A DNA stretch of 64,000 nt from a virus, in the IMG/VR virus record IMGVR_UViG_3300027869_000006, positions 1 through 64,000 of that record, one strand, 5' to 3'. Each line of letters starts with the position of its first letter. Positions within the stretch are counted from its first letter, which is position 1. The notes below the pieces were generated by a model. That model saw only the letters and a list, made by a program, of their open reading frames with translations. It did not search any database and was not told the origin of the DNA. The position numbers and the translations under genes are program-made. Below, piece after piece: positions 1-64,000 of this stretch.

Positions 1-7
1 CACCCAG

Positions 8-376
8 GTGACCTGGGTGAAGGCTGTGGCTACTGCTCGTATAGACTGGCATTATAGCAGTGGAGTGGCACAGGTCTTGTACCTGGGGGATGAGAGTGAC
101 AAGACGCGGATTATACTCGCAATGAGGAAACTAGCATCTACCCTTCAGGGAACGATCTTACAGATGTTTACCCATACTGAGCCTTCTGGGCTCTATCGTG
201 CGGAAGTGACAGAAGTTCCGGCGGGGACGATTGCCACTTACTATGATGGTGGGGATACCTCAGCATATATTGTGGAGAAGCCTGTAAAGCCGTCTTGGCG
301 TAAGATCGCTTCCCAGGGGACTAGAACAGGAAGGAAGAAATGGTATGGAGCAGGAACGCTTTTTCCTCGCCCTTGA
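8..376 (+). CDS. hypothetical phage protein (may be 5'-truncated by window edge)
   Basis: 122-aa ORF overlapping the next gene; no recognisable motif. Confidence 0.5.
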   Translation: MTWVKAVATARIDWHYSSGVAQVLYLGDESDKTRIILAMRKLASTLQGTILQMFTHTEPSGLYRAEVTEVPAGTIATYYDGGDTSAYIVEKPVKPSWRKIASQGTRTGRKKWYGAGTLFPRP

Positions 377-2324
377 TTGTGGTGTCATCTCGGATGAAGA
401 AGTCCGAACGTATGAGACTGCCCCTGCTTATAGGCGTGCAAAAGCTGTCTGGCAACTGATGTATGATCAGGTGACTGGCAAGGGTGGATACCTCTCTACT
501 CGTACGACGATGGTGCATGGGCGCTGTTATTGCATAGCCTTCGGACATGACGTTCCTCGTGCTATTCAAATGCAGGTATTTCATCTCATGGATCGGTATC
601 GACAACAGCATCCTGGTCTTTCCTTTGCTCAGTTTCCAGAGCACACCATCGCGCTGAGTTTCCGAGATCGTGAACAAGTCCGCAAGGGTCGGAGTCCTGT
701 TGCGCTTTCCGTTTCTGAAACCGATGCTGGTGCATTGTATGAGCACCATGAGGCGCGAGTCATTGAGCAGGAAGCAGAGGCACCTGTTCCTATTGATCCA
801 CCATTTGAGAGTATCTCCCTTCTTCAGGCAGTCTGGTACCTCTGTCTTGACTTTGGAAAACATGATACTGAGTCAGACCGATGCTATCAGGAGACTCGTG
901 CACAACTTTCACGGGAACGCCTGGGGATTGGTGCACAGCAATGGCTGCTCGAAGGCCACCGCTATCTTCTCATTATCGGTGAAGAGGTCAGGCAATCCGT
1001 CAAGGATACTGTGACACTCCGGTTCCTTGGTTATCACTCTCGGTATGGTGCGGACTTTGTGAGATTACCGGAGCCACTTCTTCTTCGTCTCTGGATACAA
1101 CAGGAACCTCTGGTGGCAAAGACAGCACATGGAACCTCATTTGCGGAAACGAGTGCCCCCGATTTCCTTGAGATGGATGAGGCGATGCTTGCTATTGAGC
1201 CTATTTCTCCGCCTTCTCCTCCCGCATCTCCTGATTTCAAAGCCAAGAAGACCCGTCCCTTCTTGGAACGCTACTATACTGTGCGCCGCCTCTACAGTGA
1301 ACGCAAGGCGGGAGAAATGGAGCGAAGTGGAGCAACCCGTGAAGAGAAACGCGCCACTATTGCGGTCGAGCAGGCGCTTATCCTGGCCGCCAGCACTGCC
1401 AAAAAGTACCGCTTTGCCAATTCCGCCCTGGCTATGATTACGACACTCATGGAGCAGGAAACAGGGACGACGATCAGGACGCTCCCTGAGATGGGTATCT
1501 TTCTTGAGTTTGCTGCCCCGCTCGACCTGGGGGTCTATTCCCCCATCGGTGGCCTCTTCTTTGTCTCGCCCGTCACTGCATTCCGGCAGTTCACCGATAA
1601 CCTCCGATCAGTTTTTGCTCTGGCTCAAGCATATCAGGAAGCCGCGCAGGGCATTTGGATACTGAACGTTTTGGAAGAGGACGGTGACATTCTTCTCTCT
1701 CTCATTTATGATAGCGAACGGCGGGCCTGGAAACTGCCGGAAATTCGCACGTGCCCTGACAATGCATGTAAGCAAATCATGACAGTAGAGGAGCAGGTCA
1801 AGAACGGGGCATTCACGATCTGGCAGATGTGTCCCAAGTGCGAGAAGATTGCTCGCTACTTTGCACGGTGGCTTCCGATTGCACTGCTTGCCATTGAGGG
1901 CGAGTTTGCTGAAGAAGCAGAACCTGTTGAGCGGGAAGTCACTGAGACCATCACGCGCAAGGAGAAGCGTAAGGACAGTGGCAAGTATGACGAACGCAAG
2001 GAAGAGGTATGGTTCAAGATCGTCACGTTCGATGCCTCAGTGAAACGCAAAGAAAGAGAGAGAGAGACCGGGGCAGAGCGGAGCGAGGTATCAGGTACGT
2101 CCTGGCTTGATCTTGCAATTGCTCAGAATACCGTGGTGTATGTCCGCAGGCACTTTGGGAAGAGTACCAGAAACCTTGACCCGGCTCGTAATTCCCGTTG
2201 GAAGTATGCTCGCGAAGTCAAGGTGCGCGATTATGACAAACGTGTGCCTATGACGGTGGCTCACTTACAGAAGGTCATCACCAAAGTAGTGGCGAGCAAG
2301 TATGAGCAACCTGTAGAGGTGTGA
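345..2324 (+). CDS. hypothetical protein, 659 aa, with a CxxxxC...CxxC Zn-ribbon-like motif
   Basis: Long ORF with purine-rich RBS; motif TCPDNAC...MCPKC. Confidence 0.8.
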   Translation: MEQERFFLALDCGVISDEEVRTYETAPAYRRAKAVWQLMYDQVTGKGGYLSTRTTMVHGRCYCIAFGHDVPRAIQMQVFHLMDRYRQQHPGLSFAQFPEHTIALSFRDREQVRKGRSPVALSVSETDAGALYEHHEARVIEQEAEAPVPIDPPFESISLLQAVWYLCLDFGKHDTESDRCYQETRAQLSRERLGIGAQQWLLEGHRYLLIIGEEVRQSVKDTVTLRFLGYHSRYGADFVRLPEPLLLRLWIQQEPLVAKTAHGTSFAETSAPDFLEMDEAMLAIEPISPPSPPASPDFKAKKTRPFLERYYTVRRLYSERKAGEMERSGATREEKRATIAVEQALILAASTAKKYRFANSALAMITTLMEQETGTTIRTLPEMGIFLEFAAPLDLGVYSPIGGLFFVSPVTAFRQFTDNLRSVFALAQAYQEAAQGIWILNVLEEDGDILLSLIYDSERRAWKLPEIRTCPDNACKQIMTVEEQVKNGAFTIWQMCPKCEKIARYFARWLPIALLAIEGEFAEEAEPVEREVTETITRKEKRKDSGKYDERKEEVWFKIVTFDASVKRKERERETGAERSEVSGTSWLDLAIAQNTVVYVRRHFGKSTRNLDPARNSRWKYAREVKVRDYDKRVPMTVAHLQKVITKVVASKYEQPVEV

Positions 2325-2634
2325 GAGAGAAAAAGATCATGGAACTACACGTCGGTATGTACATCGAGCGCACGCAGGCCTGTCATCCTGATACTGGTGA
2401 TGGGCACATGAATAGTCTGTGCGGAGCTACGTTTCAGATTACAGAGATGGCAGAGGGCTTTCTCATGACGACCTGTTGTGCAAGTAACGAGTAAGGGTAT
2501 CCCCCAGTAGGCTCGGTCTGGGGGCACCCTACCAGGTACTTTCTGGATGATACGTACTATAGAATACTGTCGCATGGCCTGTAGCACCAATCTAAACAGA
2601 AGTGCAGATATCAAAAGACAAGAAGGATGAGGGA

Positions 2635-3378
2635 ATGTATCTAGATTTGGAAGGTATCATGAGAAAAGTGCCACCCCCGCCTGATTTGCCAGTTTCCCAG
2701 ACGGAGAATCCGTACTGGGATATTGTGCGTACCATCCCTGGCAATGGCATTGACTGGAAATATGACCGTATATGGGCACCTGATTGGACTGCTACGTACT
2801 TCGATGATGATGGAAGACTCTTGCCGCCGAAGCAGCACATTGACCGCAATGAACTGAATGGAGAGTATACCTGGGCAATCCCCGATCCTATCTCACTTGA
2901 GTTTGTGGCAAAGTGGCTTGCACCCAAAGCGGTAGAAATGGGAGCAGGGACAGGGTATTGGTGTTGGCAACTAACCCAACTAGGGGTTGATATGCTCGCA
3001 TTTGATAAGAAGCCACCAAATAAGACTATCAATCACTGGCATAGCCCGCGTACCCCCGAAGGGGATGCCTTCTCAGGTGAGATGCGACAAACGTACCATG
3101 AAGTCCGGCAAGGCACGCCCTTACAACTTCGCCGAATGCTTGATCGCACCTTGTTTCTCAGTTGGCCGCCAATGGACACGATGGCCGCCCTTTGCCTGAA
3201 GCACTACCAGGGCAAGCGAGTGGTGTATATCGGTGAGGGTGACGGCGGCTGTACTGCCACTTCTGCCTTTTTCGAGCAACTAGAAGCAGAGTGGAAAGAG
3301 GTAGCAGAGCATAGGATTGTGCAATGGTGGAGTATCCATGACTACATCACCGTCTATGAGAGAGAGAAAGATGTATGA
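2635..3378 (+). CDS. class I SAM-dependent methyltransferase-like protein
   Basis: Motif-I-like VEMGAGTGYW, plus LFLSWPP and YIGEGDGGCT; ATG at 2635 follows GAGGG. Confidence 0.65.
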   Translation: MYLDLEGIMRKVPPPPDLPVSQTENPYWDIVRTIPGNGIDWKYDRIWAPDWTATYFDDDGRLLPPKQHIDRNELNGEYTWAIPDPISLEFVAKWLAPKAVEMGAGTGYWCWQLTQLGVDMLAFDKKPPNKTINHWHSPRTPEGDAFSGEMRQTYHEVRQGTPLQLRRMLDRTLFLSWPPMDTMAALCLKHYQGKRVVYIGEGDGGCTATSAFFEQLEAEWKEVAEHRIVQWWSIHDYITVYEREKDV

Positions 3379-3578
3379 TACCGCCTGAAGAAATGACCCT
3401 TGAATTAGCAATAGCGGAACTTCGTTCTATGGCCGAATCACTGGAAATCGATGTACCAAGTGATGCGGGATATGTGGAACAATTGCAGGTGATTATTGAC
3501 TTCCTGGTTCTTTTCGGTGACGCGCTTAAAGAGGGTATGAACGGGCTAATTGAGTCATTATCACCAAAGACCAATTGA
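3375..3578 (+). CDS. hypothetical protein
   Basis: ATGA overlap with upstream stop. Confidence 0.6.
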   Translation: MIPPEEMTLELAIAELRSMAESLEIDVPSDAGYVEQLQVIIDFLVLFGDALKEGMNGLIESLSPKTN

Positions 3579-3628
3579 TTACCATCAACCCCGATTTTTA
3601 GTACACGAAGGAAGGAGCAGAGAGAGGT

Positions 3629-4012
3629 ATGCCAAGAACCTGGACAGAAGTTGTTACCTTACAAGAAACGAGCTGCTGTGTATGTGGCATCACATTTGCC
3701 GTTCCCAAAGATTGGCTAGAAGCCAGGCACCGGAGCGGCAAAGAGTTCCGGTGTCCAAATGGAGATGTGTTGTTGTACCATGAAACAACCGAAATGCAAC
3801 TCCGCAAGGAACTGACAGCCGAGCAGAAACGCATCCAGGCGCTTGAGTTGCAACTGACAAGCGCACAAGATCAGTTAGAGGCGTCCAAGCGTGAGATGAA
3901 GCGACACCAGAAACGCATTGCCAATGGTGTGTGCCCCTGCTGCCATCGCTCATTTGTGCAATTGCAACGGCATATGAAGACGCAACACCCTGAGTATGTC
4001 AAAGGCAAGTAG
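3629..4012 (+). CDS. Zn-finger/coiled-coil protein with C-terminal C2H2 finger
   Basis: CCVC...CPNG, coiled coil, then CPCCHRSFVQLQRHMKTQH. Confidence 0.75.
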   Translation: MPRTWTEVVTLQETSCCVCGITFAVPKDWLEARHRSGKEFRCPNGDVLLYHETTEMQLRKELTAEQKRIQALELQLTSAQDQLEASKREMKRHQKRIANGVCPCCHRSFVQLQRHMKTQHPEYVKGK

Positions 4013-4083
4013 CCCTTCAAATGGCCTGTAGAGCCAGTCTTGATGTAATGTGCATTGCCAATAATACGGAAAGGAAAATTGAG

Positions 4084-4278
4084 ATGTCACCCTTTATACT
4101 ATTGTGTATCAATCTTACAGCCTGCTTGATAAGTATGTTTATGACAGGTTGGTCGCTGGGAAGAATATCACGCATCGGGAAGCGGTTCTATATCGCTGTT
4201 CTTGGAAATGCAGGGGCTTTTCTTTTGAACTTTGTGCTCGTGTTGGTACATTTACAAACGTTAGGGGTATTCCATTGA
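4084..4278 (+). CDS. small membrane protein (2 TM)
   Basis: Two hydrophobic segments; AAGGA upstream. Confidence 0.55.
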   Translation: MSPFILLCINLTACLISMFMTGWSLGRISRIGKRFYIAVLGNAGAFLLNFVLVLVHLQTLGVFH

Positions 4279-4345
4279 AGCGGCCTGTGAAGCCAGAGTA
4301 GCTATAATGCGCGTTCCCAAGAGTTAAGGAAAGAGAGGGAGAGAG

Positions 4346-4564
4346 ATGATGCGAGACCGTCAACTCATGCCAGTTGCCAAGGCTGTTGAGCGAGTAGAAC
4401 GGGCTACTGATGAACTTGAGGAATTGCTCAATCGCCACGATGGAACCCCTGGAAAGAAAGACAAGCAGCGGCGGGCGGAACTTGCTTCCACACTCATGTC
4501 CTTGTTGGCAGAGTGGTATGAGATTGTGCCACCGTACTTAGATCAGCCTGTAGAGCCTGAGTAG
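4346..4564 (+). CDS. hypothetical protein
   Basis: GGGAG RBS; helical 72-aa ORF. Confidence 0.6.
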   Translation: MMRDRQLMPVAKAVERVERATDELEELLNRHDGTPGKKDKQRRAELASTLMSLLAEWYEIVPPYLDQPVEPE

Positions 4565-4652
4565 ACATAACGGGCCTTCCCAAGAGTTACCTAAATCAGC
4601 CTGTAAAGCGGAACAGGAAATGTCTCTCTCTCGCCTTCAAGAAGGAGTATCT

Positions 4653-5033
4653 ATGGCAACTATCAAATATCTTGACCCCGAATGGTGGGTAGCAAATACG
4701 ATCAATGTGACCACGTTTCGCTATAAGGGTAAAACCTATACCATCTCTACCGTGAGACTTTCAGCAGTAGCCGATCCGGTGATGCGCCGCTATTCGCGAT
4801 TCCTGACCGAACTTGGTGACACGATGACGGGCAATACTGCCTTGACCGATAAGGACTATGAGACCATGCTTTTCATTGATGGGGAAAGTACTGGTGATGC
4901 GGTCTATCCCTTTGGTGATCTCCCAGGAAACAAGAAACAAGGAACCTACGTGCGCTATGATACAGAGGATCAGGCACGTGATGGACATCAGGAGTTTGTA
5001 AGTCAGGTCAAGCACATACTCACAGGAGAGTGA
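4653..5033 (+). CDS. hypothetical phage protein
   Basis: AAGGAG RBS before ATG 4653; YETMLF...RY.TE.QA..GH motif. Confidence 0.7.
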   Translation: MATIKYLDPEWWVANTINVTTFRYKGKTYTISTVRLSAVADPVMRRYSRFLTELGDTMTGNTALTDKDYETMLFIDGESTGDAVYPFGDLPGNKKQGTYVRYDTEDQARDGHQEFVSQVKHILTGE

Positions 5034-5122
5034 GAGAGACTCCCCACCCCGCCTATAGAGCCGAAGTAGGTATATGGGCACTTGCCAGCCATCACTTTGC
5101 TATTGTACAGAAAGACACAGAC

Positions 5123-5491
5123 ATGAGAATAATCAAGTTTCGAGCTTGGAGTATCACATCGAAAAAGATGCTAGACAGAGTGCTTGCAGGGCCAGGCGAC
5201 CCGTGTAGCATCGTATGGGATGAAGGACGTGAGGAATGGCTCAACTTTGATGAGTTTTGTGGCAGCATTATGCAATTCACTGGACTCACTGACAAGAATG
5301 GCAAAGAAATGTATGAGGGTGATATCGTGATGTGGGATGAAGGACAATACACGATTACCTTTTCGCAACAGGACGGGAGTTGGATTTTGAAAGATGATCG
5401 AGATGACTGGGAATGTCCCTCTCTCTATGGAGTCAGTAGTCCAGCACAATCAAGGATAGAAGTCATTGGTAACATCTATGAGACAGTATAA
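5123..5491 (+). CDS. YopX family protein
   Basis: IKFRAW...MQFTGLTDKNGKEMYEGDIV...IEVIGNIYE. Confidence 0.9.
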   Translation: MRIIKFRAWSITSKKMLDRVLAGPGDPCSIVWDEGREEWLNFDEFCGSIMQFTGLTDKNGKEMYEGDIVMWDEGQYTITFSQQDGSWILKDDRDDWECPSLYGVSSPAQSRIEVIGNIYETV

Positions 5492-5804
5492 ATATCGTGC
5501 CTGGGATGGCAAGCACATGGACTATGACTATCGTGATGTTAGTCTGTGGAATGGGATATTGGTTGCAGAAGGTGATACCATCCTCATGGAGTGGACGGGT
5601 CTAAAAGACAAACAGGGCAGGGAAATCTATGAAGGGGATGTTCTCTACTGGAATGGATGGAAGGGCTCAGTCTACTGGGATGAAGTCTTTGCATCTTGGC
5701 GTGCTTTTAAGATCGGCTCACTGGGTGGCATTCCAAATCTTGAGGTTATTGGCAACTTCTATGAACAGTCTGGACTACTTGACAATCCGCAAAGTGTCCT
5801 TTGA
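5478..5804 (+). CDS. YopX family protein (second, tandem copy)
   Basis: YKYRAWD...MEWTGLKDKQGREIYEGDVL...LEVIGNFYE. Confidence 0.9.
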   Translation: MRQYKYRAWDGKHMDYDYRDVSLWNGILVAEGDTILMEWTGLKDKQGREIYEGDVLYWNGWKGSVYWDEVFASWRAFKIGSLGGIPNLEVIGNFYEQSGLLDNPQSVL

Positions 5805-5864
5805 TATCAGGGCTTCTGAGTACACTAGAAAGCTCAACCATACCTAGAGAGGAAGGAAGGTACC

Positions 5865-6116
5865 GTGGTCTCTTTTGCGGAACTCTACCACCATCAACTC
5901 AATGAAGTGCTCAAGTGGCAGGAACGCGCGAATACTCTCCACCTGGAAAACCTGAAGTTGCGAACACTCCTACAAGAGTATCAGATCCTCATTAAGTCAG
6001 GTGCCTACGTGCCCGTGCCTTTTCAGGAAGAGAGGACACACTTTGAGCAGTGGCTCTTGCAACGAAGCGACTTGTACGAGCGTGGGAAGATACTGCTCGG
6101 AAAAGAGGAGGAATGA
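5865..6116 (+). CDS. hypothetical protein
   Basis: GGAAGG RBS, GTG start. Confidence 0.6.
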   Translation: MVSFAELYHHQLNEVLKWQERANTLHLENLKLRTLLQEYQILIKSGAYVPVPFQEERTHFEQWLLQRSDLYERGKILLGKEEE

Positions 6117-6232
6117 CCATTGACGATGCCCTACGCTTTACAGAACGGGCGCGGGAAAGCCCCTGTGTTTTAACCAGGGGATGAAAGCGCCCTTCCTTCT
6201 TTGGGGCATGGGCACCGGGGCACCCTTGCCAC

Positions 6233-6261
6233 TTGACATTTGTTCTAGTTTGTGCTAAAAT
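6233..6261 (+). promoter_or_regulatory. sigma70-type promoter for leaderless tnpB
   Basis: TTGACA-N17-TAAAAT with extended -10 TG; ATG begins 7 nt after the -10. Confidence 0.75.
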
Positions 6262-6267
6262 CTGAGT

Positions 6268-7389
6268 ATGCGTAAAATGTTTCAGTATCGGATTCTCCCA
6301 ACGAAGAAGCAAGAAAAGAAGCTGAACGAGACGCTCGAAGAGTGTCGTTGGCTGTATAACCATCTGCTTGCTACTCGCAAGGATACCTATGAGCAGCATG
6401 GGGAAAGTCTCTCGCTCTATGAGCAACAAGCCACCTTTCCGATACTGAAACAGGAGCGCCCCTCCCTTCAAGATGTCCATTCCCAGGTGTTGCAAAATGT
6501 CGCAGTGCGCGTTGACCTGGCCTTTAAAGCCTTCTTTCGTCGCATCAGGGAGCGTGCTGAAGAACCTGGGTTCCCCCGCTTCAAGGGCTATAGGCGCTAC
6601 GATAGTTTCACGTTTCCGCAATCGGGCTTTTCCATCACACATGACAACCGTATCTGCCTCTCCAAGATTGGCAGTATCAAGATGGTCTACCATCGCCCGA
6701 TCAAAGGGAAGATCAAAACCCTCACTATCCGCAGAAGTAGTACAGGCAAGTGGTATGCCTCGTTCTCGTGTGAGGTAGAACCTCTTCGTTTGCCAGAACG
6801 CCCCGAACAGGTTGGGGTTGACGTAGGACTCAAGACCTTTGCCACGCTTAGTACAGGTGAAGAGATTGCGAACCCTAGGTTTTTCCGCAAGGAAGAGAAG
6901 GCATTGGCAAAAGTCCAACGCAGACACTCCAAACTTGCCAAAGGCTCCCCCGAACGGCACAAGCACCGCAAGGTAGTCGCCCGCGTCCATGAACGTATCA
7001 CTTTTCGACGGGAGAACTTCACCCATCAGCAAAGCCGTCGCATTGTCGATAGCTTCGGCGTGATCTGCGTCGAGGACTTGCAGGTCAACCGAATGGTACA
7101 TAACCATTGTCTTGCTAAAAGTATTGTAGATGCCTCGTGGTCGGCATTTTTCAGTCAACTTTCTTGCAAAGCGGAAGAAGCTGGTAGGAAGTACGTGGCT
7201 GTGAACCCGGCCTATACGAGTCAAACATGCAACACCTGTGGACATCGCCAGCAGATGCCTTTGGATATCCGTGTATTCGATTGTCCGTGCTGCTCTGTTC
7301 ATATCGATCGAGACTTCAATGCTGCCTTGAATATTCGTGCCGTGGGACTACACGGCCTGGGCTTGTCCCTAGAAGCCCCCGTGCTTTAG
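6268..7389 (+). CDS. tnpB: RNA-guided endonuclease TnpB
   Basis: HTH N-terminus; RuvC motifs GVDVG, VEDL, DRDFNAALNI; Zn finger CNTC/CPCC. Confidence 0.95.
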   Translation: MRKMFQYRILPTKKQEKKLNETLEECRWLYNHLLATRKDTYEQHGESLSLYEQQATFPILKQERPSLQDVHSQVLQNVAVRVDLAFKAFFRRIRERAEEPGFPRFKGYRRYDSFTFPQSGFSITHDNRICLSKIGSIKMVYHRPIKGKIKTLTIRRSSTGKWYASFSCEVEPLRLPERPEQVGVDVGLKTFATLSTGEEIANPRFFRKEEKALAKVQRRHSKLAKGSPERHKHRKVVARVHERITFRRENFTHQQSRRIVDSFGVICVEDLQVNRMVHNHCLAKSIVDASWSAFFSQLSCKAEEAGRKYVAVNPAYTSQTCNTCGHRQQMPLDIRVFDCPCCSVHIDRDFNAALNIRAVGLHGLGLSLEAPVL

Positions 7390-7668
7390 CCGGGGGAGTA
7401 GTCACAGGTTGTGCCGTCTATGAAGATGGGCACTGTATCACTTCTGTAGAGCGCCTAACAGATGACTCATTTCTTGTTATGACCAGGCGTGGGGTTTGTA
7501 TCTTGCAGTGCCAGTTGGTCTCGAAAAGCAACCTCGTGCGCGTCCTCCCTCTCCACTATACAAGTGAATGGATACCAGGCAGGGTATACTTTGAACTCCT
7601 TCACACCCCTTGACTGCTCTTTTTCGTATGGTACACTAGTGAGCATCAACGCACAAAAGGGGGAGAGC

Positions 7669-8247
7669 ATGACACAAGATGAAACAGGGGAGGTCACCTT
7701 AACGACGGAGCAGGTAGCACATATCATTGGCCGCGCCCCTTCCACGACGCGCAATATGTTGGCGGAGAACGAGATCATCTCTACACTCGTGATGGGTCGA
7801 GGACATGGTAAACGCCAGGTGGCCCTCCAGGATGTGCTGGACTACTGCCGGAAAGCAGGTATCACCCCCGATCTTTCCGGTCTCTCTCTCACTGCTCTCC
7901 CCCAAACGGTACAAGAGTCTGGGACGGTGACCAGCTCGCCCCCACTCACCGAGCAACATGCCGACGCTGATCCGTTCCTGGGTGACAAGAAGTATGAAAA
8001 CTTGGAGTATTACGACGTAGAAGAGGAGCAGGGTGATGGCTATAGAGATGAGGAAGGCTATACCTACGAGGATGAGTTCGGGAATCAGATCGGCAATGAA
8101 CACCACGAGTTTGTCTTCATCGACCGGCTGAACATGCTGCACTGCCGGTTCTGTCCCCTGGCCTATCACTTTGAGCGTGATGCAAACAAACATCCAGCAA
8201 CCTGGGTCATGGTGCAGGTGCCGGTACGGGAGCATGCCGATGTATGA
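7669..8247 (+). CDS. HTH (excisionase/MerR-like) domain protein with acidic C-terminal part
   Basis: LTTEQVAHIIGRAPSTTRNML; GGGGAG RBS; TTGACT-N16-TACACT upstream. Confidence 0.7.
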   Translation: MTQDETGEVTLTTEQVAHIIGRAPSTTRNMLAENEIISTLVMGRGHGKRQVALQDVLDYCRKAGITPDLSGLSLTALPQTVQESGTVTSSPPLTEQHADADPFLGDKKYENLEYYDVEEEQGDGYRDEEGYTYEDEFGNQIGNEHHEFVFIDRLNMLHCRFCPLAYHFERDANKHPATWVMVQVPVREHADV

Positions 8248-8461
8248 GCACGAGGAAACCGATGAGTTGTTAACGGTCCATGAGGTTGCGAGACGGCTAC
8301 GGGTCGATGATACCACTGTCCGAAGATGGCTCAAATCCGGGGCGATGGAATCGGTAACACTCCCTCACAAAGGCAAGCGGCGGGCCTATCGTATCAAAAA
8401 GTCCACACTCACAGCCCTCCTGAATGCTCCCATCATTGAGGCTCCTTACATCGATGGGTAG
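8234..8461 (+). CDS. excisionase-like HTH_17 DNA-binding protein
   Basis: LLTVHEVARRLRVDDTTVRRWLKSG. Confidence 0.85.
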   Translation: MPMYEHEETDELLTVHEVARRLRVDDTTVRRWLKSGAMESVTLPHKGKRRAYRIKKSTLTALLNAPIIEAPYIDG

Positions 8462-8750
8462 ATAGATCGTACATACCGGTATGTCTACAATCACCATAAT
8501 TTCTCTCTGTCCCTATTTTGGCTCCAAAACATTTGAGTAGTGCGCTTCTTTTCCGTCTTCTCAGGTAGAGACCACCAACGGGTCTCGTGTTGAGAGATGG
8601 ATACTCATCCTGTAGCCCGCCCTTTACGCCGCCTCGTACCTGTCCTGCTTCACCTGGCCTTGTGTTATGTCTTTTGTCACGCGGCTTTCCACGAAAGGGT
8701 GGAATGATGAGGAGCGGGTAGCTATGCTGGTGCTGCCCGCTCGCTCTTCC

Positions 8751-9068
8751 TCAGTTCTTTTCCAACTTTGTGGGCTGTCCTTTTCCGCGTCGAGGAACAA
8801 GTGAGAGCTGAAACACATCTTCCATCCTGTAGGTATTGTAGCGGCTGGTACTTTGTTTACCTCCGATAGGAATGAGACTATTGGTGAAGACCCGGCTACG
8901 TACTGTCCCTGATGTATAAGTATAGTCGATGCCCTGCTCCGCCTTAGCCCGCCAGGTGAGTAAGCGAGCCGTCTCCTCCGTTGAAATGCCCTGCTCCACC
9001 CCCACCGGTGAAATTCCTAACTGATGTAAGATTGCCAGCATTCTCTGCTGCGTATAATAGCGGGCCAT
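8751..9068 (-). CDS. putative DNA-binding regulator (MerR/Xis-like), divergently transcribed
   Basis: AAGGAAGG RBS; ISTEETARLL...TVRS...YRMEDV. Confidence 0.6.
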   Translation of the reverse strand: MARYYTQQRMLAILHQLGISPVGVEQGISTEETARLLTWRAKAEQGIDYTYTSGTVRSRVFTNSLIPIGGKQSTSRYNTYRMEDVFQLSLVPRRGKGQPTKLEKN

Positions 9069-9109
9069 ATCATCATCCTTCCTTGTTCCTGCTCTCTCTG
9101 CTTCTCTTA

Positions 9110-9200
9110 ACTATACCAGATATGAGTTTCCTTTGTCAACGTCAAACTCATGTAAATGTACCCTAAAACTATTGACAAACTAACGATAATGTAGTATACT
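9110..9200. promoter_or_regulatory. back-to-back sigma70 promoters with an inverted-repeat operator
   Basis: + strand TTGACA(9172)-N17-TATACT(9195); - strand TTGACA(9139)-N18-TATAGT(9115); IR ATGAGTTT(9122)/AAACTCAT(9144). Confidence 0.75.
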
Positions 9201-9239
9201 TACTAGGTAAGAACAAAACAAACATGAAGGAGAACGACA

Positions 9240-9503
9240 ATGACAGAAGAGATCAGATACATCCAAGTAGATGAGACGCACAAGATTGAAGTGATGCCGA
9301 GTGGCAACTTTTATCCCCAACAGTTAGTGAATCCTCAATGGAAAGAGCACTATGAAGGATGGGGTTACTACAAAACTGGAAACCAACAAAAGCACTTCAA
9401 GACCGAAGTTGGAGCTCATAAGTTTCTAGCAGAGCAAGCGAATGCAGCAGTTATGAATCCCCGCCGATTGCCCGCTACAACGAAGCGTGGGTATCGCGGA
9501 TAG
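9240..9503 (+). CDS. hypothetical protein
   Basis: AAGGAG RBS; first gene after a consensus promoter. Confidence 0.7.
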   Translation: MTEEIRYIQVDETHKIEVMPSGNFYPQQLVNPQWKEHYEGWGYYKTGNQQKHFKTEVGAHKFLAEQANAAVMNPRRLPATTKRGYRG

Positions 9504-9528
9504 TTTTCAAAGCAGGAAGGAAATAGAC

Positions 9529-9822
9529 ATGAATGCACAGATGAACCAGGCTCCCAATGGGAGAGAGAAAGTAACCGTTGAACTTGTAGGTCAAGATGGA
9601 AATGCTTTTGCAGTGATAGGGAGATGCGAGCGAGCGATGCGTCAGGCACGCTGGACGGCACAGGAAATCACCGCATTCCGCATGGAGGCAACATGCGGAG
9701 ACTACAATCACCTCCTGGCAACGGTCATGGAGTACTGTGAGGATGCAAGTGAAGATGAGGAGGAAGAGGAGTTCAACTTTTATGCCGATGACGAAGATGA
9801 GGAGGAGGATACCGATGACTAA
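9529..9822 (+). CDS. conserved phage protein with acidic tail
   Basis: LVGQDGNAFAVIG...GDYNHLL motif; poly-E/D tail. Confidence 0.75.
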   Translation: MNAQMNQAPNGREKVTVELVGQDGNAFAVIGRCERAMRQARWTAQEITAFRMEATCGDYNHLLATVMEYCEDASEDEEEEEFNFYADDEDEEEDTDD

Positions 9823-10204
9823 GCAGCAACGTATCCTTGCCCCCGTTCAACTTGCCTACATCACGGCTCGTGCCACCTACGAAGAATTGACCGAAGCCGC
9901 CGCCGCAATCTTGGGTGAGTGTACCGCCGAGACCGTGACGGAAGTCGAAGCCTTTTGCGAGAGAGAGGCCCAGGTGCATACTGAACTTGGTACCCTGCGT
10001 GCAAGGATCGCCCTACGTGATACCGAGCAAGCTCTGCTTGATTGGGGCGTGGCTTATGCGAAGACCGCGAAGGGCTATAAGCCTGAGTATCAGGACATGT
10101 TTGAGCGAATGGCAACGACACCCCTGTTAAAGTATCGGCACAGGGCGATTGATTTGTTTATGAAATTGGATGTTAGTCCAATCATCGAAAAGAAAGCGAG
10201 TTAA
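9815..10204 (+). CDS. hypothetical protein
   Basis: GGAGG RBS; overlaps upstream stop. Confidence 0.65.
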   Translation: MTKQQRILAPVQLAYITARATYEELTEAAAAILGECTAETVTEVEAFCEREAQVHTELGTLRARIALRDTEQALLDWGVAYAKTAKGYKPEYQDMFERMATTPLLKYRHRAIDLFMKLDVSPIIEKKAS

Positions 10205-10207
10205 GCT

Positions 10208-10495
10208 GTGGAAAGCACAACGTATCATGAGCAGGTATGCTGTCTCTTAGAACAGGCAGTGATCCTTATCCGAGCGAATAGCTTTGTTCCTAAGTATCAG
10301 GAGAAAGCAACATGAGAAGAATGTCTCGGTCTCGCCGTCTCTCAGTATCTCGAATGGACAGGCGAGGATATCTTACAGGTAGCGCAAGCTGCCCTTGTGG
10401 ATGCAAATTTCTCAACTGAAGCATCCGTTCTGCAATTGCTTGTTGATGCACCAGACTCAACCGCACTTGCCCAGAAAATCTTTGAGGAGAATTAA
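10208..10495 (+). pseudogene. 95-codon gene with an internal TGA at 10313-10315
   Basis: One frame VESTTY...KAT*EECLGLAVSQYLEW...FEEN* fills the gap between two genes. Confidence 0.6.
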
Positions 10496-10498
10496 TAC

Positions 10499-11695
10499 AT
10501 GACTACCATCTCAGAAGAAACTACCGTTGAAGTCATCCCTGGTATACCGTCCTTCTACGTCACCGTTGAGCAAAAAGCCCTGGTCAATGCCTTAACTGCT
10601 CTTGCACCTGCCGTTCCTAAGAGACCGAGTCTCCCTATTCTCTCCAACGTGAAGATCGAGGCAAGTACCCTTGGAGTGAAGCTCGCCGCGACCAACCTGG
10701 AACTCTACATGAGTACCCGTCTCCCTCTCTCAACCGTGCATGTGCGCCTCTATGGAGCATGTACCACGAACTACAAAGAGTTCGTGGCACTTGTCAAACC
10801 CTTGAAGGGACAGTTCCTGACACTTAGTTTCCAGGATGAGATGCTGACTGTTGAGACGGCCCATCTAACCGTTACCCTCGCGACTCTGCCCGTTGAGGAG
10901 TACCCCGCCGATCCGAAGGGGTTGCACGAGAAGAAAACCTGGGCCGTACCCCAGACGCTGACCTTACCCGTTGCGACCTTGCGGCATGCCGTGAGCATGG
11001 TAGAGTATGCCGCCTCAAATGACTTCAATCGGCCTGTCTTCACGGCCATTCGGATGAAGCTTTCTCAGGATGTGCTTGACCTGGCCGCCGCCGACCAAAA
11101 ACGCATGAGTATCATGCGCGAGCAGATTGAGGGTGCAGGCACTTGGAATGTTGATCTGCTTCTTCCCGTGGTGAGCTTGTGCGAAGTCCTGAAGAAGCTA
11201 CCGAAAGCGGGAGACGTGACCCTCTCCGCTGCATCTCCGGTGTCTGCTACCCTCACGTGTGGGCCGATAGTTGCCCATCTCCGGCAAGTGGAGGGCACCT
11301 ATCCCAATGTGGAAGTGGTTATTCCGCGTGAGGATGCTGACGTGACGACCGTCCTGGTGGAGCGAGCAGTCTTGAAGCAAGCACTTGAAACGGTTGCATC
11401 CATTGTGAAGGACTCCGGCAAGTGTGTCCATCTCCATTTCATGCAGGAGCGTATCGAGGTCAAGGCGCAACGCGATGAGATGAAGGAACCGATGGTGGTT
11501 CAGGTTCCTGCCGAGGCGACGGGACAAGAGATGGAAGTCATCTTCCATTGGCGGAACGTGATGGATATCGTGCAAGCCTCTTCCTATGGGTCGCTCCAAT
11601 TCCATCTACAAAGTCCGCACCATGCAGTTCGGATCACCATTCCTGAGTGTCCTGGGTTTGTTGGGGTGACGATGCCGATGAATACTCATCGCTAA
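10499..11695 (+). CDS. dnaN: DNA polymerase III beta sliding clamp-like protein
   Basis: PSLPILSNVKI, AATNLE, RPVFTAI, EGTYPNVEVVIP, C-terminal MPM. Confidence 0.85.
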   Translation: MTTISEETTVEVIPGIPSFYVTVEQKALVNALTALAPAVPKRPSLPILSNVKIEASTLGVKLAATNLELYMSTRLPLSTVHVRLYGACTTNYKEFVALVKPLKGQFLTLSFQDEMLTVETAHLTVTLATLPVEEYPADPKGLHEKKTWAVPQTLTLPVATLRHAVSMVEYAASNDFNRPVFTAIRMKLSQDVLDLAAADQKRMSIMREQIEGAGTWNVDLLLPVVSLCEVLKKLPKAGDVTLSAASPVSATLTCGPIVAHLRQVEGTYPNVEVVIPREDADVTTVLVERAVLKQALETVASIVKDSGKCVHLHFMQERIEVKAQRDEMKEPMVVQVPAEATGQEMEVIFHWRNVMDIVQASSYGSLQFHLQSPHHAVRITIPECPGFVGVTMPMNTHR

Positions 11696-11800
11696 TCTTC
11701 CTCGCTTGTTTTCTCATCACATCTACGATATACTTACTGACAGGGAGCCGTTCACTCCCTGTCTTTGTATGACTGTCCTGTTATGGTGCGGAGGCGGCGC

Positions 11801-12418
11801 ATGTCCACCGTTGATATTCCTCATTTTTCTTTGCATGAACAATTCGCAGATCATGGGTTTGCTACTTGTCATGGTGCCCTCCCACTCCCGCGCACGTGGG
11901 CCGCTCAGCTACGGAACTATGCCAGTAACTTCCTTGATGGCACCATGACCCAACCGCTCGCTCAACTCTTCCCCTGGCTCTATTCCTGGTACTGCGATGT
12001 GGTTGCACACCTGGTGGATGTCACGTTCCAGACCCAGGTCGCCCTTGCCCCACTTGACCGTTGTCTGACCCTGCACCTTGGACTTGGTCGAGGGTATCAA
12101 ACCAAAGAAGAGCGAGAGAGAGACCTGGCAGGCCCCGCGACCAAGCCTGGGGTCAGCGGCGTCCTGTTTGCCTGTCATCTACCGGAGACCCACGGAGGCT
12201 CCTTGGAACTCCATCTCCCGAAACAGCCACCGGCGCTGATTGCCCCCATCGAGGGGTTGCTGGTGTTGTTTGATGGCAGTGTCACGAAGTATCTGCTGCG
12301 GCCGGTCATGCGGGCGCTTGATGTGTGCTATGCCGTCGTGATTGAGTTCGCACATGATCTGCTGACGTTGCCTGTGCCACATGTAGAGGCAGGGATAGTG
12401 GCAAGGGTACTCATCTAG
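11801..12418 (+). CDS. 2OG-Fe(II) oxygenase-fold protein, apparently degenerate
   Basis: DSBH-like GVLF...HGGSLEL...IAPIEGLLVLFDG; no clear HxD/H iron ligands. Confidence 0.5.
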   Translation: MSTVDIPHFSLHEQFADHGFATCHGALPLPRTWAAQLRNYASNFLDGTMTQPLAQLFPWLYSWYCDVVAHLVDVTFQTQVALAPLDRCLTLHLGLGRGYQTKEERERDLAGPATKPGVSGVLFACHLPETHGGSLELHLPKQPPALIAPIEGLLVLFDGSVTKYLLRPVMRALDVCYAVVIEFAHDLLTLPVPHVEAGIVARVLI

Positions 12419-12454
12419 TCTCGATGGGATGTGAGATGGAAGGGAGGAGGACGT

Positions 12455-13183
12455 ATGGTCAGAGATATGCAGCAAGGAGTGAGAGAAGATAGTCTCTCTG
12501 CTCTACTTCCTCTTGAGGTCATTGCACTTGACCAACTTAAGCCTCATCCACGCAACTATCGAAGTCATCCCGAAGATGAGATTCTTCATCTCATGGAAAG
12601 TATTCGTGCCAACGGGATTTACAAGAATATCGTGATTGCCAATGAAGGGACGATCCTGTGTGGTCGGGGAGTGACTATAGCAGCAGAGCGACTTGAATAT
12701 ACCCATGTCCCTGTCTATCGTGCTCCCTATGGGCCGAATGATCCACGCGCCATCAAACTCCTCGTCAGTGACAATGAGATTAGCCACTTAGCTGAAAATG
12801 ACGATAGAGCACTCACTGAACTTCTCAAAGAACTGAAAGACTCTGAACTTGACCTGCTTGGGACTGGCTACGATGAAATGATGCTTGCCAATCTTGTCAT
12901 GGTGAGTCGGCCCGCCTCAGAGATTGCTGATTTAGATGCTGCGGCGCAGTGGGTAGGAATGCCGGAGTATAACGATGAAGGGGATGAAGAAAGCGCCGAG
13001 TTCTCCGTGATTGTGAATTTCGCTACTGAGGAACATTGTCGGGAGTTTTGTCGTCGTCTTACTATAGATGCCAGTAGTATCCTGATGCGGAAAATACGCA
13101 GACCGATCTGGTGGCCGTCGCAAGTACGTGATGATCTGCTCTCTCTACGATTTACTGCGGAGAAACAGGGAGAAGAGAAATGA
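12455..13183 (+). CDS. ParB/Srx-like N-terminal domain protein
   Basis: LKPHPRNYR..H, SIRANG..NIVI..GTILCGRG, SDNEI. Confidence 0.8.
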   Translation: MVRDMQQGVREDSLSALLPLEVIALDQLKPHPRNYRSHPEDEILHLMESIRANGIYKNIVIANEGTILCGRGVTIAAERLEYTHVPVYRAPYGPNDPRAIKLLVSDNEISHLAENDDRALTELLKELKDSELDLLGTGYDEMMLANLVMVSRPASEIADLDAAAQWVGMPEYNDEGDEESAEFSVIVNFATEEHCREFCRRLTIDASSILMRKIRRPIWWPSQVRDDLLSLRFTAEKQGEEK

Positions 13184-14094
13184 TGAACCCCGTTCTCCCG
13201 CGCTATCCCGTCTATATTCCTAGTAAGGGTCGGGCTGAACAAGGGTTAACCGCGCGTTATCTCGTTGCTAGTGGCGTGCCATTTCATCTCGTCGTCGAAC
13301 CACCGGAAGCGGATGCCTATGCAGCACAGTTTGGGGCTGACCGTCTGCTCGTACTTCCATTTCATGATCTTGGCTTAGGGAGTATTCCAGCACGTAATTT
13401 CATTTGGGAACACGCGAAAGCGAGTGGAGCAGAGCGGCACTGGACACTCGATGATAATATGCGCTGCTTTTATCGGCGCTTTAAAGCGAGGCGTCTCTAT
13501 TGCGATGCAGGGATCGCGCTCCGCGTCTGCGAAGATTTTACCGACCGCTATGAGAATATCGCTATCGCGGGCTTAAACTACGCGATGTTCGTGCCAGATA
13601 AAGAGCGTATCCTTCCCCTCCAAATCAACTGCCATGTCTACTCCTGTATGCTGATCCTGAATAGCCTGCCGTATCGCTGGCGTGGCCGCTATAACGAAGA
13701 CACCGATTTCTGCCTGCAGGTACTAGCGAATGGGTGGTGTACTATCCTTCTCAATACCTTCGTCGTGGAGAAAATTGCGACAATGACGATGAAGGGTGGG
13801 AATATGACCACGCTCTATCAAGGCGATGGACGCCTCAAGATGGCTCGCTCTTTAGAGCGAGCCTGGCCAGGTATAGTTGAAACGAAGCGGCGCTTCCAGC
13901 GACCACAACATGTTATTAAAGATGGCTGGAAGAAGTTCGATACCAAACTGAAGTTAAAACCCGGTATTGATTTATCACGATTAGAGTCTAATGAATATGG
14001 CATGTCACTCGTGCAGGTTGCGGATTCGATCAAAAGCCCGCGTCTCCAGGGTCTGCTCGATGAGTGGCGAGAGACGCACGAGGAGCCGCTATGA
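13180..14094 (+). CDS. GREB1/TET-associated-like (TAGT) GT-A glycosyltransferase
   Basis: YPVYIPSKGRA, HWTLDDN, WRGRYNEDTD, MKGGN. Confidence 0.75.
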   Translation: MMNPVLPRYPVYIPSKGRAEQGLTARYLVASGVPFHLVVEPPEADAYAAQFGADRLLVLPFHDLGLGSIPARNFIWEHAKASGAERHWTLDDNMRCFYRRFKARRLYCDAGIALRVCEDFTDRYENIAIAGLNYAMFVPDKERILPLQINCHVYSCMLILNSLPYRWRGRYNEDTDFCLQVLANGWCTILLNTFVVEKIATMTMKGGNMTTLYQGDGRLKMARSLERAWPGIVETKRRFQRPQHVIKDGWKKFDTKLKLKPGIDLSRLESNEYGMSLVQVADSIKSPRLQGLLDEWRETHEEPL

Positions 14095-14435
14095 GACGAA
14101 ATACTAGTCACACCCGTGGCACACCTCGCCAGAGTGGTGGCTACCTCTTAGAGGACTCCTGGGTGGATTATTCCGATGGCCAGTCCGTCACCTACTCCAC
14201 CCATGCACCAGACCCGATCCCACTCGGTATCGTCAAGCTGGAACGGGATGCCTCGCTCTCTCCCGATGGGCCGTATGCATTGTACGTGGTGGTCCACGTC
14301 AAGAAGCGCAATGACTGGGGAGCCATCCAGCAGTTCGATATCTGGAAACCGTTATCGCAGAAAAGTCCCTATCGATTGGAGGATGCACGGGCGTACCTGG
14401 AGCAGGCCGTACGAGGCGGGAGGATGAGTTCATGA
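14091..14435 (+). CDS. hypothetical protein
   Basis: AGGAG RBS; ATGA overlap. Confidence 0.55.
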   Translation: MRRNTSHTRGTPRQSGGYLLEDSWVDYSDGQSVTYSTHAPDPIPLGIVKLERDASLSPDGPYALYVVVHVKKRNDWGAIQQFDIWKPLSQKSPYRLEDARAYLEQAVRGGRMSS

Positions 14436-14456
14436 AGAAGGGGAGAGAGAGATTCT

Positions 14457-15032
14457 ATGCCTGAAGACTACAACACAACATCGCTCCCACGCGTATTGAG
14501 GAAACGGCGGCGTGGCCAACGATTGACTGCCGAGGAGAAGCATCTCGCTCAACAAAAGTTCCTCGACTCCTTCAAGCTCAATGCGAATATCACCGTTGCG
14601 TGCATGCAAGCAGGCATTGATCGTTCGCAGATTTACCGCTGGCAGGAAAAAGATCAACAGTTCAGCTTCCGGTTCAATCAAGCGGAAGCTGAAGCCAATG
14701 ATATGCTACTTGCGGCTGCCTGGCGACGTGGCGTGCAGGGGGTGGAGAAAGCCGTCGTCTCGATGGGCAGACAGGTCTTTGTCGAGGAGGAACTGCCCAA
14801 TGGGACAAAGATACGCAAGCCACTCATGGAGCGAGAATATAGCGATGCCGTCCTCCTGAGACTCATGTCCTACCGTATTCCAGGTTTCCGTGAGAAGCAG
14901 CAGGTGGAAATGAGTGGGAGTCTTGAAGTTTTCCAGGGGGCGCGTGATGCGCTTCTTACTGAGTTAGCGACACTTCCAGATGTTGGTCAAACACACACAG
15001 AAGCTAGCAGTACCGAAGCCAATCCCCTTTGA
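14457..15032 (+). CDS. terminase small subunit
   Basis: HTH (NITVAC..AGIDRSQIYRW), REYSD; directly upstream of TerL. Confidence 0.8.
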   Translation: MPEDYNTTSLPRVLRKRRRGQRLTAEEKHLAQQKFLDSFKLNANITVACMQAGIDRSQIYRWQEKDQQFSFRFNQAEAEANDMLLAAAWRRGVQGVEKAVVSMGRQVFVEEELPNGTKIRKPLMEREYSDAVLLRLMSYRIPGFREKQQVEMSGSLEVFQGARDALLTELATLPDVGQTHTEASSTEANPL

Positions 15033-16422
15033 GTTCGCACGGCGTTTTGCCGTGCTTTCCAAAGCAGAGAAACGAGCCTGGGTGCTTGCCCATTGTAATG
15101 ATGAGAAGGCTCTCACCCTGCGCTATACCTGGGCGGCCTGGGCGCGTGAGAAGCAACTCTGGCAAATCGAAGCACCGGAAGATTGGCAAACCTGGCTGCA
15201 ACTCGCCGGACGCGGGTGGGGCAAAACACGCGGTGGCTCTGAATGGGTCATTGAAGAAGCACGTACTGACCCGGAGGGACATATTGCGCTTGTTGGGCGG
15301 ACCGTCGCCGATGTACGCGGGGTAATGGTTGGCGGCAAAAGTGGTATTCTTTCCTGTTCGCCGCCGTGGTTCCGACCGGAATATGAACCATCGAAGCGCA
15401 AGCTGACCTGGCCGAATGGTTGCATTGCTACTACCTATTCAGCGGATCAGCCGGATCAATTACGTGGGCCAGGACATACCAAAGCGTGGGCAGATGAAAG
15501 GGCTGCCTGGCAATACGATGATGCTTGGGATCAATTGCAGTTCGGACTTCGTGAGGGAGCCAAGCCGCAATGCCTGGTCACGACCACGCCACGGGCGACT
15601 AGGGCGATCAAGGAACTCGCGGCTGATGCTGGGACGCATGTCACACGAGGCACGACCTATGAGAATAGGGAGAACCTTGCCCCGAAGTTCATTCGAGAGA
15701 TTGAACGCCGCTATGCTGGCACGCGCCTAGGCAAGCAGGAAATCGAAGGGCGCATCATCGATGATGTTGAGGGAGCACTCTGGAAACGGGAAAGCATGAT
15801 TGAAGCGTATCGGGTGAGAAACTCTCCCTCTCTCATGCGTATCGTGGTAGGTGTTGACCCTGCGGTCTCTGCTGCCGAGGGAAGTGCAGAGACCGGTATT
15901 GTCATTGCCGGCATCACAGAGAACGGACACGCCTATATTCTTGCAGATCGGTCGCTGCGTGGGTCTCCTAACGAATGGGCGGCATCGGTCATTGCTGGCT
16001 ATCATCTCTTTGAGGCAGATCGGGTGATTGGAGAGGTAAATAATGGAGGTGACTTGGTAGAGACAGTTATTCGCAATATCGACTCACAAATTTCCTATGA
16101 GGCAGTGCGGGCCACCCGTGGTAAGTATCTTCGTGCTGAACCCATTGCCTCATTCTATGAGCGAGGACTTGTCCATCACGTTGGAACACTCCCAGAATTA
16201 GAGGATCAGATGGCATCATGGGTTCCTGGGGAGAAATCACCTGATCGGTTGGATGCCTTAGTATGGGCATTGACCAAGCTGCTCTTGCAGTCTGCTCTCC
16301 CACTTGAAGGGTATGAAGTGCCTGTCGCTGAACCCAAACCTGATCTTCTTGAGGTCATGAAGAAACATCAGCTTGATCCATTTGCTTATGCTGAATCTGT
16401 AGGGTTGTTCAATGACTACTAA
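14980..16422 (+). CDS. terminase large subunit
   Basis: Walker A AGRGWGKT, Walker B AWADE, TTTP, nuclease VGVDPA, SPDRLDA. Confidence 0.95.
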   Translation: MLVKHTQKLAVPKPIPFEFARRFAVLSKAEKRAWVLAHCNDEKALTLRYTWAAWAREKQLWQIEAPEDWQTWLQLAGRGWGKTRGGSEWVIEEARTDPEGHIALVGRTVADVRGVMVGGKSGILSCSPPWFRPEYEPSKRKLTWPNGCIATTYSADQPDQLRGPGHTKAWADERAAWQYDDAWDQLQFGLREGAKPQCLVTTTPRATRAIKELAADAGTHVTRGTTYENRENLAPKFIREIERRYAGTRLGKQEIEGRIIDDVEGALWKRESMIEAYRVRNSPSLMRIVVGVDPAVSAAEGSAETGIVIAGITENGHAYILADRSLRGSPNEWAASVIAGYHLFEADRVIGEVNNGGDLVETVIRNIDSQISYEAVRATRGKYLRAEPIASFYERGLVHHVGTLPELEDQMASWVPGEKSPDRLDALVWALTKLLLQSALPLEGYEVPVAEPKPDLLEVMKKHQLDPFAYAESVGLFNDY

Positions 16423-16642
16423 GCCTTCTCTCTCGCTTCCCATGACCATGCAGGCCGCCGAGCCATGCCTGGAACTGCACTCGGCCCTCAATAACGCCTT
16501 CCTGGCGACTATCGGAAAAGACGGCATCTACTTCTGGGAAAGAAGGGCGCATACTCGGCACATCCTCACCTGGGAACAGATCATAGAATGCTGCCACCAG
16601 TACCAGGGGAGTTGCCAGGAGTGTGTGAACACGATACAATAG
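16412..16642 (+). CDS. small protein, paralog of 28604-28861
   Basis: GIYFWERRAHTRHILTWEQI vs GIWFWCRGCHREHLIVWEHI. Confidence 0.6.
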   Translation: MTTKPSLSLPMTMQAAEPCLELHSALNNAFLATIGKDGIYFWERRAHTRHILTWEQIIECCHQYQGSCQECVNTIQ

Positions 16643-16679
16643 CCTTACCACAACCAGAAGGAAAGTGAGGCGACAATGT

Positions 16680-17315
16680 ATGGCATCTCTTGGGAATAGC
16701 ACGATCAATCCCTATCAACAGGTACGGGAGGTCATTCACTTTGATGGCCTGAAGGATCGGTTTCCACTCGCGTATCCCCCTCTCCTGGGTCAAGCGCAGT
16801 ACGGGTATAGTGCGATCAACTCACGTGGAAACCCAGTATTCATCGGCATCATGGGACAGGACTCTTTTACTACCTATGATGCTCTGCTTGATGTGAGCAT
16901 GCCGTCCACCCCTATGATCGAGTTTCGCTTGGTGCACCGCAAAGGCGAGCAGGTCATCTTCACCTATTACTATGACCCGTTTCAGGCGATGTCCATGCAG
17001 TTGACAAACACCCGACTCAACCAGTACGCGAATGCCAGTGCCTCTGCTTCCTCCTATTCACTCGTCTCCACCATTCCCCCCAAAGAAGAGGAGAGAGAGA
17101 AGTCGCGGCCTGCTGTCCCTGAGTCAGATTACCTGGATTACCTGGATATTGAGGCGGCGATGCGCGAGGGTGGAGAGGTAACGTATGCCCACTGCCAATG
17201 GCTCTTACAGCAAGAGCACAATACACTGCTCTTTACAGAGAATACATGGGAACGCTGGTATACCTATGCTGTCGAGCATTGCCCCAGGTTTGCCAAGGAC
17301 GAGAGGACGCGATGA
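16680..17315 (+). CDS. hypothetical protein
   Basis: Long ORF, GAGG RBS. Confidence 0.6.
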   Translation: MASLGNSTINPYQQVREVIHFDGLKDRFPLAYPPLLGQAQYGYSAINSRGNPVFIGIMGQDSFTTYDALLDVSMPSTPMIEFRLVHRKGEQVIFTYYYDPFQAMSMQLTNTRLNQYANASASASSYSLVSTIPPKEEEREKSRPAVPESDYLDYLDIEAAMREGGEVTYAHCQWLLQQEHNTLLFTENTWERWYTYAVEHCPRFAKDERTR

Positions 17316-17518
17316 AGCACAGCCGCAACAAAGATCGGATTGCCATCTTGGAGAGTCGCATTGGTGCCTTAGAAGTCGCCAACCTCTCCATGACCGAACG
17401 ACTTACCCATATCAACGACTTGCTCGACGTGGCTATGCACGAGGTGAATGAACACGTCCTTTCGCGTCTTGATATCAATGCTATCGCTGAAGAAGAAAGG
17501 CGAGCCATCCAACACTAG
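17312..17518 (+). CDS. small coiled-coil protein
   Basis: GAGG RBS, ATGA overlap. Confidence 0.55.
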   Translation: MKHSRNKDRIAILESRIGALEVANLSMTERLTHINDLLDVAMHEVNEHVLSRLDINAIAEEERRAIQH

Positions 17519-17522
17519 CCTC

Positions 17523-17625
17523 TTGTATTCTTTATTACGATGTGCTATAGTCCCCATAGACGAGTCTTCGTGCTGGGTACATTCAGGGCCATTCGTCGGA
17601 CCGACCGACAGGAATGGCCTTTTTT
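17523..17625 (+). promoter_or_regulatory. promoter plus leader terminator/attenuator upstream of portal
   Basis: TTGTAT-N17-TATAGT; hairpin GGCCATTC(17587)..GAATGGCC(17619) followed by T6. Confidence 0.6.
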
Positions 17626-17794
17626 GATTGCCTGAGACAGTCGCACGCCCACCACTCATACCCGCATCCATGCGCCTCTCCACGCATGTACCGTACCCGT
17701 GCCAGCCTTACAACAGGAAGCGCAGACCATTTCGACCTGTTTCTGGATCGACCTTTCCTTCCTTCCGTTGTCCGCTGAAGATGGGAGGGCAGCT

Positions 17795-19948
17795 ATGAGT
17801 CCTCCCATGCTTCTTTCACTTGATGACGCGGCACAGTCTCTCGGTCTTTCTCGGCGGGCGCTCAGTCAGTCCGTCTCTGCGCTCAATCTCAAAACACAAC
17901 GGGGCACTGATCGTCGGGCATACCTGGCTGTCTCTGATGTTGAGCGGATACAAGCATTCAGAGCAGGGGAGACAAAAAACAATCCGATGTATCAAGGGAG
18001 TATTACCTATATAAATGCCCCCCAACCGCAGATGATGCCGCGCAACTATAAAAGTTACATAAAAGAAGGGTACAAGTCCGATCCAACTTTATATAAAAGC
18101 GTGAATTACATTATTACGAACGGCGCGGCTATTCCCCCTCTGCTCTATACCGATGCCACGATGAAGAAGACCATTGACACGCATCCACTCCTTGACCTCT
18201 TAGAAACTCCCAACAATGAACAGAGCGGCGTGGATTACCGTGAAGCCGTGATTGGCTATTTACTGATTGCTGGCAATTCCTTCCAGTTCGCCAGTCGGGT
18301 GACACGCAAGAATGGCCCGCCTGACGAATTATGGACCCTGCCTCCCGATTTGGTCCATCCTGTGCTAGAGCGGCCTCGAGGGATAAGCGGTTACAACTTT
18401 GATAACTTCCAAGAGAAAGATAATCCTATCCCACCGGAGAATATTCGCCATGACAAGTTCTGGGGAGGTGATGACCCGATCTGGGGAATTTCACCGGTAG
18501 AACCAGCAGCCATCATGATTGACATGAATCTTGCCTCTCGCAAGTGGAATCTCTCCGTCTTGCAAAACGGTGGGCGCATGGATGGCGCGTGGGTTGTTCC
18601 GACACCTATGGGCCTCAATGAACGGAACCAGACGGAACAAAAGATACATGGGAAGTATCGTGGGTACTCTAACGCAGGCAAGGCCCCAGTCATGGATGCG
18701 GGCATGACTTTTGTACCAACTGCCTATACTCCTACTGAACTTGACTGGCTTGAGTCCGTCCGGCGCAATGAAGGTGGTATCGCGAATACCGTCAATATTC
18801 CCCCGCAACTCATCGGGGATACCTCTGCCACGACCTATAACAACATGGGTGAGGCCAAGGCAGCATCTTATACTGAAGAGATATTCCCCGTGCTTGATCG
18901 CATCTACGCAGGCTGGCGGCGCTGGCTCGTGCCGATGTATCCCGATCTCAAGAGTGCCTACCTCTACTATGATAAAGAAACCGTTGAAGTCGTGCAGCAG
19001 GTCATTCAAGCACAGAAAGCCGCTCAGGCAGACCGTGCCGTGAAAGCCTACCTTGCCGGTATTATCATGCTCGACCAAGCCAATGTACTCATGGGTCTGC
19101 CACCGCTTCCTAAAGGACAGGGGAAGGTCTATCGCATGGGGGCGGTACTCATCCCTGCCGATGAAATTATGAAATACGCCGAGCAGAGCATGACAACTCC
19201 TGCCGCGCCGCCAATGCCCGTGCCTGAACCGATACCGACGACACTCCCACCAGGCACGCAACCAGCAGCACCAACCCAGGAGCAGCCATCATCTCAACCA
19301 GGAAAGAAGCCGACGAATGAAGCAACCCCACCTGAACAAGAAAAAGAACCCTCCGCACAACAAGGACGTGGCAAGCAACCTGTCAAAGCATCACCGAGCC
19401 TGGGCGAAGTTCGTTCGTTCGGGCGGGAACCTGGACCTGCTCACAGAGAGCGAGAGACAGTACATCATTCACGAAAGCAAGCAGACACTATAACGCACCT
19501 CTTGTGGGAGTGTGATGCTGGTGCATGTGCATTTTGCCTGGAAAATGACGGTATTCTCATAGCGGTAGATGACTCCTTCCCTAATGGATGTAGCGGCCCC
19601 GATGACTCACATCGCTGGTGTAAGTGCCAGGCATACGAGCTCTCTATTCCTGATGACACCGAGGACAGTACCATCTCCCGCATGAGTATCGCCGCCCTGG
19701 CTGCCGCATTTGGAGTGGGACTGATTGCGAGTCGGCATGACCAGGATGTGCAGGAGCAGGAACAAGAGGATGTCCAAGAGGACGAGGACGACGGGGAGAA
19801 AGCAGCCGTCGCCGCGTATCTAGCAAGCAAGCAAGCTCAAGAGATACCAGATGAGACACCTGAGCAGCATATGATCCCCGGTCTCGTCTCGCTCTATGAC
19901 CGAGATAAAAAAGCCTATAAGGCGCTCTTACGAGGAAAAACGGCATGA
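17795..19948 (+). CDS. HK97-family portal with N-terminal HTH and C-terminal MuF-like Cys/His motif
   Basis: HPLLDLLETPN, GISPV, IPPQLIG..TYNN; ATG 17795 follows GGGAGG. Confidence 0.9.
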   Translation: MSPPMLLSLDDAAQSLGLSRRALSQSVSALNLKTQRGTDRRAYLAVSDVERIQAFRAGETKNNPMYQGSITYINAPQPQMMPRNYKSYIKEGYKSDPTLYKSVNYIITNGAAIPPLLYTDATMKKTIDTHPLLDLLETPNNEQSGVDYREAVIGYLLIAGNSFQFASRVTRKNGPPDELWTLPPDLVHPVLERPRGISGYNFDNFQEKDNPIPPENIRHDKFWGGDDPIWGISPVEPAAIMIDMNLASRKWNLSVLQNGGRMDGAWVVPTPMGLNERNQTEQKIHGKYRGYSNAGKAPVMDAGMTFVPTAYTPTELDWLESVRRNEGGIANTVNIPPQLIGDTSATTYNNMGEAKAASYTEEIFPVLDRIYAGWRRWLVPMYPDLKSAYLYYDKETVEVVQQVIQAQKAAQADRAVKAYLAGIIMLDQANVLMGLPPLPKGQGKVYRMGAVLIPADEIMKYAEQSMTTPAAPPMPVPEPIPTTLPPGTQPAAPTQEQPSSQPGKKPTNEATPPEQEKEPSAQQGRGKQPVKASPSLGEVRSFGREPGPAHRERETVHHSRKQADTITHLLWECDAGACAFCLENDGILIAVDDSFPNGCSGPDDSHRWCKCQAYELSIPDDTEDSTISRMSIAALAAAFGVGLIASRHDQDVQEQEQEDVQEDEDDGEKAAVAAYLASKQAQEIPDETPEQHMIPGLVSLYDRDKKAYKALLRGKTA

Positions 19949-21828
19949 ATAAAATAGCAGCGGTAGACATCCCTACAGAATATAAGCTCTTCCTTGCTGG
20001 TGACTTTAAGGCAACCAATGATGAACAAGGGATCATTGAAGGCATTCTTAACGCGATTGGGAATGTCGATGATGGGCTCGACCGCACACAGCCAGGGGCA
20101 TTTACCAAGACGATAGAACTCGCCTATCGGCAGAAGAAAGCACAGAACTATGATTACCTCTGGCCCTATATGTGGAACCATGATTATGACCTTATCCCGC
20201 CTGGTGGTATCTTCGATGCCGATGAAGTCAAAGCACAAGGAGATCGACCTGCTGGACTCTTCACGAAGGTGCGTCTTACCCTGGATTATCAACTAGGGCG
20301 CGATTTATACACGGCCTTCAAGGCAGGGACAGTACGGAAACAATCGATGGGCTACAAGACGCTTGAACAAGACTGGGTCAAAGAGCAGGTTGATGGGCAG
20401 AATACCATGGTGCGTAACCTCATTGAGGTACAACTCCTTGAGGGTTCTGCCGTCGTCTTTCCCATGAATCAACTAGCAGATGTCACGAATGTGAAGTCGG
20501 GCGGGTTATGGACACCGCCGAAAGTCTATTTCTTCATGCATGCGACTCCTCCCTCCGAGACAAAGACCGTCTGTGGGAACACATCAGGCCCTATCGGCCC
20601 CCGTGATGAGAGTTGGGATGGCGGTAAAGCCAAAGGCCAGATATGGGCTGCTGCCTATGACGCAGACTCTGGCAAGATCAATACCTCCCTTGCCAAGAAA
20701 TATTTTATGAGTTGTGACGGGGATGCCCAGCAGAAGGGTAGTTATGGACTTCCGTTCTGGTATGTCGGCGACTCCCCGCATATTTGCGTCGGCGCGGTCA
20801 AAGCCATTGCGGGGGCAGTGCAAGGGAGTCGTGGAGCAAGTCTCGATGGGGCTGATGCGATCAAATCCAAAGTAGCCGCTCTCTACGGGAGAATCAACAG
20901 TAAGTACCCAGATGATCCTGAACTCACTCCGCCGTGGAAGGATGACGGGAAAGCAAGCACACGCGCTCGAGAGAAGAAGACCTTCCAGGAGCACTACCAG
21001 GACGAACAATGCGATGACCTGCTTGAGGATTGGCAGGATGTGTTGCTGTGTGCCTTAACCTCTGCCGTGCTTGATGCCTTTCAGATTGGGGATACCCCGG
21101 AGGCTGATGTTGAGGATGCCCTGACTGCTTTCCATGAGGCGGCAATGGCCTGGGTAGCACAAGCACAAGCATACAACCTTTCAGACTATTTAGAGGAGAA
21201 CTCTTACCGTTCTTCACCCGCCGAATACACCATGCAATATGGCTCTGAAAGCCGACCCGATTATGGCTACATGTCCAATCGCGTGATGCGAGAGAGAAAA
21301 ATCATGCTCTCCTCTGATGCAACGATGGGCGGTTTCACTGCCGACCACGTAGACAAACTCAAGAGTGCCGCAAGCAAGGCCATGCAAAAGGTGCAAGACC
21401 ATGCGGACGCACTCCATACCGCTGCCGATACCGTCAAATCCCTGGTGAGCAAAGCGACGGTATCGAGTGAGAAGTCATTCGGACAGAAAGCCGGTCGGGT
21501 TCTCAGCGCGGCCAATGTTGCGACCCTGTCCGACCATGCCGACTCGCTGGATGATGCGGCAGACTCGCTCACCAAATCCATCAAACGCAGTACCAATCAA
21601 GTCCAGTCCGTCGCCGATGACCTTGCCACCATACTGCAAGGGAGTGAGGCGGCGTATGGTACCGACCCAGGAGATGCTGGAGACCAACAAGAGGGCAAAC
21701 ATCGCGGGGCCTCGTACCTCCGTACACGTCCCACCCATCACGCACGCTCGTCTCGCGCAGACACCGTGGATGAGGCAGAGATCGCAGCCGCCCTTGTCAA
21801 GCTCCGCGCACTTACCACCACCGCTTAA
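19945..21828 (+). CDS. prohead protease (HK97-type) with long C-terminal extension
   Basis: D...PGAF, MWNHD, QSMGY, LLEGSAVVFPMN. Confidence 0.9.
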   Translation: MNKIAAVDIPTEYKLFLAGDFKATNDEQGIIEGILNAIGNVDDGLDRTQPGAFTKTIELAYRQKKAQNYDYLWPYMWNHDYDLIPPGGIFDADEVKAQGDRPAGLFTKVRLTLDYQLGRDLYTAFKAGTVRKQSMGYKTLEQDWVKEQVDGQNTMVRNLIEVQLLEGSAVVFPMNQLADVTNVKSGGLWTPPKVYFFMHATPPSETKTVCGNTSGPIGPRDESWDGGKAKGQIWAAAYDADSGKINTSLAKKYFMSCDGDAQQKGSYGLPFWYVGDSPHICVGAVKAIAGAVQGSRGASLDGADAIKSKVAALYGRINSKYPDDPELTPPWKDDGKASTRAREKKTFQEHYQDEQCDDLLEDWQDVLLCALTSAVLDAFQIGDTPEADVEDALTAFHEAAMAWVAQAQAYNLSDYLEENSYRSSPAEYTMQYGSESRPDYGYMSNRVMRERKIMLSSDATMGGFTADHVDKLKSAASKAMQKVQDHADALHTAADTVKSLVSKATVSSEKSFGQKAGRVLSAANVATLSDHADSLDDAADSLTKSIKRSTNQVQSVADDLATILQGSEAAYGTDPGDAGDQQEGKHRGASYLRTRPTHHARSSRADTVDEAEIAAALVKLRALTTTA

Positions 21829-21875
21829 TGTGATGTCAGAATGTTCTGACATGAGGATGATAGGTAGAGGTAGAT

Positions 21876-23204
21876 ATGCCAACCGCATTGCAAGATTTAG
21901 TCGATGAGGTCAACTCTATCGCGTACAAGATGAGTGAACGCGTGGACCTTGCCGACAAGGAACAGAAGAAACGGGGTGAAGAGCTCACCTCGAAAACGGC
22001 TACGATGGCCGCCGAGTTTAAGGCGGGCCTGGACGCCGCCAATGACCGCATCAACCAGTTGCTCGATATGGTAGAACAAGCGAAGAAGGAACTGGCCGAG
22101 GCACGTATCGAAGCCAGCCGACCCCCACTCTGGAGCAAGGATGGCAAGCTCGTTGACAAGGACGGCAAGCGCATCCGCTCCGACCATCACAAGGCATTCA
22201 TGAAGGCGATCCGCAACCACGGACGTATTGAACTGATGCGGCCAGAGGAACGCCAGATGATTGTCTACAACGAGATGCCTGCCGAAAGCAAAGCCCTCTA
22301 CGCGGGTGATGCGACGACCGGCGGCTTCTTCGCCTCGACCGACTTTGTGGCGGAACTCAAAGAGTACGCCTTGCTGATCTCGCCTATGCGCAAGGTCTGC
22401 CGCATTCAGACCACCAGTGGTGAAAAAGTACAGATGCCCGCCCTGGCCAATGACGCGACGGCCTATTGGGCAACAGAGCAAGCTGCCTTTACTGATAGCA
22501 CCGACCCGACCGTCAGCATGATCAACATTCCAGTGCATGAAATCCGTGGCCTCTTGAAGGTGTCCCAACAGAACCTGGAAGATTCCATGTTCAACCTGGA
22601 AGACCTGATCAAAGAACGCTTGATGCTCAAGTTTGCCCAGACCGAAGGCACGGCCTTCATCTCTGGCAACGGTAACGGCAAGCCACGCGGCATCATGAAC
22701 TATCCCAGTAAGGCGAGTTCTTCCTATGCGGGTGGCTCTGCCGGACTCAACAATGTGACCGATGCGATTGCCTATGTCCTCTCCGGGGCGGCGACCGGTA
22801 AGATCAATGCCGATGATGTGCTCAACGTCAAGATGGACCTCAAAGCGACCTATGACAACGTGGCCACCTATGCCTTTACCCGTGGCACACTCAATACCAT
22901 TCGTCTCTTCAAGGACAGCCAGAACCGTCCGCTGTGGCAGCCCTTCGCGGGTGCCAACCTGCCGAGCCTGATCTACGATGCACCCTACATCGAGATGCCG
23001 GATATGGACCAGATCGCGAGTGGCAAACTCCCCATCCTGGTGGGTGACTTCAAGCAGTATATGATCGTAGACCGCATCACACTCAACATCCAGCAACTCA
23101 ATGAACTCTATATCGCGTCCGGCTTGATCGGGTTTATTGCACGCATGCGCGTCGGGGGCGACTTGCTGATGCCCGAGTCGATGCGGACGTTAAAAGTGAA
23201 CTAG
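21876..23204 (+). CDS. major capsid protein (HK97 fold, N-terminal delta domain)
   Basis: GGF...., AYWATE, GNGNGKPRGI, KDSQNRPLWQP, GDF, RVGG. Confidence 0.95.
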   Translation: MPTALQDLVDEVNSIAYKMSERVDLADKEQKKRGEELTSKTATMAAEFKAGLDAANDRINQLLDMVEQAKKELAEARIEASRPPLWSKDGKLVDKDGKRIRSDHHKAFMKAIRNHGRIELMRPEERQMIVYNEMPAESKALYAGDATTGGFFASTDFVAELKEYALLISPMRKVCRIQTTSGEKVQMPALANDATAYWATEQAAFTDSTDPTVSMINIPVHEIRGLLKVSQQNLEDSMFNLEDLIKERLMLKFAQTEGTAFISGNGNGKPRGIMNYPSKASSSYAGGSAGLNNVTDAIAYVLSGAATGKINADDVLNVKMDLKATYDNVATYAFTRGTLNTIRLFKDSQNRPLWQPFAGANLPSLIYDAPYIEMPDMDQIASGKLPILVGDFKQYMIVDRITLNIQQLNELYIASGLIGFIARMRVGGDLLMPESMRTLKVN

Positions 23205-23243
23205 TTGTTTATCAACTAGAGATATAAAGGATGAGAAACAACC

Positions 23244-23699
23244 ATGCGTGACATTGTCACTAAGGAGACAGGGACGTTCTTCGGCGGGTTGACCGCGCTC
23301 CCTGTCGTCAAAACCACTCAGACGAGTGCCTGGATTGACCTGGCCAACTATAACGGAGCCACGGTGTACATCCTGACGAATACCTGGACGGATGGCACGA
23401 TGACGCCCTCCATTCATGAAAGCGATGATGCCAGTACCGACCTGGGGGCCGCACCCGTCGCGAACCTGGTGCTGTGGACAGCCACCTCGGCCTCGGTCTA
23501 CACCCCAGTCAGGGTTGGAAACTCACAACCATTGGCCATTAGTAGTGCCGCCACGGCTATCAACCAGCGAGTCGGCTACATCGGCGGGCACCGCTACATT
23601 AATGTGGTCTCCACCATCTCTGGTAGTCCGAGTACCGGCATGGGCTATGACGTGATTATCCAGGCAGGCGAGGCGCGTAATCAGCCTCCGGCTGTCTAG
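23244..23699 (+). CDS. putative capsid decoration/cement protein
   Basis: Position after MCP; IDLANY..ESDD..VGYIGGHRY. Confidence 0.6.
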   Translation: MRDIVTKETGTFFGGLTALPVVKTTQTSAWIDLANYNGATVYILTNTWTDGTMTPSIHESDDASTDLGAAPVANLVLWTATSASVYTPVRVGNSQPLAISSAATAINQRVGYIGGHRYINVVSTISGSPSTGMGYDVIIQAGEARNQPPAV

Positions 23700-23720
23700 T
23701 CAAGAAAGGCGGCAGAAACG

Positions 23721-24143
23721 ATGCCCTATCCTGTTATTCCTGATATCCCCGCCGCGAACATCAACGGCACGCTCGCGAGCGCATCCTATCCGGCGGGCGC
23801 GACTCCACTCAATGCCACATCGGGGGATGTAGCGGCGGCCACGGCGGCGGCCACGCTCGCGGGAGCGGCCAACAAAACGACCTATATCACCGGGTTTACC
23901 ATTAGCGGCGCCGGGGCAACGGGCGCGTCTGTCGTGCTGGTGACTATCACCGATGGGACCTGGACACTGACCTATGATCTTGCCGTCGTAGCGGGAGCGG
24001 CCCTGCAAAATGCGATGGTCAAGGATACTTTCAACCCGCCACTCCCAGCGAGTGCGCCGAATACCGCGATTGTGGTGTCATGTCCGACGCTTGGCACGGG
24101 CAATCTGCACAACTGTGCCAATGCCTACGGGTACAGGGTCTAA
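23721..24143 (+). CDS. putative virion structural protein
   Basis: A/G/T-rich beta protein in head module. Confidence 0.55.
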   Translation: MPYPVIPDIPAANINGTLASASYPAGATPLNATSGDVAAATAAATLAGAANKTTYITGFTISGAGATGASVVLVTITDGTWTLTYDLAVVAGAALQNAMVKDTFNPPLPASAPNTAIVVSCPTLGTGNLHNCANAYGYRV

Positions 24144-24152
24144 AGGAGAAGT

Positions 24153-24587
24153 GTGATGGCACAGTATACCAATGCAGCAAATGAACTCGTCGAGGCCGTA
24201 CAACTGACCGATGAAGAGGCACGTGCTGCCGGTGTTCTACCAGGGAGTTGGCATGTCACCGGCACGGGTACGTCGCATTCCTCGGCGATGCTCGAGCATG
24301 AAGCATTCCTGGCCTCCCATACCCCGGTCGGGCCTGCCGCACCGGCGAAGTATCTCAATGCGGCAGGTGAGGAAGTCGAGGCCGTTGCCATTCCTGCCCC
24401 TCGCCACTGGCAAGTGACCACTGCCGAGGGCGAGGTCTCGACCCTGCCCGATGAGGAGTTCCAGGCATCGCATACCCTTGCGGTCGCCATTCCAGCCGAA
24501 GCCGTGGCCGAAGAGGAAGTCTCCACCGTCCCGGTGGCACCGCTTTCTGTGGAAGAAGACGCGGAAGAGGGTCATCTCGACTCGTAA
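24153..24587 (+). CDS. hypothetical protein with internal duplication
   Basis: Y.NAA.E.VEAV..W.VT..E.F.ASHT occurs twice. Confidence 0.65.
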   Translation: MMAQYTNAANELVEAVQLTDEEARAAGVLPGSWHVTGTGTSHSSAMLEHEAFLASHTPVGPAAPAKYLNAAGEEVEAVAIPAPRHWQVTTAEGEVSTLPDEEFQASHTLAVAIPAEAVAEEEVSTVPVAPLSVEEDAEEGHLDS

Positions 24588-24628
24588 TGTGTCCGTGTAG
24601 CGCAGTTTGTAGAGGAGTCTGTTGATCG

Positions 24629-25297
24629 ATGTCATCGAGCTTCATTGTGTTGACACCGCCATCACAGGAGCCAGTTTCCCTGACCGAGGTCAAGGACTGG
24701 TTGAACATAGATTTCCCCGATAAGGATACGTTGCTGGCATATCTGATTACGCGGGCAAGGCGCTATTGTGAGACGGTGACACATCGTGCATTTGCTACTC
24801 AGACGATACAACAAGTGTATACGGTTGAACGGCCTTCGGGGGGCGAACTCTCAGGGCCGATCAATCGTGGCCCTGACTGGTATGCTTATCAACAAATGAT
24901 CGGAGCAAATCCATTCGGAGCCGCGCAATTTTATCTAGATTTAGTCATGCCGCCATTTCAGTCAGGACAGACTTATACGATTGAGACAAAGGTGACGGCA
25001 TTTGATACATGGAAGACATTCCCGCAAGTAACGAACCCTGATGGCTCAACCAATACCTATGTGGACAATGTACAAGAACCCGCCCGGCTCTTTTTCATGG
25101 ACCCGCTTACCGTCAACTTCTGGCGGATGACGTATACCACTGGGTATTGGTCAGGCTATTCACTCGATACAATGGCGCCGGACTTGAAACAATGTCTCTT
25201 TGAGTTAATAGCCGCTTGGTATGACAACAGAGAAGGCGAAGGCGACATCAGTGATGTCACCAGTCGCTTGCTCGCCCGCCGTGTGGATTGGGTGTGA
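24629..25297 (+). CDS. head-tail adaptor (HK97 gp6-like)
   Basis: EPVSLTEVKDWL..D..LI.RAR..CE; WYDNRE. Confidence 0.85.
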   Translation: MSSSFIVLTPPSQEPVSLTEVKDWLNIDFPDKDTLLAYLITRARRYCETVTHRAFATQTIQQVYTVERPSGGELSGPINRGPDWYAYQQMIGANPFGAAQFYLDLVMPPFQSGQTYTIETKVTAFDTWKTFPQVTNPDGSTNTYVDNVQEPARLFFMDPLTVNFWRMTYTTGYWSGYSLDTMAPDLKQCLFELIAAWYDNREGEGDISDVTSRLLARRVDWV

Positions 25298-25300
25298 TGG

Positions 25301-25699
25301 ATGCCCGTAAAAGATAAAGTTGCTACTTTTCAATTCAACCGTAAGATTGTCATCCAGAAGCCAACGGCAGGCGTCGATGACGACCAGGGCGGGGGACTTG
25401 GGCCGAGTGCGGCCTCGGAGTATGTCGATTACTATACGTGCTTTGCGGATATCCAGAACCAGCCGCATGGACGAGGACTGTTTCGCAAGTTCCTGTTACA
25501 GCAGTTGTACCCGCAACTCACGACCATCATTCAGATACGGTATCAGCAAACGTTCCCGATAGATGCCACGTGCCAGGTCAAGTACATCGCACACGGCATC
25601 ATGCACATCTATAAAATTCTCGGCATTGAGAATACCGCCGAGGCGAACATCAGTATGTACCTCTTGTGCCGAGAGGATCAAGCGAAGGCGGTGAACTAA
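25301..25699 (+). CDS. head closure protein (SPP1 gp16-like)
   Basis: RKIVIQ...DDQGG...IRY; synteny. Confidence 0.75.
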   Translation: MPVKDKVATFQFNRKIVIQKPTAGVDDDQGGGLGPSAASEYVDYYTCFADIQNQPHGRGLFRKFLLQQLYPQLTTIIQIRYQQTFPIDATCQVKYIAHGIMHIYKILGIENTAEANISMYLLCREDQAKAVN

Positions 25700-26076
25700 T
25701 GGAACAACGAGAGCAAGCGCGTCGTGCTTTTCAGAAGGCGATGAACAGAGATGACAGCCCGCTTACAGCACTGCTCATGCATGAGCTGACTGATGAGGAA
25801 CAGGAGTTGCGTCGCTTCATCCGCGTCACCGCCGAGAGCCTTGAGATGGGAGGAGAAGAGGAGAGAGAGATGACCATGCAACAGACCGACCAGAGCCAAT
25901 CGGATGCTCCAAGCCAAGGAACCAGGGAGAAGCATTGGACCGACGAACTCCGCGAGACTATTCGCCAGATTGCGCGAGAAGAGGTGAAACGAGCACTCGA
26001 TTCTCTCGCTCATGATCTTGGTGCGGCGACTCGTCCAGGTGCCTGGCCACAGTATGAACACAAGGGGGAGCGGTAA
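25699..26076 (+). CDS. hypothetical protein
   Basis: TAATG coupling at both ends. Confidence 0.5.
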   Translation: MEQREQARRAFQKAMNRDDSPLTALLMHELTDEEQELRRFIRVTAESLEMGGEEEREMTMQQTDQSQSDAPSQGTREKHWTDELRETIRQIAREEVKRALDSLAHDLGAATRPGAWPQYEHKGER

Positions 26077-26435
26077 TGGCTGATGGGATCACGGCTGAGA
26101 TATTCGGGAATATTGCCATCCTGGATCATATGGATGCGCTTGACCTGTTGATCCAGGCACGAGCGCAGGAGAAGCTCGAAGAGGCAGGGCAGATGGCTCT
26201 GGAAGAGGCAGACTCGCTTACCCCTGTCCTGACTGGCTATCTCCTCTCCAGAAACCAACTTCAAGTCAGGCCGGGGCGCGTCATCGTGAGTAATGATGCC
26301 CCATACGCCGGCTTTATTGTACTTGGTCATCTCACGAGAGGGCATCAGTCATTTGTCCCGCCAAATGATTTCCTTTCCCCTGCTATGCATGATGCGGGTG
26401 AATGGCTCAAGGAGCAATTGCGAGGAATGATCTAG
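26076..26435 (+). CDS. HK97 gp10-like tail completion protein
   Basis: TPVLTGYL, APYA...G, FLSPA. Confidence 0.75.
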   Translation: MADGITAEIFGNIAILDHMDALDLLIQARAQEKLEEAGQMALEEADSLTPVLTGYLLSRNQLQVRPGRVIVSNDAPYAGFIVLGHLTRGHQSFVPPNDFLSPAMHDAGEWLKEQLRGMI

Positions 26436-26459
26436 TACGAGAGAGAAGAGGTGAGTGAC

Positions 26460-26564
26460 ATGGCAAGTAGTAAGGGTGGCAAGCCCAAGACCAGTACCCC
26501 ACGGGATGGTCGATTGAAGGAGAATCAGGGCAAGCCCAAACCCGTACCGAAGAAGGGCTCATAA
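26460..26564 (+). CDS. 34-aa basic peptide (not in ORF track)
   Basis: GAGGTG RBS; MASSKGGKPKTSTPRDGRLKENQGKPKPVPKKGS*. Confidence 0.55.
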   Translation: MASSKGGKPKTSTPRDGRLKENQGKPKPVPKKGS

Positions 26565-26567
26565 GCG

Positions 26568-26999
26568 ATGGGACTTCCTACGGGCGAGATGCAGGTGGCA
26601 GTGATTTCTACCCTCCGGGGAGATACGTCCCTGCAAACATTGCTAGGCGCAACAGGAAGCCCGTGGGGCATATTTGATGCCGATGGAGTCCCAACGAACC
26701 AGCCTTTCCCGTACGTGGTCATCAGCATGATTATGGCGAGACTCGGCACAGCTTTCGCAATGGACTATGATGCGACTGATGTCTGGATACAGGCCAGTGT
26801 CTTTACCCAAGCCGGGGGTTTCAAGATCGCACGGGGCATTGCCAAACAAATTGATCGTGATGTACAGCAATCCAGCCTCGCGCTGGCCAATGGGTTCACC
26901 AACTTCGGCACACTCCGGGAACTCTACCAGGAGATCACCGAGGCTGATGGACTTACACAACATATAGCAATACGTTATAGAGCCTGGATTATAGGTTAA
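26568..26999 (+). CDS. tail terminator (DUF3168/gp17-like)
   Basis: IFD..P..PFPYVVI; synteny. Confidence 0.75.
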   Translation: MGLPTGEMQVAVISTLRGDTSLQTLLGATGSPWGIFDADGVPTNQPFPYVVISMIMARLGTAFAMDYDATDVWIQASVFTQAGGFKIARGIAKQIDRDVQQSSLALANGFTNFGTLRELYQEITEADGLTQHIAIRYRAWIIG

Positions 27000-27027
27000 G
27001 TGGAAAGAAGAAGAGGAGGCACACCAC

Positions 27028-27441
27028 ATGCCATCTCCAACAGCAGGGTTTATCGGTTGGTGTAAGGTAGGCCCCACAACGGCTCCTACCAATAAAGTAT
27101 CGGGCCTCACCGATATCTCTGCCCCGTTTGCGCGAGCAATGTATGATGTCACGAATATGGATAGCGGGGCATCCAATGGTTGGACACAGTCCCTTCCTGG
27201 CCTGGGGAGTGCCAAGATCACACTCAAGGTCAACTATGACCCCTCAGATACGAACGGGCAGGTGGTCCTCACCAATGCCTATGTTGCCCTCACGCTTTTG
27301 TACTTCATTCTCAGTATCAATGGAACCAACACCGCAACGTTCACCGGCTACGTGGATAACTTCACACCCCACGCCCCGGTCAATAATAAGACAGACGCTT
27401 CCTACTCCATTACGATGACATCGAGTGTGGTGTTTAGTTAA
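27028..27441 (+). CDS. major tail tube protein
   Basis: DVTNMDS..GW...PGL, YDPSD..Q, FTGYV. Confidence 0.8.
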   Translation: MPSPTAGFIGWCKVGPTTAPTNKVSGLTDISAPFARAMYDVTNMDSGASNGWTQSLPGLGSAKITLKVNYDPSDTNGQVVLTNAYVALTLLYFILSINGTNTATFTGYVDNFTPHAPVNNKTDASYSITMTSSVVFS

Positions 27442-27519
27442 AACTTGACTACAAGCTGCTTCACGTGCTATACTTAGTATAGGAAGCATCAAATTAGTAT
27501 ACCGCGTGAAGGGAGCTAT

Positions 27520-28641
27520 ATGGCACTATCAGAAGAGCATCGGTGCAAAATCTCAGAGGCTAATCGGGGGCAAAAGCGATCTGAAGAGACAAAGCGCAAG
27601 ATGAGGGAAGCGAGAAAAGGGAGAACCTATTCAGAAGAATCGCGCCGCAAGATGAGCGAGACACATAAGAAGCTTCCTGGTCATCCGCATACTGAAGAAG
27701 AAAAGCGCAAGATCAGCGAGGCCAATAAGCGAGAGAACAGGGAAGTTCCAAATAAAGGATGGGCTAACCATACGATATCTGAGGAAGGCAAGCAGAGGAT
27801 TCGAGAATCAAAGTTAGGGAAGAAGCGAGCTCCTTTTTCAGAGGAATGGAAACGCAAGATTAGTGAATCTCAGAAAGGGCACATGGTTTCTTCAGAAACA
27901 CTTCAGAAACGTCAAGCGACACGAGCCGCACATGGAGCCTATGAGACATTACGACAAAGTGCTTATAGGATGGGGAAAGCCAATCAAGGAAGAAAGCCAA
28001 CTGAGGAAGTCAATCAAAAAAGACGTGAAGCGTCACTGCAACTCGCAAGTGATCCTGAACACTTGGCAAAGATCAGTCGAGGGGTATTGAAAGCCTATGA
28101 AAATCCAGAGTTTCGAGCACGGAATCGGCAGATACTCGATGAGGCACGAGCGAAGTCAGTTGCAGCGATAACGGGTGTACCTCTCTCAGAGGAGCGAAAG
28201 GCCCGACTCTCGGAAACATCAAGAAAAGCGAGGCTTGAATACTGGAAAGACAAGTCATATGAAGAACGTCTCGCTTATATGCACACTGCGACAGTAGCCT
28301 CAGAGAATATCAGAATATCTTCTCTAGAGTTGCAAGTCAAAAAGTTGCTTGATGCGATGGGTATTCAATATGAGCAACAAAAGCAGATAGGAATGTACTG
28401 GGTTGATTTCTATCTACCAGCAATGAATACAATTGTAGAGGTTTACGGGTGTTGGTGGCACGGATGCGAACAATGTGGGAAGGCATATCCAAAGAAAAAT
28501 GCTCGTGATCGAAGTCGTGAAGCCTATATCAAGGCATGTGGGTATCAACTTGTCATCCTTTGGGAGCATGACCTTGTAGAGAATATGGAGTGGATGCAGT
28601 ATAATGGTAATGAGACAGACAGCGCTACCAGAACGGATTGA
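27520..28641 (+). CDS. free-standing homing-type endonuclease: NUMOD3 repeats plus Vsr/DUF559-like nuclease
   Basis: Repeated SEE.(K/R)RK(I/M)SE; C-terminal VDFYL..IVEVYGCWWHG..RD..GY..LWE; AT-rich; own promoter TTGACT-N18-TATACT at 27445-27474. Confidence 0.85.
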   Translation: MALSEEHRCKISEANRGQKRSEETKRKMREARKGRTYSEESRRKMSETHKKLPGHPHTEEEKRKISEANKRENREVPNKGWANHTISEEGKQRIRESKLGKKRAPFSEEWKRKISESQKGHMVSSETLQKRQATRAAHGAYETLRQSAYRMGKANQGRKPTEEVNQKRREASLQLASDPEHLAKISRGVLKAYENPEFRARNRQILDEARAKSVAAITGVPLSEERKARLSETSRKARLEYWKDKSYEERLAYMHTATVASENIRISSLELQVKKLLDAMGIQYEQQKQIGMYWVDFYLPAMNTIVEVYGCWWHGCEQCGKAYPKKNARDRSREAYIKACGYQLVILWEHDLVENMEWMQYNGNETDSATRTD

Positions 28642-28861
28642 GTGTGAGATTACACGTAAGACACTTGCAAAACGAGATGAGCAGGGCATTTGGTTCTGGT
28701 GCCGTGGCTGTCATCGTGAGCATTTGATAGTATGGGAGCATATACCGTACCATGCGTCTACTCAACTTGCCGGAGCCGATACAACCAGCAGACACGACCG
28801 ATCAGCTCACCTCTTTTCAGGTGAGCCTGAATGGAGCGTGGTTAGATCAGGTGGAATTTGA
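28604..28861 (+). CDS. small Zn-ribbon (Com-like) protein
   Basis: RIECE...LAK....GIWFWCRGCHREH. Confidence 0.5.
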   Translation: MVMRQTALPERIECEITRKTLAKRDEQGIWFWCRGCHREHLIVWEHIPYHASTQLAGADTTSRHDRSAHLFSGEPEWSVVRSGGI

Positions 28862-29024
28862 GTGCGCTTCCTGTCATATACGCTATTGGAGGGGAATCAT
28901 CGGAGAAGAATCCTATAGTGAAGTAGTGGAGGTTGAAGGTATTGGAACCTATGCCCTCAACCCAACGATCCGCTTTACCTATGCGCCCTCTCCACATGTC
29001 CATGCACTAGGTTTTCCTACCTAG
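28752..29024 (+). CDS. hypothetical protein with CxxC
   Basis: GGGAG RBS; ECASCH. Confidence 0.45.
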   Translation: MRLLNLPEPIQPADTTDQLTSFQVSLNGAWLDQVEFECASCHIRYWRGIIGEESYSEVVEVEGIGTYALNPTIRFTYAPSPHVHALGFPT

Positions 29025-29062
29025 TCATTTCACGAACAACTCAATAACTCGGAGCCCTAGAG

Positions 29063-29102
29063 GCCATACCAATGAACGAAGAGTTCACGGTATGGCTTTT
29101 TT
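29063..29102 (+). terminator. hairpin plus U-tract in the leader of the second tail operon segment
   Basis: GCCATACC..GGTATGGC followed by T6. Confidence 0.6.
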
Positions 29103-29138
29103 ATTGTCATGCTTCTCCTGGAAAGGAGATGTCAACCT

Positions 29139-29810
29139 ATGCCAAATAGTGCGCTCCCCGGCTACAAAGCGGCGGTGAACATTGCAGTAGGTCCTAGCGT
29201 GGGGAGTACTGATCTCATCTTGACTGATGCAGGTGACCACGCGACATTCACCGTGCCACTTGCCTCATCCATGCGCTATATCGATAGAAACGTGGCAGTG
29301 ACGGTAGAGACCTCGCTTGATAATGGGGTCACCTGGTCAAGTGTGCTGGACCCCAGTACCTATACACTGCGGTACCTCACTGCCCAGGTCGTCCTCACGA
29401 CGCCGCTTGTAGGAGGCACGACCTATAAGGCGCGTCTGCATGCTTTCAACTACTATGCCTATGCCCTGATTGCCCAGGCCACCGATATCACCTTTGCACC
29501 GACGCGGGCAATGCTCGATAGCACCACGTTCCAGGGGGCATCGGGCGCGGGCTGGACGACCTATGTGCCTGGACTCTCAAGTGGCGGCAAGTTTACCTGT
29601 AAGACCTGGCAACTGACACCGGGGGCAACCATCTTCGTGGGCTATCTCACGGCGAGTAGTCTGCTGATCCTGTCCTTTGTTGCCCCCAACGGCACCAATG
29701 CTTTTGAGAGTTATTGTTACCTGGATATGACAACCTGGACCAGCAACCTCACGACACTTGCATCGGAAGATTTGTCCTTCACCTGCGATGCCGTCGTGGC
29801 CCTGCTCTAG
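29139..29810 (+). CDS. second tail-tube-like protein
   Basis: RAMLDSTTF..GWTTYVPGL resembles the 27028 product; AAGGAG RBS. Confidence 0.65.
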   Translation: MPNSALPGYKAAVNIAVGPSVGSTDLILTDAGDHATFTVPLASSMRYIDRNVAVTVETSLDNGVTWSSVLDPSTYTLRYLTAQVVLTTPLVGGTTYKARLHAFNYYAYALIAQATDITFAPTRAMLDSTTFQGASGAGWTTYVPGLSSGGKFTCKTWQLTPGATIFVGYLTASSLLILSFVAPNGTNAFESYCYLDMTTWTSNLTTLASEDLSFTCDAVVALL

Positions 29811-29837
29811 TGAATACAATGAGAGAGAGACACGTGT

Positions 29838-30305
29838 ATGACGTTTGACTTACGCAATCTGACCCTTGGGAGTGCCTTTTCCCCCAAAGTCGAGGATATT
29901 CCTACCCCTGACTTCCTCACGGCACGGGGAGTGCCCGATGATCTCTTGCGGCTCGTGGGCATGTCTGCCACGGCTCGGTTACTTATTGCCACGACCTTTG
30001 GCACCGATGAAGCAGAGAATACTGCACGCCTGGTGTGTGCCACGCTGCGCTATCGGGATGCAGGTGGCACTGATGGACAGGGAACCCCAGTCTATTTCAT
30101 GAGTGACGCGGCTGCCTTGGCTGAGAAAGACTTTGATCTCTTGAATGCCCTGGCGCAACTGGTGAAGCCGTTCCTCGGCCTGGGGGCGATTGCCACAGCA
30201 GTTGAGCACGCAAAAAACGGCTTGGCGAGGACCTCATCCTCGGATGGTGGTACCGCGTTGCCCATGAGCTCGGACTCCCCACCGTCCGAGCCTGTCAGTC
30301 CGTGA
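29838..30305 (+). CDS. tail assembly chaperone (gpG-like)
   Basis: Between tail tube and tape measure; slippery A AAA AAC at 30212-30218. Confidence 0.75.
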   Translation: MTFDLRNLTLGSAFSPKVEDIPTPDFLTARGVPDDLLRLVGMSATARLLIATTFGTDEAENTARLVCATLRYRDAGGTDGQGTPVYFMSDAAALAEKDFDLLNALAQLVKPFLGLGAIATAVEHAKNGLARTSSSDGGTALPMSSDSPPSEPVSP

Positions 30306-30403
30306 TGAGTGATGATGACTTCGCCTCCTGGATCGCCTTTTTCCAGTTGAAGGATGAACATGAGTTGTCCAGGTGGAAGGCCATGATGGGACAGCAGGAG
30401 TAA
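30212..30403 (+). CDS. -1 frameshift extension (gpGT-like)
   Basis: -1 frame KRLGEDLILGWWYRVAHELGLPTVRACQSVMSDDDFASWIAFF...QQE* ends just before the tape measure gene. Confidence 0.8.
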   Translation, partial: KKRLGEDLILGWWYRVAHELGLPTVRACQSVMSDDDFASWIAFFQLKDEHELSRWKAMMGQQE

Positions 30404-30421
30404 GGAGACAGGGAGAGGAAG

Positions 30422-33400
30422 ATGGCAGGGAGCGACTTTTCTCTTGGTACGGCCTCAATTGGACTTGGGGTGAATACTGATGGATTAACCTCCGGGTTTG
30501 CGCGTGCCAAGGAGATGGTTGGGAGTTTTGGCGGTGCCGTCGGCGGACTACTGATTGGTGCGACCGTCGCAGCCGTTGGGCTAGGCGCTGCGACGGTCAA
30601 GATGGCAGGTGATTTTTCCGCATCTATGACCCAACTCGTGACGGGTGCTGGCGAATCACAATCCAACCTCAAACTCGTCTCCGATGGTATCCTCCAAATG
30701 GCCGGGACGACCGGCACCTCGACCAAAGACCTCGCAGCAGGTATGTATCTCATCGAGAGTAGCGGCCAGCATGGTGCACAAGCCCTGACAACGCTCCAAG
30801 CCGCCGCCGAGGGCGCAAAGGTAGGTGCAGCCTCGCTCGCCGAGGTTGCCAATGGCGTGACCACCATCATGACCGATTACGCCAGTGCGAATGTGACCGC
30901 CGCCAATGCCACCAATGCCCTCATCGAGGGTGTCGCGCTCGGCAAAGTCCACCTGGGTGACCTCTCTACTTCGATGGCAACCGTACTTCCTACGGCCTCC
31001 GCGCTTGGGATCGGACTCAATGATGTGATCGGGGCCATGTCCACCATGACCGCCGAAGGGGTTCCTGCCGCCAATGCCGCCACCTACTTGCGGCAAACCA
31101 TGATGTCCCTCGAAGCCCCGGCCAGTGCGGGGGCCAAAGCCATTGCTGCCATTGGACTGACGACCGCACAAGTTAGCGACGAGATGAAGGTCTCTCTCCC
31201 CGGTACCTTGCAGATGATTATGGATCACCTGGCCGCGACGTATACGGTCGGGTCCCCGCAATATATTGAAGCCCTCAAAAATATCGCCGGGGGGTCGAAG
31301 CAGATGCAAGGGATGCTCGACCTGACGGGGACGCACCTGGCCATTTTCAAGGATGATGTGCAAGCCGTTGCCGATCAAGTGAAGGCAGGCGGCGATCAGA
31401 TTGCTGGCTGGACGCTGGTCCAGGGCGACTTCAATCAGAAGATGGATGAGGCAAGAGGGGTCATCGAAGCCCTTGGCATCAAGATCGGGTCGGTACTTTT
31501 GCCGGTGGTCTCGCAACTGATGGGGTGGTTGACCCCGATGGTTTCCACGATTGGAGATCATCTGGTCGGGGATGTGACCAACCTGGCCGATGCCTTCCAG
31601 TCCGTCTTTGATCCGATGAGCCAGGTGCAGAGCGTGGCTAAACCCCTGGCCGATACCTTCGATCATGACGCAGCAATGGTGGACAACTTGACTGGAGCCA
31701 TGAACCCCTTCCAGCAAGCCATGTTCAATCTCAAGCCGGACCTCGCGGATATCGGCGGGATGTTCAAGACGGTCGGCGATGTCGTCTTCAACCAGGTCAT
31801 TCCAGCCGTGGTGGGGTTGGCCCAAAAAGTTGAGCCCATCATCACCGATTTCTTCAACTGGGATGAGAAAACCCACTTCATCAGTACCACCCTACACGAT
31901 CTGGGCGGGTTCGTGAGCGCCGTGGCCGGTGATATCGGCAATGACCTCGTCCCACCCATCAGGGCACTGCTCGGACATCTCGAGAACTGGCTTTCTTCTT
32001 CCAACATGATCCATGATGCCCTTGGATTCCTGGCAGGGGCGATTGGGGTTGTCTCCAGTGTACTGGGAACATTGATCGGCTGGGTTGGCGACTTCGTGGG
32101 GGGGCTGGAAAAGGGCAATCCCCTGGCGGTGGCACTTGGCATTGCGCTGGTGACGGTTGGCACGGCTATTGCGGGTATCAAGCTGACGGAGTTTGTGCTT
32201 GGGCTCCAGAACGCCTTTACGCAGGCTGGCGGACTCAGCGGTATCCTGGAGAAATTTATCAGTGATACCTTCCCCAATCTCGCTCGCTCCCTCGGCCTGG
32301 TCAAGACGGCTGAAGTTGAGGTCGGAACCACCGCCGAAACGACGATGGCCGAGGGAGTGGCCACGGGGGCGACGGCGGCAGAGGCTTCCCTCGCGGGTAT
32401 CGGTACTACTGCCGAAACCACGATGGCTGAAGGGGTCGCTACGGGGGCGGTAGAGTCAGTAACTTCGCTCGCGGAAGTCGGGACACAGGCAGAGATCACC
32501 GCCGATACCGTCAAGACCTCCTCACTGAGTATGGCCGCATCCATTGGCTTGATTGGGGGCGCGATTGGACTCGTCCTGGTTGCTATCCCGCTCATCCAAC
32601 AAGGGCTCGCTGCCACCAAACAGAATATGGATGATACCGCCAAAGGCTTGAGTACGCAGATTGATGCCGCTGCCTCCAAGATTCATGACTCCTTTATCCC
32701 GGAAATAGCGAACGTCAATACCATGTCGGTGGCCCAGATCAGTGACATGAAAGCGAAGATCGTCAGTGAATTGGAACAAATCACCGGCAAGAGTCAGAGT
32801 GATGCCGAAAAAATGGCGAATGACTGGATTTATGGGACACAACAAATGCAGACCCAGGTGTCTGCCAATCTTGCCACCATGTCACAGCAGGCCATCCAAT
32901 CCGCGCAGCAACTCGTCAGTGGCGTCGAGCAGGCCCTCGCACAAATGCAGACCAATTCCGCCTCTGATATGGAGAGCATGAAGGAAGGCATCACCTCAGA
33001 ACTGATCTCAACCTACCATCTCTCCTATAGCACCGCGACCCAGATGTCAAGCCAGTGGAGCGCTGAACTGCAAAAGATGCAGAATGCCTCCCCGCAGCAG
33101 ATGGCCAGTATGCGCCAGCAGATGATTGATGAGCTTCAGAAAACGCTTGGGCTTTCCACCCAGGACGCCACGAACATGGCCGATCAGTGGATTGCCCAGG
33201 TCATGCGTGAGAAAGATCAGACCACCTATAACGTCATGCAACTGCATGACCAGGTTGCCCAACAACTCCAAGATACCGAGCACCTTTCAGCCTCAGCGGC
33301 GTCATCGATGGCCGATCAGGTCATTGGATCAGTCCAACATATGAAGGATATGGGCATCTCCGATACCGTCGCCATGAAGATTGCCATCGCGGAGGTCATG

Positions 33401-33865
33401 CAACAGATTACGGGCAATGCCCAGACATGGGGCGCGGATATGCTCAATGCCTACGCGGCGGGCATTGAGGCACAAATCCCCAACCTCCAACAATCGGTCG
33501 GGCAAGTCGCCCACCTGGTGCAGGCCAATCTGGGGTATTCCCTGCCAACGGAAGGAGTCCTGGCACACTCCGATGAGTGGATGCCTGACTTCGGCGACCT
33601 CCTTACACAAGGTCTGCTTGCCCAACAGCCAAAGATCAAGGCTGCCTCATCGGTGCTTGCCACCGCATTTGCTCCCCTGTTTCCTTCCGGGGGTCCTCTT
33701 CTTCCCTACCTTCCATCTATTGGAGGATACCAGGCAGCTCAGATGGCCGCCTCGAGTGGAGCAGGCGGGGTCATTGAAAATCATGTGTACATCATCCTGG
33801 ACAGCGAGCAGATTGGACACAGCGTGGTTCGCAATGCCCAACTACGGACAGGGATGAGGGTGTAG
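30422..33865 (+). CDS. tape measure protein (TP901 family)
   Basis: 1147 aa, Ala-rich helical, TP901-type core, central hydrophobic region. Confidence 0.9.
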   Translation: MAGSDFSLGTASIGLGVNTDGLTSGFARAKEMVGSFGGAVGGLLIGATVAAVGLGAATVKMAGDFSASMTQLVTGAGESQSNLKLVSDGILQMAGTTGTSTKDLAAGMYLIESSGQHGAQALTTLQAAAEGAKVGAASLAEVANGVTTIMTDYASANVTAANATNALIEGVALGKVHLGDLSTSMATVLPTASALGIGLNDVIGAMSTMTAEGVPAANAATYLRQTMMSLEAPASAGAKAIAAIGLTTAQVSDEMKVSLPGTLQMIMDHLAATYTVGSPQYIEALKNIAGGSKQMQGMLDLTGTHLAIFKDDVQAVADQVKAGGDQIAGWTLVQGDFNQKMDEARGVIEALGIKIGSVLLPVVSQLMGWLTPMVSTIGDHLVGDVTNLADAFQSVFDPMSQVQSVAKPLADTFDHDAAMVDNLTGAMNPFQQAMFNLKPDLADIGGMFKTVGDVVFNQVIPAVVGLAQKVEPIITDFFNWDEKTHFISTTLHDLGGFVSAVAGDIGNDLVPPIRALLGHLENWLSSSNMIHDALGFLAGAIGVVSSVLGTLIGWVGDFVGGLEKGNPLAVALGIALVTVGTAIAGIKLTEFVLGLQNAFTQAGGLSGILEKFISDTFPNLARSLGLVKTAEVEVGTTAETTMAEGVATGATAAEASLAGIGTTAETTMAEGVATGAVESVTSLAEVGTQAEITADTVKTSSLSMAASIGLIGGAIGLVLVAIPLIQQGLAATKQNMDDTAKGLSTQIDAAASKIHDSFIPEIANVNTMSVAQISDMKAKIVSELEQITGKSQSDAEKMANDWIYGTQQMQTQVSANLATMSQQAIQSAQQLVSGVEQALAQMQTNSASDMESMKEGITSELISTYHLSYSTATQMSSQWSAELQKMQNASPQQMASMRQQMIDELQKTLGLSTQDATNMADQWIAQVMREKDQTTYNVMQLHDQVAQQLQDTEHLSASAASSMADQVIGSVQHMKDMGISDTVAMKIAIAEVMQQITGNAQTWGADMLNAYAAGIEAQIPNLQQSVGQVAHLVQANLGYSLPTEGVLAHSDEWMPDFGDLLTQGLLAQQPKIKAASSVLATAFAPLFPSGGPLLPYLPSIGGYQAAQMAASSGAGGVIENHVYIILDSEQIGHSVVRNAQLRTGMRV

Positions 33866-33867
33866 AA

Positions 33868-36800
33868 ATGGTAGTTACCACAACAATTGGCTCAACCCCC
33901 GTCTCCTTGCTGAATGGTACGCCGCCAAGTCTGCATGATACGCTTGACCAACGCTCAACAATCCGTCTTGTGGTGATTGACAAAACAGGAACACTCCATT
34001 TTCAACCCATGCAACCCGTGACTATCACCGATAGTTACGCTGGTCGCCTGTTCACGGGCTACGTCAACGATGCGACGGAAACGAATCTCTCCCCGCAAAC
34101 CGCGATCACACATACTGTGACGTGTTTTGACCAACACTGGCTGGCCGATAAGCGCGTGGCATCCGGTGCCTCTGACGACGATGCCATGAGCAACCAGTAC
34201 GCTGGTGATAACGTCGTCTACTTGCTTGCGAACTACCTGGAAGCTGAGGGTGTCACGGCCTCGTATGCACAACGGCGCGAGAGTACGCTCACCGATTTTC
34301 AGGCAGGGACACTGACGAATGTGGTGGCGACCGACAACGTTGGTGATGGGGACCTGGAACTCTCGACGCAGGGGACGCCCGCAAGTACGACCTTTGGCAG
34401 TGGGTTCCGAGACTTTGTGACGGGCGCGACGCTCTCGAGTGTGGATTGCGCGGCAAGTGGGCAGCCCTTCTCGCAACTCAACCTGAAGGCATATAGCGCA
34501 CTCAAGTATAGCGGGACCAATGGCTCATCAAGCGCGGGCAATCTCGGCAATACCTACGCCTATTGGGAAGTGTGCAACGACGGCGCCACCGTGATTGCCT
34601 CGGGCGATACACTGCAATACGACGTGTGGATTTCCTCAACCAGTCCACTCATTCAAGGGGCCGTCGATTTCACCACCACCGATGGTATTGGCCTACGTGA
34701 CTTCCCCAATAACACGCAGGCAATGCATGACCAGAACTTTATCAAAGCGCATCCTGGCACCGATCTCTCCGGCTATGCCAACGATCAGTGGTATCACCGC
34801 ACGATTGATTTGACGCTCATGGCAGGCAAAACTATCTCGCACGTTGATCTCGCCTTTGAGGGCGATACCGGCGGCACGTACCTCGCCTATTTTCGCAACA
34901 TCTTCGTGTACAACAACAGTGGCGGCGTCAAGAAGACGGTCTTCGATAGCTCGCAACACGCCTATTCACCGCAACAACAGAGCATCAGTGGCAACTACCT
35001 GACGACTGATAATGGCTATACCAACCTCTCAGTGATGTTTGTGACGGTCTATGACCAAGTGGGGACCTGGATCAGTCCGGCTCTGAGTATTGATGCCGCC
35101 AAACTGGTGCGGGCAAGCCTGCTCAGTTGGACAACGAGCATGGCGGCGACCACAACTGCCGCGAGTCTTGCCAGTGGCATGGCTTCCCCCAATGTGCCTG
35201 CCGGTACTACGCTCACCTTGTACACGAGCATCGACAATAAGGCGACGTGGCAGGCAGCAACCTTTGAGTCTCCCATTCCAAATCTCTCTGGTGGCTTCAA
35301 CGTGACCAATAGGAGTATGTACGTCAAGGCGGTATTCGCCATCGCCAACCCAAGTCCTGAACTCTCACCGATCCTCACCGCTTTGCAAGCGACCGTTTCG
35401 AGTTCCTGGTCGCAAGTGAAAACCGATAGCATCACGACCGCAGGAGTCCAGGGAGATTTCAACACCGGCAACTATACGAATACCGCCTGGTATAGTGACC
35501 CGGGTGGGGCAAATACGAACCTCTTTCCATCGACTGATGTGGGTGTCACGCTCTCCGGCTATTGGACGGGATGGGATCGGCCTGATGGCACGATTGGCAA
35601 TGTGACGATCTATACGGCCCTTGCCACCACGAATGTCTATACGTGGTATCGGCAACTCAACATCTATGCGATATCCGGCGGGGATATCCGCGTGAAGCTC
35701 AACAATGCACCGAACCTGCAAAACTTTACGGCACAACTGAGTGTGGCTGTGCGTGAAGATGTGAGTCGGGAAAACGGCGTGGGTTTCGTGTATCGCACCA
35801 CGAACTGGGCCAATGCCAACGAGACGTGGGCCTATACGGTGATGCTGGAATTTAACGCGGGGATGGGTTCCACCTTTTCAGCCACGCCCTTTGTGCATGT
35901 GCAACTTGGACGGGCGAATAATGCCGGGACGACCACCGGGACCTATGTCAGTATTGCCGATGTGCTCCTCCCCTTTGTACCCAAAATCAATACCGTCTAT
36001 ACACTCAAAGTCGTCGTGAATGGGAACTCCCATAAGGTCTACGTCGATGACGTGCTGTGGATCAACGCGACCGACAGCACCTGGACAGCCTCCGGCGGAT
36101 TTGGCATTCGCTACTACAACGCCAGTGGGAATGGCTATACCGGCATCTATGACAACTTTGGGGTCGTGCAAAGTCTGTCCGGCCAATGGGATAACGGCTC
36201 AGGTATCGTCCTTGGCTCAGGCATTGGCACGGTCGGCAATTCCCTGGTTGCCTGGGATGCGGATGTACCGTCGGGTGGGACGCTCTCCGCGCTCACCAGC
36301 GTGGATGGTGGGGCTACCTGGCAATCGGCGACCAGTGGCAGCGCCATCCCCAACCTGGCACCAGGGACCAATACGGTGGGGAAATCCGTGCGGATCAAGT
36401 TCCTCCTTGGAGCCAACGCGCCCATTGTGACCCCCATTCTGAAGGGATGGACCATCTGGCTCACCAAACAAACCAACGCAGCAGGGAGCAGAGTCTCCCT
36501 TGGCCTTGACCTCTCAGCCGCCGGGCGTGCCGGGTCCACGCTCGTCAATTGGAATGGGGCAACCCCGCCTGGAACGAACATCTTCATCGATAGTGCGCCT
36601 GATAACACCACCTGGACGAACCTTGGCAGTGGCGCACAAGGCAACGCCCAAATCGCAGGCATACAGAGCCAACTCGACCCGATAGATGATACCTTTGACA
36701 GCAATACGAGTGGCTTCTATGTCTCGACCTTCCAGACCAATGGGACCACCGCCACCTGGGACTTCTCGACGGCGGTGCCTGCCACCTCATATATCAGTGC

Positions 36801-38283
36801 ATCAGGTGGGACGAATGCGTTCCTCTTGTATAACAGCCTGGTTGCCGATGATATCGACCTGGTGACCGACATGGGGCTCTCCGATGCCGGGGGTCTCGTG
36901 TGGCGCTTCGTCGATAGCAACAATTTCTATGACCTGGTGATTGGCGATGCCAGTTCCCCGACACCGAACACCGCGACACTCTGCAAAGTGACCAACACTG
37001 TGCGTGCGACGCTCGCGACCGCGACGCTCTCATGGGTACGTGGCGTGCCGCACAGGATATGCGTGCTGATGCTCGGCGGGTCCATGACGGTTTCCTTCGA
37101 TGGAGTACAACTGCTCACCTACACCGATCACTTCCCACTGGCAGTCGGGCAATGCGGACTGCGTACCAGTACGGTCTCCGGGGCATCGGCGGCGCTCTTC
37201 TATCATTTCCGCGTGACGGCCCTGGGCGATAGTGTGGAGGGACTTGTGGCCTGGACGCAGGTACGTCTCACCAGCACCGATCCGACTGCCACGCCGCAAC
37301 TCTACGATATAACGACCTCGGTGCGTTCTCCCAACATCGGGACAGGGGCGCTCATTCCCAGCACCACGTATAGCGTGCTGAATGGCTCAACCAACACCAT
37401 TGCCACCGATGTAGATGATATGGCCAAACAGAGCAATTCCTGGTGGAAATTACGGTATGATCCCCTCACCGGTGCATCTGCCTCGATGTTCTTCCAATCG
37501 CACACGGCACAACTGGCACCCTTCCTGATTACTGGTGCCGATATTCTGCTGTCAAATAGTCCGGTCACCGTCAATCGTTCCGGTTCGCTCTATCGCAATA
37601 CGCCCTGGATACTCGGCGGCACGGATACGAGCCTCGTTGCGCCCGAAACCTTCAGGACGGATGGCTTTCGCCGCACGTTTACCTTGCAACATCCGGTCTC
37701 CTCACTGGTGGATATTACGGATGGCACGAAGGACTACACCTTTGGCGTGGCCGGTATCGATGTGGGCCGTGACTTCTACTACACCGTTGGCTCCTATGAT
37801 GTCCCGCAAGATGCAAGTGCATTGACACTTGCCCCTGGTCTTCAGTTGACCTTCACCTATAACGGGCAAACCAATGTGGTCGCCACGGTGAGCAATGCCT
37901 CAGAGATTGCCGCACAGGCGCAAATTGAGGGATCAGGCACCGGCATTGTGGAGGTGGCAGAGACGGCGCAAGGACTGACCAGTGCCGCCGCCGCCGCACT
38001 TGCCGCTTCACGTGAAACCATGTACACCGCCAAGCCCACGACGATCAACTTCACGACTCCACGAGGAGGGCTGGCGGTGGGACAACTCACGAGTGTCTTC
38101 CTGCCTCAACATGCACTTGTCGATTTTGAGTGTCTCATTACAGATATAGTCGTGACGTGGCGCAAGGACAACGGGATACCGGATCGTGGTTTTATCGACG
38201 CAACCCCTTACTTTACGATCACGGCAAGCAGCGGCTATCTGATGAATTCGTGGCAAACGACCCTTGCAGGGCTCGGTAGATAG
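33868..38283 (+). CDS. large minor tail/baseplate hub protein with inserted beta-sandwich domains
   Basis: 1471 aa after TMP; RLFTGYV N-terminus and GLAVGQ C-terminal hub-like motif. Confidence 0.7.
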   Translation: MVVTTTIGSTPVSLLNGTPPSLHDTLDQRSTIRLVVIDKTGTLHFQPMQPVTITDSYAGRLFTGYVNDATETNLSPQTAITHTVTCFDQHWLADKRVASGASDDDAMSNQYAGDNVVYLLANYLEAEGVTASYAQRRESTLTDFQAGTLTNVVATDNVGDGDLELSTQGTPASTTFGSGFRDFVTGATLSSVDCAASGQPFSQLNLKAYSALKYSGTNGSSSAGNLGNTYAYWEVCNDGATVIASGDTLQYDVWISSTSPLIQGAVDFTTTDGIGLRDFPNNTQAMHDQNFIKAHPGTDLSGYANDQWYHRTIDLTLMAGKTISHVDLAFEGDTGGTYLAYFRNIFVYNNSGGVKKTVFDSSQHAYSPQQQSISGNYLTTDNGYTNLSVMFVTVYDQVGTWISPALSIDAAKLVRASLLSWTTSMAATTTAASLASGMASPNVPAGTTLTLYTSIDNKATWQAATFESPIPNLSGGFNVTNRSMYVKAVFAIANPSPELSPILTALQATVSSSWSQVKTDSITTAGVQGDFNTGNYTNTAWYSDPGGANTNLFPSTDVGVTLSGYWTGWDRPDGTIGNVTIYTALATTNVYTWYRQLNIYAISGGDIRVKLNNAPNLQNFTAQLSVAVREDVSRENGVGFVYRTTNWANANETWAYTVMLEFNAGMGSTFSATPFVHVQLGRANNAGTTTGTYVSIADVLLPFVPKINTVYTLKVVVNGNSHKVYVDDVLWINATDSTWTASGGFGIRYYNASGNGYTGIYDNFGVVQSLSGQWDNGSGIVLGSGIGTVGNSLVAWDADVPSGGTLSALTSVDGGATWQSATSGSAIPNLAPGTNTVGKSVRIKFLLGANAPIVTPILKGWTIWLTKQTNAAGSRVSLGLDLSAAGRAGSTLVNWNGATPPGTNIFIDSAPDNTTWTNLGSGAQGNAQIAGIQSQLDPIDDTFDSNTSGFYVSTFQTNGTTATWDFSTAVPATSYISASGGTNAFLLYNSLVADDIDLVTDMGLSDAGGLVWRFVDSNNFYDLVIGDASSPTPNTATLCKVTNTVRATLATATLSWVRGVPHRICVLMLGGSMTVSFDGVQLLTYTDHFPLAVGQCGLRTSTVSGASAALFYHFRVTALGDSVEGLVAWTQVRLTSTDPTATPQLYDITTSVRSPNIGTGALIPSTTYSVLNGSTNTIATDVDDMAKQSNSWWKLRYDPLTGASASMFFQSHTAQLAPFLITGADILLSNSPVTVNRSGSLYRNTPWILGGTDTSLVAPETFRTDGFRRTFTLQHPVSSLVDITDGTKDYTFGVAGIDVGRDFYYTVGSYDVPQDASALTLAPGLQLTFTYNGQTNVVATVSNASEIAAQAQIEGSGTGIVEVAETAQGLTSAAAAALAASRETMYTAKPTTINFTTPRGGLAVGQLTSVFLPQHALVDFECLITDIVVTWRKDNGIPDRGFIDATPYFTITASSGYLMNSWQTTLAGLGR

Positions 38284-38292
38284 GAGAACACT

Positions 38293-39045
38293 ATGTTTAC
38301 AATTGCACGCTACGGTTGGCGTCCCGATGTGCCCGACCAAAGAGATCATCTCTACCGCGCCAAGCCACTGGTAGCACTCCCACCAAGCATCGATATGCGG
38401 GGGATGTGCCCGCCTGTCTACGATCAGGGGCAACTCGGCAGTTGCACGGCGAATGCCATCGCGGGGGCCATTGAGTTCAATCAGATCAAACAGAGCCTCC
38501 CGGAGTTTACCCCGTCACGCCTCTTCATCTACTTCAATGAGCGAGTGATTGAACATACGATCCACAGTGACGCGGGGGCCTCACTGCGGGATGGCATCAA
38601 GACGATTGCGAGTACGGGCGTGTGCGATGAGAAGGAGTGGCCCTATGTGATCCGTAAGTTTGCCAAACGCCCGATCCCTGTGTGCTACACGCTCGCCAAA
38701 ACCGACCTCGTGACCGGCTACACGAGGCTCGACAATACGCAACTTGACCAACTCAAATCGTGCCTGGCTTCGGGCTTTTGCTTCGTATTTGGGTTCACGG
38801 TCTATGAGAGCTTTGAAAGTCAGGTAGTCGCGAGTTCCGGCATCGTGCCTCTCCCCGCGTCCCAGGAGACAGTACTTGGCGGGCATGCTTGTGTGGCGGT
38901 CGGCTATGACGATGCGACCGGTCGGTTTACCGTGCGCAACTCATGGGGCGCGAGTTGGGGCACGGCAGGCTACTTTACCATCCCGTATCAGTATCTGAGC
39001 AGTAGCACACTCGCTGCTGACTTTTGGCAAATAAGCAGCAGCTAG
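38293..39045 (+). CDS. papain-like C1 cysteine peptidase
   Basis: DQGQLGSCTANA, GGHA, VRNSWG..WG..GYF. Confidence 0.92.
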   Translation: MFTIARYGWRPDVPDQRDHLYRAKPLVALPPSIDMRGMCPPVYDQGQLGSCTANAIAGAIEFNQIKQSLPEFTPSRLFIYFNERVIEHTIHSDAGASLRDGIKTIASTGVCDEKEWPYVIRKFAKRPIPVCYTLAKTDLVTGYTRLDNTQLDQLKSCLASGFCFVFGFTVYESFESQVVASSGIVPLPASQETVLGGHACVAVGYDDATGRFTVRNSWGASWGTAGYFTIPYQYLSSSTLAADFWQISSS

Positions 39046-39062
39046 GAAGAGGAGGGGAACGC

Positions 39063-42000
39063 ATGACTTCAGTCATACACGGCTGGCCAACAATTGACGA
39101 TAATCCACTGGGGATCACCCACGGCGCATTTACGACGAAGCTGATTAATCCGCAACTGTTCACCGACGCGGTGGCACTCGGCGCGTCGCGTGTGCGGTTG
39201 CAGTTATCCATGATCCTGATCGAGCCGTCCAGTCTTAATTTCAATTGGGCCTATACCGATGATGCCTTCCAGAAGGCCAACGCCGCCGGGTTGCGGATTA
39301 CCTTTCCCTTGCGTGAGTTGAATGTCAAAGGCCCGACCAGCCCATCGTGGGCGGATTATTCCTCTCCGTGCAATCCTGGGGTCTCGTACTGGTTTGGCAA
39401 GGAGAGTAATTGGGCCGACTTTGCTGCAAAGTTTTGCCGCCGCTATAGTGGTGACGGCAACCCAGAAAACGCGATAGCGAATGATGGAAGTAAGCGACCC
39501 ATCTGGGTGGACAACATCGAAGTTGGGAATGAAGATTTCGATACCCACGGCGATCTGGTGAATTGCCGTAACCCCATGCGCTACGTGCTGATGGCGAGAA
39601 CCGTTGTGCCACGCATGCGCCTGGCTGTCTCGGCGGGCGGCGGCGGTTGGACACGAAGAATTGGGACATGGGGATGCTTCTGGCAGGATCAGACGCACAT
39701 CAAAAACGTGTATAACACCCTCGTCAATCCACCCACTGATGCCACCTACAATCCCGGCGGGGATCATACCGATGTACTCACCCTCTTTGATTATGTCAAC
39801 TTCCACAATTATCAGGTACCGGCCTACGGGGGAGGCTCCGCCCCCTATCGCATCGATACGGAACTGGACGACATCCGCGCGATCCTGAACGCCAATGGGC
39901 ATGCCCTCATGCCGATCTGGTGTACCGAGTTTGGGCAAACCGGCCCAGCCGGTGGGGCATCGCCGCAATCGCAGTCAGACTACTACAACACGAGCGGCGG
40001 CCTGGGCGCGCTCCGGACCCTCAAAAATCATGGTGCGCAGCACGCCGATCTCTACACATGCTCCTATGACGCGCCAAATGGTGGCTATCTCGGTGATACC
40101 AAAAGTATTGCCTGTCTCACCAGTGGCGGGACGCCCGTCCGTTTCCAGGCGTTCAGTACGGTGCAGACCTTCCTCAAAGTCGATAACGGCGCATGGGCCG
40201 CACGCGCCATTCCGCTCGGCTTTGGGAGTAGCGGCGGCGGCGGAACGGGCAGGTTTACCCTCACGCCCTCGACACTCTCCTTTGCCGCGACGGTCGGGGC
40301 GGGCAATCCCGCATCGCAACCCATCACCATCGATACTACTGGCACGCTCGACGGTACCTGGGGATTGGCAATCACCGGCGGCGCATGGCTCACGGCCTCC
40401 TCCTCGTCTGGTGCACTGAACGCGGGCGCAAGTACGAGCGTGAACCTCACCGCCGCAACAGGGAGCCTCACCGCCGCAACCTATACCGAGACGGTGACCG
40501 TGACCTTTACGCCAACGGGGCAGTCGCCGCTCACCGCGACCTGTACCGTCACCTTTGTGGTGTCGTCCTCCAGTGGCACGGTCTACTTTGCGAACCCGGG
40601 TGATAACCTCGTGACGAAGATCAACGCGCTAGTGCCTGGCGATACGCTCAACTTGAACGATGGAAGCTATACCGAAACACATTTGATGCTGATCTCTGGC
40701 GTGCATGGGACATCTGCACACCATATCACCATCCAAGCAACCAATGATGGGAAAGCCGTGGTTGACGGAAAGAACACCGGGTCGAATTATCCCTTGTATA
40801 TGGCAGATAGTACCTATGTCGATGTGCAGAGCATTATCTTTCAAAATTCTGGACCTGGCTCCGTCTATGAGTTTTTCGGCGCGACAGGCGGCGGCGTGAG
40901 CAATGTCAACATCCGGCGCTGCTCCGGCTATCACGCGGCTGGTGGCAACGACCACATCTATAACTTACTTGGCCCTGGCCTCAGTAATATCCTGATAGAA
41001 GATGGGGTCGCAAGTGGCCCTGGTCGCTATATGTTTTCGACGTATCACAACTCGACCATCATCTTCAGGCGCTGCTTTGCCTACTGGAATAAAATTACCG
41101 ATACCGCGCAAGAACCACGCTCGTGTTTTAATACCTATGGCAGCGATCATGTGACCTGGGAAAACTGTTATGGCATCAATGCCATCCCCTATCAAGCTGA
41201 AGCCCAACAAAATTATTACTCCGCGACCTTTCAAACATCGGATTCGACGAGCTTGCCAGATACAGCAACACAAGTGCTTGGCTGCATTTTCGTCAACAAC
41301 TACGAAGGCTATTACTTGAACGATCTAGGCGTTGGCAGTACGACCTTCAAGGATTGTTACTTTGAAACGCCGCCACCGGCCAATACGAGCTTCACGAACA
41401 AAGTCTTCGGAGACGGTTTCTATGACAATGGCAACGCGGGTAGCCATACGATCACCAATTGCACGTTTCGCAACTGCGTCACCGGGCTCAATCTCGCCTC
41501 CGGCAGTCAAGCCATCCCAGTGCTGAACAGTGTGTTCGTCGGCAACAAGACGGCCATCACCAATGACAACAGTCATACCTTCTGCGATTTCTTCGATAAC
41601 ACGGCCAACGGTGTCGCGCTCGCTGCCTCTGACCTCTCCGTTGATCCTGGGTACAACATCACGCTCTATGGACGCGGCGGCGCACTCTTTATTCCGAGCA
41701 GTTCGGCACTGGAAGGCGCGGGATCGGGCGGCGCGGATATCGGCGCGAATATTCTCTACCAGTACGTGAATGGGACACTCACGACCACGCCACTCTGGCC
41801 GTGGCCAATGGAAGGCCGGATCATGGCGGAACTCGGGATCAGTCCGACGTTTGCCGCAAATGGGGGCCTCTTCCTCACACTGTCAGGGCTCTATACGGGG
41901 GGTAGCGGTGGAGGTGGAGGAGGGAGCGGAGGTACCCTGACTGGCGCATTCACCGCCCTTGGAGCCGGAACCAGTGTCAATCTGACGGCGCTTGGTACGG

Positions 42001-42218
42001 CTGATTGGATGCATACCGGACTCACGAGTGCGTCCAGTGTGGATCACAAGAGTACCGGCGGATCGCAGATTACCGCGCCATCCATCGTCGGGAGCGGCAC
42101 GCCGGTGCAGAATACCATGGCCATCGTCTCGGCATCCTGGTCCGATGGCACACCTGATAGTAGCGCGGCCAGTACGACCACCGGGAGCAAAATGCTGCCA
42201 GGGCCTATTACGGGCTAG
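39063..42218 (+). CDS. clan GH-A-like glycoside hydrolase, BACON-like Ig and right-handed beta-helix
   Basis: IEVGNE, NFHNY, PIWCTEFG; LTPSTLSF..W; parallel beta-helix repeats. Confidence 0.7.
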   Translation: MTSVIHGWPTIDDNPLGITHGAFTTKLINPQLFTDAVALGASRVRLQLSMILIEPSSLNFNWAYTDDAFQKANAAGLRITFPLRELNVKGPTSPSWADYSSPCNPGVSYWFGKESNWADFAAKFCRRYSGDGNPENAIANDGSKRPIWVDNIEVGNEDFDTHGDLVNCRNPMRYVLMARTVVPRMRLAVSAGGGGWTRRIGTWGCFWQDQTHIKNVYNTLVNPPTDATYNPGGDHTDVLTLFDYVNFHNYQVPAYGGGSAPYRIDTELDDIRAILNANGHALMPIWCTEFGQTGPAGGASPQSQSDYYNTSGGLGALRTLKNHGAQHADLYTCSYDAPNGGYLGDTKSIACLTSGGTPVRFQAFSTVQTFLKVDNGAWAARAIPLGFGSSGGGGTGRFTLTPSTLSFAATVGAGNPASQPITIDTTGTLDGTWGLAITGGAWLTASSSSGALNAGASTSVNLTAATGSLTAATYTETVTVTFTPTGQSPLTATCTVTFVVSSSSGTVYFANPGDNLVTKINALVPGDTLNLNDGSYTETHLMLISGVHGTSAHHITIQATNDGKAVVDGKNTGSNYPLYMADSTYVDVQSIIFQNSGPGSVYEFFGATGGGVSNVNIRRCSGYHAAGGNDHIYNLLGPGLSNILIEDGVASGPGRYMFSTYHNSTIIFRRCFAYWNKITDTAQEPRSCFNTYGSDHVTWENCYGINAIPYQAEAQQNYYSATFQTSDSTSLPDTATQVLGCIFVNNYEGYYLNDLGVGSTTFKDCYFETPPPANTSFTNKVFGDGFYDNGNAGSHTITNCTFRNCVTGLNLASGSQAIPVLNSVFVGNKTAITNDNSHTFCDFFDNTANGVALAASDLSVDPGYNITLYGRGGALFIPSSSALEGAGSGGADIGANILYQYVNGTLTTTPLWPWPMEGRIMAELGISPTFAANGGLFLTLSGLYTGGSGGGGGGSGGTLTGAFTALGAGTSVNLTALGTADWMHTGLTSASSVDHKSTGGSQITAPSIVGSGTPVQNTMAIVSASWSDGTPDSSAASTTTGSKMLPGPITG

Positions 42219-42230
42219 AGGGAGAGAACG

Positions 42231-45200
42231 ATGCCGCCACATGTCATGATCTGCGCACTGGAAAACCACTCCTATACCCAGGTGATCGGGAACAGCAACT
42301 TTCCCCACATCACAGCGCTCGCTGCTGCCTATGGCAATTGCACCAATTACTTCGCGGTGACCCATCAATCACTGCCAAACTACATGGCGATCTGGTCGGG
42401 CGATGATCAGTGCGTGGAAGATTCCTTTGTCCCCGGTGCCGGACTCGCGGGCGCGACACTTGCCGATAGCCTGGACGCGGCGGGGATTGGGTGGAAACAC
42501 TATGCGGAGAACTTACCGAGTGCCGGGTATATTGGCCCAGATAGCGGCGGATTTGTGCAGCATCACTGCCCCTCGGCCTATTTCAAGAGCTTTATTGGCA
42601 ATACGACCGCCTATAAGCAGGCGCACCTCGTGAACTACACCAATCTTACCACCGATCTCACTGCCGGGACGGTGCCACCATTTGTCTTTATCCAGCCAAA
42701 TAACGCGCACAACGGGCATACCGATCCGACCAACTCAAGCGACGGGTGGGTGCAAGGATTTGTGACGCTGGTGCAAGGCTCGTCCTGGTATGCAGCGGGT
42801 GGCATGATTATCCTCTGGTATGACGAGAGTCACCCGGATACTGACAATGCAGGCATCGGTGACAAGGGATGCGCAAGTGCCTATCCGGGTGGCGGGAAAA
42901 CCGTGTGTATCGTCATTTCTGCTGCCAACGCCAGCATCGCCCCCATGACCTCCAATATCAATTCGTACGGCATCCTGCGCGGTATCGAAAAGCTCTATGG
43001 CCTGCCCTTCCTCTTGAAGAGTGCTCACACGATTGACGGCGATCTCTCACCACTACTTGGTGTGGGTGTGTCTCCACCTCCACCACCTCCACCCCCACCA
43101 CCGCCAGCAGGCTTTACCGTGACCCCGACCGCGCTCAACTACACCGCGACCGTGGGTGGTGGCAATCCGGCCAACCAAAATCTGACACTGCACAATACGA
43201 GCAGTTCAGTGAGTGGCACGTGGGCACTTGTCTTCTCTGGCGGATCGTGGCTTTCTGCTGCAAGTACATCCGGCACGCTGAATGCGGGCATCTCGTTTGT
43301 GGATGCCGTGAGCGTGAGCATTACTGGTCTCACTGCCAACACCTACACCGAAACGGCGACCTTTACGTTTACACCGTCGTCTGGCGCACCCATTGTGGTC
43401 CCGGTGACCGTGACGCTGTTCCTCTCCACCACACCACCGCCGCCACCGCCGCCACCCCCACCGGCGACCGTTTCAAATCTTGGCAACGGCTTCACCTTGA
43501 CCGCGCCCGCCGATACAACGCCTCGCACGCTCGAGGTGTACTGCGATGTCGATAGAGGCACGGCCACCTTTGCGGCCTCGCTTTCAGATGGAAGTGTGCC
43601 CGACTTTTATGATAGCTCGCTCTCCAATATGTCCGGTGTGTCCGCTGGCCAGTATGCGCTTTCCTACCAGGCGGGGAGTCCAGGGAAACTCCTCTCGGTG
43701 ACCTACGTGCTGGAAAAAGGATTGACCACTGGTGTGGGAGTGTCCTCTGATACCTATAACCGAGCCAATCAAAGCGGACTCGGCACGGCGTCTGACGGCG
43801 AAACCTACAGCCTGGTGAGTGAAAACGGCACGCCCGCCTGGAGCATTGTGGGCAATGCGGGACAGATGGCAGGGAGCGCCGCCAGTAGCGGGATTGCACT
43901 GCTTGGCACGCACACCCTACAGGACGGCGAGGTGCTTGGTATCGTGAATCTTTCCAATCTCGCCAATTCTGGCGGCCTGGTGATGCGTGCGACGGCAGGT
44001 GCCGCTTCCTACTACGCTGCCGTACTGACAGGCTCGACGATACAACTCATCTATATGACCGGCGGCGATGCCATCGTGCTCACCAGCCAGCCAGCCACGC
44101 TCAAGGTGACCACGTCGTATCTGCTGCGGTTTCGCATTGCGAAAAACTGCCTGTGGGCCCGCTACTGGCCAAATGACGGGTCGTCCGAGCCAAAGAAGTG
44201 GTCGGCATTCAAGGTGGACAGCCATCTCACACAAGCCGGACTCTCCGGGCTACGTGGGAGTATCGCAACCAGTTCTGATACCGTGCTCTTCGATACCTAT
44301 AGTACCCTTGACCTCTCGACTCCTGGCGATCCGTCGTCAGTCTCGCTCTACTCGGCGGCGCTTGCGGGTGCACCCATGAACTCGCCCGGGACGCTTCCGG
44401 GGCAAGTCTTTGTGAACGGGGTGTCGAACTACATCTTTGGCACCAATATGAGCACCGACTTTGCCGCCACTACCGTGCGCAATACGCCTGCCATTCAGAG
44501 TCAGATCAAGGCGGCAGGCTTCACGATCATGCGCTGCGCCATCCCCAACGGCTCAAGTAACGCCTATATCGACCTCACCGCAGCCGCGTGCAACGCCTGC
44601 GGGACGGTCATGCTGGTCATTCTCTCCGATACGGATAATGTGTGGAACCAGAGTCTCGTCACCTATCTTGGTAGTCGCTGCTTGTTGTATGAGTTTGGCA
44701 ATGAGCCCGATCTTGCCATTGCCGGAGCCACCTACCTTGCGAACTGGAACAGTTTCATTCCGGTGTTACGAGCACTCAACACCGGTGCGGCCTTCATCGG
44801 ACCTGCCCTTGGTGTCTTTGCCAACGTCAACACCTATCTTGTCCCCTGGCTCCAGGGGTGCGTCACCAGTGGGGTGATGCCATCGGCTATTTCCTACCAC
44901 GTCTATCCCTGCACCAGTTCCACGTGCGATCAGACCTGCTGTACCCCGCTCTCCGGCAATTTTGCGCGTGATGCCGCGACGCTACGAGCGGCGATTGCGA
45001 CGGTCACGCCACTCTCTCTCCCGATTTGCTTGACCGAGTGGAACATCGATGCCAGTAACCCGCAGAAAGCCTATACGCAGCAGAACCCCTTCAATACGAC
45101 CTGGACGGAAGCGGCGATGGAGAGTATGGTCGCCGGGCACCTGGATATGGCCTGCCAGTGGGACGCGGCGGGCAACGCGGGCGGCGGCACCGATGACTTG

Positions 45201-48200
45201 ATCTCGACGCAATCGCCCTACCCACAACAGGTGCAGTACGCGCCGATGGTGGTCGAAATCGCGAAATACCTGGGCAATAGTTCGCCCCCGCCCGCGAACG
45301 GTTCGCTTGCGGTCACCTCCACCACGCCCACCGGGTCGATCAATCTCACCCTTGAGACCGGTGATTGGGCCCACTGGGGCTATCCTGGCGCGTTTGCGTA
45401 TGAGCATAAAGCGGGAGTCACCCCCACCATCAGCAATTTTACGGAAATCGGCAGCAGTGCCATGAGTCAGGATACCGCCACGCCGATCACCTATGTGTGG
45501 ACGGATGGGACCCCGGACGGCAGTGTGACGACGACAACTGGGTGTACGGTCGTGGGCGTGGCGAACGGCTTCTACCTGACGGCGCCTGCAGATACCACCT
45601 CGCGCACCCTGGTGCTCTACGTGGAGGCAAAACTCGCACAAGGGCAACTCACCGCGACACTTTCCGATGGCAGTGCCGCTGCCTTCATCGACAGTTCGCT
45701 CAACGATACCGGTGGGGGTGGCTCTATGCTGCGGTACGTGATCGTCTACAATGCGGCAAGTCTCTCGCAAACGCTCACCGTGCAGTGGACGATGCTGATG
45801 GATTACGGCGTGGCAAGTGGACTCACGACCTATTCAAGCGATACGATGACCCGCGCCAATCAAACCAATTGGGGCACCTCGTCCGGCGGGGAAACCTGGA
45901 CGAAGACCGATGTAGTGGGGACGACAGCAGCCTCCATTGTGAGCAACATGGGGCAAGTCACCGCCTCCTCCGGCAGCCCGTCAGAGGTCGCGCTGTTGGG
46001 GACACAAGTACAAGCGAATGCCGAGAGTTATGTCGAGTGGGAAGTCTCCAGCATCCTTGATCAGCCAAGCCTCGTGCTGCGTGCGACGGCGACGAACACC
46101 TTCTATCGCGCCTGTGTGACCGGCGGCAATACGCTGGAACTTGATCGCAATGTGGCGGGCGCGGTGAATATGCTCAAGAACACGGGTGTTGCCATCAGTC
46201 CGAATACGCTCTACGCCATGCGTTTTCGCATCAATGGCTCTAATTATTATGTCAAGCATTGGCTGAAAAGTGGGAGCGAACCGGCGGGTTGGTCAATCAC
46301 CGGCACCGATAGCGGCGCGACTGCCATTACCGGCGCCGGGCAATGGGGCATCAGAACACGCGTCAACGCCCCATCCGATACGATCAAGTACCAGAATTTC
46401 AGTGTGACCAACTTTGGGACGGGTGGTGGTGGAAGTGCCGGAAGTATTGGATTGCATGCAGCGACAGCGCCAAGCGTCGTGGTGAGTCCTCCACCGCCTG
46501 GGCCACCTCCTCCACCTCCACCTCCACCGCTTCCCCCGCCGCCTGGACCACCTCCCGCGCCCGTGGTCGCGATTGTGGTGAATGCGACTGATGCCAGTTC
46601 GCAGCCGTTTAAGGGCTTTGGCGTGCAGCAGGATGCGTATAACGGGTCCTGGCTGCATGTGGCAAACGGGCAGATCGTCAACGATGCGGGAAAGCCTGTC
46701 TTCTTGCGCGGACTCAATACGGCAGGGTTGGAATATGGGAATGGGACGGCAGGTTTCACCCAGGCCCGCATCAACGCCTTTGCGAGCAATTTTTCGATGA
46801 ACCTCTGGCGCGTGTGTATCAACGTCTCCTGGTGGAACAACAACGTGCTGATGCCTGATGGGATCACGCACTATAAGGATTGGATACAGACGGTCATTGG
46901 GTGGATGAAGGCGGCGGGGAACTACGTTGAGATTGACCCGACCAATTACTGTACCATTCCACCGCAACAGAGCGGGCAGCAGTGTAGTGATCTTGGCAAT
47001 CCGCCTTATTCGACCTCCGATATGTTCAACCGCGCAAATGCTACAAGCACCTGGGGGACGGCTTCCAGCGGGAAGGTATGGGTACAGAAGGCTGGGCTCA
47101 GTAGCTATCTCTCTCTCAGTAGTGGAGAGGGGGTCATTTCGACTGGTGTGTTTGACTTTGTTGACATGATCCTGGGAACAGAGACGATTGCTGATACTGA
47201 AGCACTCGTGCGCCTGGCAATCAACGACCCGACGAATAACCCGTTCGCCGGTATTCTGCTCCGCTATACCGACGAGAATACCTACTACTGGGCACAGATC
47301 AATGGCGGTCATACGTGGCTAGGGAAGCTGGTAGCGGGAGCGAATACCACTCTGGCAAATTCGGCTCTTACACACACGAGCGGCCAATTCTACTGGATGC
47401 GTTTCAACGTCACGGGTACGACACTCAAGGTCAAGACCTGGCCCGACGATGGGAGCCCAGAGCCAGGAAGTTGGGAGATCACCGTGACGGACAGCGCACT
47501 CACATCGGGATATATGGGCCTTACTGCATCCTCGAGCGTTTCGCCCAATGGGGCGCAGTTTGATACCTTCACAGCAGGCACACCGGTCACTGCCTGTATT
47601 ACGAGCCAGGATACACAGAATAATCCACCCTGGACGGATGCGCAAAAACTGACGGCAACTACTGCCTTCTTTAGCGACTTCATTGCGAACTATTACCCGA
47701 GTGATCCCGCCATTCTGTTTGACTCGCTCAACGAGCCGACCGGCTTTGCAGACCAATACAGTGCCAACGGGACGGTGATTGCTGCGATCAGGGCACTTCA
47801 GCCACATTCGCTCATCTTCATCTATTCGGCCTCCCTTGCCGGTATCTACGCCGGGGCAGAGCCAGATTACCCTGAGCCCGACCTGGTATGGGATTATCAC
47901 CTCTATGACGATTACCCGTCAAATACCTGGCAGAACAAGATCATCAATAATGAAGCGAGTGGCTGGCCGTTTGCCCAGGCACACAATAGAGGCGTGAGTA
48001 TCGGGGAATGGAATGCCAACATCACCAATGACCCGGGTGGGTTTGCGGCAGCCATTGCCAGCCTTGCCACCACCTCTGGCTTTGCGACGACGTACTACCA
48101 GGCGGGCAACGTCCTCTCTGGCGATAATGTGACCGTGACCGCCGAGGGCCTGCTTGTGCAAACACCGGCCTTTGGAGCTATTGCGACTGCCGAGGCGGAG

Positions 48201-48590
48201 GTGGCACCAGCATCCGGGACCGGCGTGTCGTCTGGTCCCGCGTCGCCGATTTCACCCACGCAGCGTGCCCTCATCAATAGCAGGCTGGCCTTTATGAACC
48301 CACCGATCATCAGGACAGCAGCCACCTCCGTCGCCTGGTGGTGCCCCACCGGCGTGGTCGGTACCTATGATTTCACGAATGCGCTGATGCAGGAATGGTA
48401 TGCCGTCTTTGAGAATGCCCAGGCCCAAGGTATCGATGTGATCGTGAGCGTGAACTCGCCCGCGCCCTTCACGCTCTTATCAAGTGGCTGGTGTACGGCC
48501 TTTGCCGATTTGATCGATCACCTGGTCAACACGCGTGGCTACACCTGTATCACGTATGTGAGCGGGCTCTCTGAGCCGGATACGTTCTGA
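42231..48590 (+). CDS. 2119-aa multidomain protein: phosphoesterase, BACON-like, beta-sandwiches, GH39-like and GH5-like domains
   Basis: HVMICALENHSY..HQSLPNY; YEFGNEP..ISYHVY..LTEWN; LRGLN..FDSLNEP..DYHLY..IGEW; poly-Pro linkers. Confidence 0.7.
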   Translation: MPPHVMICALENHSYTQVIGNSNFPHITALAAAYGNCTNYFAVTHQSLPNYMAIWSGDDQCVEDSFVPGAGLAGATLADSLDAAGIGWKHYAENLPSAGYIGPDSGGFVQHHCPSAYFKSFIGNTTAYKQAHLVNYTNLTTDLTAGTVPPFVFIQPNNAHNGHTDPTNSSDGWVQGFVTLVQGSSWYAAGGMIILWYDESHPDTDNAGIGDKGCASAYPGGGKTVCIVISAANASIAPMTSNINSYGILRGIEKLYGLPFLLKSAHTIDGDLSPLLGVGVSPPPPPPPPPPPAGFTVTPTALNYTATVGGGNPANQNLTLHNTSSSVSGTWALVFSGGSWLSAASTSGTLNAGISFVDAVSVSITGLTANTYTETATFTFTPSSGAPIVVPVTVTLFLSTTPPPPPPPPPPATVSNLGNGFTLTAPADTTPRTLEVYCDVDRGTATFAASLSDGSVPDFYDSSLSNMSGVSAGQYALSYQAGSPGKLLSVTYVLEKGLTTGVGVSSDTYNRANQSGLGTASDGETYSLVSENGTPAWSIVGNAGQMAGSAASSGIALLGTHTLQDGEVLGIVNLSNLANSGGLVMRATAGAASYYAAVLTGSTIQLIYMTGGDAIVLTSQPATLKVTTSYLLRFRIAKNCLWARYWPNDGSSEPKKWSAFKVDSHLTQAGLSGLRGSIATSSDTVLFDTYSTLDLSTPGDPSSVSLYSAALAGAPMNSPGTLPGQVFVNGVSNYIFGTNMSTDFAATTVRNTPAIQSQIKAAGFTIMRCAIPNGSSNAYIDLTAAACNACGTVMLVILSDTDNVWNQSLVTYLGSRCLLYEFGNEPDLAIAGATYLANWNSFIPVLRALNTGAAFIGPALGVFANVNTYLVPWLQGCVTSGVMPSAISYHVYPCTSSTCDQTCCTPLSGNFARDAATLRAAIATVTPLSLPICLTEWNIDASNPQKAYTQQNPFNTTWTEAAMESMVAGHLDMACQWDAAGNAGGGTDDLISTQSPYPQQVQYAPMVVEIAKYLGNSSPPPANGSLAVTSTTPTGSINLTLETGDWAHWGYPGAFAYEHKAGVTPTISNFTEIGSSAMSQDTATPITYVWTDGTPDGSVTTTTGCTVVGVANGFYLTAPADTTSRTLVLYVEAKLAQGQLTATLSDGSAAAFIDSSLNDTGGGGSMLRYVIVYNAASLSQTLTVQWTMLMDYGVASGLTTYSSDTMTRANQTNWGTSSGGETWTKTDVVGTTAASIVSNMGQVTASSGSPSEVALLGTQVQANAESYVEWEVSSILDQPSLVLRATATNTFYRACVTGGNTLELDRNVAGAVNMLKNTGVAISPNTLYAMRFRINGSNYYVKHWLKSGSEPAGWSITGTDSGATAITGAGQWGIRTRVNAPSDTIKYQNFSVTNFGTGGGGSAGSIGLHAATAPSVVVSPPPPGPPPPPPPPPLPPPPGPPPAPVVAIVVNATDASSQPFKGFGVQQDAYNGSWLHVANGQIVNDAGKPVFLRGLNTAGLEYGNGTAGFTQARINAFASNFSMNLWRVCINVSWWNNNVLMPDGITHYKDWIQTVIGWMKAAGNYVEIDPTNYCTIPPQQSGQQCSDLGNPPYSTSDMFNRANATSTWGTASSGKVWVQKAGLSSYLSLSSGEGVISTGVFDFVDMILGTETIADTEALVRLAINDPTNNPFAGILLRYTDENTYYWAQINGGHTWLGKLVAGANTTLANSALTHTSGQFYWMRFNVTGTTLKVKTWPDDGSPEPGSWEITVTDSALTSGYMGLTASSSVSPNGAQFDTFTAGTPVTACITSQDTQNNPPWTDAQKLTATTAFFSDFIANYYPSDPAILFDSLNEPTGFADQYSANGTVIAAIRALQPHSLIFIYSASLAGIYAGAEPDYPEPDLVWDYHLYDDYPSNTWQNKIINNEASGWPFAQAHNRGVSIGEWNANITNDPGGFAAAIASLATTSGFATTYYQAGNVLSGDNVTVTAEGLLVQTPAFGAIATAEAEVAPASGTGVSSGPASPISPTQRALINSRLAFMNPPIIRTAATSVAWWCPTGVVGTYDFTNALMQEWYAVFENAQAQGIDVIVSVNSPAPFTLLSSGWCTAFADLIDHLVNTRGYTCITYVSGLSEPDTF

Positions 48591-48617
48591 GAGAGAGGAA
48601 GAAAGGAGGAAGCAAAC

Positions 48618-51125
48618 ATGTCGTATACACTCTTACCAGGGCAGTCATTCTTGCCATCGGGCATTTCCAACTATGCGTTAGGCATGGTCACCACCGGCCC
48701 CTATCTCTCGCCGAACTTCCTGGACTCAAGCGCGATCCAAAGCCTGGTCAAGGCGGCAGGCACGACCGTGGTGCGTGTCTTCACCGATGACCTGGGCACA
48801 GACTCGGATGCGACACTCGACACCTACTACACCGCCATCACTAACGCGGGATGTGTGATGCTCGTGAACCTGCAACATCCGTGGGATGACGCCCGCTGCC
48901 AGCATATCGTCACCCACTACGGGTCGCGCTGCTTGTTGTATGAATTTGGCAATGAACCAAGTCTCTACACGTCCCCAACGGTCTCAACCACGCAGTATAA
49001 CTCGTACTGGACTACCACCATCCCGCATTTACGTTCGATTAACGCGGCGGCAGCGTACATGGGTCCGGCCATCATCGTGGGGGACCCTGGTGGCTACCTG
49101 TCCAGTTGGCTGACTGCCGTCGTTTCTTCGGGTATCCTCCCTGATGCCGTCAGCTTCCATATGTACTGCTCAGATACCTCGGAAACAAAGGAGATGGCAC
49201 TTGCCGCCTATTACTATGTCTATACCGAGGATATCCGGCAGCAGGTGACGACGGCACTTGGACACGAGGTAGCGATCTGCCTGACGGAATGGAACTTCGA
49301 TAGCGGGTTTCCCCCTGGCGCATGGGGGACTGATCCCACGTTCATGATCCCTTTCACAACGAACGCCTGGGGGGCTATCACAGCGGCAGGCCCGGCCCTT
49401 GCCTGCATCTTCAATATCTGTAGCGGCGCGGGTGGAGGTGGTGGCCTGCTTGACCTGATTGACTCGGTGACCCAGGCCCCACGTCCCAATGGGCAATACA
49501 GCACGCTTGCTAGCCTGTTTGCCGCTGCCCAGCATGCGCCGGTGACGCCACCGCCCGTGCCGATCAGCGCCTACGCTTCCGTCATCCAGGCTGATACGCC
49601 GCTCTGGTACGGACGCGGGGATAGCCGTGATGTGAGCGGGAACGCGCATAACGGCACGATGGTCGGGTATGTCGAACTGGGGCAAGCCGGACTCCTGCCC
49701 TACGATCCGATGACGAGTATGAACTTCGGGGGCAGTGGCTATATCAGCGTGCCCACAGCTACCCTGCCAACGGGGGCGCATGCCTGGTCAATGGAATGCT
49801 GGTTCTTGTGGCCAACACTCGAGCTCACCAACTACGATGGCTTGATGGACATGGGAACACGCGTTTCTACAGAAGAGGTCTCCTTCTATTACGACCAGGT
49901 GAGCGGCAAGCTCTCCAATGGGACATTTGGGGACGTGGACGTAGAAGCAACGCCAGCAGTCGTCGCGAACCAGGTCTACTACGGGGTCATTACCTACGAT
50001 GGAACGACGAGCACGATTGATCTGTACAGTTCGCTCGGGCGTGTGAGCACATCTGCTGCACGCACCATCAACCTGGTCCAGACCCATGCAGGCATCGGGG
50101 GGACGGCGAATGTGGCCGTGCCGTTTACCGGGCGCGGGCAGGAGTTCGCCTTCTATGGCTACGCGCTTTCGGGAACGCAGAAAGCGGCCCACTACGCGGC
50201 AGGCACGACACCGCCGCCGCCATCCTTTGGGTATGCGAACTACAAAAACATCATTGAACCCAACCTGGTGGCGGCACTTGCCGCGAAGAATCTCTTGAAC
50301 GTGGTTTCCCTCATCGGGCCGGAAACGACGATGCAAAATGATGCCTGGCTCAGCAGTGCCGCCGCCGATCTCTCCGGCACGCTGGAAGGCTACATCCGGC
50401 ATGCTTTCCCGACGGGTGCCACCGATATCAGCAGTGGGGGCATTGAGGTGGCAATGGATACTCTGGTTCCGACCATCTTAGCGCATGACCCAACAGGCAT
50501 CGTCCTGCAGGGTGAGATGGGGTCGGGCTACTACGGGCCTGGGCCGCAAGTCGCGGGCTATCAGTACGGCGTCGAAATGACCGATTTCGCGGTGCAGTTG
50601 GCACGTGCGAAGATGAGTGCCTTCATCGCCTACCTCCTCGACGATGACATGACGGGCACCATGTGGGGCATGTGGAAGCTCACCGATCCACTGGGCGGCG
50701 CTCCACTGCGTCCCTGGTTCTTCCCATGGTCGCTCTTGTGCAAGAGCATTGCCGAGGGAAGCACGCTCTACGCGCCAGCACAGCCCTCGACCAATGATCT
50801 GCGGGTGCTGGCGGCAGAGAGCCCACAAGGGGCCTGGACGTTTGTGCTCGTCAATCGTGCTGGTGGCGCCCGTACTCTCCGGCTGTCCGTTCCATTCGCG
50901 CCACCAGCCACTCAGACCTTGCAGCAGTACATCTATGCAGAGGCCGTGCCACGCGTAGTGGATGGCAATGGCTTCCCGCTACCGGCAGGGACGATCACCG
51001 CGAACCTGGCGCGTGGGTTCAGCGTACCGATGGCGGGCAATTCCGTGCTCATTTTGACGCAGCAGACGGCGACGCAAACCACGATCTATAACGTGAAGCG
51101 TCCACCCCTTCAGAAACGGAGATAG
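48618..51125 (+). CDS. GH39-like, LamG-like and C-terminal half of another GH
   Basis: YEFGNEP/SFHMY/LTEWN; Y..VIQADTP..WSMECW; LQGEMG..LRPWF. Confidence 0.7.
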   Translation: MSYTLLPGQSFLPSGISNYALGMVTTGPYLSPNFLDSSAIQSLVKAAGTTVVRVFTDDLGTDSDATLDTYYTAITNAGCVMLVNLQHPWDDARCQHIVTHYGSRCLLYEFGNEPSLYTSPTVSTTQYNSYWTTTIPHLRSINAAAAYMGPAIIVGDPGGYLSSWLTAVVSSGILPDAVSFHMYCSDTSETKEMALAAYYYVYTEDIRQQVTTALGHEVAICLTEWNFDSGFPPGAWGTDPTFMIPFTTNAWGAITAAGPALACIFNICSGAGGGGGLLDLIDSVTQAPRPNGQYSTLASLFAAAQHAPVTPPPVPISAYASVIQADTPLWYGRGDSRDVSGNAHNGTMVGYVELGQAGLLPYDPMTSMNFGGSGYISVPTATLPTGAHAWSMECWFLWPTLELTNYDGLMDMGTRVSTEEVSFYYDQVSGKLSNGTFGDVDVEATPAVVANQVYYGVITYDGTTSTIDLYSSLGRVSTSAARTINLVQTHAGIGGTANVAVPFTGRGQEFAFYGYALSGTQKAAHYAAGTTPPPPSFGYANYKNIIEPNLVAALAAKNLLNVVSLIGPETTMQNDAWLSSAAADLSGTLEGYIRHAFPTGATDISSGGIEVAMDTLVPTILAHDPTGIVLQGEMGSGYYGPGPQVAGYQYGVEMTDFAVQLARAKMSAFIAYLLDDDMTGTMWGMWKLTDPLGGAPLRPWFFPWSLLCKSIAEGSTLYAPAQPSTNDLRVLAAESPQGAWTFVLVNRAGGARTLRLSVPFAPPATQTLQQYIYAEAVPRVVDGNGFPLPAGTITANLARGFSVPMAGNSVLILTQQTATQTTIYNVKRPPLQKRR

Positions 51126-51159
51126 TGACCACGTCAGAACAAGGCGAGAGGAGAGAGAG

Positions 51160-51753
51160 ATGCCACCACAAGAAGAGTCGAGTCGAGTACTGGGTTCGCA
51201 AGACATCCGGCCAATCCCAGACCCGACCGTGCTCACAACGGCAGCGAGTCTGCGGTTGGAGGAGATGCTACGCAACTTGATACAAGTAGAGATAGCGCAC
51301 CAGGCTGCCTTGTTTACTGAGAAACTAGCGACCATCGAGACAAAGTTTGAGACACGGTTTGCGATGCTTGATACCCGCACCGCCGAGCAGAAGAAAGACA
51401 CGAAAGATGCTCTAGACGCGGCACTTTCCGCAGCCAAAGAAGCCGTCGCCTCGCAAACGGCTGCCAGCGAGAAGAGCATCACCAAATCAGAGACGGCGAC
51501 GATTGAGCGGATTAAGGCAGTCGAAACACTGCTCGCTACCTCAACCAAGGCGTCAGACGATAAGAGCGATGACTTGAAAAGCCGCATCGTCGCCATTGAG
51601 GCGGTGAAACTCGGCAATATGGAACAGACCACCGCGCAACGTGAGCGAGGTCTGGAGACACGTGGCAGCATGGCCAGCGTCATGAGTATTGTGATGGCCG
51701 TGATCGCCGTTGCCAGCATTATTATTGCGATTATTGTTGTACTCAAACCATAA
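51160..51753 (+). CDS. coiled-coil protein with C-terminal TM helix
   Basis: Heptad region; hydrophobic C-terminus. Confidence 0.7.
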   Translation: MPPQEESSRVLGSQDIRPIPDPTVLTTAASLRLEEMLRNLIQVEIAHQAALFTEKLATIETKFETRFAMLDTRTAEQKKDTKDALDAALSAAKEAVASQTAASEKSITKSETATIERIKAVETLLATSTKASDDKSDDLKSRIVAIEAVKLGNMEQTTAQRERGLETRGSMASVMSIVMAVIAVASIIIAIIVVLKP

Positions 51754-51769
51754 GAAAGGAGTCATTCTC

Positions 51770-51949
51770 ATGCATCTTGACCTAGCTATCGCGTTCCAAC
51801 TCGTGATCCTGGCATTCATCGCCTTATACTGCCTACTTGGTGCGGGCTACCCAGGCTACGTAGGGCGTGGAACAGGCGGGCATGGCTACATCCTGTGGTT
51901 CATCGTCGGGATTGCCGCCATTGTGACGGGCGTCTTGCTCGTCATCTGA
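51770..51949 (+). CDS. small 2-TM membrane protein
   Basis: AAGGAG RBS; two hydrophobic helices. Confidence 0.65.
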   Translation: MHLDLAIAFQLVILAFIALYCLLGAGYPGYVGRGTGGHGYILWFIVGIAAIVTGVLLVI

Positions 51950-52017
51950 GAGAGATTCCCTCTTTCCTTAGAAAGAGGAGAGGAAAGAAGTCAAGCAGTA
52001 AGGAGAAGAGGAAAAAA

Positions 52018-52458
52018 ATGGCAGGTTTAACGACACAGGCACAAAACAACATTTTAAATTGGATGAAAGGCACCACGTGGCCAACATCAGCCGCATGGGG
52101 CGCGGCACCGACCACTGTCTACGTCGGATTGTTCACGACCGCACCGACCACTGATGCATCAGCCTCCTATACAGGAACGGAGGTATCGGGCAATAACTAT
52201 TCGCGTGTGGCCGTGACCACATCCTCCGGCTGGTCAGCCATTAGCGGCGGCTCAACCACACCCTCGCAAATTAGCAATGCCGGTGTGATTACCTTCGCAA
52301 CCCCATCAGGCTCATGGGGAACTATACTGGCAGTCGGTATATTCGATGCCGCAACGAATGGTAATTTATTGTGGTGGGCGACTATTACTTCACAAGCAAT
52401 TGCATCAGGAGTCGTTGCCAGTTTCGCAATTGGTGCTTTAGTTTTGACAATGGATTAG
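52018..52458 (+). CDS. minor tail/tail-fibre-associated protein
   Basis: VYVGLFTTAP..GTEVSG..YSRVAV..WGTI..IFDAATNGNLLW. Confidence 0.75.
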   Translation: MAGLTTQAQNNILNWMKGTTWPTSAAWGAAPTTVYVGLFTTAPTTDASASYTGTEVSGNNYSRVAVTTSSGWSAISGGSTTPSQISNAGVITFATPSGSWGTILAVGIFDAATNGNLLWWATITSQAIASGVVASFAIGALVLTMD

Positions 52459-52488
52459 TTGATAATTAGTAGAATACAGAAGGTGGTG

Positions 52489-52659
52489 CTAGAACAGTCT
52501 ACCGCCTTCTGTCCACTCATCTAGGGGCTTGTTGCAAGTTCGTGAGGAAAAGAGTTTCCGTATGAGGAAGATGATGCCGGTGAGCGTACCCGCTAGCAGG
52601 CAGAGAATGGCGAGCCAGCCAACGAGCCAGATGCGGAAGAGTCGCGTGTCTTCGTCCAT
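52489..52659 (-). CDS. 56-aa single-TM protein on the opposite strand
   Basis: AAGGG RBS; IWLVGWLAILCLLAGTLTGIIFLI; fills intergenic gap. Confidence 0.5.
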   Translation of the reverse strand: MDEDTRLFRIWLVGWLAILCLLAGTLTGIIFLIRKLFSSRTCNKPLDEWTEGGRLF

Positions 52660-52719
52660 GTCAGTTCCCTTCTGTGCCGTGTGTCTCGTACAGTATAGCA
52701 GTAGTGGGAAGGGGCACCT

Positions 52720-55700
52720 ATGACCGCGCTCACGACGAACGGTTCGGCACAAGCGGCAACCACGCTCGCTGCTGCTGGCAAGATGTTTGCGGCGACGGGT
52801 GGGACGGGTGGGAATACCTCAACCAAGGTCGCCAAGAACACGACCTATGTGCAGATATTTGCCATTGGTACGACGACGACACAAGCGGGGGTCGGGAGTA
52901 TCCCTGCGCCGACGGATAGCAATTTCGCGGGTTGGATATGGGATGTGACGACCCTTGAAGGGCAGCGCATCGCGGCGGGGACCTGGACGCCGACCTTCCA
53001 CATGCTGGCCTCCTCTGCCGGCACGATTACCCCGACCGTCCAATGGTTCAAACGGTCATCGGCGGGTGTGTATACCTCCATTGGATCGGTCACCGGGTCC
53101 TCGCTCGTGCTCACTTCTTCCGCACAGGCACTTACCTTCACGCCCCCGTCCCTGGCACTCATGGACTTTGCCGTGGGTGACAAGTTCTGCATGTGGTTAT
53201 GGGTCGATATTACCGTGGCCGGTGGGAGTAACTCTGGCACGATGTCGGTCGTGGAGGCGATCAGTGGGAGCACCACGGGTACCGCATCAGAGGCTCAGGC
53301 CGTCACACCGGGGTACGCCCCATCGCCAGTAGCACTCACGGCCACGCTTGCAGGAGTAGGGACGCTCTCATCGTCGTGCTATCGCACCACGATCCTGGCC
53401 GATAACCCGCTGTACTACAACCGCGCTGGCACGGCTGACTTGGGAAGTCTGGGACATACCGCCACCATCCACGGCGGCGTCACGACCGGGCAGGCAGGCC
53501 TCCTGGTCAGCGATGTGCAGTCAAGCGACCTCTTTAATGGCTCGACCGGCTTTCTCACCGCGTCAGATACGGGGTTGCCGACAGGGGCCAGTCCGTGGAG
53601 TATCGAGATATGGATACAGTCTACCAATTTAACAGGTGACCATTCTATTCTCGACTTTGGGACAAGTTCGGGACTCAATTGGGCGGGTATCTATAGCGCC
53701 GCCGATCAATTCGTGGTGGGATCGTGGGCAAGCGGAGTCAATGCAAGTGCGCATGGCATCACGACTGGAACGACGTACTACGTCCTTGGCACATTCGATG
53801 GCACGAACACCTCCCTGTACGTGGGCAATCTCTCGACAGGGGCATTCAGTACCTACGGGCCTGTCGCCATCGCGTTCAGTGTCGTGCTCTCTGGTCTCAC
53901 CATTGGCGCAGATTCCGGTGGCGCCTATATCAGCGGGAATGCGCAAGAACGCGCCATCTATGGCGCAGCACTCACCGTCACGCAGGCAACGGCACACTTC
54001 CTTGCTGGCATCCAGGCGTTCACCCTCTCAACTGCGCTCGCCGACACCCTTGCTGGCGTGGGGACACTCACCGGGACGCTGTCGTTGTTAGGAGTAGCAC
54101 TCACAACGACAGCGGCCGGGACTAGTCTTCTGACCGTCTCTTCCCCAACGCTTGCCACCGCGCTCACGACGACAGAGGTCGGCAGTGGGACGCTTACCGG
54201 GACACTGTCGACCTCATTGACCCTGGGCGGTGCCACTGCCACCGGCGGTGGCACGCTTGCCGGCACGTGCTCGCTCTTCACGGCCCTCTCTATGACGATC
54301 ATACCGGGTGCGGGCATCCTCACCCCAACGATGAAAGCCGCCTACACGCTGAGTGGGGGCACACTCACCGGGTCGGGAACGTTGTCGGTCTCCGCCCCGA
54401 CTCTTGCGACAGCCCTCGCGGTCGAGTGCGATGGGGTGAGCAATCTTACCCCAACCATGATCGCGAGTTTTACCTTATCCGGTACCACGTTGCCAGGCAT
54501 CGGTCAGCTTTCCATCTCCGCACCATCCCTTACCACTGTACTGGCAGGTGAATGTGACGGGAGTGGAGCACTGTCCGGGCAGCTTGACGCTACCTACATG
54601 ATGAGCGGTGGCACGATGGATGGTATGGGGCAACTGTCCGTCACGGTCCCCACACTCACAACAGCACTCTCCGTTGAATACGATGGGGTTGGGATGCTCT
54701 CACCGACCATTTGGGCGAGTCTCTCGCTCGCTCTTACAGAGATAGATGGCATCGGTATGCTCTCTGTCGCTGCGCCTGCACTCACGCCGCCGCTCATGGT
54801 GGAATGTGATGGGATTGGAACGTTCTCCCCTACACTCTCGGCTTCGTACACACTCTCCGGTGCGGAAATGGATGGAGTTGGCACGCTCACGTGCATCACC
54901 AGCCTCTCGGCTGCACTGGCGGGTGAATGCGACGGCGTCGGGGCATTTCAGGCGACGCTGTCGGTCTCAGGGAGCAGTATCGCGCTGTCAGCTGAGTGTG
55001 ACGGGGTTGGGACGCTTGTGGGCACGCTCTCCGCGACGGTTGCACTTGCGATTGAGTGTGACGGTAGCGGGACGCTTTCGGCCTCGCCTTCCCTCTCCAC
55101 GGCACTCATGAGCGAATGTGGTGGGGTGGGTCGGCTTTTCGCCATAGTAGCAGTGACCACCGCACTTGCAGTCGAGTGTGATGGCATGGGGACCTTCACC
55201 CCGATACTCGAGGCATCCGTCCCGCTCAACCTGGCACTCACTGGAAGCAGTGCGCTCTTCCCCACGCTCTCACTGACGACCATTCTTTCCGTCAGTCTCG
55301 CGGGTGAGGGGATACTTGCCGGGACGCTCTCACTGCTGACCGCTCCACTGGGTATGACGCTTGCCGGGACTGGCACACTCGCAGCCACGCTTGAAGCATC
55401 AACCGCCCTGACCGCGCTCATTTCAGGCAGTGGGCAGCTTGCCGGAACGCTTGCACACATCACGGCACTCGCCTGTCTGTGCGCGGGAGTGGGCACACTT
55501 ACCGGGACATACTCACTCTCGGTTGCACTGTTCCTCACGTGCGCCGCTCGCGGGACGTTCGCCTTCATGGTCATTTCCAGGACGGGTGTGCTTGCCCAAG
55601 GCAGGAGTGGAAGTGGAACAGCGACAGGTCAAAGTGGAGTGCCTGGCGTGAGCAGTATCGGTGGGAGTGCTACGGCTCGTGGGCGCGATGGGAGTGAAAC

Positions 55701-55731
55701 CGCTCTCGGTCGTAATGGCATACTTCATTAG
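52720..55731 (+). CDS. tail fibre/adhesin with LamG-like domain and ~22-aa repeats
   Basis: Repeats LA(V/G)ECDGVGTL..TL; LamG-like WSIEIW. Confidence 0.7.
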   Translation: MTALTTNGSAQAATTLAAAGKMFAATGGTGGNTSTKVAKNTTYVQIFAIGTTTTQAGVGSIPAPTDSNFAGWIWDVTTLEGQRIAAGTWTPTFHMLASSAGTITPTVQWFKRSSAGVYTSIGSVTGSSLVLTSSAQALTFTPPSLALMDFAVGDKFCMWLWVDITVAGGSNSGTMSVVEAISGSTTGTASEAQAVTPGYAPSPVALTATLAGVGTLSSSCYRTTILADNPLYYNRAGTADLGSLGHTATIHGGVTTGQAGLLVSDVQSSDLFNGSTGFLTASDTGLPTGASPWSIEIWIQSTNLTGDHSILDFGTSSGLNWAGIYSAADQFVVGSWASGVNASAHGITTGTTYYVLGTFDGTNTSLYVGNLSTGAFSTYGPVAIAFSVVLSGLTIGADSGGAYISGNAQERAIYGAALTVTQATAHFLAGIQAFTLSTALADTLAGVGTLTGTLSLLGVALTTTAAGTSLLTVSSPTLATALTTTEVGSGTLTGTLSTSLTLGGATATGGGTLAGTCSLFTALSMTIIPGAGILTPTMKAAYTLSGGTLTGSGTLSVSAPTLATALAVECDGVSNLTPTMIASFTLSGTTLPGIGQLSISAPSLTTVLAGECDGSGALSGQLDATYMMSGGTMDGMGQLSVTVPTLTTALSVEYDGVGMLSPTIWASLSLALTEIDGIGMLSVAAPALTPPLMVECDGIGTFSPTLSASYTLSGAEMDGVGTLTCITSLSAALAGECDGVGAFQATLSVSGSSIALSAECDGVGTLVGTLSATVALAIECDGSGTLSASPSLSTALMSECGGVGRLFAIVAVTTALAVECDGMGTFTPILEASVPLNLALTGSSALFPTLSLTTILSVSLAGEGILAGTLSLLTAPLGMTLAGTGTLAATLEASTALTALISGSGQLAGTLAHITALACLCAGVGTLTGTYSLSVALFLTCAARGTFAFMVISRTGVLAQGRSGSGTATGQSGVPGVSSIGGSATARGRDGSETALGRNGILH

Positions 55732-55752
55732 AGAGAAAGGAAAAAGAAAACC

Positions 55753-56076
55753 ATGCCCATAAGTCCGTGGTATAAAACCACCCATGTCACCCAGACGGCT
55801 CCACTCTGGACAGAGAACATTGTCACTGATTCAGGAACCGAGAACCTGTTCGGTCTTGATGACGATGATCTCTCTCTCTTTTTTACCAATACCAGTAACG
55901 GAGTCGAGACGCAGGGCGCGGGTACCCTGCACATCACCCAGGCCAATCCTGGCATCGTCACCTACCAGGTGGCCAGTGCCGATGTCGTGGTCGGGATGTA
56001 CCGCGTCACGCTCTGGATCACCTTTACGAATGGCCCCCAGCCTTTCCTATTGGGCATCTGGGATGTCATAGCATAG
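55753..56076 (+). CDS. BppU-N-like small tail protein
   Basis: GIVTYQ...DV..GMY....ITF. Confidence 0.55.
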   Translation: MPISPWYKTTHVTQTAPLWTENIVTDSGTENLFGLDDDDLSLFFTNTSNGVETQGAGTLHITQANPGIVTYQVASADVVVGMYRVTLWITFTNGPQPFLLGIWDVIA

Positions 56077-56089
56077 TGCTGTTATGAAA

Positions 56090-57330
56090 GTCAAATACCC
56101 CATGAATAAATTCAGGGGCTTGCAGCTAGGCGCGTCCTGCTACAGTAGGCACTTTGACGGGTGCCCGAGAGATATTGATGGCAGCATTGATGTCAGCGTT
56201 CATCGACATGCCGCACTTGACACAACAGAAGGAGACTTGACTCTTGCGGTTCTCTTTCGCACAGTGCCCACAAGCAGAGCACGTTCGAGACGTATTGCGG
56301 GGGTCTACCGTGTGTAACGACACACCAGCAAGAGCAGCCTTATACGAGAGGAATTGACGAAGTTAAGCAAAGGCCCAGGATGTAAAGCGATTGCGCTGAG
56401 AACGTCTAACCGTGCTATCGGTGCGTTTCCGAATGTGCCTGAGTTCTTCAATCGCTATTCCTTGTTTGTTGGCCTTTGCTTTCGCAATGATCCGTTTGGA
56501 GATCACATGATTGGTATTGCGCTTGAACCTGGCTTCTTTGCCAGAGAGCTTCTTGAGATGCCGTTTGGCGGATTTCGTGCCGCGCTTTTGCAAACGTTGA
56601 CGCAAGGCGTGCATACGTGTACGCACCTTCTCAACCTGCTCACCGCTAAAGGTGTCCCCGTCACTGTCGGTCGCCAGGTTGACGATGCCAAGATCGATGC
56701 CAAGCGTCTCAGTCACTTCATCGGGCGTAGGTTCTGGAACATCAAGCGTGACAGCCAGGTAGAAGGTACCATCACGCCAAATCAAATCGGCCTGTCCTTT
56801 GATCTTGTCCATACGGGCTTGCTGATAGCCACCAATGCGGAAGGGCACAAGTACCCGTCCAGTGGTTGTCAAGAGGGAAACGGTAGTGAGTCCTTTGAAG
56901 GACATCACGCGGGGATCATAGACAATGGCACCTCTGGCATCAAACGTTGGCATGATACTCTTGTCGCGCTTGTAGGCTTCGGTCGCTTTGCTAATACAGC
57001 GGATGGCGAGTTGAGCAGGCAGATTGTACCACTTGCGCAAATAGCCATAGACCAGCTTTTGCAGTGCAAACTTATTGGCACTCTTCTCCAGAAAGGCGAT
57101 TTGCGCCACATAGTTTGCCCCTGCATTGAAGCAATCCATCGTCAACAACAAGGCTTTGTATTGTTCTTCAGTTGGGGCAAGCTTCAAGAGCATCGTTTGT
57201 TTCATAGACATATTGTAGCATCATTGATGAAAGTTGTCAATAGGCGAGATGATACCCAACCCATCTTGCCCATAAGGAAGGGCTTGCTTACCCCATGCTT
57301 AAAAGACAGGGACTTCCGCAAGCCCGATTG
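56090..57330 (-). mobile_element. IS200/IS605-family tnpB-only element (decayed)
   Basis: Left end after TCAC with hairpin GGGCTTGC/GCAAGCCC (57280-57325); right end CAAGCCCC..GGGGTATTTGAC ending at 56090. Confidence 0.8.
56126..57205 (-). pseudogene. tnpB: tnpB pseudogene (nonsense plus frameshift)
   Basis: GIDLG, IEEL; TAA at 56363-56365; 1-nt frameshift near 56340; then VDPRNTSRTC..CG..NADINAAINI. Confidence 0.85.
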
Positions 57331-57382
57331 GTGAGAGAGACCTCCCTTGACAACCACGTACAATGGGAAGAAGGAGAGAAGT

Positions 57383-58426
57383 ATGCCTGATTACCCCCTG
57401 GCTGAGGAACACTTTGTACCTCGATCATATATGTTCGATAGCAATGCATGCAAAGTTTTGGTAATTCACAAGACGGGTGGAGACGCAACCCCTGCGGCGA
57501 TCCTTCAAACGTTTCTCACGAACCCGGATCGACCATCGGTCCATTATGGCGTAGGCACAGATGGGAGTATCTGGCAGTACGTCCCTGAAGCACTCGGCGC
57601 GGGCGGGAACTGTTGCGTGGAACCGGGCTATGACCCATTCTGGGCACAATTTAACCCGATGGCTGTTGGGTCATCTTCTGGAACCAACCTGAATACAGTC
57701 ACACTCTCTCTTGAGCATTGCGATGCGGCACTTGACAATAGTACGCCACTTACCCCAACTCAGCAAGATGCGAGCTTCAAACTCATTGCCTACCTGGTCG
57801 CCAAGTATAGCATCCCCCTTTCACACATCAAGGGCCACAATACAATTGACCCACAGAGTCGCGCCCGTTGCCCAGGTAACTACCCCTGGCCCGCGTTATT
57901 TGCCTATCTACAAAATGGAGGGAATATGGCAGGAGTACCAATCGGCTGGCAATACGACCAGGCGACGCAAACATTGACGGACCCCAACGGTGGGAAGGTA
58001 GGTCCACCCTATAGCGCACACGTGTTAGCAAGTAACTGGGACCCGCATAACTTTCTTTGGATCGCCGCCTACCATACCAATCAGCTGGAAGCAGCGAACC
58101 CTGGCCTGGGTGCGGGGACACAAATCATCTTCTATGAGTCCATGCTGTGCGTGCCTGATAATCCCCCAGACCCGAACCTTGCGAACCTGAAGGGAAAAGT
58201 GGTCACGGAATATGTCGGGATTGAAGCGGCCTATGCCCGTAGTCAGTGGACCCGCTATTCGGGAATAGCCCAACAGTTTCAAACACAATTCACAGAGGAG
58301 CAGACAAAAAATACGGCCCTGACTGCCCAAGTCGCACAACTGGAAGCACAGATCGCCGCGCTCTCCCAACCCACGGCGGATGCACAGGCGATTGTGCAGA
58401 TCAAGCAGATTGTGGCGGCGCTATGA
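57383..58426 (+). CDS. endolysin, N-acetylmuramoyl-L-alanine amidase (Amidase_2) with C-terminal coiled coil
   Basis: VIHKTGG, SVHYGV, SLEHC, GH..IDP..R.RCPG. Confidence 0.88.
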   Translation: MPDYPLAEEHFVPRSYMFDSNACKVLVIHKTGGDATPAAILQTFLTNPDRPSVHYGVGTDGSIWQYVPEALGAGGNCCVEPGYDPFWAQFNPMAVGSSSGTNLNTVTLSLEHCDAALDNSTPLTPTQQDASFKLIAYLVAKYSIPLSHIKGHNTIDPQSRARCPGNYPWPALFAYLQNGGNMAGVPIGWQYDQATQTLTDPNGGKVGPPYSAHVLASNWDPHNFLWIAAYHTNQLEAANPGLGAGTQIIFYESMLCVPDNPPDPNLANLKGKVVTEYVGIEAAYARSQWTRYSGIAQQFQTQFTEEQTKNTALTAQVAQLEAQIAALSQPTADAQAIVQIKQIVAAL

Positions 58427-58560
58427 AGTGGTTTTTCAGATGGGTCCATCAAGTGATGTCTTTGTTACACAAGAGGCGCAGCTATAGCGAAACGATCCTG
58501 GCTGAGAAGCCGATCCGTTACTATCGACTCGATGGAAGTGACACAACACGTGAGCAATGA
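58423..58560 (+). CDS. small ORF carrying a LamG N-terminal remnant
   Basis: YSETILAEKPIRYYRL resembles YRTTILADNPLYYNR in the 52720 product. Confidence 0.4.
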   Translation: MKWFFRWVHQVMSLLHKRRSYSETILAEKPIRYYRLDGSDTTREQ

Positions 58561-59275
58561 AGAGTGCAAACTGATTGCATACCAACTCTATGATGGTGAT
58601 CTCCCCATGCAAATCGTTCCGGCACCGCGCAAACGGCAGTGGATGGATCAGACGCCACAGAGTTTTGCGAACCGTTGCCTCCCGCTCTTACTGGGAAATG
58701 CGAGCGGCTGGTGGCTCTTGAACACGCACGAGATACAGGTGACCTGGAACGGCGGCACTGATCTCTCCGCGCTCACCATCGCGGGTCGGGGTAGTTCGGA
58801 GACCGGCTATGCACTGAGCCATTTTGGTAACGGTCTCTTAACTTGGAATATTCCCCTGCTCTTTTCCACGCCCCCTGGATATAATTTGCTGGTACGTGGC
58901 CCTGCAAACTGGCCCAAAGACGGGGCATACGCACTGGACGGGCTTGTGGAGACAGATCACGCTGTGGCGACATGGACCATGAACTGGAAGATGACGCGGC
59001 CTGGCCTGACCGTCACCTTTGCCAAGGGCGAACCGATAGCACAAATCGTGCCACAGAAGCGTGGAGAACTAGAGACATTCACCCCGCAAGTACGGAACAT
59101 CAGAGAGGCACCAGAGTTACAAGCTGCATACAATGCGTGGGCATCTAGTCGCTCAACATTCAATATGGAACTGAAGAGACCAGGGTCAGAGGCAGTGAAG
59201 CGGCAATGGCAAAAGGATTACTTCCAAGCATCCCATCAAACAAAGGTCGCATTGAAGGAGTTCACAACTCCATGA
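58532..59275 (+). CDS. DUF6065-like protein
   Basis: R.WMD.T...FANRCLPL, SHFG.G, GPANWPKDG, VETD, WQKDYF. Confidence 0.75.
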   Translation: MEVTQHVSNEECKLIAYQLYDGDLPMQIVPAPRKRQWMDQTPQSFANRCLPLLLGNASGWWLLNTHEIQVTWNGGTDLSALTIAGRGSSETGYALSHFGNGLLTWNIPLLFSTPPGYNLLVRGPANWPKDGAYALDGLVETDHAVATWTMNWKMTRPGLTVTFAKGEPIAQIVPQKRGELETFTPQVRNIREAPELQAAYNAWASSRSTFNMELKRPGSEAVKRQWQKDYFQASHQTKVALKEFTTP

Positions 59276-59311
59276 CATCTCTCTCTCATTTCTTAGACAG
59301 TTGGAGGACAT

Positions 59312-59896
59312 ATGGCAACGACACCGACAAAAACCCCGAAGCAGCAAGCCTCACTCGCAGGCGTCTGGCAGGGCATTGAGGCACCAATCATCGGTATCCT
59401 CCTCTCCCTTGCCGTAGCTATTCAGCAGTATTTTAGTACCCATAGTGCCCCAAATTGGGGAGAACTGGGAATGATCCTGTTCCCGACCGTCATTGTTGGT
59501 ATTGTGCAAGCACTCAAGCAGTTCAATGCAACACTCGGGCAGGCATCAGTTCCCATCGTCACCGTCCCGCCGCCCGCACCGGTTGTCTCACCATCCGACA
59601 TTGCGGCAGCGATACGACAGCAGGTACCAGGACTGGTCATACAACAGCCACCGGCACCACCGTCGTTCATTGCGCCGTCAGTGCCACCAGGAGGATACGA
59701 TACGACGCTGGTCCAACCCCTCTCATTCGCCCCTCTGACCACGCCTGCCCAGCCACAACAACCGTACACGTGGTCACAGCCAGAACCATCCCCGACACTC
59801 ACGACACCTGCGCCAGTAATTACGCCGGTATTGTCACTGCCAAGTACGTTTCCGCAAACACTCGATTTACCAATCGTACGACCACAAATTGAGTAA
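59312..59896 (+). CDS. putative holin-like 2-TM protein with Pro-rich tail
   Basis: GGAGG RBS; two TM segments; near endolysin. Confidence 0.6.
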   Translation: MATTPTKTPKQQASLAGVWQGIEAPIIGILLSLAVAIQQYFSTHSAPNWGELGMILFPTVIVGIVQALKQFNATLGQASVPIVTVPPPAPVVSPSDIAAAIRQQVPGLVIQQPPAPPSFIAPSVPPGGYDTTLVQPLSFAPLTTPAQPQQPYTWSQPEPSPTLTTPAPVITPVLSLPSTFPQTLDLPIVRPQIE

Positions 59897-59897
59897 T

Positions 59898-59935
59898 AAT
59901 AAAGGGTACTACATCTGCATGTAGTACCCTTTATT
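59898..59935. terminator. bidirectional intrinsic terminator
   Basis: Perfect 17-bp IR AATAAAGGGTACTACAT-ctgc-ATGTAGTACCCTTTATT between convergent units. Confidence 0.85.
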
Positions 59936-59941
59936 CATCCC

Positions 59942-60129
59942 ATACCATACCGCATCCCGCCGGACTGCACCCCACCCAGCCTTGCCAGACATTACCCCGC
60001 ATCGCCACGCCTTACCCCACCGAACTACACCTTACCAACCAGACCATGCCGAACCCGACCGGACCACGCTATACCGTACCTTACCTTACTGAACCCAGCC
60101 AAGCCGGACCTCACCATACCTACCGTGCC
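59942..60129 (-). repeat. GGY-NN pentamer array C (38 units), putative guide RNA
   Basis: Minus strand GGCAC GGTA GGTAT GGTGA GGTCC GGCTT...; 5-nt period with two 4-nt slips. Confidence 0.9.
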
Positions 60130-60130
60130 A

Positions 60131-60349
60131 TTAAGCGTATCGTGTTTGGTCTGTCTCCCAGTTCACTAAACGTACAGGTGTCACATCTAAGTCTGTGATA
60201 GGAATGCCATACTTTTCTTCAGCTAAACTCAGTCCTTCCTGAGCATCACTAGCGGTTATCTCACCCACTATAGGCACCTGCTGCTTTCTTAGCTTGGCAT
60301 GCACGGTAGTGTCATGTCCCTTATACCAAACATCGAACCTATGCAACAT
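60131..60349 (-). CDS. 72-aa accessory protein coupled to the Cas7-like gene
   Basis: TAATG overlap at 60347-60351. Confidence 0.65.
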   Translation of the reverse strand: MLHRFDVWYKGHDTTVHAKLRKQQVPIVGEITASDAQEGLSLAEEKYGIPITDLDVTPVRLVNWETDQTRYA

Positions 60350-60897
60350 TACTTCACCTTTTCCCATGACACAAGAGCAAATCTCCCATACGGCCCTTTC
60401 TTTGCAGGACGGAAGTCACCAATGCCAACAAGTCGCCCTGCATCGGTGAGTATGTCACGGATAAGACGTTCACCAACTAGATCGGTATCAATCTGAACAT
60501 CAAACTCCATATTCCACTCATCGAACATTGGCCTGTGGCGTAGAATACGCCCCCCAGTCGCTTTAATGACAACAGCCCGTGAGTCCACATGCCATTCCCC
60601 TACCAGAGGAATTTCAAATGGGCTAACATAGACCCCTGCCGCTACATCAGTTGTCGCAGCCCTCCGTCCAATTTTGTGTCGTGATGCTGCTGCAATCATT
60701 GACTGCCGAATATTCTCAGCCGGATAGAATGGGCTATGTTCATTGGTATACAGGCGACTTGCCGCATCTTCATGAGGAGCCGGATATTCTTTCCGACCAT
60801 GTGTTCCTGAAGTTGCTTCCTCTGCCGCTGCCTCATGAAAACGATTCACGATGAGCGGCGTCAAACTCGTAATGTTGACCTTGTACGTTACAATCAT
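60349..60897 (-). CDS. minimal Cas7/RAMP-like protein (182 aa)
   Basis: YKVNITSLTPLIVN, YPAENIRQSM, RHRPMF..W, C-terminal G-loop GRLVGIGDFRPAKKGPYGRF; AAAGGA RBS before ATG 60897. Confidence 0.75.
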   Translation of the reverse strand: MIVTYKVNITSLTPLIVNRFHEAAAEEATSGTHGRKEYPAPHEDAASRLYTNEHSPFYPAENIRQSMIAAASRHKIGRRAATTDVAAGVYVSPFEIPLVGEWHVDSRAVVIKATGGRILRHRPMFDEWNMEFDVQIDTDLVGERLIRDILTDAGRLVGIGDFRPAKKGPYGRFALVSWEKVK

Positions 60898-60928
60898 GTG
60901 TGTTATCCTTTCTGTGTGAGTAACTTGT

Positions 60929-60960
60929 GTGGTGCCCTGCCCCAGTGGTAGGGCTACCAC
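60929..60960 (-). other. hairpin 3' of array B
   Basis: GTGGTAGCCCTACC-actgg-GGCAGGGCACCAC. Confidence 0.55.
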
Positions 60961-60977
60961 GCGAAACAAAATGAACA

Positions 60978-61161
60978 AAACCATACCAGACCGGACCTCG
61001 CCAAACCCGGCCTTGCCAGACCGGGCCTTGCCAGACCGGGCCAAACCCGACTACACTAGACCTCATCATGCCACACCTCCCATACCATACCCATCCTTAC
61101 CGAACTGCGCCAGACCGCAACGTACCAGACCGCGGCAAGCCGGGCCGGACCCAACCTAACC
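60978..61161 (-). repeat. GGY-NN pentamer array B (37 units), putative guide RNA
   Basis: Plus strand NN-RCC units AAACC ATACC AGACC GGACC TCGCC...; one 4-nt slip at 61078-61081. Confidence 0.9.
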
Positions 61162-61172
61162 TATTCCTCAGC

Positions 61173-61370
61173 AAACCATGCTATACCCCACCTGACCGTA
61201 GCACTCCTTCCAAACCGCACCATACCCAACCAAGCAGGACCCCGCGTCACCGCACCTGATCGGGCCATACCCCACCTGACCAAGCCGTGCCTACCTTGCC
61301 GCACCAAACCTCACCTCACTCAGTCTTGCCTCGCTGGACCTAGTCGCACCGAACCTGACCTTGCCGTGCC
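61173..61370 (-). repeat. GGY-NN pentamer array A (40 units), putative guide RNA
   Basis: Begins ATGGCACGG like array C; two 4-nt slips; 11-nt linker to array B. Confidence 0.9.
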
Positions 61371-62005
61371 ATAATCCTGCTATAGGCCAATTTCACGCAG
61401 AACTCAACGTCATTCCATACCTGGGAGCCAGTGAAGCGAAGAACGTACCAGCCTTGATCTTCAATCGTATGCTGTCGCATATAGTCTCTATTTCGGTCTC
61501 TCTTGTGACTATGGAACGCTTGCCCATCAAGTTCGATTACTATCTTTGCTTCAACATGGGCAAAGTCTACACGATACTTACTAATCCGATGCTGTCGCTC
61601 AAGAGGGATATCTGGATACAGCAGGCACCATGCTTCATAAAAGGCTTCCTCGATGGGACTTCCATTCTTGACGGATTGCTGAATTTCCCGTAAACGATTA
61701 CGAGCCTCATTAAGTGCAGCCTCACGTTGTTGATTAGCAAGTCGCAAGGCTTCTACTCGCTCTGCTTCTAGTGCTTGACGACGTTCTAGGGCCTGCTCTC
61801 GCTTCTCCCGAATGGTTGCTACTTCAATCTCTCTCTGGACAGATTGCTGATGCTCATTCGCACGACGCTTCAACTCCCTAGCTTCCTGAATCATACTAGC
61901 TTTCTCTGCCGCAAGTTGACGTTGTATGGCAAGTTCATGCTCTCTGTCAGCTTGAAGTTTTCGTTGTTGTTCTTGATAGTCGTTGAATGCTTGCCAGTCC
62001 ATCAT
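61340..62005 (-). CDS. coiled-coil plus DUF559/Vsr-like PD-(D/E)XK endonuclease
   Basis: SPIE..QHRISKYRVDF..IVIELDGQAFH..RD..R..GWYVLRFTGSQV. Confidence 0.85.
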   Translation of the reverse strand: MMDWQAFNDYQEQQRKLQADREHELAIQRQLAAEKASMIQEARELKRRANEHQQSVQREIEVATIREKREQALERRQALEAERVEALRLANQQREAALNEARNRLREIQQSVKNGSPIEEAFYEAWCLLYPDIPLERQHRISKYRVDFAHVEAKIVIELDGQAFHSHKRDRNRDYMRQHTIEDQGWYVLRFTGSQVWNDVEFCVKLAYSRIMARQGQVRCD

Positions 62006-62007
62006 GC

Positions 62008-62181
62008 TTATTGTTCTCGTTTTGTAGGCTTTTGCTGTTTCTGTTGTACTCGTTCTAATTCTTGGTTCGCTAAACGGTCAAGAAGACTCACGATACTCTC
62101 CCCTGTGATGGCATGAAGCATACGCAAGGTGGTAAGTGTCCTTGTCCAGATGCGAGTTGTTTTGTAGTCATCGGTAGCCAT
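62008..62181 (-). CDS. 57-aa ribbon-helix-helix-like regulator, leaderless (not in ORF track)
   Basis: MATDDYKTTRIWTRTLTTLRMLHAITGESIVSLLDRLANQELERV...; ATG at the predicted TSS. Confidence 0.7.
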   Translation of the reverse strand: MATDDYKTTRIWTRTLTTLRMLHAITGESIVSLLDRLANQELERVQQKQQKPTKREQ

Positions 62182-62187
62182 GAAGTT

Positions 62188-62216
62188 ATTTTACTACAAA
62201 CAAGTGTTCTTGTCAA
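62188..62216 (-). promoter_or_regulatory. consensus sigma70 promoter of the Cas7-like cassette
   Basis: TTGACA(62216-62211)-N17-TAAAAT(62193-62188). Confidence 0.8.
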
Positions 62217-62276
62217 GAGGAAAAGAAGACGCCCTTGACACAAGCATATACTAAGAGCAGAAGGGGGAATTTTTCT

Positions 62277-62837
62277 TTGGAACGCGGGTCCGTTATTCTT
62301 TTTGAGAAGGATGGCAGTCTCTTCAATTGGCTCATCACGAAAGCAACTCATGGTCCCTATGTCCATGTGGAAATTTGCCTGGGCGAGGAACGCCTGATCG
62401 GTGCTCACGGTAACCGTCGCGGCATCTATGAGCGTGATTGGGCCGATGCACCTTCGTTAGTGACGGAGGTCTCTCTCTCCCCCTATGCCGATGAAGAGCA
62501 CATCGAGCAGGCCCTTACCTGGGCGCAAGAGCAACAGGGGCATCCCTATGGATGGTGGGATATCGCCAGTCAGTCCATCAAGTTCTTGTGGCCAACGACA
62601 CCGCTCCGGTTCAGCAAGTCAGACGCATGGGGGTGTGCAGACTATGTGACCCGCTATCTGATACAAGCAGGGGTGGCCTTGCCAGAAGACTTCATGGACC
62701 CTGGGAAAAACTCGCCCAACGATATTGGACGGTTGTTCCATCTCGTTCCACAACGGCCACAACGCATCAGAAAACGGGAGAGAGAGTTGAGGAAAGGTCA
62801 TGCCATTGCCGCATTTGCCGCCTCCAGACGAGGATGA
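62277..62837 (+). CDS. permuted papain-like (YiiX/YaeF-type NlpC/P60) amidase/peptidase
   Basis: His before Cys: GPYVHVEI, GHPY, WGCADYV, SPND; TTG start after AGGGGG. Confidence 0.7.
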   Translation: MERGSVILFEKDGSLFNWLITKATHGPYVHVEICLGEERLIGAHGNRRGIYERDWADAPSLVTEVSLSPYADEEHIEQALTWAQEQQGHPYGWWDIASQSIKFLWPTTPLRFSKSDAWGCADYVTRYLIQAGVALPEDFMDPGKNSPNDIGRLFHLVPQRPQRIRKRERELRKGHAIAAFAASRRG

Positions 62838-63036
62838 CATCTATCTCACATCGGCGGAACTCGAGCAATTACTGGCCACGACCAAAGAAGTGGAGCAATT
62901 GCAAGAGGGTAATCCGACCGTCACGCAGGCACTTGCCGCCGATAGACAGCGCCGCAAACTCTTACGTCGTCTGCTCCACGGTGTTGCCAGGCAATGGCGT
63001 CACACGCTATCAAGTACCGAGCCAGGAAAGGACTAA
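62800..63036 (+). CDS. hypothetical protein
   Basis: GAGG/AAGG RBS. Confidence 0.55.
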   Translation: MPLPHLPPPDEDDIYLTSAELEQLLATTKEVEQLQEGNPTVTQALAADRQRRKLLRRLLHGVARQWRHTLSSTEPGKD

Positions 63037-63039
63037 CTC

Positions 63040-63423
63040 ATGTACAATCTCTTTGCTCACATCAAGTCTTTGTTCGCACACACACCAGCATCCGTCGTCC
63101 CCATGCCTGCCACCCCCTCGACAGGAGCCCTGACCACTCCTGTCTCTTCCCCTGACCTCGTTTCTGATCCCACCCCTCCTTCGATGAGAGATGATTTGCA
63201 CACACGTCCAGCAGCCTCCACTTCGGCAGCCTCGCCCTTGTCGTTACCGGAGACAGAGGCGTCTTCCGTGCAGGTACCTGCTGTTGTGTTGGATGAGCAG
63301 CAGGTGACGACGGCTCCCATACCAGAGACAGTCAAACCGAAACGAGCGAAACGACCACGCAAGCAGCAGATCGTTCCCATCATCGAGAGGGAAGAGTCGC
63401 CGCCGACTCGGCTAGGACTCTGA
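63040..63423 (+). CDS. low-complexity Pro/Ser/Thr-rich protein
   Basis: AAGGA RBS. Confidence 0.55.
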   Translation: MYNLFAHIKSLFAHTPASVVPMPATPSTGALTTPVSSPDLVSDPTPPSMRDDLHTRPAASTSAASPLSLPETEASSVQVPAVVLDEQQVTTAPIPETVKPKRAKRPRKQQIVPIIEREESPPTRLGL

Positions 63424-63459
63424 TCTCTCTCTCCCTTTCTCGTTTGCCCGTCAGATTAC

Positions 63460-63488
63460 TTGACAAGCGGGTGCAGAGCTGATAGAAT
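63460..63488 (+). promoter_or_regulatory. sigma70 promoter facing a convergent gene
   Basis: TTGACA-N17-TAGAAT with extended -10 TG. Confidence 0.6.
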
Positions 63489-63643
63489 AGCCGAGGTTCC
63501 CATCCATTACATACATGCCCAGCATCGCCTCGTCTTCACAAGGGTGCTGGGCATGGTTATGTTGGTGCCGGTGGCAGGAAATGAGCCTGCGCCTCCGGGT
63601 TTGTAGCCCGGCGCTCTCTGAGCTTCACCGGCATAGGCTCTCC

Positions 63644-63793
63644 TCACCCCAGGTACAGGTAGAGGAACGCGAGCACCGTGCGGAAGACGCCCCGCACAAA
63701 CTCAGTAGGGATGCTATGCGGCCAGACGAGATACAGCAGAGTGAGAAGGATCAAGGTGATCCAGTACCAATAACGACGCAAAACTCCACGCAT
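63644..63793 (-). CDS. 49-aa hydrophobic peptide (not in ORF track)
   Basis: AGGAAGGAG RBS; MRGVLRRYWYWITLILLTLLYLVWPHSIPTEFVRGVFRTVLAFLYLYLG*. Confidence 0.6.
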   Translation of the reverse strand: MRGVLRRYWYWITLILLTLLYLVWPHSIPTEFVRGVFRTVLAFLYLYLG

Positions 63794-63795
63794 GG

Positions 63796-64000
63796 TTAGA
63801 CTCCTTCCTGAGCAGGTGCTACTTCATCATTCAGTAGTTCAATACCTGCTTGTACGTATGCCTCTATCCAAGCAACTTCACGCCATCTAGGATTGACACC
63901 TTCATCGACAACTTCTAACGTTAACATCCAAGGAAGCATATGGGCATCTAAAATGGCTTGTATCCTAGCATGCTTGCGTTGATTATTATCAGAGAGCAAG
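63796..64000 (-). CDS. GIY-YIG-like nuclease, C-terminal part (5'-truncated)
   Basis: LEVV....REVAWI..Y...G.ELLN. Confidence 0.55.
   Translation of the reverse strand, partial: LLSDNNQRKHARIQAILDAHMLPWMLTLEVVDEGVNPRWREVAWIEAYVQAGIELLNDEVAPAQEGV

What the first reader, a model, noticed from the sequence alone, without database searches (positions are those of the whole stretch)
60041..60120. Array C proximal segment decodes to the start of the right-flanking gene
Plus-strand NN of the 16 units are AG AT GA CG GG AC AT GT TT TT GA CA AA GG TC AT, i.e. x-M-[ED]-R-G-T-[IM]-V-[LF]-[FL]-[ED]-[QH]-[NK]-G-S-[IM]. Positions 62274-62321 read tct TTG gaa cgc ggg tcc gtt att ctt ttt gag aag gat ggc agt ctc = M-E-R-G-S-V-I-L-F-E-K-D-G-S-L. 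Only 6/16 dinucleotides are identical, but 14/16 second codon positions match. Every amino-acid difference is conservative (S/T, V/I, I/V, K/Q, D/N, L/I), and AT aligns with the TTG start. This is a second, independent decode in the same orientation and frame.
Basis: partly seen in the sequence, partly recalled or inferred. Interest (0 to 1): 0.9.

Follow-up and report, generated by a model that had tools for sequence, protein, structure and literature searches.

The report
VIPR guide spelling the neighbouring gene
The 80-base stretch is one guide RNA of a phage VIPR system (a CRISPR-like RNA-guided DNA binder first described in 2026). Its variable letters spell the first 15 codons of a relative of the gene beside the cassette rather than the phage's own copy, which fits a weapon against sibling phages with built-in self-immunity.

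Summary
In detail: 14 of 16 second codon positions and 6 of 16 dinucleotides match.

The arrays and the 182-aa gene between them are a VIPR system (bioRxiv 10.64898/2026.04.26.720920). The gene is a Vipr RAMP protein, and the arrays are (GGY-NN)n vrRNA arrays of the published staggered, 1-nt-overlap type. A DUF559 nuclease gene accompanies them.

By nucleotide identity the resident site is no target: 62.5%, below the published 80% threshold and within shuffle range. At amino-acid level, however, this guide's best hit in the whole 109.8-kb phage genome is the start of the right-flank gene (2 of 1000 shuffles reach it). The sibling guide's best hit is the 3' end of the left-flank gene (0 of 1000). 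The decoded peptide also fits the N-terminal motif of independent members of that peptidase family.

The guide is therefore most likely aimed at a diverged allele of the neighbouring gene in rival phages. No such allele was found in any collection.

The cassette is compositionally foreign and inverted. RNA-guided homing is not excluded.

Earlier notes of this scan (unchecked) report the same flank-allele logic on other DNA (e1-5991930, e1-5842232, e1-5745270).

The parts
60036..60120 (-). vrRNA guide B (the finding): 17 in-phase GGY-NN units. The 15 units at 60046-60120 spell M-[ED]-R-G-T-[IM]-V-[LF]-[FL]-[ED]-[QH]-[NK]-G-S-[IM].
   Evidence: 1-nt overlap with the next guide at 60036, as in the published staggered arrays
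59937..60036 (-). vrRNA guide A: 20 units. The 13 units at 59972-60036 spell P-[HQ]-[FL]-[SR]-[FL]-P-S-T-[FL]-P-[DE]-T-[FL].
60975..61375 (-). Upstream vrRNA array of about 79 pentamers in several in-phase runs (two of them 84 nt). No in-frame self look-alike was found.
60352..60897 (-). vipr gene: 182-aa stand-alone RAMP/Cas7-like protein
   Evidence: Family profile against PDB 36pp_D 'SUSP1 Vipr protein', E 3.6e-36; single sequence E 6.6e-8; AF2 pLDDT 95; Foldseek top hits are Csm3, E 4e-8; phrog_4652
61340..62005 (-). Accessory (vap-like) gene: coiled coil plus a DUF559/Vsr-like endonuclease domain. Its 3' end runs into the array leader.
   Evidence: Pfam PF04480 E 1.3e-15, PF18741 E 3.9e-12; translation; same gene order in L128
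62008..62181 (-). First ORF of the cassette operon, 57 aa, no family
60131..60367 (-). 78-aa ORF between vipr and array C, no family
62188..62216 (-). Promoter-like site TTGACA-17-TAAAAT that would drive the cassette
   Evidence: 11 of 12 consensus positions
59898..59935 (.). Perfect hairpin between the left gene's stop codon and array C; a likely two-way terminator
   Evidence: read from the sequence
62277..62321 (+). Resident look-alike of guide B's target: the first 15 codons (TTG start) of the right-flank gene 62277-62837, a permuted papain-like (YiiX/C92-type) peptidase
   Evidence: fold: 3kw0 E 2.7e-4, 2if6
59825..59863 (+). Resident look-alike of guide A's target: codons 172-184 of the left-flank Pro-rich gene 59312-59896, 31 nt before its stop codon

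Best explanation
The segment is one guide of a staggered vrRNA array in a phage-borne VIPR system, transcribed on the minus strand as (GGY-NN)n.

Established for the VIPR family in the cited papers, not tested on this locus:
- Vipr protomers coat the RNA, hide each GGY and present each NN.
- The NN pairs bind double-stranded DNA at two of every three bases.

Shown here:
- Under that rule the guide specifies 15 codons that begin with AT(G).
- These codons encode a peptide 60% identical and otherwise conservatively similar to the N-terminus of the gene just right of the cassette, in frame and starting at its start codon.
- The resident copy matches only 20 of 32 informative bases.
- The neighbouring guide does the same for the 3' end of the left-flank gene.

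Inferred:
- The real target is a diverged allele of that gene in competing sibling phages.
- The resident copy is spared.
- Rival DNA is marked on both sides of the spot where this cassette sits.
- It is then silenced, or cut by the co-transcribed DUF559 nuclease.
For: VIPR identity:
- A profile of 83 homologues hits the solved SUSP1 Vipr, E 3.6e-36. The fold is Cas7/Csm3-like.
- 86 of 120 loci found purely by the DNA pattern (RCCNN)x12 carry a homologue beside the array, on the GGY strand in all but one contig-end fragment (L088).
- NN positions carry 1.95-1.99 bits of entropy against 0.46-0.62 for CC.
- The 1-nt overlaps between guides match the published staggered arrays.

The code:
- The papers show the NNx rule, wobble-aligned targets, an 80% identity criterion and no self-targets.
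- They also show guides on early codons of relatives' genes, with lower self-match scores.

This guide:
- Its genome-wide best amino-acid-level hit is 62274/62277, reached by 2 of 1000 shuffles. The sibling guide's best hit is 59825, reached by 0 of 1000.
- Of 169 real guides from other loci scanned against this genome, one reaches 56, and that one is a low-complexity, out-of-frame artefact.
- At equal nucleotide identity both flank sites stand far above all other sites.
- Mismatches fall almost entirely on codon position 1 or are Ser/Leu codon-family switches. This is how two coding alleles differ, not how a decaying non-coding copy would differ.
- The decoded peptide fits independent family N-termini, p < 0.005.

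Other support:
- No guide has a self-target at or above 0.8 identity.
- The cassette has GC3 of 0.41 against 0.52-0.59 in the flanks, and it is inverted.
- Six guides in other VIPR loci show the same sub-threshold, protein-level match to a resident gene (z > 5, about 0.3 expected). One of them matches its own vipr gene.
Against: - No allele matching the guide was found. The exact 15-unit pattern and both 8-unit halves were scanned in IMG/VR, and a 10-unit core in JGI metagenomes and GTDB genomes.
- The gene family has only 43-49% identical relatives on record.
- By nucleotide identity alone the site is ordinary.
- Nucleotide-level tests show no flank enrichment over 72-120 other loci.
- The two other DUF559-linked loci (L128, L073) show no flank-directed guide.
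- Transcription, processing and binding were not tested here.
It was, however, applied genome-wide and to both guides without choosing sites.
Confidence: 0.72

Rival explanations
1. RNA-guided homing. The two guides direct the DUF559 nuclease to cut cassette-free sibling genomes just left and right of the empty site. Repair from the cassette-bearing genome then copies the cassette in, together with its mismatched (immune) flank alleles.
For: - Both look-alike sites lie next to the cassette: 35 nt from the left hairpin and about 60 nt beyond the promoter on the right.
- A nuclease gene is co-transcribed.
- The cassette is compositionally foreign and inverted.
- Two guides landing on the two immediate neighbours, out of a roughly 110-kb genome, is unlikely without a locus-specific reason.
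Against: - No cassette-free relative or empty site was found; only the source contig was recovered.
- The implied alleles differ strongly from the resident ones (12 of 32 informative bases), which is poor substrate for homologous repair right at the break.
- L128 and L073, which have the same nuclease, show no flank-directed guides.
- Cleavage is unproven.
Confidence: 0.25
2. Chance resemblance. The guide has some other target and the similarity to the neighbouring gene is a coincidence.
For: Total NN identity of 20/32 is reached by 53% of shuffles locally. It is exceeded elsewhere in the genome, 21/34 at two sites. There is no nucleotide-level enrichment in other loci.
Against: - Genome-wide amino-acid-level p is 0.002 for this guide and below 0.001 for its neighbour.
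- Both hits are in frame in the two genes that border the cassette.
- The match to the family N-terminal motif is independent of the resident gene.
Confidence: 0.04
3. Self-regulation. The complex binds the resident flank genes despite the mismatches and tunes or insulates transcription of the lysis region around the cassette.
For: The sites are at a gene start and a gene end, directly beside a convergent/divergent cassette. Published VIPR acts as a transcriptional roadblock on either strand.
Against: Published work found that disturbing NN pairing abolishes silencing. No natural self-match reaches 80%. Here identity is 62-65%.
Confidence: 0.06
4. Relic of guide origin. The guides were copied from neighbouring DNA by an unknown local acquisition process, and the similarity is historical rather than functional.
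For: How VIPR guides arise is unknown; the papers give no mechanism. The targets sit next to the arrays here and in several other loci, at distances of 70-750 nt.
Against: The differences are protein-preserving: position-1 changes and Ser/Leu family switches. That is not expected from drift of a non-coding copy. The GGY scaffold is well kept.
Confidence: 0.08

Closest known systems
VIPR systems (Vipr + vrRNA + vap), type II of Escherichia phage SUSP1 and a Pseudomonas fulva prophage (bioRxiv 10.64898/2026.04.26.720920; structures 10.64898/2026.04.26.720927)
   Same: A stand-alone RAMP protein. GGY-NN pentamer RNA arrays flanking the gene on its strand. NNx (1-nt skip) reading with the skip at the wobble position. 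Phage-borne. No self-target at 80% or more.
   Different: Only about 30% local sequence match to SUSP1 Vipr. Staggered arrays without a recognisable pseudoknot tail. The accessory gene is a DUF559 nuclease with a coiled coil, not a DNA-binding vap1. The guides resemble the cassette's own neighbours.
Nuclease-associated VIPR types III and V (same paper)
   Same: A predicted nuclease sits beside vipr, suggesting target destruction rather than repression alone.
   Different: Those types are described as enriched in cellular defence islands and aimed at viruses. This one sits in the lysis region of a 109.8-kb virus record. Its type could not be assigned without the authors' tree. The main text names HNH, not DUF559.
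Solo and VIPR+ phage vrRNAs that target relatives' vipr genes and vrRNAs (bioRxiv 10.64898/2026.10.15.759431)
   Same: Guides lie on early codons of a gene the carrier also owns, with a lower self-match than rival-match, so autoimmunity is avoided.
   Different: Here the genes concerned are not VIPR genes. They are the two ordinary phage genes that border the insertion, and the rival alleles are not on record.
Free-standing homing endonuclease genes of phages (for example T4 seg/mob genes), and Vsr-like homing endonuclease I-Bth0305I. Cited from my own knowledge, not tested.
   Same: A nuclease gene inserted between conserved phage genes. The target lies in the neighbouring gene of relatives that lack the insert. 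The carrier's own copy is protected by sequence differences.
   Different: Specificity here would come from RNA guides rather than from the protein. Neither cleavage nor presence/absence polymorphism is shown.
Class 1 CRISPR backbones (Cas7/Csm3) and CRISPRi
   Same: RAMP fold (Foldseek E 4e-8). Protein filament on a guide RNA. Periodic interruption of pairing.
   Different: The period is 5 nt with 2 paired, not 6 nt with 5 paired. There are no repeats and spacers, no Cas6, Cas1 or Cas2, and no PAM reported.

Membership tests
VIPR system | Vipr protein: minimal single-RRM RAMP related to Cas7 | tested here: met
   Profile against PDB 36pp_D 'SUSP1 Vipr protein', E 3.6e-36; single sequence E 6.6e-8; AF2 pLDDT 95 and Foldseek top hits Csm3
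VIPR system | Tandem GGY-NN (YNNGG) units beside vipr on the same strand, with a conserved scaffold and hypervariable NN | tested here: met
   103 units in 7 in-phase runs, 79 of them exact RCC. Entropy is 1.95-1.99 bits at NN against 0.46-0.62 at CC. The strand link holds in 93 of 94 loci; the exception (L088) is a vipr fragment at a contig end.
VIPR system | Array architecture of a described kind (staggered, 1-nt overlapping vrRNAs) | tested here: met
   Runs 59937-60036 / 60036-60120 and 61163-61207 / 61207-61291 share one base. Three runs are 84 nt apart. Paper fig. S18 legend.
VIPR system | Accessory vap gene with a DNA-directed function | tested here: met
   DUF559/REase_MTES_1575 domain. 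The same neighbour is present in L128 and L073. It was not matched to a named vap1-6.
VIPR system | Guides read targets by the 1-nt skip rule, skip at wobble, with natural targets at 80% NN identity or more | tested here: inconclusive
   Frame and wobble alignment are met at both flank look-alikes. No site at 80% or more was found in any collection.
VIPR system | No self-target at 80% or more | tested here: met
   The best self identities of the 7 guides are 0.59-0.78, within shuffle range.
VIPR system | vrRNAs are expressed, processed and bound by Vipr | not testable with these tools
   Only the DNA source run is on record, kept as contigs.
Free-standing homing endonuclease cassette | Nuclease-bearing insert between conserved genes, foreign in composition | tested here: met
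   GC3 of 0.41 against 0.52-0.59, and inverted orientation
Free-standing homing endonuclease cassette | Relatives lacking the insert carry a cleavable site near the insertion point | not testable with these tools
Free-standing homing endonuclease cassette | The nuclease cuts the target | not testable with these tools
   Needs biochemistry.

The most novel reading that the evidence does not exclude
The cassette is an RNA-programmed homing element. Two vrRNA guides mark both sides of the empty site in sibling phages, the DUF559 nuclease cuts there, and repair copies in the cassette together with flank alleles recoded through conservative changes and Ser/Leu six-fold codon switches. Those switches are the one route of escape that a wobble-skipping code leaves open.
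Probability: 0.25. Interest if true: 0.85.

Novelty: new variant of a known kind. Interest (0 to 1): 0.55.

Why it matters
VIPR and its gapped code were published in 2026, so the code itself is not new. What this locus adds is an arrangement absent from the passages I read and the term searches I ran in the three preprints. A phage-borne VIPR with a Vsr-like nuclease has two adjacent guides that spell relatives of the two genes bordering its own insertion site, while the resident copies stay below the targeting threshold.

This links a weapon to an immune allele at one locus. If cutting is shown, it would be the first RNA-guided analogue of phage homing endonucleases.

It also shows that six-fold degenerate codons (Ser, Leu, Arg) and conservative first-position changes are a route for escaping a wobble-skipping guide. 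The papers present the skip as closing off escape.

Methodologically, scoring guides at amino-acid level finds such relations where the published nucleotide-identity score does not.

Tried and rejected
**Nucleotide-level nulls**
- Whole-window scan.
- Own flanks against reversed flanks in 120 loci.
- Unit-order shuffles in 72 loci.
- A test restricted to gene starts.

These showed no general enrichment and at first pointed to chance. The amino-acid-level test overturned that reading.

**Target hunts**
- Exact 15-unit pattern in IMG/VR: no hits.
- The two 8-unit halves in IMG/VR: 53 hits. The best is 25/32, in an unrelated JAB-domain gene of an AT-rich phage (L174), judged chance.
- 10-unit core of guide B in JGI metagenomes and GTDB genomes: no hits.
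- 10-unit core of guide A: none in IMG/VR. One hit, antisense in a bacterial AsmA-like gene (L189), matches only 10 of 13 units and is judged chance.

**Relatives**
- Relatives of the right-flank gene, the left-flank gene and the DUF6065 neighbour: none close.

**Reads**
- Laying the single source run (contigs only) showed no cassette-free form and no variant.

**Other checks**
- Rfam: nothing.
- Guide 61207-61291 against 36347 (z = 5) is out of frame with the real 1471-aa gene and rich in W/C. Rejected.
- Foreign-guide hits from L071 and L125 are perfect low-complexity repeats. Rejected.
- Cross-targeting between this locus and the other 127 loci: none.

Full report
**What is there.** The plus strand carries two tracts of 5-nt units of the form NN-RCC, at 59937-60130 and 60975-61375. 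They are the only such tracts in the 109,768-bp IMG/VR virus record of which the window is the first 64 kb. In 103 in-phase units the two N positions carry 1.95-1.99 bits of entropy, while the CC positions carry 0.46-0.62.

The tracts lie in a minus-strand cassette with the following parts.
- A TTGACA-17-TAAAAT promoter at 62216-62188.
- A 57-aa ORF.
- A 221-aa coiled-coil plus DUF559/Vsr-like nuclease.
- The long array.
- A 182-aa gene (phrog_4652).
- A 78-aa ORF.
- The short array ("array C").
- A perfect hairpin at 59898-59935.

The cassette genes have GC3 of about 0.41, against 0.52-0.59 for the plus-strand genes on either side. Those neighbours are an amidase, a DUF6065 protein and a Pro-rich membrane protein on the left, and a 186-aa protein on the right. 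The cassette is therefore a foreign, inverted insert.

**What kind of thing it is.** In 86 of them an ORF homologous to the 182-aa protein lies beside the array, on the strand where the array reads GGY-NN in all but one contig-end fragment (L088). The eight homologues found by protein search are likewise flanked by arrays.

A profile of 83 homologues hits the solved "SUSP1 Vipr protein" (PDB 36pp_D) at E 3.6e-36. The AlphaFold model (pLDDT 95) is most like Csm3/Cas7. This is a VIPR system (Viral Interference Programmable Repeat), described in three 2026 preprints.

The preprints report the following.
- vrRNAs are built of YNNGG repeats.
- Vipr protomers form a filament that hides GGY and presents NN.
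- The NN pairs read double-stranded DNA with one base skipped between them.
- The skipped base mostly falls on the codon wobble position.
- Natural targets are called at 80% NN identity or more.
- No self-target passes that threshold.

They also describe "staggered" arrays in which neighbouring vrRNAs overlap by 1 nt. That matches the runs here: 59937-60036 / 60036-60120 and 61163-61207 / 61207-61291, with three 84-nt periods.

**The observation.** Independent gene callers also start the gene at 62277, and the homologues align from residue 1.

**Is it chance?** At nucleotide level the case is weak.
- 20/32 informative bases is below the published threshold.
- That value is reached by 53% of unit-order shuffles within +-2.5 kb. 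The second-position statistic alone gives p = 0.037.
- The guide has equal or better total identity at other genome sites.
- Across 72-120 other VIPR loci there is no nucleotide-level excess of matches to own flanks or to gene starts.

I therefore first leaned towards coincidence. However, a guide aimed at a homologue of a resident gene should resemble that gene at protein level, not base for base.

I scored each NN as the residues coded by NNx (BLOSUM62, six frames, both guide orientations).
- This guide's best hit in the entire genome is 62274/62277. Its score is 56, against shuffles of 41.6 +- 3.3, with 2 of 1000 reaching it.
Its score is 57, with 0 of 1000 shuffles reaching it.
- Of 169 real guides from other loci scanned against this genome, one reaches 56, and that is a low-complexity, out-of-frame artefact.
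- Among genome sites with the same nucleotide identity, the two flank sites score 54 and 57. The rest score 21.5 +- 8.3 and 16.8 +- 11.1.

The mismatches are first-position changes giving S/T, V/I, I/V, K/Q, D/N and L/I, or Ser (AGY/TCN) and Leu (CTN/TTR) family switches. That is how two coding alleles differ.

Finally, the decoded peptide fits the N-terminal motif of other members of the right-flank family, independently of the resident gene. There are 161 homologues. Examples are the N-termini of P0055, P0025 and P0075, and the result is p < 0.005 against shuffled guides.

**Reading.** The segment is a guide whose specified target is the first 15 codons of a diverged allele of the gene next to the cassette. 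The resident allele lies below the targeting threshold. The sibling guide stands in the same relation to the last codons of the left neighbour.

Precedent exists for guides on early codons of relatives' genes with lower self-match scores. Six guides in other loci show the same protein-level, sub-threshold match to a resident gene, one of them to its own vipr gene.

What is not shown: any real allele that matches. All collection scans came back empty or with chance hits. The flank genes have no close relatives on record. The single source run shows no cassette-free form.

**Why both neighbours?** Two guides landing on the two genes that border the insert calls for a locus-specific reason. One possibility is exclusion of sibling phages at this locus. 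The other is RNA-guided homing, with the DUF559 nuclease cutting both sides of an empty site. I rate homing at about one in four, for three reasons: cutting is untested, the implied alleles are strongly diverged, and the two other DUF559-linked loci (L128, L073) show no flank-directed guides. In the passages I read and the term searches I ran, none of the three preprints mentions homing, DUF559 or escape through six-fold codons.

**Relation to earlier notes of this scan.** VIPR loci have been noted in over 300 genomes. Several notes on other DNA describe guides aimed at sibling alleles of cassette-flanking genes, including one with a DUF559/Vsr-like nuclease. These are unchecked AI notes. They agree with the reading here but are not used as evidence.

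**Verdict.** The system and its code are already published. The flank-allele arrangement with a Vsr-like nuclease is a new variant.

Noticed in passing
L063, L035, L118, L058, L040, L085 (positions): Six guides in other VIPR loci resemble a resident gene within 70-1700 nt at protein level (z 5.5-8.8) with 65-81% NN identity. The mismatches include Arg, Ser and Leu codon-family switches. In L118 the gene is its own vipr gene. In L063 it is the start of the gene just downstream, inside the cassette.
   Followed up: partly
L012, L013, L019, L021 and 30 other loci (list): 34 of 128 array-bearing stretches show no vipr homologue in the DNA fetched. Some are at contig ends. Others may be solo vrRNA arrays of the kind described in the third preprint.
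   Followed up: no
window 62277-62837: The right-flank protein folds like the permuted papain-like cysteine peptidases 3kw0 and YiiX (C92 type). It has 161 small homologues that share a conserved N-terminal strand motif, M-x-x-G-D-[LI]-[ILV]-[LF]-[FY].
   Followed up: partly
window 58532-59275: A DUF6065 protein (Pfam E 8e-84) sits between the amidase endolysin and the Pro-rich membrane protein of the lysis region. Its role in lysis is unknown.
   Followed up: no
window 60121-60131 and 61361-61371: Both arrays begin, in RNA sense, with the same 11-nt leader ATGGCACGGYA. The DUF559 ORF ends inside the leader of the long array.
   Followed up: no
L125 (about 1390 in flipped coordinates) and L071 5147: The pattern scan also picks up perfect pentanucleotide repeats such as (GAGCC)n and a two-unit alternation. 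These are low-complexity tracts, not informative guides.
   Followed up: partly
L174 163-2014: An AT-rich phage contig encodes a JAB/MPN-type protein followed by an E1/ThiF-like protein. It was hit only by chance by half of the guide pattern.
   Followed up: no
window 32322-32474: A 78-nt tandem duplication (2 copies, 76% match) reported by Tandem Repeats Finder. Not examined.
   Followed up: no

Follow-up and report, generated by a model that had tools for sequence, protein, structure and literature searches.

One-base slips as probable borders between guide RNAs in a staggered VIPR array of a tailed phage

We consider it likely that the repeat tracts at positions 59,942 to 61,370 of this viral DNA encode the guide RNAs of a VIPR system carried by a phage, in which slips of a single base separate neighbouring guides in a staggered array. 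Judging from the sequence, the slips are most likely the points at which one guide RNA gives way to the next, and it is there that the RNA would be processed. The locus is a member of the VIPR family and not an unknown analogue of CRISPR, since the homology of its central protein to Vipr, the Cas7/Csm3 fold of that protein, and the GGY/NN tracts match the published combination. The window, i.e., the whole stretch of 64,000 nucleotides that was analysed, is part of a 109,768-bp tailed-phage record in which terminase, portal, capsid, tape measure, and endolysin genes are present.

VIPR, published in 2026, is a CRISPR-related RNA-guided DNA silencer (bioRxiv 10.64898/2026.04.26.720920). According to the same preprint, its minimal RAMP protein Vipr polymerises on vrRNAs of 9 to 16 YNNGG repeats, the NN bases of which pair with DNA while one target base is skipped per unit. 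Cryo-EM structures place one Vipr protomer on each repeat, with the GG of a GGY on one protomer and the pyrimidine on the next; vrRNA length sets the length of the filament, and natural vrRNAs comprise up to 30 repeats (10.64898/2026.04.26.720927). "Staggered arrays with overlapping vrRNAs" is one of the array types listed, and the legend to fig. S18 describes vrRNAs from positions that overlap by 1 nt, the end of one being the start of the next (bioRxiv 10.64898/2026.04.26.720920). A 1-nt overlap between pentamer tracts appears in DNA as a 4-nt unit. The slips are a rediscovery of this described feature, which stands in the available text of that preprint without confirmation by sRNA-seq, the latter having confirmed only the other two array types.

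By homology, the 182-aa product of the gene between the two arrays is a Vipr RAMP protein related to the reference Vipr of Escherichia phage SUSP1. It has 120 metagenomic homologues and no match to a Pfam family. BLASTP aligns it with SUSP1 Vipr (YP_009199429.1) at E 3e-13, and hhalign does so over 170 columns with a probability of 98.8% (E 9e-17). The best Foldseek folds for its AF2 model (pLDDT 85) are Csm3 and type VII Cas7, at E 1e-6 and TM 0.5-0.6. The GGY-contact residues R138, D177, and R179 of SUSP1 correspond to R122, D161, and R163 in the window, which are invariant in 26 homologues, and W178 corresponds to F162, so that the aromatic character is kept; a further SUSP1 contact, H17, aligns to N18 and is not conserved. 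Two readings of the tracts were rejected given this neighbouring RAMP gene homologous to Vipr, namely, a protein-titrating RNA with periodic GG (TRAP-like or CsrA-like) and a two-tier G-quadruplex array.

The tracts were delineated by parsing the minus strand into Y-N-N-G-G units by dynamic programming, with units of 4, 5, and 6 nt allowed. As a positive control, the parser recovered all four published SUSP1 vrRNAs. It found two YNNGG (GGY/NN) tracts on this strand, 79 units at 60981-61373 and 39 units at 59940-60132, i.e., 118 units in total beside vipr and on the same strand as that gene, and gave just chance calls of 7 to 10 units in the rest of the 64-kb window. The upstream array is placed between the DUF559 gene and vipr, and the downstream array between a small ORF and a strong terminator (Table 1). 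In transcript order, the run lengths are 16/16/8 and, beyond a 6-nt unit, 16/19 in the upstream array, and 2/16/19 in the downstream array. Apart from this one 6-nt unit, the off-size units are five units of 4 nt. These are the same five events that the initial annotation had reported, in a GGY-NN register shifted by +2, and the run lengths given there (15/16/7, 16/20, and 1/16/19) differ from ours by the ±1 of the register convention. Its observation that the first and last of its three arrays (A and C) start alike holds as well, both of our arrays opening with ATGGCACGG; in the downstream array this leader is followed by TAGG, a combination also present in L097, one of the related loci described below. 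Random placement of an equal number of slips in the window arrays yielded four runs of exactly 16 units in only 37 of 20,000 simulations.

Table 1. Features of the predicted VIPR cassette, in transcript order
Feature	Coordinates	Strand	Basis
Sigma-70-like promoter candidate TTGACA-17-TAAAAT, upstream of cassette	62188..62216	-	11/12 consensus matches
221-aa gene, candidate accessory (vap-like)	61340..62005	-	Pfam PF04480, E 1.3e-15
Predicted guide 1, upstream array	61294..61373	-	16 YNNGG units, opens with ATGGCACGG; parser
4-nt putative delimiter TAGG, CAAGG before it	61290..61293	-	parser
Predicted guide 2	61210..61289	-	16 units; parser
4-nt putative delimiter AAGG	61206..61209	-	parser
Short 8-unit run, partly degenerate	61166..61205	-	sequence read directly
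Sole 6-nt unit AATAGG (A/B border of the initial annotation)	61160..61165	-	parser
Predicted guide 4	61080..61159	-	16 units; parser
4-nt putative delimiter GAGG	61076..61079	-	parser
Predicted guide 5, end of upstream array	60981..61075	-	19 units; parser
vipr, 182 aa, minimal RAMP (Cas7/Csm3-like)	60349..60897	-	phrog_4652, E 7e-17; homology to SUSP1 Vipr
78-aa ORF between vipr and downstream array, gene status uncertain	60131..60367	-	ORF only
Two leader units AATGG CACGG, downstream array	60123..60132	-	parser
4-nt unit TAGG, first putative delimiter of downstream array	60119..60122	-	parser
Predicted guide 7	60039..60118	-	16 units; parser
4-nt putative delimiter TTGG (60037-40 in the initial annotation)	60035..60038	-	parser
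Predicted guide 8, end of downstream array	59940..60034	-	19 units; parser
17-bp hairpin, U/T tracts on both strands, bidirectional intrinsic terminator	59898..59935	.	-27.6 kcal/mol, z -7.7

Some features of the window speak against reading every slip as a guide border. One run has a length of 8 units, one border consists of a 6-nt unit, and the terminal guides, at 19 units each, exceed the published 9 to 16. The 8-unit run is probably a truncated duplicate and not a working guide: GG is missing in three of its eight units, and it has GGTCAGGTGGGGTAT in common with the preceding guide 2. Two other readings of the arrays were rejected. A 78-aa ORF at 60833-61069 is a mere run through the repeats, and the folding of the guides was no better than that of shuffles (z -1.6 and 0.0). 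Within guide 5, a 15-nt (3-unit) tandem repeat, CCCGG TCTGG CAAGG, occurs 3.8 times at 60986-61042 on the minus strand, and in two related loci internal tandem repeats of 7 to 8 units are found within guides (L096:2489-2593 and L097:2755-2844). In all three sequences such duplications of pentamer blocks are confined to one guide, and none extends across a slip; they could be slippage products or belong to guides against repetitive targets.

The cassette would be transcribed as one minus-strand operon, from about position 62216 to the terminator at 59898, that comprises the DUF559 gene, a five-guide array, vipr, the small ORF, and a two-guide array. A search for sequencing runs that contain the sequence gave one DNA run, from a soil metagenome and probably the source, and no RNA run. 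The promoter candidate was identified only by its match to the consensus, and sigma-70-like sites are no more numerous in the region than expected from shuffling. The 221-aa protein has a helical (coiled-coil) N-terminal part and a C-terminal DUF559/Vsr-like endonuclease domain, and the 3' end of its gene overlaps the start of the upstream array. DUF559 homologues (42-48% identity) are located directly upstream of the arrays in five of the related loci (L001, L002, L094, L096, and L097). The 78-aa ORF downstream of vipr matched no family. It is missing from the related loci, in which the vipr stop codon is immediately followed by the array; it may have been inserted in this lineage only, or it may not be a gene. 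Among the cassette ORFs searched, no cas family was found, the only matches being DUF559 and phrog_4652. Hairpins had been noted in the initial annotation behind both the second and the last of its arrays (B and C). The latter hairpin is strong and closes the cassette 3' of the downstream array, but the one 3' of array B is weak (z -1.9). The cassette follows the lysis module on the opposite strand. Between the endolysin gene and the gene whose end falls at the shared terminator, a DUF6065 protein is encoded (58532-59275, plus strand, E 8e-84), and a tRNA gene (63566-63632, minus strand, Rfam 60.5 bits) lies just outside the cassette. Between the head and tail gene blocks, a 373-aa ORF with homing-endonuclease/HNH matches is present at 27520-28641 on the plus strand.

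The main support for the slips as guide borders comes from the comparison with close relatives. These loci, with Vipr proteins that are 63-75% identical, were gathered from IMG/VR (L001-L004) and from metagenomes (L094-L098), and slip statistics were derived from eight of the close loci. All have the same architecture as the window. Across the clade, GG is found in 79% of the units and Y in 92%, and the entropy of NN is 3.86 of 4 bits. Off-size units in the eight loci are almost uniformly short, 56 of the 59 being 4 nt long and only 3 being 6 nt long (binomial p 1e-13). The runs of more than 3 units (n = 54) have a mean length of 15.7 units (sd 3.7) and a mode of 16, which occurs 13 times. Runs of 13 to 22 units make up a share of 0.62, compared to 0.24 ± 0.05 when slips are placed at random in the same arrays and in the same numbers; none of the 20,000 trials reached the observed value. 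The survey of run lengths in homologous arrays that had been proposed with the initial annotation therefore gives a distribution peaked at 16 units and slips that are not randomly placed.

The slips also have a sequence context of their own. CA?GG directly precedes 24 of the 56 4-nt units in the eight loci but only 75 of 784 units elsewhere (p 7e-10), and the entropy of NN at the slip is 2.5-2.7 bits versus 3.9 elsewhere. The slip unit itself is mostly TAGG or TTGG in the close loci, which yields a loose delimiter, CAWGG-TWGG. In L003, GG-AWGC takes its place, and in the window the motif is loose, CA?GG being found before only two of the five slips. No conserved spacer or tail is present between the runs in the close loci. 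Among the 4,129 units of 71 Vipr loci that are more distant, the frequency of 4-nt units is 0.22 per 100 units, 30-fold lower than the approximately 6.4 in the clade, and the slips are thus not an artefact of parsing.

These numbers bear directly on the idea that the 4-nt units are neutral single-base deletions, introduced as mutational noise or assembly errors and devoid of function. Such an origin would be compatible with the variation of the slip units in the window (TAGG, AAGG, GAGG, and TTGG), with its one 6-nt unit, and with its one degenerate 8-unit run. Yet it does not account for the 56:3 bias toward the loss of one base, for run lengths far more regular than random, for the enriched flanking motif, for an architecture that recurs across eight loci assembled independently of one another, or for the 30-fold lower rate in other Vipr clades. 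We regard neutral deletion as most improbable and as effectively refuted by the comparative statistics.

Additional evidence is provided by two metagenomic loci, L096 and L097, the flanks and some guides of which are almost identical base for base. Neighbouring guides in the same arrays agree at none of the NN positions, the only ones at which their units diverge, and are of unequal length (20 versus 16 units), and one guide is absent; identity returns at CAAGG-TAGG or CATGG-TTGG. Since the two loci share ancestry, this evidence for the exchange of modules represents few independent events. Taken together, the bias toward -1, the regular spacing, the context motif, the exchange of guides, and the control with distant loci lead us to conclude, on comparative grounds, that the slips are lineage-specific, selected punctuation that coincides with module borders.

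Possibly, the slips are no more than evolutionary module borders, i.e., sites of guide gain, guide loss, or recombination at CAWGG-TWGG, and neither processing sites nor filament ends, in which case the array would yield one or two long multi-guide RNAs that are discontinuously coated. It can be argued in this sense that L096 and L097, by swapping entire guides at slips, reveal modularity of the DNA and not of the RNA, that natural vrRNAs may have up to 30 repeats (10.64898/2026.04.26.720927), and that distant clades carry unbroken arrays of 55 to 92 units. On the other hand, the motif of 9 nt is short for homologous recombination, and the tight mode at 16 units is more easily understood as a functional constraint on the length of a ribonucleoprotein. 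Moreover, with one base missing, two protomers can no longer hold a GGY between them, so that the filament would at least be interrupted, and the legend to fig. S18 refers to the units of staggered arrays as individual processed vrRNAs (bioRxiv 10.64898/2026.04.26.720920). We consider a purely evolutionary role unlikely and prefer the reading in which the slips are borders between guide RNAs.

In the initial annotation, too, it had been proposed that guides are probably delimited by slips, in the manner of CRISPR repeats. This proposal is upheld here by the direction bias, the run lengths, the motif, the exchange of guides between L096 and L097, and the published staggered arrays, but the argument from decoding on which it had relied, that the slip at 60037-40 falls exactly between two segments that decode to different genes, has to be abandoned, both matches being at the level of shuffled guides. 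That argument belongs to a further alternative, according to which the two genes next to the cassette are the targets of the segments that the slip at 60035-60038 separates, the resident copies escaping through recoding between the Ser and Leu codon families, as in homing or self-immunity. Local matches of 17/26 (59825-59863) and 21/34 (62274-62323) are what speaks for it. However, the 21/34 of the proximal segment equals the mean of shuffled guides (20.9 ± 0.9), and the 17/26 of the distal 13 units compares with a best-in-genome value of 17.4 ± 0.7 for shuffles, 20% of which attain 17/26 even within the local 6.6 kb; the 13-unit sub-window had, moreover, been picked in hindsight. In the published cases, natural targets match at >80% and are located in competing elements and not in the carrier (bioRxiv 10.64898/2026.04.26.720920). 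Because both matches are explained by chance, the idea of self-immunity by recoding falls, and we attach next to no probability to targeting of the flanking genes.

Searches for other targets were conducted in the phage genome (110 kb, with skips of 0 to 3 nt) and in 1.6 Mb of related loci, where no guide match rose above the shuffled controls. Likewise, IMG/VR scans with 9-unit cores of g1, g2, g4, g5, g7, and g8 gave zero or chance matches, the flanks of the latter agreeing at approximately 25%. The best external match was found for a guide common to L096 and L097, with 27 of 34 informative bases at positions 2911-2960 of an IMG/VR contig (L104); it includes a stretch of 12 units in a row in which a single base is mismatched, and it falls in an ORF of 492 aa that resembles a halogenase. 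We judged it to be a chance match, the contig belonging to an unrelated AT-rich virus and the skipped base falling on codon position 1. The natural targets are expected to be rival phages.

How might a single missing base delimit a guide? By analogy with SUSP1 VIPR, each YNNGG unit would be bound by one Vipr protomer, with GG on one and the pyrimidine on the next, and the two N bases would be shown to the target DNA for pairing, every third target base being skipped. What parts neighbouring guides would be a break in phase of one base, in the form of a 4-nt unit that is usually embedded in CAWGG-TWGG, with no long structured tail or ribozyme; a search for Rfam ribozymes found none. As the grip on GGY needs two protomers in register, a unit that is short of one base could not be bridged, and the Vipr filament would stop at the slip. 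Each run of approximately 16 units (80-85 nt) would then be assembled into a ribonucleoprotein of its own with about 16 protomers, and we infer that the exposed RNA at the junction gets trimmed, giving separate particles. Such particles would fit the published statement that vrRNA length sets filament length.

Conceivably, nothing but the one missing base signals where a guide ends, and it is the Vipr filament that measures and cuts guides of about 16 units without a tail, a ribozyme, or a dedicated enzyme, since a GGY is gripped by two protomers and a 4-nt unit cannot be crossed in this way, while the DUF559 nuclease makes the phage silencer a cleaving weapon against rival phages. We put this forward as a speculation that is more probably wrong than right. 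The combination does not feature in the available text of the VIPR preprints, which tie nucleases to host-defence types.

The closest known counterpart is the staggered VIPR array, with which the window shares a solo Vipr RAMP gene that has GGY/NN tracts on both sides and on its own strand, the location in a phage, and neighbouring guides offset by one base such that the end of one is the start of the next. The preprint in its available text gives neither run-length statistics nor a delimiter motif, whereas guides in the window clade are mostly of 16 units (range 8-25) and are delimited by CAWGG-TWGG. Runs in the clade reach 19 to 25 units, compared to the 9 to 16 quoted in one preprint (bioRxiv 10.64898/2026.04.26.720920) and up to 30 in the other (10.64898/2026.04.26.720927). 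The conserved neighbour in the clade is a DUF559 nuclease-like gene, while in the preprint predicted nucleases figure as accessory genes of the host-defence types III and V (bioRxiv 10.64898/2026.04.26.720920). The SUSP1 type II VIPR (vap1, four vrRNAs) has a homologous Vipr in which the GGY-binding Arg/Asp/Arg is kept, and YNNGG repeats both upstream and downstream of vipr, with guides of 11 to 16 units. However, identity between the two Vipr proteins is only approximately 26-32%, and the accessory vap1 is a DNA-binding protein instead of a DUF559 nuclease-like protein. Each SUSP1 vrRNA is described as a unit of its own that ends in a structured, conserved 3' tail of about 40 nt with a pseudoknot, whereas the guides in the window abut with a one-base slip only.

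Resemblance to class 1 CRISPR-Cas systems (type III Csm3, type VII Cas7) extends to the RAMP fold, the binding of one protomer per fixed RNA step with periodic base flipping, and variable guides that are co-transcribed and then divided into unit RNAs. In contrast to these systems, the window cassette is without repeat-spacer units, Cas6-type repeat hairpins, adaptation genes, and other cas genes. The class 1 period is 6 nt with 5 informative bases, against 5 nt with 2 in the window, and CRISPR guides are delimited by a repeat of 25 to 40 nt and not by a phase break. Such 25- to 40-nt repeats were not found in the window arrays, where TRF and the parse gave a 5-nt period and one 15-nt internal duplication.

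Other members of the family show other array grammars. In more distant Vipr clades (approximately 40% identity), uninterrupted in-phase arrays of 55 to 92 units without slips are found (L031:3480-3955 and 4586-4930, L012:4590-4869, and L016:4596-4870), inside and at the end of which the doublet CAAGG CAAGG recurs; this doublet may be an in-phase delimiter. A further locus (L063:4499-5688) comprises 13 arrays of 12 to 19 units, most of which end in TAAGG AATGG, with a 15-nt AT-rich spacer, TTTAATGAATTTAAT, between them, unlike the window clade, in which runs follow one another without a spacer. Runs of 20 to 30 units with ATATTTTATTGAT spacers and occasional 6-nt YNNGGG units are present in L009 (4068-4798 and 6912-7166) and L011 (4066-4994), and a second array of L009, with runs of 9 to 12 units, is staggered by CAGG.

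In summary, the locus is a fresh example of the known staggered-array kind of VIPR and not a new kind. VIPR is very recent, with preprints dating from April to October 2026, and the locus and its eight close relatives provide a quantitative grammar of the staggered array, consisting of the -1 slip, the 16-unit mode, the CAWGG-TWGG context, and the exchange of whole guides at slips. This grammar can be of use to array callers, in which such guides are otherwise fused with one another or cut short. The phage-borne DUF559 nuclease-like neighbour is a small departure from the published picture and leaves the known concept unchanged. With its compact size of 2.3 kb, the cassette is well suited to testing how the ends of guides are set without a tail.
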